A stretch of 64,000 nt of DNA from Anthoceros angustus (Eukaryota; Plantae; Anthocerotophyta): assembly GCA_010909165.1 (NCBI GenBank), contig MU008165.1:1798001-1862000 (forward strand), written 5' to 3'. Position numbers and translations under genes: made by a program. Within the stretch, counting starts at the first letter, position 1, and each line of letters starts with the position of its first letter. Shown piece after piece: positions 1 to 64,000 of the stretch. The notes under the pieces are model-generated. The model saw only the letters and a program-made list of their open reading frames with translations. It had not been told where the DNA came from and searched no databases.

Positions 1-74
1 ACACCGGATCTGCCACTGCAGTTCCTTCCCCCAATCGCATGAGTTAAACTGGTTTCAAATGTTGCTGGTCATGG

Positions 75-449
75 ATGCCACCTGTAGGTGAAATCAAGGA
101 AGAAGTGCTGATACTGGAAGGAGTTCAAGTGGACTGGAGCAAGGCAGCTCACTTCGAGGTGTTCCTGATGCTGGCAAACGCGAGCTCGAGCGCCGATTGT
201 CGGGTGACTTGTGCTGAGTTCACTGGCATGTTCACCACTGTGCCCCGCCTGATGCACCAGGAGTTGTATCGCCATAAGAAAGTCACCTTCAAGCTGGGAA
301 TGGGGAACAAATTGAGGCAGCTGGCTGCCACTCACCTCTCGGAGGTTGCGGTCACTATTGTTCCAGGAAGACAGCACTACTACTCCTCCCGAGATGCGTC
401 CCCGCTGAGAATCAGCAAAATCAAGATCAGGCATGAAACTGTGCCGTGA
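75..449 (+). CDS. PPO: Polyphenol oxidase C-terminal (KFDV-type) domain; 3' fragment, 5' part outside the window or disrupted
   Basis: EEVLILEGVQVD..HFEVFL..AEFTGMFTTVP..FKLGM..VAVTIVP..LRISKIKI matches the plant PPO C-terminal pattern EEVLVIEGI/KFDVFIN/EFAGSF/LGITELL/VTLVP. There is an in-frame stop upstream at 45-47. Confidence 0.75.
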   Translation: MPPVGEIKEEVLILEGVQVDWSKAAHFEVFLMLANASSSADCRVTCAEFTGMFTTVPRLMHQELYRHKKVTFKLGMGNKLRQLAATHLSEVAVTIVPGRQHYYSSRDASPLRISKIKIRHETVP

Positions 450-856
450 TAGCACATAAAACATCGATATCGCCATAGCCGTGGTGGAACGCGCAGCTGG
501 GCGGTTTCCAAGAGGAGAGCCTAAGCTCTTGGAAGCCATTTCTTCCAGGAGGGTTCTGACAATCACGAGCTTCACTGATGAGCACTAGTATGCATCCATG
601 CCCAGAAACCACCACTCTTGCAGACCTCATCCTCCTGTATCCCCGGAAGGGCAACGTACCATTCTGAGCACCCATGAATATGTCCATTATTAATCGATTG
701 TTATCTACCTACTCTTTTCCTTCTAGGATCATGATCTTTTGCTCCATGATAGAGCTTGTCAAGACCTACTGGATGAGCCATTCCAGCCGGAACGGTCGAG
801 CAACTGGGGAGAAGTGAAGATTCGAACGATGATTTCAGGTTCCAGAGTTAACCTAT

Positions 857-1150
857 TCAACAACAACAACAACAACTTTATTTATGTCTAAGGATGAAAG
901 GACCATCATGGGACATATAGTACAGCATAAAAAGAGGCAAAAATACTGCATACATATATGTACGTCTCAACTAGAGAGATAGAGACGGTGCAAGATAGAA
1001 AAAGGGAGACGGTGCAAGATAGAAAAAGGGAAGGAAATTATAAGAGGCAAAAGAGCTATAAAGAATCCAAGACATAGGCTCAACACGATATCTTTCGAAG
1101 GGGGTGAATATCCGAACCCCCTTCTGTGACATGGAAACCTCTTAGCACAT
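857..1150 (-). mobile_element. Probable 3' end of a non-LTR retroelement with AATAAA followed by a (GTT)n tail
   Basis: On the minus strand CATAAATAAA runs into a (GTT)6 tail; there is an internal ~24 bp direct repeat near 980-1030. Bases ~1080-1125 encode RIFTPFERYRV, also seen on the plus strand at ~3355-3390. Confidence 0.45.
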
Positions 1151-1954
1151 TCTACGCAGTCCCGAAATATACGTTTTGCCTCGTTTTCAAGAAAGGTCGA
1201 CCGTTTTCCAACGAGTAGTTATCATGAAAACCTGTTTCCAACACACAAAGACAACAAATCCGAGCGAAGGCGCCGGCGCCTTCGCTTCGTTTTTGAGGAA
1301 GAGGGGAAAATGAAATCATCAATTGCCTCACTGCAATGGGTCCAAAAGTTATTACGAACACGGAGAAAAAGCACATCTAGGTGCCTACAGAACCGTAAAC
1401 CTACTCTTTATGGCTAACTTGTGACTCATCGGGTGCTAGAGCGGACTCCGAATCCATCACGACGACCAAATTTCAAATCCGCTCCAATTCCCGTTCGTCG
1501 AAGCTATCGGTCTCGCCCAAAGCCCTGGAGTCTTCGTTCAGTCCTCCCCAGTTTTGGTCTTCAGCCGACGAGCATTCAAAGAATCCACCTGCGCTTTCAA
1601 AAGAGTCCTTCTCGTTGATACACACCTCCTTTGCCCAGAATTGCGCAAGTCCTCTGTGGTGGGCCTCAAATGTCAATTCTTCGTCAGCATCTGGCAAAAC
1701 CTCATACCCATGGATCCGTTGTGGAATATATCCTGCACACCTGAAGTCAGCCTCAATAGACGAGCATGCTAGCGCCCTTAAATGGTCGTGCCCATGCGCC
1801 CATAAAATCAACAAAGTTGGTTTTCGAACCTTTAAAGGATTTTAACCATCACCTATTCGAAACTGTTTCTAAACCACTTGAGTAAATATCCCAGGTTAAA
1901 ATATATTGGAAGAACTAATTATTTATTTTATCAATGGCAGCCCATGAGGAGAAC

Positions 1955-2070
1955 ATACATGGGTAGGGCGCCGGCCGGCTGGCGCCCATGGGCAAGGCTT
2001 GTTGGGGAAGGGCGCTGGCCGGCGCCCATGTACAAGGCTTGTTGGGGAAGGGCGCCGGTCGGCCAGCGTT
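1955..2070. repeat. GC-rich tandem/palindromic repeats (GGGCGCCGGCCGG; CAAGGCTTGTTGGGGAAGGGCGC x2)
   Basis: Directly visible; a related motif occurs in inverted orientation at ~2995-3030. Confidence 0.7.
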
Positions 2071-2194
2071 CTCTTTATGGATGTGTATATTGAAACTCCT
2101 CTCATGCCATGGTTGCACGCATTTTCCAAAACACCTATGGACCTATTTTCATTCATTCATTCATCTTGTACTATGTACTTAGTTCTCGAAGAAT

Positions 2195-2490
2195 ATATGG
2201 GCATGTTCTACCCACAAAGCGTGAAGCATAGCATTACTTTGAGGCGTAGAAATAGATTGTCGTGTAAGTAGAGGTTTTTGTTCACCAAACGGTCATCCTC
2301 TATTATGAGTTCAACTTGATGGCGGAAACATTTATACGCTGTGGATAAGAAGGCAATCAAGGATAAGTTAATTGAATTGCGAGGCTTCATTCAACCAGCG
2401 AGTCAAAGTGCCACCAAGGACAGTGAAGATGATGGTCATGATGTCGTGCCCAATGAAGATGATGGCATGGAGTCTGGCGAAGAGTAGGAA
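2195..2490 (+). mobile_element. Possible hAT transposase C-terminal dimerisation-domain remnant
   Basis: RRRNRLSCK, then (frameshifted) EVFVHQ and an acidic tail, resembling the hAT KRNRL..LVFVH motif; broken by stops. Confidence 0.3.
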
Positions 2491-3415
2491 ACCCTCTGAA
2501 TGTTAGGTCATCTTCGACGGAGAATTGGTGAGGTTATGCGTGAAGCTCAATTCCTCTAGTTTGGAGTAATATTTCTGAAAAGAGTCTAGGCCCATGATAG
2601 GATTTTGGTTGTGGTTGTTCTCTGTGTGCCGTTGTAGACTTCACATGCTTAATAACTTCCAATGTTCAAGCCTTTTTTCATTACATGCGGAAGGACATGT
2701 GGGGAGTGTGGCCGTAGTTGCGCACTCGGCATTGCGGCATACTAACAGGCAACACACGATGAGCCCTGCGGGCATGTTTTTCTGTGCCATACGTTGGCGG
2801 AAACCAGTTGCCGCACACTTTTTTTCATTCATCGATTACAGTCTGTGGGACTGAACCATGTGATTATATTTGCGGGCACAATTGAGGGTGTGCAGAGGCC
2901 ACCCACCCACCTCACACCCAAAGTCTTTTTGTACACACATCCCGCTATGGCCTGCTACTTTCCGCCTTTCACAAGGCATCATCTCAATGCCAGGAAAAGG
3001 GCGTCGGCCGGCAGGCGCCCTTCTCCTCAGACCTGCTTTGCTCCCCGGCCATCAGGGGGTTAGCTTGTCATCCAATTATGATCACCGTGCTTTTTACGAG
3101 TCTTTAGGGTTGTTGTACGAGAAAGACCGACAATGATCGGCAGCAATGGCCCTTGTCATGGGTCTTAAATGCACCCCAAATAAGGTTACCTCTTGCACCA
3201 TAACCCTTCGCTGGCATGAAATGGACCTTGTATCACTGGTTCACAGGAATTTTCACCCTTCTTTTCTGCCTTACATTCACCCATACCTCAAAAACCACGA
3301 GTTCAATACCCATGTGAAATCGCTTCAGGAGATAAATTTCACAAAACTCCCTTCGAGAATATTCACCCCCTTCGAAAGATACCGTGTTGGCCCAGTGAGC
3401 TTTGGAATATGAAAC

Positions 3416-6400
3416 GGGAAGAATCTGCGCAAGAAAAAACTAGCACCTTAAAAAAGAAGAGTGTAGTGAGCCCGAATAGGAGCATAGATAGGGCAATGCT
3501 TGCACATACGGGCAGCTTGAGGAGGTGAGGAGGTGTGGGCTAAATGAAAGGGGAACCAGGTGAGACGAAGGTATCTTAATTTAAGGTCCCGTCGGATGAG
3601 GTAGTTGGGAGGGAGATGAGCAAGGGGGAGTAGGGAATGGGGAGTTGGCCAAGCTGGGAGTCCAAGGGTGCAAAGTCAAGCCGTTTCAGTCAAGCAACTG
3701 CTTGAGAGAGCCAAGAAAAAGAAGCTTGGGAATCAGTATTGAGCGAAAGGGAGCGGAAAGAACTATAGGCAAGGAGATGTAGGGGGGAAGGATTAACAAG
3801 GAGGAGGAGGCGGTGAAGGAAACAAGAGAGACTGAAAGAGGCCTTCAAGTTCAAGGGGAAGGCAATAAATTCAAAAAGAAGGATAGGTAAAGAGCGAAGA
3901 ACTGAGGTTTGTACTTTTTCCACTTTAACCCAAGAAGAAGAGAAAAGACGCGGCTCCAGACCTTAGCACCATCAATAGCACCTCAACCAAGATCTCATGC
4001 CCTGAACCACCAGGGCCTTGTTGAGTTGAGTTCTATTGCTTATAATCGTGTGACTCACATCCATGCTTCATGGTTTACGCGATATCGATTTAGTATTGCA
4101 TCTGAGATGGCTATGGATGATGTGTCTTCACGAGTCGTGGACTCGCAGGAGCGTGATCTGCCTTTGCTTGTTGTGGAGACGGAGTCGGCCACGTAACGCG
4201 GTGCGGGGAGCGGGGAATACTGGTGCTCGGAATCTGGATGCTGGATGCGCGTTCGTGACGGGAACGGTTGGACGGTCCCGTTTTCCGTTTTGTGACATGG
4301 GAAACGAAAAAACGAAACGCAAGGGTAGCGTGTCGTGCTGCAGCCGCTTTATAAGATCCGCGACAAATGGCATCACGGCAGCCCCACCAGAGATAATCTA
4401 GGCCGGGCGCCAGGCGCCCGGTCTAGAAGATCCCACGAAAGGTAAGAGAATCTGAGTGGGCGTGGCCCCCGCTAGACCTGTGGCCCCTCATGGCGATGGC
4501 GCCCGGAAGCTTGCCTTGATTTGCTGCGACGTTGGAGCGCTGGGTGACGCGAATGGAATAATTGCTGTATCTTATAAGGCAGGCGGGGGAGGGAAAGATG
4601 GAGATGCGAATTTTGTTGCCCGTTTTGTGGATGGGGTTCGGGGATGGCCAGGAAGCGGGATTCCTGCCCGCGTTCTCAGCTGCGGGATCCGGAATTCGCG
4701 TCCGCTGCCCAGTTTGAGGCTGAATTGCGCGGGCTGTAGGAGTTGAATTGGATGGTTGAATTGCGGGGAATGGAGTTGCAGATGGAGGCCGGATGAGGCT
4801 GCCCTGCGTGGCGGGAGCGCAGGAGTGGAGGTGAAGCGGGTGGCCGGGGTCGGTAGGAGGAGTGGTATTTTCAGGATTCCGGGTGGACAAGGCCAGGAAT
4901 GCGGTGTGCTGGGAGCGGCGGTTGGGCGCTGCAGGTGCACGGTTGATGTAAGTGTGGCGGGTGGTGGGTGATTTTGTGGGTGGAGGTTTGGTGGTTTGTG
5001 TCTGCGTTGTGGGTTGGTGATTTGAAGCTTGTGGCAATGGCTGTGGGTGCAGCATCATCAGGATTTGGAGGTGGTGAGGAAGGTGGCCCCGTCGCTGGAC
5101 CGGGCGACTGATGGGGCCAGCACGGAGTGGAAGGCTGTTCCGGACATTTGGAAGACAGCTGCGGAGAAGTATGGGGACAGAACCGCCCTGCTGGATCCTC
5201 ATCGCACCCCTGCAACCACAGTGTCGTATAAGCAGGTATGGGAGTTGTGGGTCGTGTTGGGGTGGGTTGGTTTTGGAGGAGTCGTGGAGAGTGATGGTGT
5301 CGTTGTATGTGTGTAGTTGGAGCAAGCGATATTGGACTTCGCGGAGGGGCTCAGGGTTTGTGGTATTCATCCGGATCAGCATGTGGCTCTCTTTGCAGAC
5401 AACTCGTATCGGTGGCTGATAGCTGACCAAGGTGTGTGTGTTGGTTTGGGATGCGGAGAATGTGTGGTGGTGGAGAATTGCGGCTGAAAGGCCCTTCTGT
5501 GCAGGCATCATGGCTGCAGGGCTGCCAATGCTGTGAGAGGTCAAGGTCGTCCAACGACGAGCTCTTTCTCATTCTCGATCATTCTGACAGGTTGGTAAGT
5601 TGTTTCCTATCCGCCACTAGCCCAGGAGTAGGCTCGAGCTTTCTTGTTCCTTGATGCTCCTCTTCTTGCTCATCACATTCCGGGAGTTGCTATCATGGCA
5701 GTGTGGCACTTGTGGTCGATAATCCAGAGCTGTTTAACAAGCTAGGTCCACGATTGAAGACCGTTCAAAGACTGAACTTTGTGGTGCTCCTGTGGGGAGA
5801 GAAGGAGGCTTTGAAAGGAGCCGACTCTTTCCACATTCCCATCTATTCTTATTCAGAGCTGATTGCTTCTGGGCGTACAAGCCGGCAAGCGCTTGCTGCT
5901 GTAATCGCTCAGGTGCAAAACTGAGTCCCATTGGCCTTGTCACGCTGCTTAGCTGAAGCCAATCCTTCGTCTGAATGTCTTTTGTTTCAATCCCAGGAGT
6001 CCAAAATGATGTCATACGGCCAGATGATGTCGCCACCATTGTCTACACCAGTGGAACCACTGCGCTTTCAAAAGAGTCATGCTCACGCATGGGAACCTGT
6101 TGCATCAGGTACACGTGGCTTCTGCTTACGACATGTTGGAGACACTGGGTCAGCGACAACCAGGTGATTTGGCGCTGTCGAAACCCTGGACCTGACTAAG
6201 TGCCTTCGATTTGCTTGCCAGGTCGTCCATTTGCATCATGTTCTTCAGCCAGGTCCCGGAGACAAGATTTTGAGCCTGCTTCCTCCTTGGCACATGTATG
6301 AGAGGGCAGCTGAATACTTCAGCCTTGCCAACGGTGTGGAGCAGGTGTACACTGCGGTGCCACGTTTGAAGGTAAACCACTTGAAGCAAATGTCCAGAGT

Positions 6401-9400
6401 TGGTGTTCATTTCAAAATGCAGAGTTGGGACTTAAGGTCTGGCTTTCGCTGCAGGATGATCTGGCTTTCTATGCACCAGAGTATTTCATTGCTGTTCCCC
6501 TGGTGTACGAAATGCTATACAGGTAATCTCTCAACAGGCAAACTACCCACTTGAGACCTTCAAGTGAAGTTGCTCTGCCCGGAGGTTGATGACCCGATGT
6601 ACTTGCTGCTGTGCATGCAGTGCAGTGCAGAAGAAGCTTGAAGCTGGAAGAATACTGCAAGAAAAAACTAGCACCTTAAAAAGAAGAGTGTAGTGAGCGA
6701 ATAGGAGCATAGATAGGGCAATGCTTGCACACAGGCTTGAGGAGGTGAGGAGGTGTGGGCTAAATGAAGGGAACGGGTGAGGCAGAAGGTATCTTAATTT
6801 AAGGTCCCGTCGGATGAGGTAGTTGGGAGGGAGATGAGCAAGGGGGAGTAGGGAATGGGGAGTTGGCCAAGTCAAGGTGCAAAGTCAAGCCGTTTCGGTC
6901 AAACAAGCGCTTGAGAGAGCCAAGAAAGAAGCTTGGGAATCGATTGAAGCGAAAGGGGCGGAAAGAACTATAGGCAAGGAGATGTAGGGGAAGGATTAAC
7001 AAGGAGGAGGAGGCGGTGAAGGAAACAAGAGAGTGAAAGAGGCCTTCAAGTTCAAGGGAAGGCAATAAATTCAAAAGAAGGATAGGTAAGAACTGAGGTT
7101 TGTACTTTTTCCACTTTAACCCAAGAAGAGAAAAGACGCGGCTCCAGACCTTGCACCATCAATAGCACCTCAACTAAGATCTCATGCCCTGAACCACCAG
7201 GGCCTTGTTGAGTTGAGTTCTATTGCTTATAATCGTGTGACTCACATCCATGCTTCATGGTTTACGCGATATCGATTTAGTATTGCATCTGAGATGGCTA
7301 TGGATGATGTGTCTTCACGAGTCGTGGACTCGCAGGAGCGTGATCTGCCTTTGCTTGTTGTGGAGACAGAGTCGGCCACGTAACGCGGTGCGGGGAATAC
7401 TGGTGCTCGGAATCTGGATGCTGGATGCGCGTTCGTGACAGGAACGGTTGGACGGTCCCGTTTTCCGTTTTGTGACATGGGAAACGAAAAACGAAACGCA
7501 AGGGTAGCGTGTCGTGCTGCAGCCGCTTTATAAGATCCGCGACAAATGGCATCACGGCAGCCCACCAGAGATAATCTGGGCCGGGCGCCAGGCGCCCGGT
7601 CTAGAAGATCCACGAAAGGTAAGAATCTGAGTGGGCGTGGCCCCGCTGAACCTGTGGCCCCTCATGGCGATGGCGCCCGGAAGCTTGCCTTGATTTGCTG
7701 CGACGTTGGAGCGCTGGGTGACGCGAATGGAATAATTGCTGTATCTTATAAGGCAGGCGGGGGAGGGAAAGATGGAGATGCGAATTTTGTTGCCCGTTTT
7801 GTGGATGGGGTTCGGGGATGGCCAGGAAGCGGGATTCCTGCCCGCGTTCTCAGCTGCGGGATCCGGAATTCGCGTCCGCTGCCCAGTTTGAGGCTGAATT
7901 GCGCGGGCTGTAGGGAGTTGAATTGGATGGTTGAATTGCGGGGAATGGAGTTGCAGATGGAGGCCGGGATGAGGCTGCCCTGCGTGGCGGGGAGCGCAGG
8001 AGTGGAGGTGAAGCGGGTGGCCGGGGTCGGTAGGAGGAGTGGTATTTCGGGATTCCGGGTGGACAAGGCCAGGAATGCGGTGTGCTGGGAGCGGCGGTTG
8101 GGCGCTGCGAGGTGCACGGTTGATGTAAGTGTGGGCGGGTGGTGGGTGATTTTGTGGGTGGAGGTTTGGTGGGTTTTGTGTCTGCGTTGTGGGTTGGTGA
8201 TTTGAAGCTTGTGGCAATGGCTGTGGGTGCAGCATCATCGGGATTTGGAGGTGGTGAGGAAGGTGGCCCCGTCGCTGGACCGGGCGACTGATGGGGCCAG
8301 CACGGAGTGGAAGGCTGTTCCGGACATTTGGAAGACAGCTGCGGAGAAGTATGGGGACAGAACCGCCCTGCTGGATCCTCATCGCACCCCTGCAACCACA
8401 GTGTCGTATAAGCAGGTATGGGAGTTGTGGGTCGTGTTGGGGTGGGTTGGTTTTGGAGGAGTCGTGGAGTGATGGTGTCGTTGTATGTGTAGTTGGAGCA
8501 AGCGATATTGGACTTCGCGGAGGGGCTCAGGGTTTGTGGTATTCATCCGGATCAGCATGTGGCTCTCTTTGCAGACAACTCGTATCGGTGGCTGATAGCT
8601 GACCAAGGTGTGTGTGTTGGTTTGGGATGCGGAGAATGTGTGGTGGTGGAGAATTGCGGCTGAAAGGCCCTTCTGTGCAGGCATCATGGCTGCGGGGGCT
8701 GCCAATGCTGTGAGAGGGTCAAGGTCGTCCAACGACGAGCTCTTTCTCATTCTCGATCATTCTGACAGGTTGGTAAGTTGTTTCCTATCCGCCACTAGCC
8801 CAGGAGTAGGCTCGAGCTTTCTTGTTCCTTGATGCTCCTCTTCTTGCTCATCACATTCCGGGAGTTGCTATCATGGCAGTGTGGCACTTGTGGTCGATAA
8901 TCCAGAGCTGTTTAACAAGCTAGGTCCACGATTGAAGACCGTTCAAAGACTGAACTTTGTGGTGCTCCTGTGGGGAGAGAAGGAGGCTTTGAAAGGAGCC
9001 GACTCTTTCCACATTCCCATCTATTCTTATTCAGAGCTGATTGCTTCTGGGCGTACAAGCCGGCAAGCGCTTGCTGCTGCCAATCGCTCAGGTGCAAAAC
9101 TGAGTCCCATTGGCCTTGTCACGCTGCTTAGCTGAAGCCAATCCTTCGTCTGAATGTCTTTTGTTTCCAATCCCAGGAGTCCAAAATGATGTCATACGGC
9201 CAGATGATGTCGCCACCATTGTCTACACCAGTGGAACCACTGGGAATCCCAAGGGAGTCATGCTCACGCATGGGAACCTGTTGCATCAGGTACACGTGGC
9301 TTCTGCTTACGACATGTTGGAGACACTGGGTCAGCGACAACCAGGTGATTTGGCGCTGTCGAAACCCTGGACCTGACTAAGTGCCTTCGATTTGCTTGCC

Positions 9401-9828
9401 AGGTCGTCCATTTGCATCATGTTCTTCAGCCAGGTCCCGGAGACAAGATTTTGAGCCTGCTTCCTCCTTGGCACATGTATGAGAGGGCAGCTGAATACTT
9501 CAGCCTTGCCAACGGTGTGGAGCAGGTGTACACTGCGGTGCCACGTTTGAAGGTAAACCACTTGAAGCAAATGTCCAGAGTTGGTGTTCATTTCAAAATG
9601 CAGAGTTGGGACTTAAGGTCTGGCTTTCGCTGCAGGATGATCTGGCTTTCTATGCACCAGAGTATTTCATTGCTGTTCCCCTGGTGTACGAAATGCTATA
9701 CAGGTAATCTCTCAACAGGCAAACTACCCACTTGAGACCTTCAAGTGAAGTTGCTCTGCCCGGAGGTTGATGACCCGATGTACTTGCTGCTGTGCATGCA
9801 GTGCAGTGCAGAAGAAGCTTGAAGCTGG
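3416..9828. repeat. Tandem duplication A, ~3.2 kb unit (about 3416-6650 and 6651-9828)
   Basis: Near-identical sequence from ..CAAGAAAAAACTAGCACCTT to GCAGAAGAAGCTTGAAGCTGG; the differences are mostly small indels. Confidence 0.95.
4770..6650 (+). pseudogene. 5'-partial, frameshifted duplicate of the AAE15/16 gene
   Basis: Same exons as 7945-9828 but cut off after QKKLEAG; [10 protein letters not shown] is corrupted at ~6060-6080. Confidence 0.8.
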
Positions 9829-11724
9829 CTCAGAGCTACGTAAGACGATTGCTCTTGGGCTTATCAGCATAAGCATGAAGTACATGGACTGCAAGCGCAT
9901 TTCTGAGGTTCAGACCTTTCCCTTCCAACTTCAATGCTCCCTCTCCCTTCATGGCAGCAGAATGCAGTCCATCCCTTCTCTTACTTACCGTCGTGTTTCT
10001 CTTAGGGAAGAGCATTGACGCAAGTAGCGGATACTCCGAATCCCCTCTTTGCAGCTGGGGAATGGACTAGGGCTGTAGCTATGGCCTATCTGTTGCTCCC
10101 ACTACATGCGTTGGCACAGAAACTTGTGTACACCAAAATCAAAGCAGCACTAGGTATTAAGAAGGTGAGGATCCACGTTTTACTGCCTCCTTGTAGTTAA
10201 AGGACCGCTTTGTGTTGATTTGGATGTTGTGCAACAGTGCATAAGTGAACATGATGTGCATGCTCCTTTCAGATAGGCGTCAGTGGAGGTGGAAGCCTTG
10301 CCGGCCATATTGACAAGTTCTTCGAGGTCAGGATGATTGCCCTTCCCTCGCTGCAGTATATGCCATCATTCCTTCCCTTGCCTTTTAGGGCTGATCGCTT
10401 GCTTCTGCTGTTGTCTGCAGGCTATCGGCGTCACAGTGTTGAACGGATATGGTCTGACAGAAACCTCTCCCGTTCTCGCTGCGCGTGTGCCTGAGAACAA
10501 CGTATGCCTCTTAAGCCTGTCTCTCATTTGCATATCCTACTGTGGCGGGAAAGGTTCTTGTCCTCGTGGCTTACAAGTTGTTGTCTCCCAGGTTCTGGGT
10601 ACGGTTGGGAAGCCTCTGCCTTTAACAGAAATCAAAGTGGTGGATATGGAAACTGGCAAGACTGTTGCTCCTGGAGTGAGGGGCACCGTGAAAGCTCGAG
10701 GCCCTCAACTTATGAAAGGCTACTACAAGGTACAACATGTGTCTCTGTGGCAGTATTTTCATGGATGGATGGAAGGAAAGAGCATCGTGGTTTTGATGGC
10801 ATGCATCTGTTATGTACAGAACCCCCTTGCAACGAGTAAGGCAATCGACGAGGACGGGTGGTTTGACACGGGTGACCTAGGATGGCTTGCTCCTGAATCT
10901 CAATCTGGTCCAGCTCGGAACTGCGGCGGCACATTGGTTTTAGATGGTCGAGCTAAGGACACCATTGTGCTCTCGACAGGTAGAATGCGTGATATATTCA
11001 TGCTACACTTCTGCATTCCGCCGCTTGCTGATCTCCTGGCCTACATGCGTAGGTGAGAATGTGGAGCCAACACAGATAGAAGAGGCAGCGATGCAGAGCA
11101 AACTGGTTCATCAGATAATGGTGGTGGGGCAGGTGGGCTGATGTCATGGTCCCCTATTTATCTTTCAAGACATCAAATTTTCCTTCCAGCGAAAGAAGCT
11201 TTTGCTAACACTTGGAAACGCAGGATCAACGTCGGCTGGGTGCCTTGGTTGTTGTGAACAAGGAGGAGCTTGAACGAGTGAAATCGAAGCTTAGAAAGTC
11301 TGCAGAATCATCAGAACCAAGCCAGGATGACCTCCGAGTACTTTTCAGAAGCGAAATAAACAAGTTGTAAGCCTTTACTCACCTCACCCTCACCTCTGCT
11401 CTTACCGCACCCAAAGGAGTATTAGCATCTCCATCGTTCCTGACATAAATGTTCCTGGCCAGCCTGAGAGATGGGAGCTTCACCCTTGGGACTGTAGCTC
11501 TCCTTGAAGACCCTTTCACGGTAAGGTTTGTTCGAGTTTCTCGTTTCGCAATTCATAGCTCTGAGGAAGAAAGCGTGTGATCTCATCCCCCTCCCTTATC
11601 TCTATCCTTCCTTGTGCAGATCGAGAATGGGCTCTTAACACCAACTTTGAAAATCCGGAGAGAAGCTGTGGCATCCCAGTACAAAGACACGATCAGTGCT
11701 CTGTTCAAGCAGATGAAAAACTGA
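7945..11724 (+). CDS. AAE15: Plastid long-chain acyl-ACP/acyl-CoA synthetase (AAE15/AAE16-like), multi-exon
   Basis: Transit-like [13 protein letters not shown]..; [14 protein letters not shown]; [11 protein letters not shown]; [16 protein letters not shown]; [11 protein letters not shown]; GWFDTGDLG; [17 protein letters not shown]; [12 protein letters not shown]; stop TGA at 11722-11724; GT-AG introns. Confidence 0.93.
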
Positions 11725-12737
11725 TTGATTGGTCTACTCCCGGAACCTTATCAGCTTCATATGAATGCCAAGCTCAATGTAAAGTTACTATTTACACGTC
11801 TTTGAGACGAAAAATTAGCCTGCCAATTAAGGCAGTGGATTTGAAGCTTGTAAACTGTACAGGTTGTCAGCTACAGACCTACTCTAGATCTAGCAACATT
11901 TTCGGGCTCCATCATTTTCGGGCTCCATCCCGTGTAATAAACATAATTGTGTACATACATGCATACATCTGTGACACCTGTTCTTGTGTTCTTTTCTTGA
12001 CTCACTTCGACGTACCGACTGCCTTCTTCTACATCATGGCAAAGCTTGCAAACATCTACTGAAGACGACAATGGTGTCTCACATTCCTGTTATCTACTTG
12101 ACATGCTTTGTATTCTTGAGAACCTGAACACTCCCACGGCCATCACGGCTTTGAGATGGTCGAATTGCGCAACTAGAGCATTTCATTTTTTAAGCCCTAA
12201 ATTCGTTTATTTCTTGGTCTGAACTGGGCTCGCTCTGTTCCTCGTTCGGGACATCTGGTCCTTGTTGAGATCTGACAAGATACCTCCGAAGTTGGGCTGT
12301 TTCAGCCATCAACTTCGGGATATCTTATCAAATCTCAACAAGAAGGGTTGCGCAAGCTCTACCAGAGCCTCGACGCAGCAGACTGGTAAGACCTTGAAGG
12401 TGGAGATTGATGATCAAATATGTGTGGTGTGACAAGACGTGGGGACGAAGCTGCAACTGAGGCAGATGGCGTCGAGCAGGATTTGCAACAAAAGCAGGCT
12501 GAAAATGAACAACTAAAAGATGACTTTGGACAGACGATGGAAGATCTGCGCAAGGCATTATCGGATGCTCAGATGGAGAATGATGAAACAAACGCCAGGA
12601 GATGAAGCAAACAGTTCTGCTGGGGAAAGAGAGGTTATAGTCTCGGAGAACACAGATTTCGAGAGTGGGTTGATCGGATTGACATCGGAGGTGTGGGGAG
12701 GTGTGGTAGCGTCAAAGGAGAGGACAGATTTGTCACC

Positions 12738-15700
12738 ATGGATGCCTCGCGAGGTGGTGCCTCGGGTCCGCCGATGGACGAAAAATCGAAGGAGTTGCTG
12801 AAGGTACGGGAAGAGTTGGAGAACCTGAGGCAGCTGCAGGTTACCACAGCGCAGAAGAAGGAGAAAGCAGACAGAGCCCTTGCCGAAATGAAAACCCGTT
12901 TGGCAGCTGCTGAAGGAATTGTTGGCACACTGGAAGCCAAGTTGGCTGAAGCTACAGCAGCAACGCAGGCGCTTGTGGCAGAGAGGAACCAGCTGCAGGC
13001 GGAGATTGCTGCTCTGAAGAGTCAGTTGGCACAGGCATTGAAGAACTTGGCGGAGCAAAGGAGCAAGGAGTCTGATGAATTGATCAAATCGAAAGGCCAA
13101 ATTGGCTCATTGGAGGCCAAGGTGCAGGGGCTCTTGGCCGAGAGGGATAAGCTGCTGTCGGATGTTGCAGATGGAAAGTCGCAGTTGGCACAAGCATTGA
13201 AGAACCTGGAGAGCATGGGAGAACAAAGGAACAAAGACGAGTCTGAAGTGAGGAGGTTGACTAATGAATTGGTCAAAGCACAAGAACAGAACGCGGCCCT
13301 TGAGGAGAAGCTTAAGAATTTAGCAGAACAGCTGGAGAAGTCTGCTAGCTCTGCTGCCGAGGAAAGATCCCGCCTCCAGGAAGAGCTTGCTAAGATGAGG
13401 GAACAGCTGGAGAAGTCCGTCAGCTCTGCTACAGAGGAAAGATCCCGCCTCCAGGAAGAGCTTGCTAAGACGAGGGAACAGCTGGAGAAGTCTGTCAGCT
13501 CTGCTGCTGAGGAAAGATCCCGCCTCCAGGAAGAGCTTGCTAAGACGAAGGAACAGCTGGAGAAGTCTGCCAGCTCTGCTGCTGAGGAAAGATCCCGCCT
13601 CCAGGAAGAGTTTGCTAAGACGAAGGAACAGCTGGAGAAGTCTGCTAGCTCTGCTGCCGATGAAAGGTCCCGCCTCCAGGAAGAGCTGGCTAAGACGAAG
13701 GAAGCTTTGGGGCAGGCATCAGAAAAAGCAGATGGCCATGCTGCTACGATCCAGAAACTGCAGGATGAACTGAACAAAGCAAGACAAGATTCAGAAGAAA
13801 GCGCAGCGAGACAGAAACTGGCCGCTGAGCAACTTCAGAAAGATGCTGAAGCCCTTCGACAAAAATCTGAGCAACTCCAGAAGGAGTTAGAAGCTTCTAA
13901 CAGCAAAGTGTCAGCACTGGAAGCTAATGTCGCTGCTTTAGAGAAGGAAAATAGAGACTGCAAAGGGGAGCTGATAAAAAAGGACCAAGAAGCCGAGGCT
14001 GAGCTTGCTAGATTGAGAACGAAGCATGCAGAAGACGAGGCTGCAAATGCTCAGGTTCATTCTTCAACTTCTTGGACCTGTGTACACGAGTTAGCGTATG
14101 TCAGCAAGGCGGGCAGGTGCGCTGCGTGCAACCTCCTTTGAGCGGATTGGTGAACTGATATGAGCAGGTCATTGTGCTGTAGTCGTATAATCAACTGTTG
14201 AAGGAACTCAACGATGCCACGGAAGCAAACAAGCGGCCGTCAGAGGAACTGAGTGATTACCGGAAAACCCTTGAATTGGTGGTTTTCGTCATTGGACCCA
14301 GCTATAGGATGGATGAAATGCTCCCTGCTGAACTTGTGGTGTTTTCAAATAAGTTGGCAGGACGGCAGAGCTGCAGGCGGCTTCAGAAGAGGTGGCCAGT
14401 CTGCAGCAGAAATTAAGAGCACTGGAGGCTGATGCGGAGAGATGGAAAGTCAACGCTTTCGATGCTGCAAGGGCTAAAGAAGAGCTAGCTCGTGCACAAC
14501 GTCAAATTGGGAAGCTGGAAGACACCCTAGCTCAGGGCCATGAAGCATACAAAAGAGTGTGTGCAGGTTGGTACGAAGGTCACTAGCCCACCTGACTGAC
14601 AGCAGTTTTGTATTGAGGGAGCTTTGACATACCTTACTGGTGAATGTCTAGAGAGGAACAACTTGCAAGCCGAGAGAAACAGTCATTGTGTGACTGTCAA
14701 AGCACTTGGCATGGACATAGCTCAAAAAGTGCATAGCCTGCAAATCGCGGAGAGCAGCCTGCAGGTAATTTGCTGACATGCCAGGTTTTTGGTATGGCTC
14801 GGCTGGGCACGGCACGGAGATGTATCTGTCTTGATGGGGTGATTTTCAGAAAGCTTTAGCGGAACTAGGAGCTGCCAACCTGAAGATAAAGAGTCTAGAG
14901 GCCAGCAGCAGCATGGCGAGCGATGCGCGCAGCAATAAGAACTATCTTATGGACTACACCCGCCTTAAAGTAGTCTCGGATGCTGCAAATGCGCAGGTTC
15001 ATTCTTCAACTTCTTGGACCTGTGTACACGAGTTAGCGTATGTCAGCAAGGCAGGTGCGCTGCGTGCAACCTCCTTTGAGCGGATTGGTGAACTGATATG
15101 AGCAGGTCATTGTGCTGTAGTCGTATAATCAACTGTTGAAGGAACTCAACGATGCCACGGAAGCAAACAAGCGGCCGTCAGAGGAACTGAGTGATTACCG
15201 GAAAACCCTTGAATTGGTGGTTTTCGTCATTGGACCCAGCTATAGGATGGATGAAATGCTCCCTGCTGAACTTGTGGTGTTTTCAAATAAGTTGGCAGGA
15301 CGGCAGAGCTGCAGGCGGCTTCAGAAGAAGGTGGCCAGTCTGCAGCAGAAATTAAGAGCACTGGAGGCTGATGCGGAGAGATGGAAAGTCAACGCTTTCG
15401 ATGCTGCAAGGGCTAAAGAAGAGCTAGCTCGTGCACAACGTCAAATTGGGAAGCTGGAAGACACCCTAGCTCAGGGCCATGAAGCATACAAAAGAGTGTG
15501 TGCAGGTTGGTACGAAGGTCACTAGCCCACCTGACTGACAGCAGTTTTGTATTGAGGGAGCTTTGACATACCTTACTGGTGAATGTCTAGAGAGGAACAA
15601 CATCCGAGAGAAACAGTCATTGTGTGACTGTCAAAGCACTTGGCATGGACATAGCTCAAAAAGTGCATAGCCTGCAAATCGCGGAGAGCAGCCTGCAGGT

Positions 15701-16202
15701 AATTTGCTGACATGCCAGGTTTTTGGTATGGCTCGGCACGGCACGGAGATGTATCTGTCTTGATGGGGTGATTTTCAGAAAGCTTTAGCGGAACTAGGAG
15801 CTGCCAACCTGAAGATAAAGAGTCTAGAGGCCAGCAGCAGCATGGCGAGCGATGCGCGCAGCAATAAGAACTATCTTATGGACTACACCCGCCTTAAAGT
15901 AGTCTCGGATGCTGCAAATATCGCGGTGATTCTTCCCTCTAGAAGCTAAGGAAGCTGAGTCTTTTCATCCTTCTTTTGCGCCAACTTGTGGTCTGTGGCA
16001 GGCGTTAAGCAGAAACCCGGAGGGATTTGTTCGCAATCTGGACTCACGCCTTCAAGCGCCCATGCGCATTGCCGATGAGAGTGAGCACAGTGGCCGGACG
16101 GGAGAAGGCTCAGCAGAGTCTTCACGTCGCCTCCTCAAAGAGAAGGCCGAGAAGGAGCACTATGTGTCTGCTTATGGCTTGCTGCGAGGCCCGTTTCCTT
16201 GA
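12738..16202 (+). CDS. Long coiled-coil protein of unknown family with five 25-aa repeats; multi-exon, start uncertain
   Basis: ORF 12693-14141 is E/K/L/A/Q-rich heptad sequence; GT-AG exons continue after AANAQ; the last exons read ALSRNPEGFVRNLDSRLQAPMRIADE and KKAEKEHYVSAYGLLRGPFP, stop at 16200-16202. Confidence 0.75.
13326..13700 (+). repeat. Coding minisatellite, 5 x 75 bp (EQLEKSASSAAEERSRLQEELAKTK)
   Basis: Units start at 13326, 13401, 13476, 13551 and 13626. Confidence 0.97.
14040..15919. repeat. Tandem duplication B: ~0.94 kb multi-exon block inside the coiled-coil gene
   Basis: GCTGCAAAT at 14040, 14982 and 15911 bounds two copies (942 and 929 bp). Confidence 0.95.
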
Positions 16203-16289
16203 GGTTGGCGAGATGAAACGACGGTACATATTCAACTCCCCTGCACGACTCTAACAAACAGAGGTAACAAACAGAGGGAGGGTAGAAGA

Positions 16290-19200
16290 TTATTGATCCC
16301 CGCAAGAACAAAAGCCGTCCTTGAAATGGTGCACACAATGGGCATCTCTAACTACTATTTCACGCCCTTCAGTCCTTGAGATGAACTTGCTGCCGTTGTG
16401 ACAATGCTGGCACATCCTCAGATTCTTAACGACTAACAAGGGTGTGCCTGCTGGTGTATTCAGAAGACCATATGCTATAGCTAGTTTCTCAGCATGCCCG
16501 CACAGAGCCTCCTCCTCTTCAGCCTCATCCATTGGTTCCAATACTGGGCCTGTATGGGCCACATGCCCTTCCCCCTTCATCCGCTCATTCAAACTCCTCA
16601 ACTTGCTGTAAACATCATCTGCTTGTTGGAACTCTTTATCGCCCACAATTAACTCATGCACCGTACCACCTACCTGAATGGACGCCACTGCTGGCTTTTT
16701 GTTGGCACCTGCCCGCTTTTTCATCTTCTTTATGACATCAACGTCCTCCCACCTACCTGCATCTTCATAGATGCTTGACATTAGCACATACGCAGCAGCC
16801 TGTTCAGGTTCCATTTCCACGAGCCGATTAAAACACAACCTTCCACGTTCTACGTTGCCGAACTTCCTGCAGGCGCTTAACAAAGCCCTCCATCCTGCAC
16901 CGAGCCCTGACAAGGGGATGGATCCTAACAGACTTTGAGCTTCATCAAACAGGCCAGCCCTACCAAGCAGATCCACCATCGCCGTGTAATGCTCTACAGT
17001 CTGCGTGATGCCGTGACAATCCCTCATCATCCTGAAATACTTCTGACCCTCCGCCACCAAGCCCAGATGACTGCAGCTCGAGAGCAGCGATGTGAAAGTT
17101 GCAGAGTCGGGCTCCACTCCCTGTGCCTGCATCTTCTTAAATAATCCCAATGCCGTCTTCCAGTCGTGGTGCTGGCCATATCCATTGATCAGGGCAGTCC
17201 ATGCCACAACGTCTTTACATGGCAAACAGTCGAAGACTGTCTGTGCGTCCTCTAGATTCCCACACCTCACATACATGTCTACCAGGGTGCTTGCAACAAA
17301 CACATCTTCTTCCAGCCCCTGCTCGAGAATTTGCGCATGTGTTCGCCTTCCCTCCTGTAAGGCCCCGACGCTGCAACATGCTTTCAGAATGCCTGCGAAG
17401 ATGACACTGTTGTTTGGGATCACACCACTCCGCTGCATCCTCCTGTTGAGTGCAAGGGCCTCCTGACCAAGGCCATGTTGAGCATATCCGGCGATCATAA
17501 CACTCCATGTCCCTGTATCCTTGGCTGGCAATCTTTCAAAGACCTGTCGAGCCTCCTCCAGGCTCCCACAGGTGGTGTACATATCTATGAGGGAATTCCC
17601 GACCAATGTATCAGCTTCAAGTCCTCTTCCAACAATCTGGGAATGAATTCGCTGCCCTTCCTGTATCACTCCAGTACTTGCACATGCCTTGAGAACCGTC
17701 ACAAACGTGGTCTGATCTGGGGTAATGTCATCCAGCTGCATGCTTTTGAAAAGCTGAATGGCATCCCCACCAAGCCCGTGTTGCACGTATGCTGCACAGA
17801 TGATGTTCCATGTTACCACGTCACGTGTCCGCAAGCTGTCAAACACCTTGCGGGCATCGCTGAGACACCCGCATTTTGCGTACATGTCCGTAAGGGCACT
17901 TCCAACAAACATGTCTGATTCTAGCCCCCTTTCCACAATTTGTGTGTGAATCTGCTTGCCTATTTGAATAGCCTTGATGCTGCCACACGCTCTAAGACTG
18001 CTGACAAACGTGACCTTGTCTGGCACGATACCATCATGTTGCATGGTTGTATACAGTTTGAGGGCCTTGTCTCCCAGCCCTTGCTGACCGTATGCTGCGA
18101 TCATAATATTCCATGCTACCACATTTCTTCTGGGCAAACTGTCAAACAATTTGTGAGCATCGTCCAGGTTCCCGCACTTGGCATACATGTCCATCAAGGT
18201 GCTTCCAACGAAGAGATCCACCTGGAGTCCACTTTTTAGGACCTGAGTATGGATCCACTTGCCCTCCTGTATGGCTCCTACACTACCACATGCCTTGAGA
18301 GCACTTACAAGTGTAAGCTTGTCTGGTGTCATGCCCTCTTGCAGCATCCTGCGATAAACATCGAGAGCCTCTTCACCAAGTCCTTGCTGCGCATATCCTG
18401 AGATCATGGTATTCCAAACTGCTATATCTCTGGTAAGGAGTCCATCAAACACTGCTTGAGCATCCATCACGGCTCCACATTTACAATACATGTCAATCAA
18501 AGCACTTCCGACAAACACATCGGCTTCCAGTCTCATTTCCACGATGTCGGAGTGTACCGCCTTACCGTCCAATATGGATCCTAAATTCCCACACACTTTA
18601 AGGACGTGGACAACAGTGGCCTTTTCGGCTGTTATGCCATCTTGCCGCATTTTTACATAAAGCCTGAGGGCTTCTTCCCCGGACCCATGCTGAGCATATC
18701 CTACAATCATGGCACTCCATATCGGACCATCTCTTGTTCGCATGCCATCAAAGACTGTTCTTGCCTCCTCCAGGCACTGACACTTAGCATACATGTCCAC
18801 CAGTGCACTTCTAACAGAGCCATGTGCCACCGCTCCCCTGGTCACAATGTCCCTGTGAGCTTGCCTGCCAACCTGAACATTTCCCGTGCTAGCACACGCT
18901 TTCAAAATGGTGACGAATGTGACATCATCTGGCGTGAAACTTTGCTCTTGCATTTCTTGAAACAGCTTGAAGGCCTCCTGCCAATTCCCATGAAGAGAAT
19001 ACCCAGCAATCATTGCATTCCATGTCACCACATCTCTGGTCTGGAGCTTATCAAACACTGCGCGAGCATCCTCCAGACTTCCACACTTGGAATACATGTC
19101 GACCAATGTGTTACCAACGAACACATTAGACTCGGACCCAATATGCACCACATCACCATGAACTAGCTTGCCTGATGTCAAATCTGACGCACTTGCACAG

Positions 19201-20299
19201 GCTTTGAGGACAGCAACAAGGATGTAATCATCAGGCCGCACAGGTGTTTGTCGCAGTTGCTTATACAATTCTATAGCCCGAATTGCTTTTCCATGATCCA
19301 CATGGGCCGAGATAATTGCACTCCAAGCAAATACATTGGGGGGTTGAAGTTTGTAGAAGACTTCACTCGCTTTCTGCAACTCCCCGTGAGATGCATACAT
19401 GCGAATAATGTGGTTCCCCAGAAATGCGTTTGCCTCATGCCCATTCCTCACAGAGATGGCATGGACACGTCTGCCAGCAGCCTGGTCCTTCTGTGTGATG
19501 CACCATTTGAGGAGCTGGTACAACAAGTCGACAGAGACCACATACCCCTCCCGGTGCATGAGGTCCAAAGCTTGGAAGGCCTCATCAACCTGTCCCTCCT
19601 TATAAAAGCTGCTCCAAGCTCCTGAAGGACCTTCAGCCCTTGCAGCCCTGCATGCCCTCCTAGCAATTCAAAATCAAACATAACATTTTAGAAACAAAGG
19701 TGACAACAGAGCTACAAGTTTAGCCTCTCCATCGCCAAAGGGAGTGCACATAGCCAAAGGGAGTGCACACTGTGAACCTACTTGACGGAATGCAGATGGT
19801 CTCCAGCAGGGCCTCCATCTTCTCGGACAGATGCTGCACCAGCAGAGAATGTGTTCCTCAATCTCCCGGTGGGCACTGACCAAGAGTCCAGCCACAACCC
19901 ATCGTTTGCTGTCCTGTGCACGAAGTCCAGATGCTTGAGCTCTGTCTGTGGTGATCACCCAGGGTCAACTGCTACCTACAGACCAGGCAACACCTTCCAA
20001 AACAGATGGCAGAGCATGGCTACGACCTAAACCAATTCACCTTGCTCGATCTGCTGTTCCAAAACTGCGACGGATCAGCGAGTAATTTGTTCCTAACTGC
20101 GCCCTTCTCCATCAGCTCATCTGCAAGCCAGCTGGAACCGTGAGGTCCCGAAGAATTCACGGCAGGAGCAACAAACGGACGATCATTACCCACCGTTTTT
20201 CGGACGCTTCACGGGCCTCTGCAGACTTGATTGCCGCCTGCACCATGTCTCCGCAGGTAGACAAGGGATGAATTTCCGTTGCATCAAACTGGCCTTCAT
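16290..20299 (-). CDS. PLS-class PPR protein with a DYW:KP-type deaminase domain, ~1239 aa; exons 20299-20194, 20120-20041, 19945-19782, 19659-16290
   Basis: Many P-L-S triplets; KKPAVASI, HAEKLAIAYGLL, CQHCH, HHFKDGFCSCGDQ. Three GT-AG introns (phases 1, 0, 2) give an open frame from MKASLMQRKFIP. Confidence 0.92.
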
Positions 20300-20597
20300 T
20301 CGTTACCAGCGCTCCAAACAATCTGCAGTGTCAACACGCTGCAGATAAGAAGCCGAATCCTTCCTGAAATGTCGATGCTGGAACAAGATGAGATCTGTCA
20401 AGAGTCTACGAGTTCTGCTTGCACCAAGATGCTCAACTCGCCATGCGGGTTCCTTCAAAGCAACTGGTGGCCTCAGTAAGGCTGCTTTTGTTCCGGACAG
20501 CATGTGCGAGTTCCATTCCGACGTTCTTTGAGCCGGAGCTGTTGAGCCAATTGTATCATGCGCGCAACACTGGTTGCTACGCAAATGAGCAGCTCAA
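20300..20597. promoter_or_regulatory. Putative bidirectional promoter / 5'UTR spacer between the two DYW genes
   Basis: 298 bp between the inferred divergent ATGs at 20299 (-) and 20598 (+). Confidence 0.5.
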
Positions 20598-23500
20598 ATG
20601 AGGATAGTTGGGTCCTTCCGGCATATGGTCGGAACCTGTCAAAGGCTGACCAAATCGTGTTCTTTCCCACCCAAGGAAGAAGGGTGCCTAAGCTTCTCGA
20701 GCCTCCGGGATCCTTCGGAGGGCCAGAAATTTGCAAGCACCCTGGGTGAGTGGTCTGTATGCTTTCGGTTGGCTTCCTCAGCTCACGTTGATTTTCTGAT
20801 CTTGGAACTGGGTTGGGCTTTCAGATGATCCAAATGCATTGCGAGGGTGGAGAGGAAATAGCTCGAGCAAGGTATGATTCGTTCTTAGCTAATGGAACAT
20901 GGGTTATATGGCATAGACACCAGACATCTCTTGAACGGGCCTGAGAAATTTTGCAGAGACCCCTGGCAGACCCAACCTTCGTGGAAAGAAGCGAGAGGTT
21001 TTGGTCGGAAGTTGGATGGGTGAAGGACATGGGCCTTCGGCAGCAGAAGCCTTCTAGAGTACCAAATTCCATTCCAGTGCCTCCTGGTGTTCCATCTGGG
21101 GTTGACCCTGTGAGGTGCATTTTCTTCTATAGCTCTTGACAGCTTTCCAGTCATAGTCTTCAGGTGGATTTCGGTGTCTCTGACTAGCCGCCTCCGCACT
21201 TCCTTGTCCTAACTTGCTTGGCACGCAGGGTGGCTGTGTGCAATTCTTTGGACTCTGTTTCATGGAAAAAACTCTGTGAAGATGGCGAGGTGTATAAGGC
21301 TTTTGAGGCTGTGGATCTGATGGCTGAGGAAGGAACTTTCATCACCAGGGAGATGATATACTGCCTTATAAAGGGGTGCATAGCACAGAAGAATTTGCCA
21401 GTCGGACGGCAAGTTCATGATCTTACTGTCAGACGTGGATATGAGACCAACACGTTTCTGGCAAATCACCTCGTACGCATGTACGCTACTTTGGGAAGCC
21501 TACAGGAGGCAGATGACGTGTTTATGAAATTGGCTGCCCCAACTGCATTTGTATGGACTTCGATCATCTCAGCACATGCTGAGCAGGGGCAAGCAGAGCA
21601 TGCTATAAAACTCTATGAACGCATGCGAAAATCTGATATTCGAGCAGATTCGTACCTGTATGTGACTGTCCTTAAAGCTTGTACCATGGCCATAGATCTG
21701 ACATCTGGACAACTAGTGCATGCTGATGTAACTGATAACGGGTTTGAGTCAAACGTTTTTGTTGGGAGTGCTCTCCTGAACATGTATGCAAAATGTGGGA
21801 GCTTGGAGGATGCACGAAGGGTGTTTGACAGAATGTCCTCCAAGAACGTAGTCACCTGGAACACCATCATCACAGGATATGCTACGCAGGGGCTCGGTGA
21901 AGAAGCCCTTAAGCTGTTTGCTGGGATGCGCAAGGACGGAATAACTCCAGACAAAGCTACGTTTTTGAGCTTGTTGAAGGCGTGTACCAGTGCCCGAGCC
22001 ATAAAAGAAGGCAGACAGATCCATGCTCAGATAGTGGAAAGTGGACTTGAGTCTGATGGTTTTGTGGGCAGTGCCTTGATGGACATGTACGTCAAGTGTG
22101 GTAGCCTTGTAGATGCCAGGAAAGTGTTTGACAGATTACCAGCAAGAGATACTGTAACATGGAGTGCCATGATTTCAGGCTATGCTCAGCACGGCCTTGC
22201 TCCTGAGGCTCTTCAACTCCTCATAAGCATGCAGGAGGACGGGACCAGACCTGACAGTGTAACGTTTTTAGGCGTTCTGAAGGCATGTGGCAATACAGGT
22301 GCTCTGCAGGAGGGCAAACGGATCTACGCTCAACTCTTGGATTCGGGACTTGTTGAAGACTTGCTAGTAAAGAACAGCCTGCTGGAAATGTTTGTGAAAT
22401 GTGGGAGCCTGGAGGATGCCCGCAGAGTGTTTGACGCAATTATGATCAAAGATGTTATCACTTGGAACAGCATGATTGCAGGATATGCTCAGCAAGGTGT
22501 TGGCCAGGAAGCCTTAACACTGTTTGGAAGAATGCAGCAGGTAGGGATGGTGCCAAATGTGACTACGTTTGTGAATATTCTGAAGGCATGTGGCAGTGTT
22601 GGGGCGATCCAGGAGGGCAAGCGGGTACATACACAAGTTGTGGAGAAGGGACTGTTAGTAGATCTCATTGTGGCAAACAGCTTGGTCGACATGTATGCAA
22701 AGTGTGGGAGCCTGGAGGAGGCTCAATCAGTGTTTGATGGAATGTCAAAGAGAGACGTGGTGACTTGGACTGCCCTGATCAATGGTTTCGGACAGCACAA
22801 CAGGTGCGACATGGCAATGCAGTGCTTTGACAAGATGCAACGACAGGGAGTTGTCCCTGATGCAGCAACCTTTCTGTGTCTTCTCGTGGCGTGCAGTCAT
22901 GTGGGACTGGTGGACAAGGGGCAGCAGTACTTCAGAATGATGGTAGAGACGTATGGCCTCGTTCCCGGGGTTGAACACTACACCTGCATGGTTGATCTCC
23001 TCGGCAGGTCTGGCCAATTGGACGAGGCGGAACAAATGCTGGAAACAATACCATTTGGACAAAACAGCGTGGGCTGGAGATGTTTGCTCAGCGCCAGCAA
23101 AACATACCACAACATCGAGGTCGGAAGGCGGTGCTTTGACCGTCTTGTGCAAATGGAGCCCCAGCATGCCTCGTGCTATGCTCTCATGACTGACATGTAT
23201 TCTGAGGCAGGGAGGTGGGAGGATGTAGACGACATAGAAAACTTGAGAAAATGGGCTGGTGCAGAGAAGAAGTTTGCCTCAGCTTCGATAGAAGTCAATA
23301 ACCAGGTGCACGAATTCACCGTGGGATCAAACAGGGATGATACAGGGGCGAAGCTAAGGAGCCTGAATCAGCAGCTTACACTGGGCGGCCATGGCCCACA
23401 AATGGACTTATTCCTGGAATCGCTGTCTGAGAAGGAGAAGGAAGATGCTCTTTGTGGACATGCTGAAAAACTGGCTGTAGCTTTCGGTCTTCTCAACACT

Positions 23501-23668
23501 CCTGAAGGCAGCACTCTGCTGGTGACCAAGAACCTCAAAATGTGCAGTCACTGCCACAGTGGCACCAAAATCATCTCTAGCATTGAAAAACGTGAAATCA
23601 TCGTGAGGGATGCTCACCGAGTGCATCATTTCAAGGAAGGGGCATGCTCTTGCGGTGATGATAATTAA
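20598..23668 (+). CDS. PLS-class PPR protein with a DYW:KP-type domain, ~930 aa; exons 20598-20745, 20825-20871, 20957-21114, 21229-23668
   Basis: PLS repeats; KKFASASIEV, HAEKLAVAFGLL, CSHCH, HHFKEGACSCGDDN. Introns of phases 1, 0, 2 keep the frame from MRIVGSFRHM. Confidence 0.92.
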
Positions 23669-24339
23669 GACAGTTACATCATACTTCCTTGGAATGCCAG
23701 GGCTCGGAAATCACCTCTTTTTGTACGTATTTAGATTGCGCTGAAATTGAGCCATTCATATTAATATGGGCTCACAGCAGTGCCTGTTAACTGACTGTTA
23801 CATCGTCTTCGGACCACGAGGGATCCAATATGTGAGTGGAACGTTCTTCGACGCTCAAACTCGTCGTTGTCAGATACTTTATACCGTTGAATTCGAGATG
23901 GCATAACTCATCAAGCGCTTACGCTCTCTAAAAGCAGATGAATGCCGAGAGTATCCTCGACTTCACCTGAAATCACAAAACTTGGTCATCGCCCCAGTGT
24001 GCCTAATCCTCGGGTATCTCAGGACGTGAACTGCTACTTTGTAGCAGATCACATTCAGATCCCCGACGGAAGATACAAAGTGAATGCAAGATTCACCAGG
24101 TTCCCACTCCAGGCAGGTGCTAAAGGGAGCACGTGCCTACAATGGGTTGATTAATATACATACCATGCAGGTTTCCTTGAGCAAGATCCCCGCCCGCAGG
24201 ATGGTTTAGCAAGGCGACCTGACTCAACTCGAGTTCAGTGACCGAGAGCCTTGCACAGCAGTAAGCATCAGAGATCCTCCTGGAGCATCAACAGCTCATT
24301 CCCACAAATCCGCGTCCACATGTTTTGTGGAGCTAGTTC

Positions 24340-26835
24340 TTATACGAAGAAAACATCTTGATTCATTTCCCGCTCTGTGAACTCCTTCGCTTTCCTTGTT
24401 TGACCAGCCTTGTTAAAACCATTGATGATGTTGGCATATGTGATCTCGTTCGGGAGAAGCCCCTTCTCTTTCATCTCTTCAAACAGAACACAAGCTTCAT
24501 CCAATCGTCCAGACCTGGCAAAAGCATCAATCAGCGACGAGAACGTTATCACATTTGGGCTGAGACCTTCAGCTTGCATATCCTTGAACAGCTGGTATGC
24601 CTTATCAATCTGGCCAAATTTGCCAAGACTGTCGATCAAAGAACTGTAGGATACCACATCCCCTGACATATTCTGTTCCTTCATTTCCCTCAAAAGCTTG
24701 CAAGCTTCGTCTAACCGCCCCACCTTACCAAGCCCATCTATCAGGGTGTTGTAGGTGATAGCATCTGGTTGTAAGCCTTGCTGAGCCAAATCCCTGAAAA
24801 TGCTCAAAGCCTCCTCTATCTGCCCATCGCGGCTGAGCACACCAATGAGTACATTGTACGAAAATACTCCTGTAACAAGCCCTCTTCGCCTCATTTCATC
24901 AAACAGAGAACAAGCCTTATCGACTTGACCGCCTCTACCAAAACCAACAATGAGTGTCCCAAAAGCCACCGCGTCAGGTACAACTCCATTCTTGTTCATG
25001 TCTTCAAAAATGCTGTAAGCTTCCTCATACTGCCCCGCTTTGCAAAGCACACCAATGATAGTACTGTAACATACTGCATTGGGGGCTATCGGTTTCTCCT
25101 TCAGACTGTTGAAAACCTCCAAAGCAGTCGAGGGCTGACCAGCCTTACCCAGTCCATCGATCAAGGCCGTGTAAGTGATAACATTTGGTTGCACCCCTGC
25201 TTCTGCCATAGCATCCAATATAACCTGCGCTTGGTCCACCTGTCCAGTCCTAGCAAGCGCTGAGATTAGAATGTTGTACGTAACGGCGTTGGGGTAAATT
25301 CCGTTCTCCTGCATCATGTCCAGTGTTTGAAACGACTGCTCCAATTGCCCCGCTTTTGCAAATCCACTTATGACACTGTTGTACGTGACCATGTCTGGAG
25401 TGACTCCCGCTTTTCTCATCGCAACAAAAAGCTTAATGGCCTCAAACATTTGACCAGCTTTACCATTTGCATCTATGAGGGAGTTGTAGGTTATCACATC
25501 AGGAGAGATACCTGCCTTAGACATGTCTTCAAAATGTCCTGTGGCTTCCAGGAGCCGGCCAGCCTTGTTCAGCCCTCCAATCATAACATTGTAAGTGAAC
25601 AAATTAGGAGGAATACCTTTCCCCCTCATATCGGCAAAGAGCTCGCAGGCCTCATCGATCTTCCCAGATTTGCAAAGCTGATCCATAAGCGTCGAATACG
25701 TAATAACATCAGGGGAAACGCCAGACCCCTCCATGGTGCCAAACAGCCTCAGCGCCTCGTTGAACTGCCCCGCCTTCCCCAGCCCGTGTATCAACCCATT
25801 AAAAACAAGGAGATTCGGAGGCAAGTCCATCTCCCTGAAGATCCCATAGCCTTCAGAGACCTGACCCGCCTTCACCAGACCATTGATCAGAGCAACATAA
25901 GTCCACTTGGACACAGCCAGACCCAGCCTCCGCATCTCCAAGTACAGCTTGTACGCCTCATCCATAAACCCCACTTTGTAGGAGCTATAGATGAGACGGT
26001 TGTACGCTCTCTGGTCCAACACAAACCCACACGCCAACATGTGGTGATAAACCTCGATGCACCCCTGATGCAGCCCATGTCTGGACAGAGTGCCGAGCAA
26101 AAAATTGCACACCACCGGGCTGGGCTGCAGGCCACAACCGGTCAGGGCCAGAAAGGCCTTATACGACCCGCAGGGATTCTTCTCCCTGTCGAACCTCAAC
26201 ACAATCCGGAAAATGTAATTCTGCACGTCCTCCCCTTTCCCATCCATCACCTTGAGCAGCTGGCAAATCTCCTCAAACCTGAGGCAGTAGCCCAGATGCC
26301 TCAACATGGGCTCATAAGTGCTCTCCGTGTGCTGGTAGTCCGGCAATGTCCCAGCCCAGTTGAAGAATCCCCACGCAGTATCCACATCCTGCACCTTCTG
26401 CATCACCAGCCGCACATGGTGGGGCTTCAAATCGGGGTCCAGCTCCGTCAGCGCCCTCTCCACCTCGGAATCCCACTTTCCGGGCCTCAGAATCCTCAAA
26501 ATGTTGGGTATAATCGCCTGCTCCCCATTCCTCACCACCTCCTGCCTCTCCTCCAATTCCTCCTTCGCCTCCACCGTTACTCCTGCCTGCTGCCTGGGGG
26601 GAATCCGCAGCACCGCTGCTGCGCACAGTCCCCTCCCTTCCCTACATTTCCCCCCGAATCCAACCAACCTAGGGCGCACCGTGACCGCTTTCCAGCCACA
26701 CGAATTCCTGGCCGCCACGCTCTTGCAAGGTCCAGGCAAGGAAGCCATCCGCAGGCGCCTCACCGCCAGGCATTTCTCTCCCCCCGCCGTCCCGCCCTGC
26801 AGCTGCAATCCACCCGGAACCGAGACGGACCCCAT
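24340..26835 (-). CDS. P-class PPR protein, single exon, with a probable organellar transit peptide
   Basis: Long run of 35-aa repeats (PDVITYSTLMDQLCKSGKIDEACELFADMRGKGI type); first ATG at 26835; basic, Ala/Arg-rich N-terminus. Confidence 0.92.
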   Translation of the reverse strand: MGSVSVPGGLQLQGGTAGGEKCLAVRRLRMASLPGPCKSVAARNSCGWKAVTVRPRLVGFGGKCREGRGLCAAAVLRIPPRQQAGVTVEAKEELEERQEVVRNGEQAIIPNILRILRPGKWDSEVERALTELDPDLKPHHVRLVMQKVQDVDTAWGFFNWAGTLPDYQHTESTYEPMLRHLGYCLRFEEICQLLKVMDGKGEDVQNYIFRIVLRFDREKNPCGSYKAFLALTGCGLQPSPVVCNFLLGTLSRHGLHQGCIEVYHHMLACGFVLDQRAYNRLIYSSYKVGFMDEAYKLYLEMRRLGLAVSKWTYVALINGLVKAGQVSEGYGIFREMDLPPNLLVFNGLIHGLGKAGQFNEALRLFGTMEGSGVSPDVITYSTLMDQLCKSGKIDEACELFADMRGKGIPPNLFTYNVMIGGLNKAGRLLEATGHFEDMSKAGISPDVITYNSLIDANGKAGQMFEAIKLFVAMRKAGVTPDMVTYNSVISGFAKAGQLEQSFQTLDMMQENGIYPNAVTYNILISALARTGQVDQAQVILDAMAEAGVQPNVITYTALIDGLGKAGQPSTALEVFNSLKEKPIAPNAVCYSTIIGVLCKAGQYEEAYSIFEDMNKNGVVPDAVAFGTLIVGFGRGGQVDKACSLFDEMRRRGLVTGVFSYNVLIGVLSRDGQIEEALSIFRDLAQQGLQPDAITYNTLIDGLGKVGRLDEACKLLREMKEQNMSGDVVSYSSLIDSLGKFGQIDKAYQLFKDMQAEGLSPNVITFSSLIDAFARSGRLDEACVLFEEMKEKGLLPNEITYANIINGFNKAGQTRKAKEFTEREMNQDVFFV

Positions 26836-27133
26836 CGGACGCAACAACAGCAAATTTTGGAGGAAATCATTTATTTAAATCCGCCGATGCGTTGCGCCTG
26901 GCAGCAAACAAGCCCACGAGTGCAGCAGCAGCATATAACAAATGACAAAAGAGGGCACAGCTGCTTCGTTGCAAGGAATCCAGCCTTCTGTCTTGTTGTT
27001 GCAAGGGTCGCGCATTGAAGCGAGCATGAATAGAGGAATGCAGTCCATTATGTTCTGTTAACTTAGCTAGCTAGGTAGTCCATCTACTGAGTTCTCAAAA
27101 CAAAAGGGTTCTCTATACAAACAAAAGAGTTGT

Positions 27134-28471
27134 CTATACACCAGACTTTCTACCAAACTCCGACGCCTTGGGCGCGCGCTTGGTGATACTCACGCGGCCG
27201 CCGAACTTCGCGTTACGTCGGCTTAGTCCGTTGTCGCGATCGGACGTGACCACCAGGTACTCCACTCCGCACAGCTTGCACAACGCGAGGACTCCATCCT
27301 CAAACCGGTTTTGCAGGGTCAGGCAACCGATTTTGCCGCACTCTTTGCATTCCCACAACTTCTCGCGTATCTGCAATCTCCTCTCGGCTTTCTCTCGAGG
27401 GTTCTCGGAAGGGAAAACTATCAGGTCCGAAGGATTGAACCTGGCAGTGCGGGATTTGGCCTGGTGGTCTCTGCAGCAGCAAATTTGCAACAGTCATTCG
27501 CGGAGGAAGAGGAAATTGTATGCGAGATCCTCACGATTGCAAGCACTGCTTACCGGCAGAAGATAAACATGTCTAATATTTCCTTGTCATCCTGGTCCAT
27601 GATCTTCCATCCGCGCTGGTACTTGGAACCTTCCTCGAAATTGATATCACTGCAACGAGGGAGAGCAGGTTGTGATGAGAATTCTTTGCATACCATAACT
27701 GCAGCCTGCTGATGGTGCTGCAGATCCAGCTGCCTGGCATTCAAAAGCCTGTGTGCCAGCAAAGGAAGTCGGAAAACCAGGATAAGAAACACCTACGGAT
27801 CCAGACACTCTTTGTGCCAAGCCTTCTCGCACAGCCGGCAGGGAACGAGCGGATTGCTCTTATCTTCAGTCCGGACATTGCAAGCAGAGCACTCATGTCT
27901 CCTGCACCGTGCCGGAGAACAGTGCCGGTGGTAGAACTTATTGCAGCCCGGCTCAACGCAAAGGAAAAGCTCCTGCAGCAGAGGAAACACACCTATTACT
28001 TCCAGTCTCAGGCAACGCACTCCAAGCTTCACCTACGAGCAATTTCACAAGCGTCAAATCCGGTACCAATCCGCTTACTTGTAGCGTGCCTCGTTTCCCC
28101 CCCTTGTCAGTAGTCTTCCATAACCCGAGATCCTTGCAGCCGTGACATTGCAGCTGGCCGTATCTGCAATTCTTGCAGAAGAAGGGCTCGCTGGAGTTGC
28201 AATAAAATTCGAACTCCTCATCAGACATGTCCAACGTGTTGCAAGTGTCTGCTCCCTCCTCATCCGTGTTAGGATGGAAGGCCCGTCGGCAAGGGCCATC
28301 GCACGAGATGAGAGACCCTCCGTTGTGACACATGCAGCAGAGGTCCTCCGTTTCGTCCGACTCGCTGCTGCCGGGGCCCTCGCCGGTGCTGCCGGGGACC
28401 GCGCTGGCGACCTCAGGGAGCTCGCTGCTGTTGCCCTTGGCGGCGCCGCCACCGCCGCAGTTGCTGGCCAT
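27134..28471 (-). CDS. EDM2-like PHD-finger protein, ~333 aa; exons 28471-28079, 27972-27797, 27649-27554, 27470-27134
   Basis: CCMCHNGGSLISCDGPCRRAFH..FFCKNC..QCHGC, ELFLCVEPGCNKFYHRHC, HECSAC..CRLCEKAWHKECL, DINFEE..RGW..FIFCRDH run colinear with the EDM2 PHD region; splice phases are consistent. Confidence 0.8.
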
Positions 28472-29979
28472 TTTGATTTCCGCGGCTCAATCCTCAACCA
28501 CGATTCACAGACTTGCAAAACAGGACGCCCCGCCCGAGCCACGATTCCGCCTGTCAGACCCGGCGTCCGAGCTGCTCCCTCTCACCAACCGGCCAGAGCT
28601 CGGGAAGTGAGTCGACTCGAGACGCCTTTCGCCAAGCAACTGTGGTGCACCACGGCGGCGCTCTGCCGTTCTGTAATGCCTTGCCATTCGCCTTCACCTT
28701 CCCCTTCGCTCGCTCGATCGTTTCCGAGGTACCCGCCAAATAAATCGGTACTGGTGCACTTGTCATTGTCAACAACCCGGAGGGGCGCATCACGGCCGAC
28801 ATTCGATATGCTCAGGACTGCAAATTCCAGGCCGGATCGTGAAAAGGCGGCCACGTAAGCAATGCCAGCTGGAAATTTTCATAACTCCCATGTTCCGAGG
28901 CCCGCAACTCCAGGGGCAGCCGCAGCGGGGTCTCTTATCCCGTGGGCGCCTGTTAGGGTGGAATGTATAACCCCTGTCAAAAGGGAGGTAATGCAAGCCT
29001 GTAGCCGGTCACCTTCTATGTTTAGATCAAAATAACTAGCTGCAGGTGACTGACATTAAGGCTGACACTTTGGTAATAGTGTAGCCGCCTCCTGCCAAAA
29101 GTGTAGCCGGCTGCATAGCCTCCTACCCTGGAAGCTCGTACCGGCTGTGCCATAAGAGCTGCACAGCACCCAAATTGTACAGTAATTTGTAATGTCTTCT
29201 CTCAGCGGGCTGCGGGGCCTGGCCCTGCTTCTCCAGTGCTTTCTCTCGTATGTTTTTATGCTTTCTGGCTCTTTTGATTGCTGGGCTAACTGATTCAGAA
29301 TCCTTGATGCTCATGCCTGTTGCTCGATGTTCTTAGCTCTGATGGATGCCAGTTGGAACTCTTGATCGGGAACCATCGAGGTGTCACGTTCAACTCACAT
29401 CCCTACATATGATGCTTGTGTAACAGGCCTGGCCATCTAAGTCGTTGACAACGCACAGGAGCAACGGGCATCTGCTCAACTAGGTTATGCAGGCCGTTGC
29501 CAGAAACGTGAAAATCTGGTTAATTTATGAGAAATTGTAATAAAACATTTGTATGTGATGGTTGTTAGGACGATAGTCTTCGGAACCGAACCCAGAATGT
29601 CTGATTTGGAAAAGCAAACCATATCCACCATGCCATGCCACATACGATTGGTGTGAGACCTAGCCAGAAGGTATATTTAACCCCAAATTTGTTTTAAAAG
29701 AACTTTTCAAGGCTTTATCTATAGATATTTACAGCCCAACCCCGTGTATGAGAGAGAAGCTGGGAGCAACAGCAAAGGAAGCTCGAAACTATCCCAACAA
29801 GAGATGCTAGAAGCCATCTCCAGGACTTCAATCTTATTGGGAATCTTTGTTTACTCTGCAATTGCACCGTTAGAGTAGTTTCTTATTTTAGTTATAGCAG
29901 TTATTTCCTTTTGGCGCAGAAGGCCGCTACTGCCACAGGCGAGACTGGCAACAGCGAACTTGCTCTTCGTCTGCAGTTA

Positions 29980-31462
29980 GGCCCGTTTCACAAGCCCAGT
30001 ACATTTTTAGCGCATGTCAGTGACATGTGGCGCGTGTCAGCGCCACGGTGGGCAATGTATACCACCCCTGGCATGGCCACGGTGGGGGTTTTCCTCGTTC
30101 CTCGTTTCACAAGACGGGTATATTTTTTCATATGTGGTCCCACGCTCTTTCACATGGACCCACCATTTTACCCATAGAGGTGTATATAAGGCTCTAGCTT
30201 ATGCGGTCAAAGGCGTTTCATTTGCTTCTTTTTCTCATAGGTGTGCAGGTTGGAGGTTGGAGGTTGGAGGTTAGGTGCTTTGTTGAAATCCTCCTCCATA
30301 GAACCCCTAAGGTGGATCAAGTGGATGGTATGGTGTTCAGTCCATTGTGGACTCCTTCCACCACTTGTCCTTCGAACCTGATCCTCCCCTTCAAGTTCCA
30401 AGTGTTTTTTGCTTTTCCCCCTACGCTTCTTTGACCCATGCGGTGTCTGTGAAATTGGAACCTCATGACCGTTTCTAGGTCAATGACATTGCACAGTGCA
30501 AGCGTTTGAAACGAGCCTAGCATGACACTTCCAAGCAGAGGCATTGAGAATGCTTGCTGCTCATGAGGGGAGCATCCTTGTGATATTTGTTGACTTGGAG
30601 GTTGGCTCCACGTCTGAGAGGACTGTTCAAGTTGTAGCCTTGAACTGTCGACTCCCCTCCTGAGTCAAATAGATAACTTGAAAAAGGTTGGGAAGGCCGT
30701 CTTTGTAGTGAAGACTCACCACCATGACCTTGTTGCCCAGCCATAGCCAAACCTAAAAGCCTAGAAACCTGCCAAACCTATTGAGATAGAGAGCTTGTTA
30801 TGTCAAGCCGAGGTCAGCCAGAAACTTTAGAGAGCCCATTGTGCCATCCAAAAATTCGATTGCCACTGAATACCTTGGAATTACCTCACAGCAAGGCTGC
30901 AAGCGCGTGGCGACGATGGGCAGATCCCTCCACACAGCACACACGAAGTCAAGGATGCGGCTCTTCGGCGAGCACTCTTCTGCGCGGCTCAACGGCGGGC
31001 ATTCTCCTCCACGGCTCAATGGCGGGCACTCTCTTCTGCGGCTCAATGGCGGGCACTCTCCTCTGCGGCTCAACGGCGAGCACTCTCCTCTACGGCTCAA
31101 AGGCGGGCACTCTCCTCCTATCCAAGCGGGCACTCTCCTCCTGTCCGCTCTCGAGAGCGCCTTCACATACCTTGGGCGTGTTCGTGCTAGTTTTGTAAGC
31201 GCCCTTTCGTACAAGTTGGATAACATCACAGTAAAAAAACTCATAAAAATAAGAATGGACCTGCTATGCCATTGGTCCATGCAGGGTACATAATAAATGT
31301 CAGAAAACACCGGCGGACTTGCCCGGTGTTTTCGACATCAACACCTGCGTGGCATCCACGTAAGGGCGGTGTGGGTTATTTAGTCCTTGTGAACCGGGTA
31401 CAAATTGACCCTCCAATCACATGAGGTGTGTCAGGATTTATACCATGCTTGTGAAACGGGCC
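29980..31462. mobile_element. Non-autonomous PIF/Harbinger-like element, 1483 bp, 16 bp TIRs, TTA TSD
   Basis: GGCCCGTTTCACAAGC at 29980-29995 and its exact reverse complement at 31447-31462, each flanked by TTA. Confidence 0.85.
30967..31130. repeat. 27 bp tandem repeat, ~6 copies, inside the Harbinger-like element
   Basis: GGCGGGCACTCTCCTCTGCGGCTCAAC-type units. Confidence 0.9.
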
Positions 31463-31582
31463 TTAGCAGTATTGGAGAAACGTGTTTGTGCACAGGCTGA
31501 TCTCATCAAGCAACTGGCAAGCAGCATCATAAATAATCCTTGATTGTATCTGCGCCGACTTTCATGCAAAGGACAATGCTCA

Positions 31583-31744
31583 CCTTGCATCATCAAGTGG
31601 GAGCCATATCCAACATTTGCAGTAGCGATCTGTGGTCCTTGCATCATCAAGTGGGAGCCATATCCAACATTTGCGGTAGCGATCTGTGGTCCTTGCATCA
31701 TCAAGTGGGAGCCATATCCAACATTTGCAGTAGCGATTTGTGGT
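31583..31744. repeat. 54 bp tandem repeat x3
   Basis: Units start CCTTGCATCATCAAGTGGGAGCC at 31583, 31637 and 31691. Confidence 0.95.
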
Positions 31745-31914
31745 CTTCTGATCAGGCCTATGCAAGATGCTTTGGAGTCAGATTCTGATGATGATGCTTA
31801 TAACTTGTCTTTCTTGTTCGCTGATTCTGTAGAATACTCAGTAAGGGACTTTTCCGCTGCAGCTTTGTTACATAGAGCCTCTCTCCTTCCCGGCCCTTTG
31901 GTATCATCCGTAAC

Positions 31915-33390
31915 CATGTCAAACCCACCTGCTTTTTCCACCCTAAAGATAGAATTTCGTAACAAGTACAAATTCAATGGTAATGACTACCATATCTGGT
32001 CCTTACGTCTCACACAAATCCTAGAAGAGAATGAGATTATGTCTACAGTTGATGGCACAGACCTAAAGGTTACAATACCTCCAAGATCAGCTGATGATCT
32101 TCTAGCCTAGGAGCATAAGGATAGAAGAGCTAGATCAATTCTCATCTCATCCTTGGATAGAACAATGTTGCTACACACCATAGGTGCTACCACCTCAATT
32201 GATGTGTGGAATATTTTCAAACTTATCTATCAGGATAAGAGCTCAGCATCTCTGGTACATGCTTACAGGGATTTTTTCAACCTAAGGATGAAGGAAGGAG
32301 AGTCTGTTGAGGCTTGAATTAACAAATTTCGTACCCATCTAGCCAATCTGGCCATACATGATATCGTACTTTCTAAGGTATAAGCAGCTATAAGTTTGTT
32401 GGCATTTCTTCCTGAGAATTATCAGCATTTTGTTGGAAGTCAAAATGCTACAATACGTTGTAGATGACGTCATTATGATATCCAATGATGCGAAATATCT
32501 AGCAGAATCCAAAGGTGAGCTTATGTAGCAATTCTCCATGATAGATAATGGGATTATGTCTGGGTGTACAAGTGAAGTATGATGCGTCTCAGCATAGTAT
32601 TACATTACATTAGGAGCGCTATGTCCTTGACGTAAACATGTCAAATTGTAAACCCGCTGATACTCCTATGCACACAGGTTCTCGAGTAAGCAAAACAATG
32701 TGTTCCCAGACACCCACTGAACAAGAGAAAATGAGCTCTATTCCATGTGCCGAAGCTATCGGCAGTCTCCAGCATCTCGCATAAAATACTCGGCCTGACA
32801 TAGCTCTTCCAACCTCACTAACCTCTCAATTCCTTTCCAATGTTGGTCAACCTCAGTGGGTTGCGGTAAAACGTATTCTTCAATACTTGCAAGGCACGCG
32901 GATGTGAAATGAGCATGTTTGATCTTGGCCAGTGGCTTGGTAAGTATGTCACCACTTGATCTTTAGTAGGCACATAGGTCAATCTTAGCTCTCCACTCTC
33001 AACCTTCATCTGCAAGAAGTGGTAATGGAGCTCAATCTGCTTAGATTATTCGTAAAATCTCCTTGGAGAGAGAGATCGTGGCTTGGTTGTCACAGCGCAA
33101 TTCAATGGGTCCGTCATGTGGGTAACCTAGGTCCTTTAATAGCTTAACCAACCATAAGCCCTCCTTAGCAGCAGCGGCGGCTGCAATGTATTTCGATTCT
33201 GTAGAGCTGAGGGGAATAGAAGTTTGTTTCTTGGCCTTCTAGTTGATGGCTCCTCTAGCGAGTAAGAACACATAGCCAGTTGTTGACTTGCAAGAATTGG
33301 GGTCACCAGCCCAATCCGCGACTGTCCAACCTATGAGTTTGTCTTGGGCTCCATGCCCACCTTGATATTTAATCCCTTTCTTCTAGGGAC
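31915..33390 (+). mobile_element. Deleted and rearranged Ty1/copia remnant: gag and RT C-terminus on +, RNase H inverted on -
   Basis: gag KFNGNDYHIWSLRL..RARSILISSLD..FNLRMKEGESVE; RT IGSLQHLA-NTRPDIA..WVAVKRILQYLQG; minus strand ADWAGDPNSCKSTTGYVF..SSTESKYIA..CDNQATI..LTYVPTKDQV. Confidence 0.85.
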
Positions 33391-35850
33391 TATCTGATCA
33401 TGATCCACGATTTCCCCAATCTCAGCGTTTGGACTGAAGGGGGTGTGTGACAGTGTGAACACGTATAATTCATAAGCTTCTAACCGTCGAGGTAGATAGA
33501 AACGTAGGGTCGTGACTCATGCTGAACGGCCGTGTCTCTTCAAGAGACCAGTCTCATCCCTATGCTCTAAGGAGCATGCCACTTGTACAATCCACAACAC
33601 ATAATACAGAGTTTCCAAGTGACAGACTCTTATGCTTTCTGGTCGCTGCAGTCTTGACGTTGATGTTCATCCATTGTCACATCTTCAGGCAGCGTAAAGC
33701 TCGAGGTCTTCAAAATGTCGGACGTCCAAGGCTGGGCGCGGAGGATCTAGGTGACCATGTCGAATTCACTCAGCCTCGGTCTCCACGCAATGTATCGCGA
33801 ATGCCAATCTCGTATCGCTTGAAGCTCTGCAGATCACAATGCTAGGATCGGGCAAAATCGCAAGAAGGCTCCACAACCTCGACAAGAATGGGTAGCCAAA
33901 GATGGTGTAAGCCCCAGTGGAATTCTTCAAGCTTTATCTGAGCTCCTTAAGGCATGGGCTTTGTTGCTATAGCGGTGGACTGCGAAGATACATGGGCACT
34001 CCTCTTCCACCAAAATCGGCGAGGACCTACTCCCCAAGCCAAGCATGAAGACTTTGGGTTCTGAGCAAAGAAAAGAAGGAAGGAGAGTACATTGAGGCTT
34101 GAATTAACAAATTTCGTACCCATCTAGCCAATCTGGCCATACATGATATCGTACTTTCTAAGGTATAAGCAGCTATAAGTTTGTTGGCATTTCTTCCTGA
34201 GAATTATCAGCATTTTGTTGGAAGTCAAAATGCTACAATACACGTTTGTAGATGACGTCATTATGATATCCAATGATGCGAAATATCTAGCAGAATCCAA
34301 AGGTGAGCTTATGTAGCAATTCTCCATGATAGATAATGGGATTATGTCTGGGTGTACAAGTGAAGTATGATGCGTCTCAGCATAGTATTACATTACATTA
34401 GGAGCGCTATGTCCTTGACGTAAACATGTCAAATTGTAAACCCGCTGATACTCCTATGCACACAGGTTCTCGAGTAAGCAAAACAATGTGTTCCCAGACA
34501 CCCACTGAACAAGAGAAAATGAGCTCTATTCCATGTGCCGAAGCTATCGGCAGTCTCCAGCATCTCGCATAAAATACTCGGCCTGACATAGCTCTTCCAA
34601 CCTCACTAACCTCTCAATTCCTTTCCAATGTTGGTCAACCTCAGTGGGTTGCGGTAAAACGATTCTTCAATACTTGCAAGGCACGGATGTGAAATGAGCA
34701 TGTTTGATCTTGGCCAGTGGCTTGGTAAGTATGTCACCACTTGATCTTTAGTAGGCACATAGGTCAATCTTAGCTCTCCACTCTCAACCTTCATCTGCAA
34801 GAAGTGGTAATGGAGCTCAATCTGCTTAGATTATTCGTAAAATCTCCTTGGAGAGAGAGATCGTGGCTTGGTTGTCACAGCGCAATTCAATGGGTCCGTC
34901 ATGTGGGTAACCTAGGTCCTTTAATAGCTTAACCAACCATAAGCCCTCCTTAGCGGCGCAATGTATTTCGATTCAGAGAGGGAATAGAAGTTTGTTTCTT
35001 GGCCTTCTAGTTGATGGCTCCTCTAGCGAGTAAGAACACATAGCGATTGTTGACTTGCAAGAATTGGGGTCACCAATCCATTGTCCAACCTATGAGTTTG
35101 TCTTGGGCTCCATGCCCACCTTGATATTTAATCCCTTTCTTCTAGGGACTATCCGATCATGATCCACGATTTCCCCAATCTCGGCGTTTGGTGAAGGGGT
35201 GTGTGTGAACACGATAATTCATAAGCTTCTAACCGTCGAGGTAGATAGAAAGCGTGGGTCGTGACTCATCTTTTGACAGTAGTGTCTCTTCAAGAGACCA
35301 GTCTCATCCCTATGCTCTAAGGAGCATGCCACTTGTACAATCCACAACACATGTCTGAGTTTCCAAGTGAGACTTCATGCTCGTCTACTTGACGTTGATG
35401 TTCATCCATTGTCACATCTTCAGGCAGCGTAAAGCTCGAGGTCTTCAAAATGTCGGACGTCCAACAGGGCCTGGACTGCTTGGGCTGCCAGAGGATCTAG
35501 GTGACCATGTCGAAATTCACTCAGCGCTCCTCAGGTCTCCACGCAATGTATCGCCAGAATGCCAATCTCGTATCGCTTGAAGCTCCTGCAGGATCACAAT
35601 GCTAGGATCAGGCAAAATCTGCAAGAAGGCTCCACAACCTCGACAAGAATGGGTAGCCAAAGATGGTGTAAGCTGCCCCCAGAGTGGAATTCTTCAAGCT
35701 TTATCCTGGAGCTCCTTAAGGCATGGGCTTTGTTGCTATAGCAGTGGACCTGCGAAGATACATGGGCACTCCTCTTCCACCAAAATCTGACGACGAGGAC
35801 CTACTCCCCAAGCCAAGCATGAAGACTTTGGGTTCTACAGGCAAAGAAAA
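32285..35850. repeat. Tandem duplication C, ~1.8 kb unit (about 32285-34075 and 34076-35850)
   Basis: TTGAGGCTTGAATTAACAAATTTCGTACCC recurs at ~32308 and ~34092; the copies differ by many small indels. Confidence 0.92.
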
Positions 35851-38764
35851 GAAGGGAAGGACCAAAAAAACAACAACTAATGAGAGGACTGAGGAGAAGT
35901 GCGTCACTGCAAGCAATGAAGAGAGGAAGACATCGACATGCTAGCCAGCAACAAGGACTGCACATCAGGATCAAGATTAGCGATAGATCTTGGGATATCA
36001 TCATCATAGCTAACATCCTTAGCAACAACAGCAGGTTAAGGAGGTGTAGGTACAATTGGTGCAGGGACAATAGGTGCAGCAGGTAAATTTCCCTCTAAAT
36101 GGTACTTATGTTTCTCCTGGGCTGCTTGGAACATTCTTAAAATGATACACCTATGTTTCTCCTGAATGCCCGGGCTCTTGATCTGCTATCCAAATGCCAA
36201 GTCTATCCACTATCGGATTTCGATGCTTGAGGTTACCTTTGGTATTTATGTTAAATGTAGATCGAGAGGCAGGAGCCTCAATGGCTAAAAAGTTGGACAC
36301 CTCCAACTGCTAGGAAGTTGGGGGAGGAAGATTCCTGGCAACACTTCCACCAAACTCTAGAGCCCCTCAACTCACTAGGGTGGCAGAGAAGCTCTTCCCC
36401 CATACCTCCATAGTCCAAAGCTTGGATTTTTTATATCCATTTTTCACTTAACCCCAAATGACCGTTTCATATTTTACCTCAGATCTTTGAAATTATATTA
36501 TTTTTTAGTATTCATCTTTTGATGTTCTTCTGTAAATTATATCGGGTGGGCCCGACACATATGCTCAAAGGTCCGGGATCTTCAATCGGTGTGGAAAAAT
36601 TCATAGAGTCCAAAACGCAAACTTACACACTTCTCTAAACTAGTAGGATTTGGAGAGAGAATGCATGGCGGGGCACATGCATGGGTGCTGCGATACACAT
36701 TGTCGTATAGATAAGTAGATTTGGATGGTAGGGCATATATATGCTTGGGTGTCGTGACACCTAGTGCTTGACTCTAGGTGTGCGTGGTTTTTATGGCTAT
36801 GTTAGAGCCCATGCAACTGGAATTCCATTCTGGTGCTAGTCAAAGACCATGACAGTAAATAATTGATACTTGTACTTATTTACTTGAAAAATTGGGTCCA
36901 TAGCAAGTAAATTATTGTGTTCATGTTGTACACAAATCTCCAACATGAAGGATGTTTGCTAGCTGAGGCAAAAAGCTTTCCATCACCAAACCTGTGAAAC
37001 ACATACTCTATATATAATTGCATCCACATTCCCACACTGAGGTGATCGTTCTCATGATAGCTCCACTCTCTCTTGTCTACCTCCCTAGCTATATTGTAGA
37101 CATCGTCCCATGTGATCATGAGGGAGTCATCCCTTACCTTCACATAGTGGGGGCCTCATGGATTGATAAAACAAAGGGACAACATTTAACCACTAAAGAA
37201 AATTGATGACGTCGTAAAATCTTATCAACATATACGTGACAATATAAACAATGTCTCACCCAAGCTCTCTTCTTCATTGACAAATGTAGTTCTCTAATAT
37301 CTCGAATTATGCCTGTCGATACTAATCTTCTTATGCTATGTGCGGAAATTGTTTTCATGCTACTTCTTACTCAGATTATATCGGAATAGCACAAACAGCA
37401 TACCATTAGAATCGTGGCAACTAAATAAACAAGTTAGTATATGGCTTGTTTACATTAGTAACGACTAGAGAGAGTGCTGAAAAATTAAAGCCTTCATGTG
37501 AGCAAAACGTTTTCATTCAGCAGCTTGTTCAAAGCTGCTTAGAATCGAACAAAAAGGTCATCGTCACATTCTTCTCCACAAGAAAAATACTTTGGTGATG
37601 ATTTTATAAGAATATAGACTACTTGAGTAAGCTCTGAGTTATAAAAGACATGCGGTTAGAGACAAGGCATGCTATGTGAATCAAAGTGAGAGGAAGCATT
37701 TCTACAAACCAAACCCAATATACCTCACTACCATGATTGGTGAATCTGCTTTAGGTTGACTGGGTTGTGACAATTGACTTGGACCCTTTGTTCATACTGA
37801 TGCAAAATTTGTGGGTGCTCCATTATGGCTATCCATTCCCGCCATGAAATCTTCCACATGTCCCAAGCAATGTGTGAATTCCTGGCTTCCTTCATACGTC
37901 CTTGGGCAGAAGATTTCTTTTGTAGAGCAATTTTTGTCATGTTAGGTGGCATTCTCCAAACGTGTTGGCTGTGGTACTTCGATGGAAAAGGGAAAATATT
38001 AATCCCTCGGCAAATCAACTTCCACCATCACGACTAACATGCACTCATTCAGCAGCAAAGTGTTGCAACTCAACTCCCGCTATCATGGATAACACGTACT
38101 CATTTGGCGCCATTGCATTCTAACCAAAACGGGGTTTCGGCATTTCAGTTAAGTTAGATTCAAAGACGGAAGGCCGCCGCTCAACGGGGTTGATGCCCAA
38201 CGAAGCCGGTGGCCGGTGAAGGCTAAACCGTATAAACATTCTCTACGTCACGGGTCTAGATGGCCAACATGAGAAGGAGATTAGACTAAAGACCATGTGA
38301 TCGTATTGAAGTGGAGACCGAATAAATATGTGCAGCTCCTGCCATACATTTAAGGTGTAAGTGGGTTTGAAAATATGTTTCTTATTTTTGGATTATTTGT
38401 TTTGGGTTTAAATATGGGTTTTAAATTATTAAGTACATTTAAAAGTAAAAATTAATCAAATTTAAAAAATACATGTTTAAACCTAGACTAATAGTTAGGG
38501 TTTTGAATGAATTAAGAAACACATTTTAAAAACTAAAATGAAAATTAGGGTTAGGATGAATTAAGAAATGCATTTTCAAAACTAAACTGACAATTAAGAT
38601 TTAGGATGAATTACGAAACACATTTTCAAAAATAAACTGACAGATAAGGTTTGGGAATCTTTTTTCTAATCATCGAAACCAAAAAGATTAAAACTAAATA
38701 ATATCTTACAACCCATGATCCCTAACTAAACGCCAAAAACAATGTGCCCTTAGCCTGCACCCTT

Positions 38765-38983
38765 GTCCAAACGGCTTAGGCCAAATAGACACACATTTAT
38801 AAGAACGTCGTGATTAAGCATCCTGAGCTTAGATCGGTACTTAGATGGGGTGCTTAAAGGGAGTGGATGCCCTTGGTGCAAGTAGCTTAGGCACGCCATG
38901 GTGAAAGTGGTTAAGTACCGAGTCCCATGATGGAAATCCGTCCTTAATGGGCTTAAAATAAAATTCTTCTTCTTCTTCTTCTT
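38765..38983 (+). mobile_element. Candidate 5S-rRNA-derived SINE, copy 1
   Basis: AGAAC-N7-TTAAGC..GTACTTAGATGGGG..GGGAGT keeps 5S A-box/IE/C-box spacing; then an ~80 bp body and a (TTC)n tail; second copy at 42767. Confidence 0.6.
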
Positions 38984-40351
38984 GACCGCGACTATTTAAT
39001 CCATAGTCTTTGAGGTTAGGGGTCCTAATTACAATGATCTAAGTAAAACAAGAAATAGTGATATAAGATGTAAGTATTATTGATATAATTTAGTAGGGGA
39101 GGAGCCTACTATGTGGAGAAGTAAGTAGCAAGCATCGCAGGAGCGGAGAAATGTGTGAAGTGGTATTATAGCGAGTAAAAGATAGCCTAGCTAGAGACAA
39201 ACAAAAAGTGAATACGACACAAAAAAAATATTATGCATATATCACGCTTTTGTGGCGCAGCCACAACGTGGCTGTGAAACTCGAGGAGGCGCCGCTGTAA
39301 ATGGCGACCGTCTTCCGGCCTTCCAGCCTTCCAGCCTCACCAGGCCCACGACTCATGATATGCACCCGCACGTATCCCGTGACTGTGAAGCTGCGCTGCG
39401 AGACGTGCAAATCGAGTGGCAACAGTTTCCAGAAGCTCGGCAAACGGGAAATGTATAGAATTTCCCGTCTGCTTTTCTTCTGTTCTAGAGTGTATGCAAA
39501 GTGATGGGCAACGGCGTAGCTACGCTGAAGTTGTGAGTTGTAAGCACACATCTTACAAGAAACGAAGGTTACTGGAACGCCCCGCCGCTTCGACACAAAT
39601 GTCACGTTTCCCAAGGCGGTGCTGTCGTCCAAATCCGCAGTGCAGGCCTGTGTGAAAAGCACGGCCAGGTCCTGACACACGCAGTTCCAGCGGAAATCGC
39701 TGGTCAGAGGAAACTCCCCAGTTGCTTCTTCCCGGCGGTGCAGAAGCTGGATGTGGAAGAAGTGAGATTGCGTAGCACAGATTGGAGCAGGCAGCAGCTG
39801 GAGTGCAATTCTGGTCCGCTGAGCTGCAAGGCTGGGTGTGAGAAGGCTGGAAAAGGCAGGAGTGGGTGCAGGAGGGAGGTGTTGCTTGCCTGGCCTTGCT
39901 TAGCTACACGAGGATTGCATGAGCTGTGTCCGGCGAGGTCCAGTTTAATCGAAGAAAGTCGGGAAGGTGGGCCACCCGTGACAGCAGCCACATCTGGGGA
40001 GCTGGGTGCTGCTTGTGACGAGAGAAGGGCAGCACGAGCAGGAGCAGGTGAGGCAGATCGGCTGCGGCATCGGCGGATCGGGGCCGTGGCCATGGCGCCG
40101 GTGGCTGGATGTCTGAAGATCTTGTGGTCTGCGTCTGGCAGCATTCTTCGTGCGTGAGCTTCCAGGTGGGGAATTTGGGTTGAGTTGGGGGGGTGTGAGT
40201 GTTGAGGAAATGCAATGCTGAGGCCAGGTTTGGACGTTGACGACGCTGTGGTTCAGATCTGGTGGAATGGACGGGGGAGCTGGTGGTATGATGTGAGACA
40301 GTAGAGATTGGAGAGTCTCCGGACTGGATCTGGGGGTGGTTGGGCCTGAAA

Positions 40352-42012
40352 ATGACAAGGCAGCCTGTACCGAAGCTTTCTAAGCCAGGAGTAGGAGCGG
40401 TGCTGCAGAAGTCGTTCAGGTTGTTGCGAGGTCACGCTCAGCATTTCTTCCTCGTTGCAGCCGTGCTCATCTTTCCTCTTACCCTAATCTCTTCCCTGGT
40501 ACATACTCCTACCTTCAACGCGATTGTCAATGACACCCCGGGGCTCATTTTCACCCTCGTTCCCGCAAATTCTGCCCTGTCAGCGATTAGAAACCCCGGT
40601 GATCTGCATCACTCCCTTCTAGACTTCCCGACGCATCTCACCTCGCAGAGCAGGCATCTGCTTCAGTTTACAGATGACGAGGGTTCGTTGCTTGGGATTA
40701 AGGTGAAGGATGGCGACGCACAGAAATCGGGGTTTCTGGACTTCTTCCGAGGCTTCTTTGGGTCTGCTGCAGAGAGCAAAAACCTGACTCTTCCTGATAA
40801 TTTCGCCTTGAATGCCTCGATTGAAGCATCTACCAGCATACCAGAACCTCAGGGTAACATTTCTTTGAGCAGCCAGCAAATAGATGGGGACTCGAACGCG
40901 AATGGTGAGATCAAGGACTCTGTTGAAGATGAAGGCGACATGCTGGCAAGCTTCACCTCGGAGAAGGCTTCCCAGCTCTTCTGGATGGTGCTCTTGATCG
41001 TGTGCGATTTAGGAGCTTGGGTTGTTCTGAAGTGTGTTTCAGAAGCAGCTGTGGCCACCAGTGTCGCAGGTAGTTACTTGGGAACACTGGCAGGGTTGCC
41101 TGGACAACCGAAGAAGGTTTTCTTCACCCGTGATTATTTCAGGTATGTCTGCTGCTAGTGTGCTGGTTTGTACTACCTGATGGGGGACTCCCCCTTAGTG
41201 TCGATCTTCTTATCAACTTTTCTGCTTCTCTTTCATTGACCAGGTCACTATGGCACGCCTCTGGCCGAGTCTTCGTCACCGTCCTTGCACTAGGGAGTCT
41301 ATTCACAATTATTGATGTGCTGCTATTCACTGCTCTAATTGTTGAGTACGCTGTCTTGATGCTGCTTCTGAACGTTCCTGCCCTCACCGTCATCTTTCTG
41401 GCGATGACTTTCCTGTTCTTTGGCGTGGTTGCCATTCATGTGCTTATTGTCACAACCCTAGCCCCCGCTGTCTCTGTTCTGGAGGGCAAGTATGGATGGA
41501 CAGCTCTCGCAAGAAGTGCATACCTCATTAGAAATTCCAGGAAGTTTTCAACTGCCTTCTTGCTCAAAATCATCATCCTGGTTGTGCAATACCTGCTTCT
41601 AGGGCTGGGAGTGAACGCACTCATTTATGGGTTCATCGACTTCAGCGCCAGGCTACTGCTAGGCAACAAGTCAGTGGAGGAATTCGCCCGTTCTGAGGGT
41701 GTGGTGAAGATACCATGGATGGTGATTGACTATGACATCCTCTTCAACAACACGGTGGCCACTGCTGTTACTCTGTTCACTATTGTGGTGAACACAGTTC
41801 TCCTCTTCTTCTGCAAGACAGGGTGTGGAGAGCACCTCGGCGAGAAGGTGACTTTTGGGGGTAGTAGAGAGCTCACTGAACTAGTTAGGGATGGTAGCAC
41901 TGCTCATAGAAGCTCGGGGACAGGCACTTCTTACAATGCCAGTGATTCTTTGCTAGAGTTTGTGTCACCTTCGAGCTCCCATGCCATTCGGCATGGCGGC
42001 CATGGGCCCTGA
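40352..42012 (+). CDS. Multi-pass membrane protein of an uncharacterised plant family; exons 40352-41142 and 41244-42012
   Basis: Several hydrophobic helices; motif LAPAVSVLEGKYGWTALARSAYLI; one phase-2 GT-AG intron. Confidence 0.8.
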
Positions 42013-42766
42013 ATCCTGGACGTGATTTTGTCCTAGATTATGTGGGAGGGGGCGGCGGGGGGAAATTCGAACTGCATCACCCCCGTCATTAGCTCCTCTC
42101 ATTACCTCATGTAGATTAGTAAAAGTGGGTCGATATTGTTCCTGTGGATTGTTAGATCCGCCGCTCAATTCATTCACACTTACCGGTTCACCTAACGAAT
42201 AACTCTTTCCTTTGCCATTCTGCTTCTGTCTGACTGACAAAAAAATAGAGCAGCTGCAACGTGTTGTGGTGTGATGCCCAACTTGTGCATCACATTCACA
42301 CCTATCTTGCCACTTCACTGCCACAACCTTCCGACTTCCTGTCTCTGTGAACTTTACTCCCTGCTACCTGTCAGAGCATGCTTTTCAGAGCAGCTACGTT
42401 CCAAACCCGGCATGTTTCAAGTGTTGTCGTTACATTTCTTCCACAGTGCCATTTTAAAGACGCAAAAAACAGATGACGCTGCTAGAACTTAAATGCCAAA
42501 CCCGGTTGGCTGCATTGCGGGATTTGAGAACGCATTATCACTCTACATGAACACTCTTTTTGTGACGCTAATTATGAACCCTGTAAACTGAAGAATACGG
42601 GTGTGGTGTGACCGGAGACAATATGTCACGTATGTGTGCAGTTTCCAGCCGGAAAATTAAGTTCTTCCTGCCTACCTAGTAGCTAGTTAAACATACAATT
42701 TGAAATTTGAAACCGTTGAGGTACCGTACACCGAGGGGTGGTTCAACAGGGTTATGCCAACTGTGT

Positions 42767-42978
42767 GTCCAAATGGCTTAGGCCAAATGAATACACATTT
42801 ATAAGAACGCAGTTATTAATCATCCTGCGCTTAGTTCGGCACTTAGATGGGGTGCCTAAAGGGAGTGGATGCCATTGGTGGAAGTAGCCTGGGCACACCA
42901 TGGTACAAGTAGTTAAGTACCAAGTCCAATAACAGGAAAATTCCATTCAAGTGGACTATAATATATTCTTCTTCTTCT
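42767..42978 (+). mobile_element. Candidate 5S-rRNA-derived SINE, copy 2
   Basis: Colinear with 38765-38983 (roughly 75-80% identical by eye); (TTC)4 tail; TATGCC occurs on both sides as a possible TSD. Confidence 0.6.
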
Positions 42979-43974
42979 ATGCCGAGATAATTATTTTAAA
43001 AAATATAAGTTCAACATCAATATTTATATTTTTGAAATTTTCTAAAAATAATTTTATCAAAAACATTTCAACATTTGTTAAACTACATACCTATCTAAAA
43101 CTAAATATTAACTTCCCTCAAACAAGCCCTAGTTTCAAAGCGAGTGTACCGTTCTCGGTCTTCCGATCCTGGCCTACTAGGGCTCCCGTTCCTTCTCCCG
43201 CCGTTCTTGGCCTCCTAATCTCGACGATGTGCTCAGTCTTTTGATCTCGGCCAACCCTTCTCCTCGCCTTTTCTTGGTTTTCGGCATCTAGCCCGGATAA
43301 TTTTTTCGATATTCGGTATTTTCTGCTTAATAATTTCTTGATTTTTATTATTTTATAATTATAATTGATTAATGCCAAGGCACCCCTCGAAGGACGGTGA
43401 ACAAATCCTGGCTAATAAGGACGTATGTATGTGGATAATATTCCGACGTCGTTGAAATATTACGTTTTTGGGGAGGAAAACTAACCGTGCAACCCCCGTC
43501 CCTACACACTGACCAATTGAAGGGGATAAACCTTCTTCAACTAGGATCTTGATCAAGCAGCAGCATAAACGATTCCGCAGCCTATGACAAGGATGGCTGC
43601 GATCATTCTTGAACAACACATTCAATGTGGATAGGAGTGTTCAGAGACATCTACATAGTTACTTGGGCAGAGCGCCTTGAGTGCAAAAAGCAAACATTCG
43701 AATCCAATCCTACTGAGAAAATGAGCACATACCTACTGGTATGCATGCATATGTAACCCATGGCAGCCTGGTAATGCAAACGCTGAGATGACTAATGATA
43801 TTGGTAGGTGAAGGAGTTACCTATAAGCCCAAAGGAAATAATTATTGAAACTTACATACTGTGCTATGGCGTATATACTAAAATGATCTGGGGTTTTAAG
43901 AGGGTTGTCATAAGAAGTTTTTCCGCCGCTAAAATAAGCACTAGCAGGGAGGGCCATACTAAGAAGGGGCATTC

Positions 43975-44770
43975 GGCCCCAGGGAATGGTGGCATCGACA
44001 AAGGTGACTTCGGTTGCCATCGATGCAGCTATGGCCACCGCCATGAACAACATGATTGAACTGCTGGAGAAGGTGCGAAACCTCAAGCTGCGGTGCACAA
44101 AGATGGAGAGCGTTATGGGTACTTCCGTAGATGGTACGCAAACAGGAGGAGCCACGCAGGAGCCACATCTGTTGAGTTCATGGAGTACATGAATGTAGCC
44201 ATGGCAGGCTCCTCTTTGAATCCAACCAGGCCTTTGAGAGGTTTCAAGTTTGGTGCACCTCCTCCCCCTCCTTCCCCTTTCCCTCCTCCCTCTCCTTTCC
44301 CTTTCATTTGAGCAATGCATCTCGCTCCCCCTCCAATTCCACAGGGACAGCCGGCTGCACCCTGTGCCATGGAGGGAGAGGTGCAGCCGGCTGTCCCTGT
44401 GGAATTGGAGGGGGAGCGAGATGCATCCCCGGAATGAAAAGAAAAGGAGAGAGAGGAGGGAAAGGGGAAGGAGGGGGAGGAGGCGCACCAAACTCGAAAC
44501 CTCTGAAGGGCCCGATTGGGTTCGAGGAGGAGCCTGTCATGGCTATGTTCATGGAGTGGTGTTCATAACTATGGTTTCTGCATGGCTACCCTTGTTTGCG
44601 TGCCATCTATAGAAGTGGGGTTCCATCCATAATGCCCTCCATCTTCGTTTATTGTAGCTTGAGGTTGTGCACCTTTTCCACCAATTCAATCATGAGGTTC
44701 ATGGCACCGGCCATGGCTGCATCTATGGCAACCGTAGTCACCTTCTTCGATGCCACCATCCCCCGAAGCT
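43975..44770. repeat. Long inverted repeat made of two diverged gag-like segments joined tail-to-tail
   Basis: Arms encode MVASTKVTSVAIDAAMATAM.. (+) and MVASKKVTTVAIDAAMAGAM.. (-); perfect 47 bp stem 44315-44361/44380-44426 with an 18 nt loop. Confidence 0.92.
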
Positions 44771-45239
44771 TCTCCTTATCTTTGCCTAAGCTAGCTACAT
44801 AGCTCTCTCCCCTGGATCTCCTCCTCAAAGCTCTGCTGTAGACACACTCACACTCTACCCTCTCACAGCCTCTAGGCACCCCAGTCCTATCCTCAACAAG
44901 AGTGTGGCACGAGTGCTAAGATGCCCCCTTTAGGGTCAGCCTCATCCCTTAAATATGGAGACTTACTTCATCCCCAAGTAACTGCTTAAAGTAGACTACC
45001 TTCCTTAAGCCCTAAGCTAAGCTTCGCTACCACTAACCACATCTTACTAAACTAAATCCAAGGTTGCATGCCTCTCATGCATGGCTCCTTACTTTTTCCC
45101 CTACCAGGAAAAAATGATCATTGCCCTCAGTGATAGCCAATATATCGAGCGATCATCCATGATCCTTTCTGGATCTCCTCTAACATTATCCAAACTAGGT
45201 TTGAGATATTGAACATGTACTCTGGTATGATTCCACGTT

Positions 45240-45720
45240 TCATAGGCACGCTACTCTTTGCAAGGAATCCCTCAATTTTTCGCAATCCTTGATTATGTTG
45301 CATGAAAATACTATATTTCTTTTTGTCCATGTCCTCCTTCTGCTTGCCTGGTGTGCAAGAATCCATTCAGGCAGTTGTAGCTTGTAAGCCAATTCCCCAA
45401 TGCGCTCTAAGAATACAAAAAGACCTCCATATCTCGGCCTTAGCTGAAGAGATAATCCCAGTGGTAATATGAAATGTTTCAACTTTACCCATAACTTATC
45501 ACCAACATTGAAGACACTTTCTCTTCTGTGCTTGACATTATATTTCTTGAGCCTTGGCTAAAATTTCATTAGCAATCTCATGCCTAGCCTTCCCTGAAGT
45601 CGGATGCCCCACCAACGGGGAGAGTTGGTGCTTGCTCCAGCTGGGCCATGCGGCCGACTGCTTTGGAGCTCCAAACTTTGCCCCTCTTGCCCCCTTCTCC
45701 CTTGCACCTTTTCCCTTCAC
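45240..45720 (-). mobile_element. Ty3/gypsy integrase C-terminal (SH3-like) remnant
   Basis: FNVGDKLWVKL..LRPRYGGLFVFLERIGELAYKLQLP..H. Confidence 0.75.
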
Positions 45721-46249
45721 CGGCTTAGACTAGTGACGGTGTAGAACACTCTATCCCCTTGGGCGCATCCTGCAACTCTAAACCCTTACCCTAAAAAACA
45801 CATCTGTTGTATTATAGATTCTAGACTTGGGTGGCAAGATTGATACATTGGGGCCTTCGTGGCCGATCTCGTCAGGGTCATGTGATCATAAATTTTCCCA
45901 TCTTATGCGGCGAAAAAACTTGTTATGACAACCCTGATAAAAAAGCCCACATCACTTCAGTACACTATAGCAGTGACGTGAGTGACGATATTTAGCTGAA
46001 GCATCTCTTAATAGCGTGTGCACTTGATATAATGATCTTCCAGGAAGAGCATCACGGTGCCCTGACAAAGATAGAACAACAACAAAAAGGACATCCCAAT
46101 AAAGTGGCAGCAATAATCTCCTACCACCGAGCTGGGAATCACAACCAAACACTTCCAAGCCGCAAGACAACCGAGTAGGAATCGCAGTTCCAAAGCTCCA
46201 AAATCCTAAAATCTATGGCGTTCAATGCCAACTACACAGCTAATGACTG

Positions 46250-46900
46250 AGACAAGTTTATATTGAATGGACAGGAGATCAAAACTACTATGGCCTACAA
46301 CTACTTGGGTCTCCTAATTCCGAGAAATTATAAACAATACAAGGACTAAAGATGTCTGACAAGAGATAGCAAAAGCGCTAGCAAAGGCCCAATCTTTACT
46401 AAACAAACTTGCAAACGGATGCCTCAACGACATAGGGATTGCCATTATGGTTTCCAAGGTTTGTGTTCGCACCAGTCCACACTATGCAACTGAAACTTGG
46501 GGACCATCCTACTTGGCTAGGCATTGGGAAGATGTGGAATCTATCCAAATCGTTTCTTTAGGAGAATATTGAAACTTAAGATCACTTCTAGCTCAATATC
46601 TAATGATTATTAGCTATTGAGTTAGGGGAATATCCATTAGACATCCAAGCTCTCAAACAAAGAATGAGATTTGCTCAATACCTCGTTCAAATGGAAGCAT
46701 CCTAGGGCCTTAAGAGCCGACATAAAAATATGCAGGTTTGGAGGGCGGTGGGCCAACCTATACTCTTGGCTGCACAGATCTGTGCTTGCATCATTATGCA
46801 CCCATATATAGGCCCCATCTAGATGGCGCTTGGCTTCATGTGCTTGCATAATGATGCCATGGCACAAATACATACAAGCCCTAACCAAGCTATACACCCA
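46250..46900 (+). mobile_element. Degenerate LINE (RTE-like) reverse transcriptase remnant
   Basis: LNGQEIKTTMAYNYLG, RIAKA, YATETWG, IQ, LDIQALKQRMRF across frameshifts. Confidence 0.6.
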
Positions 46901-47723
46901 ACCAATGGAACAACTATTCTGTCACCTCGGTATTTACATACTTGGGAGCGTGCAAAGCTGAATTAACAAGACTATCATTTGAGCATGTAGGCTAGCCATG
47001 GGCTGAAAGGACCGCGCACTAAGTGGGCGGCTCGAGTGCGCCAATAGGTCAGTGGACTCCGTGCGTCCCAGCCTTGTAGGTGTGCCGGGATTCTCGGTAG
47101 ACTCCATGCGTCCTGGCCTTGCACAGTGTCGAGAGTGGGGCAGGACTCCCGGCGTGCTGATCGCACGGTAGTACGCGCTAGTAGCACGGCGGACACGGGG
47201 GACTTTAGGCCGGCGCACTCGTGGCGGTGGGAGTCTCGGCATCCCGGAATTGCAAAAAAAAAAAGAATTTGCAGAGAAATTTGTGAGGCTAAAGTCCAAG
47301 GACAGAATCGACCACGGAGAGCGGCGAAAAAAAAAAAAAAAGAAGGGTACCAAAATCCAAGGATGATTGTTGCTTGGCTGATAGTAATTGGGAGCTTTGG
47401 GAAGCAAAATTTGATGTACGATTCCCAAGGGCCAAGGACAACTTAGGTATATAAATGATGACAAGCTTGTGATATCGTTTCAAACAAGAACAACATTATG
47501 TCTCAGTTACAAACATCAACATTGGACTTGGTAAGTTCCGGGTCGTTTATTGAAATGCTGTATGAAAACATGATGTCCTGCATATTGGGATAGTGAGTGA
47601 TTTTTTATGTGAATAACTTTCTAGCTATGAATGGCTTTTCATGTTATGAATGAAAGTTGTTATTGTGAATGAGATTTTTTTCTAGTGAATGATATTTTTT
47701 TACAGTGAATAACTTTTCACCTT

Positions 47724-48533
47724 TTGATCAATCAGAAAATCTACAATGAATGCGGAGAAAATTTTGAGGATATTTACATGTTAGGAACAAAGATTGGAAC
47801 AGGAACATTTGGCATTGTTTATGAATGTACGAATTTGAGTACGAAACAGTTATGGGCCTGTAAATGCATTTCCAAATTAGGGAAAGAAACACAGGCCATC
47901 GAAAATATGAGGCTCGAAGCGCGTATTATGAAACATCTTCCAAAGCATCCTTGTATTATAGGATTCCAAGATTTTTTTGAGAACGATAATGAAGTACGGA
48001 TCGTTATGGAATTATGCAGAGGAGGCGATATGTTTGACTACATTAATACTAGAAGAGAATATGGAGAGCAAGATATAGTTCAAATATCTCAACAAGTGAT
48101 TCAAGCCATCCAATTTTGCCATGACCATGGAATTATACACAGAGATTTGAAACCTGACAATTTTCTTTTTGTCGATGGTGATAAGAAAGTCTTAAAACTC
48201 GTTGATTTTGGATTGGCTGCTTTTCATATCAAAGATTATAAGCATTCAACTGTTGTGGGTAGTGACTCTTATATGGCTCCAGAGGTATTTAATCAAAGCT
48301 ATGGGCTTGAAGCAGATATATGGAGTGCAGGCGTAATATTACATGCTTTATTGAGTGGATATACTCCTCCCTTTCATGGAAATGGAGTTTATCAGAAAGT
48401 AAACTTAACCGGAAATCCTTGGAAAAAAATTTCATTGAATGGGAAGGCTTTATTACAACTTATGTTAAATCCTCATCCATGGCTACGTCCAACATTGGAA
48501 CAAATCCTTAATCATGCGTGGATGAAGATGTAG
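47724..48533 (+). CDS. CDPK-type Ser/Thr kinase domain only (no junction or EF-hands), uninterrupted ORF; first ATG at 47778
   Basis: IGTGTFG, ACK, IMKHLPKHP, VMELCRGGDMFD, HRDLKPDNFL, DFG, YMAPE, ADIWSAGVIL; stop follows HAWMKM. Confidence 0.85.
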   Translation: MINQKIYNECGENFEDIYMLGTKIGTGTFGIVYECTNLSTKQLWACKCISKLGKETQAIENMRLEARIMKHLPKHPCIIGFQDFFENDNEVRIVMELCRGGDMFDYINTRREYGEQDIVQISQQVIQAIQFCHDHGIIHRDLKPDNFLFVDGDKKVLKLVDFGLAAFHIKDYKHSTVVGSDSYMAPEVFNQSYGLEADIWSAGVILHALLSGYTPPFHGNGVYQKVNLTGNPWKKISLNGKALLQLMLNPHPWLRPTLEQILNHAWMKM

Positions 48534-48986
48534 GTATGTTTGTTGCATACATTGCACCAGTATATGCCATTTCTATTATGGTATAAAGTTTTTTAGTCAT
48601 TATTAGTGTTAATAAATTATACTAATTGATTACATAATATATATATCTCTTTTTATTCAATTTATATTTTATATTTAGCTGAGTAATTACCTAGCTAACC
48701 CACTACCCCGAGTCCCAAACTCCCGATACTACCGATAGAAATTTCGTAAGCGGCATTACATGGAAAGATGCCCACAAGAGATATACTACCACGTAATCGA
48801 ACTAAATCCGCTATTTGCCGTGCCGTGCCATGCAGAGTCTAAGCTAGACATTCATCGATCATAGGCTCACACGTGCGCTCGTCAACAAGCCCATGCCATA
48901 GCGAGCGTCTTTCCGATGCCCATATCTATGCCTCTGCCGTACATATTCATAAAATTATAATTTAATTTTAATCTAAACCTTTTTTT

Positions 48987-49290
48987 TTAATGCCAAGTAC
49001 CAACAAACGAGTTAGAAGGAATGCCACTGCGCAACGCATCGGCGTGCACTTTTCTGCCAGATTCCAAATCGGCTGCAAATGCGCATTGCTTGAAGGGCAG
49101 CAACAAAGACGTGAGCACCGCCTTCATCTCATGGGACAGCTGTATAGCCTCATTAGGTTTCCGATGTTTAGCATGGGCAGAGATTATGAAAGACCACGTG
49201 ACGGCATCTGATCTGCCCAAGCTGGTGAACACATCCATAGCCTCCTATAGCCTACCTCCGCATGCATGCATGCGCGAGAAAAGGCTCCCG
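48987..49290 (-). pseudogene. Degenerate PLS-PPR fragment
   Basis: EAMDVFTSLGRSDAVTWSFIISAHAKH..EAIQL..GRKVHA..NSFVG, ending at a stop followed by an A-run. Confidence 0.7.
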
Positions 49291-49568
49291 AAGTATGTAT
49301 GTCACTCGTATCTAAGTTTGACAGAGAGATCATGACTACTTTCGGCTTAGGATAGAAATGCCTATCTTGTTCCTGTTCTACTATTCAAATTGTATCAGCA
49401 AAGAACGGACAGAATTCGAGAGTGTCACTTGTGGAGCAGGAGGTGGAGCTCTTGCAACTACTGAAAGAATGAGCGTCGTTGAAGTTTCATCCCACTTCCC
49501 ACTATAATCTGAATCCACTGCCTCATATCTACACGTGTTTCAAGCCTGAGCTGCCAAACCTGAAAAAT

Positions 49569-50495
49569 CTAGTCTTGATGTAAGTCACTACCTAATCGGA
49601 TGGTAACACCGTCTGGATCACGCACATACCCTACTTTCTGGCCCCACTCCTTTTGCTCTGGTTGCGCTACGGGAGTAGCTCCGGATTCAACAGCATGCTG
49701 CAAGCCCACAATTCAAACCTAGAGTCAGACGTCTAAATCCCTGGAAGCACGCTCACCATGATAAGCAATGCCATGTGACCTTATCTACAAATAGGTTTGC
49801 AGCAAGATCCACAAGAGTTCAAGAGATGGGCATTGCCACCTTAAAAGCCGCATCCACGTCCTTGTAGGTGAAGTGGATTTCCACATTACCACGCTGCTCG
49901 TCTTTAGTCTGGGCGTGGATTCCACCCGTGATGCTTGCTTCTCTTTGCTCTAATGGCGTGAATGCCAGGGTTGTTGCCCCTGTCTCCAGTTCAGCCCATC
50001 TGCAGCGTGTACATAACTGTGAAGAAAGACCCACAGATCTCTGCAGCATTTCGAAAGACTGATAATTGTACTCCGCAGCTGTCTTGAACGACAGCTGCTT
50101 GGCGAAATTGGGTTACCGTCGACTGTCATCCACGCGACGAATGCCGACACCAAATGCCTTCTTGTAGAAATCTATCGCAGAACGAACGTCCTTGACATAC
50201 ACAATTGTGTAAGCAAATTTGGGAGCACCAATTGCCAAAGCTCCCGCCCCCGACATCTTCCTCGCTGCTTCCTCTGCTTGATTTCTCACTGCTGCCTGGA
50301 GAACAAGGGGACTTGAGAAGAAAACTTGAGAAACACTAGCCCGCTGCAGGGAAGGATGATGTGATCATTACAGCCAAGCTCGGGCCTCACCTGCCGATAA
50401 GGTCGGGCGTGAAGTGAGTCCACAGTGACGGTGGCTGCCAAGCGCTGCAATCGGATCCCTGCTCTGCGGACGGGACAGAGAGCTGGAGGTTTCAT
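49569..50495 (-). CDS. Glyoxalase I-like / VOC-family protein (At2g32090-like) with an N-terminal extension, 4 exons
   Basis: FAYTIVYVKDV..FYKKAFG..RRVDDSR|WAELETGATTLAFTP..DVDAAFK|HAVESGA..EWGQKVGYVRDPDG; stop at 49569-49571. Confidence 0.9.
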
Positions 50496-50672
50496 AAAAC
50501 AAGGAAAACTTCTGACAAACTCCACTCCAATTGCAAATCCAGCCTCAGGCAGGGCTCTTCAAATTGCACAGGACGACCCTGAGGGAATCAGTCTAGTGAT
50601 CCAAGCTGCAACGCAGAATCTTAACACTGCAGATGATCCAACGAACTTTGAAGCACAGGTGCACCAGGGTTT

Positions 50673-50950
50673 CATGCATGAGCGCCACGTGCTTCATGCA
50701 ACGTGGCACGCAATATAGCAGCCTGATGTCAGCCTGGTGTCCACTTCCCGGACTCCACCACTGCTGTAGCAAGTATCGGTCAAGCCAGGAACAGAGGGTA
50801 GAGCCCAGCTGGTTTGCTTCGACAGAATTGCTACATTTTCTACGAAGTTCGTTCACACTAGCTCTCTGGCGTGCAGATTTCCAGACTGGCGATGTCCAAT
50901 CTGACATTTCCGGCACTCACTAGCTGTGACTAGGACAGCCTACACGTGGC
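50673..50950. promoter_or_regulatory. ABRE/G-box and RY motif cluster upstream of the glyoxalase-like gene
   Basis: ACGTGGC at 50684-50690 (reverse), 50701-50707 and 50944-50950; CATGCATG at 50673 and CATGCA at 50695. Confidence 0.5.
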
Positions 50951-51734
50951 ATACATGTTTTTATGATCCTCCATGCCACTCCACATCTTCGTCCACGAGA
51001 GGAGAAATTTGAAGTGCTGCAGATTCAGCCTACCGGGTACTGTATCATTTTCCTTTGAAAGTTCCTATGGATACCCAGCAATTCGCGGACTCCAGGATGC
51101 AAGACATTTGATTCACCCTGAGGCTCGACCTCGGTCCATTCAAACAGTAGCTGACGATCAGAAAATGAGACCTGCAGGCAAAACTGGTCGGTGTACATAA
51201 TTGTTCCAAGGCCAAGCAATTAGAGATGGTAGACATGGCCAGCCGACTTCACACAATTGCAAAGTTCTATAATTCGTGACTGGTGATCTAGCCATTCTCG
51301 AAACACCCACAAAGGGCTTGCTTCCTATTCGAATTCCACCGCAGGAACCGTGCCCTGGGGCCTGCAGGTTGAAGCGATGTGAACCCACAAGCTAGTTGTG
51401 GCTCGTCTGGTGGTCTGAGCTGGTCGGCCTGGTGTCACCATTCGATTAGGGTGTGAATCACAAGTGAATGTCTCTGCCTTTGCTGTCCAAAATGTAAACT
51501 AGCCGCCTTCTACTCGGAAAGTTAAACCTAAACTGCCCAGTCAACAACCACTCGGTCGGATAAACTGGGTTTTGGCCTTCCTTGCCAGGGGAAGATGACA
51601 AAGGAAATGCCAAGAAGATGATCAACGAGCACTTACAAATTCCGGGAGTCTCTTCTGTTCTTACAGCTTCTCAGATGGAACATTTGGATCTGATTTGGTG
51701 CATGACTCGCCTGTTGTGGCAGTAATCCGGCAAG

Positions 51735-53541
51735 ATGGTGATGCACAAGACGTTGAAGCTGCTGAACTTTGTCATCACCTTGGCAGGAGCGACGATGATA
51801 TATTATGCTTGGGGGATGTACAAACTGTGGCATCCAGAAAAACCACCCCAACCTTTGCACTATGGTTGGAAGCCTGTATTTCATGGCACAGACAGATTTC
51901 CAAGGTGGCCAGTTGCTCACAATAACTTCAGCGGGTCTGCTGTCGTTCAGATAGCTGCCAAGAGACCGCAGACCTGGTGAGTAAGTGGCTGCACGATGCA
52001 CAACCCACAGCTGCTGCTGTGTCAACCCTGTGAAAGCTGGTCAAAGAGAATTGGAGAACCCTAAACACGGACATGCATTGGCTTGGAGCTGAGTCGCATG
52101 TTTGCATGCATGGTGCAGGTTCATTTTGGCTGTTCTGATTGTTGGAATCGTGACCTGCCTGACTTCCTCTGCAGGCCATGTTGCGGCTGAAACGTCTAAT
52201 AACAAGCTCCTTGTATGCGTATCCATGACCTCTAGAACATTTGGGTTGAGATTTGCACAGGTCATTTTCTTTCTGAGGCTACTTTTTGTCAGCAGGTGGT
52301 AGAAAAATGAAGGTGGGCTTGGCCTTGATCAAGCCACAGTATAGTGTGTTGCTCGGAGCGCTCCTCATGTCGGAGACTGTCCTGGGAAGCTTCCTGTTCT
52401 TTGACGTAAACTGGCATGATGTGAGTGCGTTATGGCAGATGATCGCCTCTCCCTTTGAGGAAAATTTTGGAACCTGGCACTCTCATGTAATCCGCTGATA
52501 TGCTCCTCTCTTACGTGGCCAAATCCTTCAGGCTCTACCTTACGATCCCACAGGAGAGGTAGATGCATTGGCAGCCTTTGTGACTGATCACCTTCAGCTT
52601 TGCAAGACTATAGCTTGGAGTTTCATAGCTTTGGAAGTAAGTTTATTGCGCAAATCAGACATCAGCTGATAAATTCCATCTATGGTGCCCATTCTTCCTC
52701 AAACATGCCAACCAGCCGCCGCTGTTTACTATGAGCAGGGTCAGTGTATCTTTTTAGCTCTGCGGCTGCTCGTTGATGGAGATGACTCTGCCGAATCAGA
52801 GACGCATGACAGTACCGACAGTGAATCAGTTGCACGGATGGCTGCTCTACAGGAGTCATTCCTCCATGATCCTGTAGGACATCCGCAAGGTGGTCGAAAG
52901 CCGCCCTGGAGCAAAGGGCAGCACGTTCCAAATGACTCGAAGGTACGTATGCAGCCTCCAGTTCATGAGAATTTGCACAACCTGCTGCCTTCGTCATCCG
53001 TAATCGGTACAGGTGATGCTGGCCGGTGCACCAAACCAACCTTGGAGTCCCATGAAGCCCAAGCCAAGAGATCGATACGAAGGGAGTAGGTCACAGCATG
53101 ATGAAAGGACAATTCGACGTTCAGACTCTCAACTCCGGACACACATTGGTAACCTTCCACAGTTCGTTGTTTCACATGCTGATGGTCAATATCATGCTCG
53201 TACAAGCTACAGATATCAGCATCCTGTGTTGTTCCACATGGAAGTTGTTCCCTCAGATATCAGACTTTCCTCTGGTAGGCATAGGTCCGATGACCATTGA
53301 GAGAAAGAACATGTCCAAGGGGAAGGCAGTCACCTATCCCTCCACCTCCAAAAGTCTCTGGCAAGACCATGAGGAGGAGAGGAGCTTGAGTGGTGTATCG
53401 TGGACAGACCTATTTGTTGATGCAGGTGATGAGGACGAGTACCCGCTTCCAGGACAAGATGCGACTCAACAGACTGATCTTGAGGAGGCTGATGAACTCA
53501 CAGACGAAGACGCAAGCCAGGAAAATGAGTATCCAGTTTAG
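51735..53541 (+). CDS. Divergent TOM2A-like tetraspanin paralog; 3' end uncertain (53300 or 53541)
   Basis: KTLKLLNFVITLAG..W|FILAVLIVG..GHVAAE|YSVLLGALL..FFDVNWHD|ALPYDPTGE..FVTDHLQLCK, with the same exon layout as the neighbouring TOM2A. Confidence 0.8.
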
Positions 53542-54131
53542 GACATCACAGTGGAGAAGACTGTTTTCCTCCTGCTGTTAGCGTCGAAGTTTGTTCGAAA
53601 GTGTACTTGACTTACAAAAGGTCAAGGCTTCACAGATAACAAGCAACGCAAAATCTTCGTAGTTTATTTATCACTATGCAAACACTACACACTATGACTA
53701 TGCAACATCAAAGCTGCAATGTACCCGTCCAGCTACGCATTCCGTTCTACCCGGTTAGGAACAGTGGTCACTGGTGAAACCATAGCTTTGTGAAGCACAG
53801 ACTTTTACAAGCTGTACAGATCTCTGCGCAGCTATAGAGATACATGCATCTGCACGATTGTTCCTAATCATAGCTGACCAAAGAAGGTGTCAAGGGAACT
53901 ACTGCTCCAGACAGCTGTTACAACTGATGATCAGCGAATTACTTGTACAGACATCACCACGTAGAACCACAAAACCAGGCAAGTTTTTGGGTCCCCCTCA
54001 CTACATCTCCACCTGCTGAATCCTGCCTATTCAGAAACAGTCGACCATGAGAACCACCAGCAGAGAACAATGAGCTTATGTTCCTGCCTTGCATTTCCCA
54101 CTGAGCCACAACGGTACAGCAAACTGACCAT

Positions 54132-55762
54132 CTACATGATTGTGCACCATCCCTTCTTCTCCTCCGTAGCTGATGCAGCCTGCTGGGGAAACCTCCTGGA
54201 TTCTGATGGGTTGTAGGTGAACTCTGTGGTATCAAGACCATACTGCAGCACAGAAAACAAAGGAGGTGAGCAACCTGCAATGTTGATAATCAAACAAGTC
54301 CTCCAGAATAAACACCCTCGCCTTTTGAGTCTCACCTTCTCTCGCATTCTGGTGCTCCAGGCATCAGTCCTCGCCGGGCGACTTCCTTCTGCAGGTGCAG
54401 CAGCTGCACCATTGGCCTGAGTAGCCTGCCTGTTCAGAAGAGGCTGACGAGCCCCTGATCTGGGGGCCAGGAAGTCGTCATCACTGTCATACCCAGTTCT
54501 CCTGGCTGCCCCTGAGAGTGAGCGGAGGATCATAGCCAGCAACAACCCGAGCACCTGGTGTCACAAACCACAGCCAGCAGTCAGCTCGGTTTGTCAGACA
54601 GCTAAGCCTGATTCCTCACATAACAATGGGCAGCCATACAGACAACTGCTCATCAAGAAGCTCCACAAGCGAAGGTGCAAAATCAGTTACCTCGATGACC
54701 ACAACTGCTAAAGCAGTCCACTTGCAGATGTCGAAGTTGTCATCCACAAACTTCCTGATTTTGTCCAGCTCTCCAGTGGGGTCATCAGGAATGTCCTGGA
54801 GGTGCCATACCAGAGCAGGACCCGTGAGGCAACAAGGCGTGAGGAGAATGCCACACAACAAAGCAGATAAGAGTAAGAAGAATGCCAAGCCCGAAGTCAG
54901 TCACAACCTTGTACCAATTTTCATCGAAGAATATTGCTGCCGCTGCTGCAGCTTGCAAGATGAGCAAGACCCCAAGGCAGAAAGTGTACTAGCGGCATTA
55001 AGAAGCAACCATGTGTCACAACAACAAATCACCTATACAAAAAAACTCCACATCCGGCATAACAGCATCAAACATTGTTGTGGAGCAAGGATACGCAAGA
55101 GAGGCAGCAAGCACTGGTGATTTCAGCAGCAATATGCCCCGTGATTGTGATGAGACAGGTAAGAGTTCCAACTCCCAGGAATACATAGATGAACCTGTGC
55201 ACACAAGCACGCAAGAGCATGAGATAACACGAATGATGGCTTCACTCCAAAGAGCCGTACATACATAACAACCAGCTCACCAGTGCCATACATCACGAGG
55301 CATCAAGGGCCCGAAAGAAGCTGCAACACCATCACCAGCACACCAAAAGGAGCCAAAAACCGTCGAATCCACTCACCAAGGAGCCGGTAGATTCTTGGGG
55401 AACAAGGAAAATGTGAGCTTGCTACTGGAGGCCATGACGAAGAGGGGCCTCTTGGACAGCCAGACATCCTCCTGCTTCGAGTCCCTGAGCGGCAGGCCAT
55501 CCACACCCTCCTCGGGCACCGCCTGCTCCACCACACCCTCCACAAACGGGACATCCACGCCCAGGGGCATCTGCAAGCTGCCCCCCGAGACTGCAACCGC
55601 GCTGGGCCCGAACGCCGGCAGGGGCGCATCGTCCTGGTGCGGGACGTGGACGTACCATTGATTCAGCGCCCACAGCGAGTACAGGATGATCCCGGCGCCT
55701 ACCAGGGTGAGCAGGAAATTGAGCACCTTGAGAGTGCACTGCAGAAACCCCACGCACGCCAT
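54132..55762 (-). CDS. TOM2A: Tobamovirus multiplication protein 2A-like tetraspanin, 6 exons
   Basis: MACVGFLQCTLKVLNF..LPAPW|FIYVFLGVG..GHIAAE..CLSC|Y..FFDENW|DIPDDPTGELDKI..DICKW|..YDSDDD..RQPLL..DAWSTRMREK|YGLDTTEFTYNPS..GWCTIM. Confidence 0.92.
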
Positions 55763-55999
55763 CGCTCCAGTCCCAGCACCAGCTCCTGCCCGATCCTCGA
55801 TCCGAATTCGCTCCCTCACGATCTTTCCTCCCTAAATCCACAACCACTCCCGCATTCTCAAGCCCAGGGTTCCGCGAATTCCCGATCCGGCCTCGCTTCC
55901 ATTCACCCGCTTCCGGAGCAGGAAAGGGAGCAAGGAAGGAAGGCTGAATTCCCCCGGAACCCAAACCCCGTTGGGGAGCCCAGCTGCGGGCGGCGCTGG

Positions 56000-56046
56000 C
56001 CGAGGTCGAGGTCGAGGTCGAGGTCGAGGACGAGGTCGAGGACTCG
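56000..56046. repeat. (GAGGTC)n hexamer microsatellite
   Basis: About 7 copies, directly visible. Confidence 0.9.
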
Positions 56047-56652
56047 GGAGCGGGGGTGGTAGAGGCGTGTGGAGACGGGTGGTCGGCGGACGGCGCAGCA
56101 ATGACGGAAGATCCCGGGCCGGGAAGCCTAGAAGCAGCGACAGCCGGGGGCCATAGCAAGCGCGGGACACTGATTGAGCAGCAAGCCAGAGAGTCCAGCA
56201 GGCAGGCCCAAGATGAAGGACGGCGCTGTCGTGGACAGCATCGCCCACCAAACGTTTCTTTCCTTCCTGCCTTACCCGCCACCCTCCCGTTTCTTCTTTC
56301 ATTTGCAATTTCAAATTGGGATCCGGATAATCTCCTCCCCGCCTTCTGAAATGACTGACAATATATCGGACACAAATGCAAGTAGGTATGCAGACACCGG
56401 CGATACTCGATCCGCAATCCATGTACATATGTATTTGCACATAGGTCATGTATTTAGACCAGGCACAGCACTCATTATTTAATGTTTTATTTTCCTTTAT
56501 TATTTTTTATTCTAGTTTTCTTGGTCTGAAACAATATGAGGTTAAATATTAGCGACTATTCACAGCCGACTGTTGGAAGATGTTTACAGTCAATTTATAT
56601 AATTTACAGTTCGTACACCATTCATGTCATCGAGAACACAACTGTCTCATGG

Positions 56653-56841
56653 AGAACTGAACGGTCATGCCTGTGTGACACTGAAGATTCCTACGGATTG
56701 GCAATTCGCCTAAAGTGAACTGAACGGTCATGCCTATGTGACACTGAAGATTCCTACGGATTGGCAATTCGCCCAAAGTGAACTGAATGGTCATGTCTAT
56801 GTGACACTGCAGATTCCTACGGATTGGCAATTCGCCCGAAT
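56653..56841. repeat. 63 bp tandem repeat x3
   Basis: GAACTGAACGGTCATGCC..GATTCCTACGGATTGGCAATTCGCC units. Confidence 0.92.
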
Positions 56842-58450
56842 TGGCACCCGTTCAGTTTCATAGTTCAGTTATACGAACCGTATGCCTACTAGACAGTTCA
56901 GCTCCAACTTGGACGATTCATCTTTGAGATTGAATTGAACTGTTATACAAACTGTAAATGACAAACCATGATCCCACGGACATGCCATCAAACTGAACTG
57001 CTATACATAGAAATTAGCCAAGTCATCTGTTTGAGACCCAACTACGATCTTCATTTTTTTTTTGCACGTATTTCATTGTATCTGAGGCCAAATCTCAACT
57101 CTTTTTTGCATATAGGGTTTTGTGCCCAACATCTCGGCAAGTCAACCAGTTATCAATTGGCTCATACCTTAAAGACCAATGGAGCCACAATCTAAATTGT
57201 TGATCATGTTGCTTTTGCAGACTTATGTGGTCATCTTGAATGTATGTATTCATAAGCTTATGTTTGGTTAACAGAGGCCATTTGGCTATGTTGGGCTAGG
57301 ATTTAAACAGAGAAAGATGTCTAATGATGATTACGATGATGAGGTTCTAAATTTAAGTAAGCATCTCTTCATGTGTGTGAATTAGTTGCATAACATGGTG
57401 GTAGCAAAGTATATCTCCCTATGCCAAGATTCAGGTTGGTAGGTAAAAGAAAGAAGCAACACATGGTTTTGGCGCTTTTTGATGAGCAAGGATGGAGATT
57501 CGAATGCTTTGAGATGGAAGAGATTGATAACGATGAACCCTCCTAGGTTTTTTCATGTGCTTGAGCAGGTCCGGCCATTGGAGACGCACTACCACAAGAG
57601 ATAGCTTTGAGCCTAGGTTCCTAGTGTTCAAGGAGCTCGCAGAGCCCGCAGGAGCCCGCCCACCCTCAGCCCGCCCCACCCTCAGCCTGCCCACCACTGA
57701 CGTACAAACGAGAAATTTGTACGAGATGAAGCACGCTGGTGTTCAAAATGTAACGTGTGCAACGTAAAACTAAATTTTTTAACCTCATAGTTGGTCGAAC
57801 CTTGGGTTTTTTGCGCCAATTTAGTTCGGCCTTTGAATTGATTTAAACCGAACGGAGCTCTAATCATTACCTGCTTATGTCAACGAACTGACTGCCATGT
57901 TGGATCCTGTCTGGTATAGGAGAAATATGTAAAAGAGAGCAAAAATCCACGTGTAATATAAGGAGGAGAAAGTTATTATAAATGAAATTAAGAAGTAACT
58001 ATAGACTTATATTACAATTACTAGGTAGTATTATATTTTCCTTGAAATTTAATGATTTTATCATTTTTAATGTATTTTAATCATTTGGTCAAGTATATCT
58101 ATCTAGATAGTACTTGGTTTGTGGTTGTTACAATTCCGTATGCCTCAATAGCCATGACATAGTTACACCTACGTGAAAGCCTTTCATACAAACTGGCCAC
58201 AATGGAGTCCTCGTGCTCCATGCCACTCACGACACTCAAAACTATCATGCTCTTCAATCATCTAGACCAGCCAAGGGCTCTCATGCTCGGGATCACTTTT
58301 ATCGGAGAAGTCGTGCTCTTCATATTCAGAACTTAGGGCTCAGGCTCTCAGAATTTTCGTAGTTATCAAGGGCCCTCGTACTCGAATTTTCTCTAACCAA
58401 GTTCGTGAGGACATCTATATTCTAACCTGTCAACTATGCCTTCAAAAATA

Positions 58451-58626
58451 GAAAATCACAGGTTTCTTTACATTCTAAAGAGGTTTTTCTTGTGATTTCT
58501 TTACATTCTAAAGAGGTTTTTCTTGTGATTTCTTTACATTCTAAAGAGGTTTTTCTTGTGATTTCTTTACATTCTAAAGAGGTTTTTCTGCTTGCTCTTT
58601 AGAGTGTAAAGAAACCTATGATTTTC
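58451..58626. mobile_element. MITE with 32 bp TIRs and TA flanks (Tc1/mariner-like), containing internal 33 bp tandem copies
   Basis: GAAAATCACAGGTTTCTTTACATTCTAAAGAG versus the reverse complement of 58595-58626 (2 mismatches), flanked by TA. Confidence 0.7.
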
Positions 58627-58640
58627 TAAACCTGCCAGCA

Positions 58641-58730
58641 TGACAATTTTGCAATAGACTTCAAAGGTGTTGACAATTTTGCAATAGACTTCAAAGGTGT
58701 TGACAATTTTGCAATAGACTTCAAAGGTGT
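58641..58730. repeat. 30 bp tandem repeat x3
   Basis: TGACAATTTTGCAATAGACTTCAAAGGTGT at 58641, 58671 and 58701. Confidence 0.95.
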
Positions 58731-58892
58731 GCCAAACCAACCCACACTTGTAGACGACGGCCCTTCTCTTCAGATCCTTGTAGTTGCCCAGGTAGGAGCG
58801 GACTCATCCAAACCTTCATACAATGCAATCCATGAGCGATGACAGGTTACCCAGCATGGCCATCAAGGTGCAGCAAGACCAAGCAGAAGGCC

Positions 58893-59044
58893 GGTGGAGA
58901 CAATTGCTCAATTGGCTTAAGAAATTCCACGGTGGAGACAATTGCTCAATTGGATCAAGAAATTCCATGGTGGAGACAATTGCTCAATTGGCTTATGAAA
59001 TCCCACGGTGGAGATAATTGCTCAATGGGCTCAAGAAATTCTAG
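58893..59044. repeat. 38 bp tandem repeat x4, possibly inside an LTR-like segment ending near 59470
   Basis: GGTGGAGACAATTGCTCAATTGGCTTAAGAAATTCCAC at 58893, 58931, 58969 and 59007; no spacers. Confidence 0.92.
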
Positions 59045-60167
59045 CTACCATCTGCAAACATAGAACTCATCGTAGATCAAGACATTAAGAAGGCCTATGT
59101 GAACAAAGCTTGAAGGAACAAACCACTAAAGGGTGACAAAGCCTTTTACATTCATAACATCAAACCCACGGAACACATCGGCGGTACCGATTACACGAAA
59201 GGATGGACGCAATGAACTTGAAAAATCGATCAGGTATGTATCACTAAATCTCAAACTCATTTGATAACCGATCATTGGACAGCCCTCATGATCCAACTCA
59301 CTATCCCAACTCATCAGCAAGCATATCAAAGGGAACCCCCATCTTCACTGCCTACCTACAAACCAATGAAGAAAACAGAGCAAGAAATCAACAAGACTCA
59401 AGATCACAAAATTTACCAACCTAAACACTATATTTGAATAAAAGCCCTGTGTGTGTGGAACCCCGCTGACATGGGACATGATGAATATAACGCTATATTA
59501 ATAAAAATTATTTAGATATAATTATCTTTCAATAAATATTCTACTATTTTAAAACTGTCCATGGGCAGCGGAATGTGGTACCAGAGTTGCAAATACATAT
59601 ATGTACATTGCTTCCTGCTACATATGGAGGGACCTGGCGGCTCCGGAAAACCCTACGGTGCACCGCGTGCAGGCTCTAGGCCACATGGCTATTCGCGGTG
59701 GACCCAACACCTGGCACCAGACGCGTGGAGATGGTGGTGGTGGACATCGGAACAAAAATCTAACATGGTGCAGTATTTTATGTCGTAGTGCTTGGGCGGT
59801 TCATGTCGGGCTTTCAGGAGCAACTGAGACTTCTGGCTTTGATACCTCGGGTATTCAGATGCGCCGATGAGGGCTTTTCAATTGATGCCCATGATCAAGC
59901 TTCGGTGGTCTTGGATTGTGAGTGGTTGCACGCTCCCGCAGAAGCGAGAAGGCTACAACATATTCTGCATGCCCTCACAAATTCTCGGATCTGTTGACCG
60001 AACTATGGGAGCGCGATTCAGGGCTCACGTTTTGACTGTTCTATCAGCCGGGTGCTGCAAGGATGGGCCACACTTGCGCAGGCCAGCTTAGAGGTGTCGG
60101 AGCTGCCGGCCTTTTGATCGTGAATCTTCACGAGCCTTTTCCTTCCCATCACAGATTCCCTGCCATC

Positions 60168-63100
60168 TTACATTTCTGTCCCTCCTACAAGCATGCAAAG
60201 GATATGTACCAAGCCCATGATTAGTCTGGAAAGGGAAATGGCCTTTCTATTGATCTTGGGCAACTGCTTGGCAAGTACATAATTTCGCAAACTGCGGAAG
60301 CCTGGCAATCTGCTTTTCAAGACCAACTGCCCAACAAAGATGTGATGACATTGACTGCAACGATCGCAGGCAGGGTATGTTGAGTATGGGAACAGGAGTG
60401 AGGCCCCTGATCTCTGTCCAAGCAGCATAGCGTCCGCATGACTACATTACCTTTGAATGAGTCCTTTAAGCATGGACGAACGCAGGAAAACCGTTTATCA
60501 AGGAAAGCAGGTCCATTCGCAGATCAGGACTGCAATGTATGCCAAACATTGGCCTCGGGATTAGAGAATGCACATAATCGTGTTTAACAGAAATTGCCAT
60601 CAAATCTGCACACGAGAAGTCTGTAAAGTGTGCAAACCAAGCATTTTGCTGAATTTCCAGGAAGGTAAGAATTGGGGGTACCACCATTAGTGTAGTTGGC
60701 TTCCGCAGCAGGAGAGGTTATAACTGAAAGCCAATACTAAACATAGTGCTGCTCAGCTTCCCATCGCTCGATATCTGCTCTTTCAAACAGAGCACATTTA
60801 TCTTGGCTGTGACAAGGCGCACACGTATAACCACAGAGTCAGGGTGAAAATTTTACCCTGCCAACCAGGGAGGAGAAGCAGAAACGTGACAAGTTCCACA
60901 CATACCCAAAATGCTTGTAGTTGTCAATCTTGGCAAGGCAGATGAAGCAGAAATAGGAACAACAATAAGTGCAGTACATCTTGTTGCAGCCACCATCCTT
61001 CTGTATTGCGATGTTACAGGTTGGACAGCGAGTTGAGTTGGCATTCACAACCTTCAAACTAAGAAGGTCATTCAGGCGATCCTGCTCTTTCTTCCGTTGA
61101 GCTGCACCCATTTGAGATCTTCTTTGACGTTCCTGCACCAATTAAACATTTGAGACTTCCTTTCACGTTCCTGCAGCAACATGCTGCCCAAAAAACAGGA
61201 TACAACCTTACACAACGACAACTCCACTGCTAACGTACAAACACACCTGTATAATGGCAAGCATCTCATCCGAAGATGCACATTTGTCAATGACATGCCA
61301 TTGGGCGCGACAGATGCTACAGAAACTGTAGAAACACTTCCCACATTGAACATGATGATCTTCATCTTCGATGCATGCCATCTGACACCGAGGACAATAC
61401 TCAATATCTGTCATAGAATCCAACGCTCTTTGCAATGTCAGGTCCTCCCATCGTTGGAAATCTAAGGCAGTAAGCAGCTCTTTCAGCAAAAAAGGGGGAA
61501 TTTGTTGTTTGCAACTAGTGTCGGGGCATATAATCTTGTTGACTGATCCTTCTTTCACCAGGCCTCCACAATACTGCCTCATGCATGCACGACAAGAAGT
61601 GTGACAACAAGACAACCTTGTAAACTCTTTCCCTGCATGAGGAATGAAGGCACAGGATAGAAAGGAAATGAGTACACACAACCTAATCGGACAGATCAGA
61701 CCTGGAAATCAAACACAACCCTCACACAGGAACCATTCCTACGTGAAAATCCAAAGGAACAAGTTCATCACATTCAGCATGCTACACGGAAAAATAAGCC
61801 ATATTGGTCTGTGCGCAAAGAGCTTCCAGTACCTGGAAATTCTGCCAGACAAATGTTGCATGAGTGCAAGGAGGCACAAAATCTTTGGTAGAGCTTCTCT
61901 TCGTTGTAGCTCAATAAACGAGGAACAACCACATCCACTGAATGGCACCCAGAAATAGCCCGAACATTGAATGGCCTCTGGGCACCTGAAGTCTCTGACA
62001 ATCCCAAAATCACCTTGTCGCAGAACCCAAGATGATTCAGATAGTTTTCCTGCAACCACGAAACCCATGCATAGCAAACTACTTGCCCTCGTTGATCCTT
62101 CCAGATGGAATCCAGGACCCTACAAAGGCTGGCAAGACTAGATTGTTGTAACCACCAACTCATCAAAACAAAGTTTGGAGGGGATCGCGATGGATAGGTC
62201 GGAGGAAAGGTGCACATGAAAGTGATAGGTGGAAGGAACTGGACCGCAAAGTCATGTACATTGCCCTCATACTCCGACCTATCACTCTTGGAGGCAGAAG
62301 TACTACCATCCCTAGAGCTGGAATTTTCGGGAGTGTCAGAGCTCTGACCAGAAGTAGAGCTTTCAGCAGGTGGAAGGGAAAGCGATGGCAGCTCTGCAGA
62401 CACCATCACTTTATCCGGAGTCTCCACATGAATAGATATCTGAAAGTATCATACAAAAGAGTTAGACCTGGGTTAACACCACACCCCTTCTCCAGGAATC
62501 TCCCAAGATGACATGCAAAGACACACAATGCACGTTGATTCCCCAGGGACTGCACCGCTTTTCTACATACCGCAAACATCTGACAGGTACAAAACAGAGA
62601 AACAGCAAGAATACCGTGAAAACAGAAGGCCACCCCTCTTCTGTATTGACAACCGTCAAATCTTCCCCAAATATGGCCTGCAAAACCATCATCTGCAACA
62701 CGCGCGACGCGCATCAAACAGGAGCCACCTTGCTACTCACCCCGAGCAGCCAAGCACATTGCGGTCAAGCACATACCTCATCTTCCTGTTCCTGTCTGTT
62801 GGCCTCCACCTCAGCTGCCTCCATGGCATGACCGCCTGTAGCGATGGACAGCTGCCTCAATCTCGCTGCCACCAATTCCTCGTTAAAAGCAACACCATTC
62901 CCCCCTGAAACCTTTTCCTCTCCCTTGATCTTGTCCTCCTGAGAAGGTGCAGGTTCCGACTCATTCAACGCACATGATTCAGCCTGATTCCTTGCATCTG
63001 CCTTCTCTGCAACACGCCTAACCAGCACCTGCTGCTCAGAGGCACCCCCATTCGACGCAGTCACAGGAGGGTTCCTCTTTTTGGAACCCCGTGATCTACT

Positions 63101-63265
63101 CCTGCCCTTCGCACTAGGAGCTGGGAGTCTACTGACTTCAGCACCTTGCAAGTAGTCTGTCAACATGGTCGGCTGAGGAGGACGACTATAGCCCCAGTGA
63201 GGGCTTACGTTGCCGGTAGGAGACTCGGGAATCTCTTCCTCTATCCAAGAGACATCTCCATCCAT
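60168..63265 (-). CDS. RWD-domain RBR E3 ubiquitin ligase (RNF14/ARA54-like), multi-exon; 3' end uncertain
   Basis: EQEDE|..LQAIFGED; VQFLPPITFMCTFPPTYPSRSPP; CNICLAEFPG; LSCCHTSCRAC..CPDTSC; YCPRCQMAC..CGKCFYSFC; CPTCNIAIQKDGGCNKMYC..FCFIC. Confidence 0.88.
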
Positions 63266-64000
63266 GAGGTTGCGACCTGCTGCAGATCCGTGCTCCTCCA
63301 CACACCTGTGGCAGACAGAGGAACCAGGCCTGCGCCTTAAATTCCGCAAAATTCTGCAACACCACCGCCCTCTCAATTTTGCTGGAATCCTCGGAAGGAA
63401 ACCAGCAGTAGAGGTCACAAGCGCCCAAAATCGCGTAGCCCAGAGTACTCGCGATCCATCATCAGCGATGCAATCGGGCAACTAGATCGGTGTAGCTCAG
63501 CTCTTCAATTCGTTGTCGTTCAGTCGGGATGCACTTCATGTACAATGTATACGTATGTACACTGACGTGGGCATATTGCTTAGCGTGGAGGACAAGGAAT
63601 GCAACAGAATTGCTACGATCCCGACTTCCGTGGACAACAGACGCCCTACAGTGGACCGATCATTTCAAAGGATTGTGTGGTAGCAAGAGCATAACTAGAG
63701 AGGAGGGGAGGGGTGAGTTATAATCAGGACCCAATTTATAGTAGACCTATGAATGATTTACCTTCCTACATATATAGACGACGCCCCCTTGCTCGAGATC
63801 TGGGCAAATTCACTCCCGACGCAAAGCATGCACAATCTCACAACCTCACAAGGTCGTGACTCAAAGCATGCACAATTTTATAACCTCTCAACCTCTCGAC
63901 GCTCTATTCCGTCGTTCATTGAGGATTCGCAGACAACGTTCTCGAGTCTAGTTATCTACATGCTTTAGATTACTGTGTGTCTTTGACTCAAGGACTTAGG

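Follow-up and report, generated by a model that had tools for sequence, protein, structure and literature searches.

A SINE-like retroposon with a candidate 5S-type promoter head in a hornwort

A repeated element on either side of a conserved gene

The window considered here, a 64-kb stretch of hornwort DNA, contains a direct repeat of about 215 bp in two copies on the + strand, at 38765-38983 (copy A) and 42767-42978 (copy B), each 212-219 bp long. The repeat had been noticed in an initial annotation, and BLASTN, a repeat finder and alignment all recover it at these positions and in unrelated flanks. The two copies are 82.4% identical across 216 nt (BLASTN), with scores of 232.9 bits (copy A) and 230.9 bits (copy B) against the family profile, and their first 165 nt align without gaps at 87% identity (repeat finder), 23 of these 165 bases being different. 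Both copies are old and, given this divergence, probably dead; copy B, which retains three CpGs compared with six in copy A, is the more decayed of the two. They share a 5' boundary, since homology begins in both with (T)GTCCAAA in the alignment, and both end in (TTC)n, as annotated. In copy A, homology possibly starts one base earlier, from T38764. The flanks are AT-rich and mutually unrelated on both sides.

No third copy was found within the window, either by BLASTN or with the family profile, and an exact 27-base pattern of the element had zero matches in viral contigs and in metagenome contigs. The open reading frames inside the copies are short and spurious, so that the element is non-coding, and no word-sharing homologue was found for an antisense frame running through copy B. 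A profile of both element frames, searched against 1.84 billion representatives, gave one weak match, to a hypothetical protein from the insect Homalodisca that is built of repeats; this proved a dead end, as there was no match to real 5S in the relevant frame.

Small structures are found at both ends of the element. Near the 5' end, copy A can form a small hairpin, GGC-UUAG-GCC (38773-38782, + strand; z = -3.45), which is also present in copy B. At the 3' end, both copies have a stem-loop, which an A-rich spacer separates from a (TTC)n tract of differing length. In copy A, this corresponds to a nested stem-loop at 38920-38954 (-13.4 kcal/mol, z = -2.68), a spacer with AATAAA at 38955-38963, and a (TTC)6 tail followed by TT at 38964-38983 (the six units at 38964-38981), while copy B has its stem-loop at 42923-42957 (-9.9 kcal/mol, z = -2.57) and a (TTC)4 tail followed by T at 42966-42978 (the four units at 42966-42977), all on the + strand. 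The stem-loop is stable in both copies and lies where the element has diverged most. The two tails are the only (TTC)4 tracts of the 64-kb window, where 0.01 would be expected by chance. There is no TTTT run inside either copy, which indirectly favours transcription by Pol III. A search for target site duplications (TSDs) around these old copies gave none for copy A and, for copy B, a 7/8 candidate at chance level; no LINE and no further (TTC)n-tailed element was found within the window.

Between the copies lies a host gene of two exons on the + strand (40352-42012; exons 40352-41142 and 41244-42012, spliced in phase), delineated from open reading frames and sequence. Copy A lies ~1.4 kb upstream of this gene and copy B ~0.75 kb downstream. 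The gene encodes an uncharacterised membrane protein that occurs throughout streptophytes: with the exons searched separately and not as a joined protein, the protein atlas clusters were all Streptophyta (score 0.94), and no Pfam family was found in the protein. The presence of this gene shows that what separates the copies is not the interior of a transposon. The DNA of the window has a GC content of 48% and includes DYW-type PPR genes, for which PPR homologues were found.

The 5S-like head

Both strands of the window were searched with a sequence-only nhmmer profile built from 15 Rfam-verified 5S genes (option --max). The best match was copy A (8.9 bits, E = 0.048) and the second best was copy B (3.7 bits, E = 1.9), both on the + strand; on these scores, significance is borderline. 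In copy A, the 5S-like stretch (38800-38849, + strand) aligns without gaps to 5S positions 38-87, with 32/50 identical bases, and in copy B (42802-42857, + strand) it aligns to 5S positions 38-93 in the register of copy A, with 29/50 identical bases over 5S 38-87. Identity to Rfam-verified plant 5S genes over this ungapped segment is thus 58-64% across the two copies. A near-gapless alignment of about 75 nt had been proposed initially; it is indeed ungapped, but extends over about 50 nt only. In both copies, element position 36 corresponds to 5S position 38, which places the first base of the element at 5S +3. Outside this segment, at 5S positions 1-37 and 88-119, similarity is close to or at the chance level, and beyond the GATGGG motif indels are required and identity falls to chance (5-6/16).

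The matches were also said to gather in the three motifs of the type-1 Pol III promoter, which the analysis confirms only in part. In copy A, the 5S alignment places a box A-like motif at about 38812-38826, an intermediate element (IE)-like motif at 38829-38834 and a box C-like motif from 38842 (+ strand). Compared with Rfam-verified plant 5S genes, box A matches at 9/15 positions in copy A and 8/15 in copy B, the IE at 3/6 and 2/6, and the 5' half of box C at 6/8 in both, but the matches in its 3' half (3-4/10) are no more than chance. Except for this unconserved half, box A, IE and box C stand in both copies in 5S order, with 5S spacing and at the 5S distance from the element start. Matching of the boxes only gave p = 0.017 and 0.03, with an implied 5S +1 at element position -1. 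The head motif originally written as AGAAC-N7-TTAAGC-N17-GTACTTAGATGGGG..GGGAGT is exact in copy A, but copy B has TTAATC and GCACTTAG at the corresponding places.

Models that take the fold into account gave a different picture. The covariance check with RF00001 that had been suggested for both copies returned no match at E <= 10 on either, and at the Rfam gathering score the whole window yielded no 5S, tRNA or other family. Our own 5S covariance model (R1), run with filters off, produced 18 chance matches in the window, neither copy among them. The element therefore has no 5S fold. In pairwise tests, copy A reaches significance under only one of three scoring schemes, and copy B by itself does not reach it. 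The profile scores of 8.9 and 3.7 bits are low, compared with 25-43 bits for partial-5S repeats in metagenome contigs. CpG-based ancestral inference resolved 3 of the 23 differences between the copies, none of them in the head, and left the 5S score unchanged. No clear preference for plant-type or animal/fungal-type 5S emerged from the four diagnostic columns on which this comparison could be made. Plant 5S genes also require upstream elements, which a retrocopy would not carry.

The derivation of the head from 5S, as first proposed, thus has in its favour the top two profile ranks, the sense orientation and the single register, and against it the negative covariance models and the non-significance of copy B alone. 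From these two copies, we consider it plausible but weak. We lean slightly towards the head being a diverged 5S-type promoter, which would descend from a 5S gene and not be a product of convergence.

The most serious alternative, possible although rather doubtful in our view, is that the element is a genuine LINE-dependent short retroposon whose resemblance to 5S is coincidental and whose transcription may not use a type-1 promoter. The head could then come, with the same degree of doubt, from the 5' end of a partner LINE (making the element an internally deleted LINE), for example, or from an unidentified RNA. The negative results of both the Rfam and R1 models, the borderline E-values of the profile, the restriction of the similarity to some 50 nt and the missing half of box C are all in line with such a coincidence. 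However, the two best matches to the 5S profile in 128 kb of strand sequence are precisely the two copies, in the sense orientation, and the implied 5S start falls 2-3 nt from the 5' end of the element; for a chance match, these coincidences of rank, orientation and start multiply to about 1e-3 or less.

It is far less probable that the element is a tRNA-derived SINE (SINE2) whose head has decayed past recognition. To our knowledge, all plant SINEs described to date are tRNA-derived, and GGCTTAGG, at element positions 9-16, is loosely A-box-like and lies as far from the 5' end as an A-box usually does. However, the best combination of an A-box and a B-box is no better than in shuffled sequences (p = 0.54 and 0.15), ARAGORN finds no tRNA in the copies, and Rfam gives no match to tRNA at E <= 10 on either copy, nor to 7SL or U6. 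A tRNA head was thus rejected.

Insertion of the element

Whatever the origin of its head, the element is a genuine SINE-like retroposon. The observation of two copies only, 4 kb apart, might also be expected of a MITE or of the remnant of a local segmental duplication, but such non-retroposon origins are highly improbable and were rejected: terminal inverted repeats are lacking, neither flank of one copy is related to that of the other, and the microsatellite tail, preceded by a hairpin, differs in length between the copies. Least credible of all is a reading of the copies as LTRs, either the pair belonging to a single Cassandra-like TRIM or LARD or two solo LTRs, for although they are direct repeats in the same orientation and 4 kb apart, a T precedes both so that a TG start is possible, and 5S-like sequence is known in Cassandra LTRs, this was rejected because the 3.8-kb interior holds a conserved host gene, no tRNA-Met primer-binding site (PBS) adjoins copy A (the nearest match with two mismatches lies 178 bp off, and such matches are at chance frequency in the window), no polypurine tract (PPT) is adjacent, the 3' ends are (TTC)n of unequal length and not CA, and no 5-bp TSD brackets the pair, the flanking 5-mers not matching. 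Cassandra-type pairing with PBS and PPT, one of the findings that the initial annotation had set against its own proposal, is accordingly absent for these two copies.

Given the host gene between the copies and the lack of PBS, PPT and LTR termini, the repeat stems from two insertions of SINE type, not from a Cassandra/TRIM pair, and the microsatellite tail points to retrotransposition of the LINE type and not of the LTR type. The anatomy of a LINE-mobilised SINE suggested at the outset fits in this respect, with a shared 5' end, a short body, a stem-loop followed by a variable simple-repeat tail, independent insertion sites and neither LTR, PBS nor PPT. The account that we find somewhat the more probable is therefore that a LINE-dependent SINE, with a diverged 5S-type promoter as its head, inserted here twice, independently and long ago. 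Transcription of such a SINE would start some 50 nt ahead of box A, at the start of the repeat, and the transcript would take in the 3' stem-loop, the spacer and the (TTC)n tail before continuing into flanking DNA. The reverse transcriptase of a resident LINE could then recognise the stem-loop together with the microsatellite tail, and the RNA would be copied into a nicked AT-rich target by target-primed reverse transcription. Transcription by Pol III, the use of TFIIIA and TFIIIC, and the LINE partner are all features that we infer for this element. Whether it is, more specifically, a true SINE3 in a seedless land plant, i.e., driven by a 5S promoter and mobilised by a LINE, and in that case the first in plants, is in our judgement evenly balanced.

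Relation to known elements

The SINE3 group comprises zebrafish SINE3, AmnSINE1, 5S-Sauria, MEG of fruit bats, HaSE3 of Lepidoptera and the 5S-related SINEs of Aspergillus. Like these, the hornwort element is short and non-coding, and has box A-, IE- and box C-like motifs at 5S-like distances from its 5' end and, downstream of these, a body and a 3' end of LINE type, here a stem-loop plus (TTC)n. As in diverged SINE3 and Ajax heads, its similarity to 5S is concentrated on the promoter motifs and the 5S fold is lost, and such retention of the motifs without the fold has been described in other 5S-derived mobile elements (Kojima, 2024). Unlike typical SINE3 heads, that of the hornwort element is far more diverged from 5S, its best profile score of 8.9 bits being well below the 25-43 bits of the partial-5S repeats from metagenomes. 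The host also differs, as it is a land plant. SINEs with a 5S head originated repeatedly in animals and fungi, but a 2024 review knows of no 5S-derived SINE from plants, the 5S promoter being known there from Cassandra LTRs alone. The absence of described plant examples, already asserted in the initial annotation, agrees with this review, and no example was found in the literature searched.

Cassandra is likewise a plant mobile element with a 5S-type Pol III control region, which in the hornwort element is putative and 5S-like. Unlike Cassandra, the latter does not consist of paired LTRs enclosing a short core; it lacks a PBS, a PPT, TG..CA termini and a 5-bp TSD, and the 5S fold is not conserved in it. 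It has been speculated that Cassandra arose when an LTR received a SINE3 insertion (Kojima, 2024). A plant SINE3 with which to test this idea has so far been lacking, a gap that a confirmed plant family would fill; if the present reading is true, the element would be a living example of the type proposed as the source of the 5S module of Cassandra LTRs. If confirmed, the family would moreover show that type-1 Pol III promoters can be the drivers of plant retroposition, and Cassandra and the host's own 5S genes could then be compared with it directly. Beyond the insertion of the family near genes, these two old copies add little.

The hornwort element also resembles Au-like SINEs and TS with (TTG)n, with which it shares a length of about 200 bp, a microsatellite-like 3' end and T/A-rich insertion sites. 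Au-like SINEs and TS are tRNA-derived and mobilised by LINEs of the RTE clade, a dependence inferred from shared 3' ends. The hornwort element, unlike them, has a head without tRNA features and no partner LINE in the 64-kb window. Finally, its 3' stem-loop directly before a short tandem-repeat tail is reminiscent of LINE/SINE pairs of the stringent type, of which UnaL2/UnaSINE1 is an example and in which stem-loop and tail form the presumed recognition signal of the reverse transcriptase. Recognition is presumed in the hornwort element as well, and its sequence is unrelated to that of UnaL2/UnaSINE1.

Two direct repeats with a common start and tail

By both BLASTN and a repeat finder, a ~215-bp element occurs twice in direct orientation: copy A spans 38765-38983 (+ strand) and copy B 42767-42978. 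Their identity is 82.4% over 216 nt by BLASTN and 87%, ungapped, over the first 165 nt by the repeat finder. The initial annotation had described this pair in unrelated flanks, with GTCCAAA at the start and (TTC)n at the end of each copy, and all of this is borne out: flank comparison yields only short AT-rich chance matches (AT content is 55-84% in the flanks versus 52% in the window), and in the alignment homology begins alike at (T)GTCCAAA and stops with (TTC)n, the tail of copy A having six units and that of copy B four. No other (TTC)4 tract occurs in the 64 kb, for a chance expectation of 0.01. Both copies are old; the first 165 bases differ at 23 positions (14 transitions and 9 transversions), and CpG loss leaves copy B with three such dinucleotides versus six in copy A. 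No third copy or fragment was found in the window, either by BLASTN or with a profile made from copies A and B, and an exact 27-base pattern recovered no further copies from viral or metagenome contig collections.

Both copies carry a small 5' hairpin, GGC-UUAG-GCC, and have the same 3' order, i.e., a stem-loop, an A-rich spacer (containing AATAAA in copy A) and the (TTC)n tail. The stem-loop is stable in both (z = -2.7 and -2.6) and is preserved although no other part of the element has diverged more. There is no TTTT run inside either copy and no target site duplication (TSD) at copy A; the candidate abutting the tail of copy B (7/8 match) is no better than chance. Of note, the family profile (positions 5-77) also has a weak inverted match at 42720-42788 on the - strand (E = 0.078), which overlaps the start of copy B and the flank preceding it; this could be due to chance, to the palindrome of the 5' hairpin or to what is left of a head-to-head fragment. 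The antisense ORF through copy B has no word-sharing homologue in a protein search. The only library match to the element's antisense ORF is P0001, a predicted hypothetical protein of Homalodisca vitripennis (218 aa, ~80-aa tandem repeats) that is probably a translated insect repeat; sequence comparison detects no relation between P0001 and 5S, and it was thus rejected as a further family member.

Origin of the element and of its head

Structure-aware tests for 5S were negative: Rfam RF00001 matches neither copy at E <= 10, and R1, a 5S covariance model built in this analysis, gives 18 chance matches over the whole window with filters off, neither copy being among them. By these tests, no 5S fold survives in the element. 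Sequence-only tests were weakly positive, and consistent. An nhmmer profile was made from A3, an alignment of 15 Rfam-verified 5S genes, and run (--max) against the two strands of the window. Its best match is copy A (8.9 bits, E = 0.048), followed by copy B (3.7 bits, E = 1.9); each match lies on the + strand and pairs element position 36 with 5S position 38. In this fixed register, identity is 32/50 in copy A and 29/50 in copy B over 5S 38-87, 13/35 over 5S 3-37, and at chance level past 5S 87. When the comparison is restricted to the positions of box A, IE and box C, p is 0.017 and 0.03, and 5S +1 falls at element position -1. In pairwise local alignment, results are mixed: one scoring scheme puts copy A above every one of 2000 shuffles and the others give it p ~0.01-0.2; copy B alone is not significant. 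Plant-type 5S has a slight edge (33/52 versus 28-30/52 for animal/fungal-type) that involves only four diagnostic columns. The initial proposal of a 5S-like head, aligned nearly without gaps over ~75 nt, is partly borne out: a weak sense-strand similarity spans ~50 nt (5S 38-87), and the promoter boxes lie in 5S order and spacing, although the 3' half of box C is not conserved. The same pattern, with promoter motifs conserved and 5S structure lost, is likewise that of other 5S-derived mobile elements (Kojima, 2024).

The main alternative is a LINE-dependent retroposon whose head comes from a source other than 5S. The profile score is itself marginal, and the two copies, being related, are not independent. 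The alternative would, however, leave to chance that the highest score in the window goes together with a sense orientation, as judged from the tail, and with a register setting the first base of the repeat at the 5S transcript start, a coincidence roughly estimated at 1e-3 or less. Overall, the element is very likely a SINE-type retroposon, and the balance tips slightly towards a 5S-type head. Type-1 Pol III transcription would then begin at GTCCAAA and read through the hairpin and (TTC)n, and a LINE recognising this hairpin/(TTC)n tail could carry out target-primed reverse transcription.

Neither a tRNA-derived head nor a Cassandra origin is supported. ARAGORN predicts no tRNA in the element, tRNA, 7SL and U6 have no Rfam match at E <= 10 on copies A and B, and the best type-2 A and B boxes equal those of dinucleotide shuffles (p = 0.54 and 0.15). 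As for Cassandra, the plant TRIM with 5S sequence in its LTRs, the absence of an LTR pair noted initially is confirmed, with no tRNA-Met PBS adjoining copy A (the closest 2-mismatch match, 178 bp away, is at chance frequency in the window), no adjacent PPT, no CA ends and no 5-bp TSD around the pair, which moreover encloses 3.8 kb with a two-exon gene. Cassandra itself has been speculated to derive from a SINE3 inserted in an LTR (Kojima, 2024). According to a 2024 review, 5S-derived SINEs are not known in plants; a literature search found no later reports of them, nor any mention of SINEs in the Anthoceros genome papers it covered.

Genes and repeats around the copies

The 3.8-kb interval is not a transposon interior. 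Its gene (40352-41142 and 41244-42012, + strand) has a GT..AG intron spliced in phase; exon 2 groups with uncharacterised streptophyte protein clusters (atlas score 0.94), and a Pfam search of the exons, taken separately, assigns no family. Elsewhere, Pfam domains reveal a cluster of three PPR genes at 16290-26853, intronless and alternating in strand; E and DYW deaminase domains occur in two of them, and the other is P-type with 14 repeats. These genes identify the window (48% GC) as land-plant nuclear DNA. They are at paralogue level relative to the nearest database proteins (~50%, <=51% identity).

Copy A is preceded, at a distance of ~110 bp, by a tandem repeat (38462-38654) of three or more ~49-50-bp units, 63-77% alike and containing telomere-like TTAGGGTT motifs. 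Copy B is followed after ~1 kb by a large inverted repeat of nested structure (43982-44763). Its inner arms (174 nt, 89% complementarity) are separated by 18 nt, and its outer arms measure 137 nt with 82% complementarity. Either a foldback element or a locus for a long-hairpin RNA could account for this structure.

Sources of 5S comparators

Eukaryotic 5S genes were found in metagenome contigs by a C-box pattern scan. Some 88 of these contigs (within L002-L121) contain only the internal-promoter part of 5S (~30-100), in several subfamilies. They come from host-associated metagenomes and resemble SINE3-type repeats that would belong to an animal host; the Rfam 5S threshold is reached by only 4 of the 20 loci tested. 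When aligned to one 5S gene, such partial-5S repeats reach 25-43 bits, so the element head is far more diverged from 5S. A plant-type pattern retrieved 28 small contigs (L122-L149) from bacterial assemblies, 20 of which were checked with Rfam and verified as 5S (100-115 bits), 15 of the verified genes being used for A3. These 28 contigs, mostly of low coverage, carry plant 5S rDNA units although they were submitted as parts of bacterial genomes, a sign of contamination by plant DNA; some carry two 5S genes ~500 bp apart, in a tandem-array-like arrangement.
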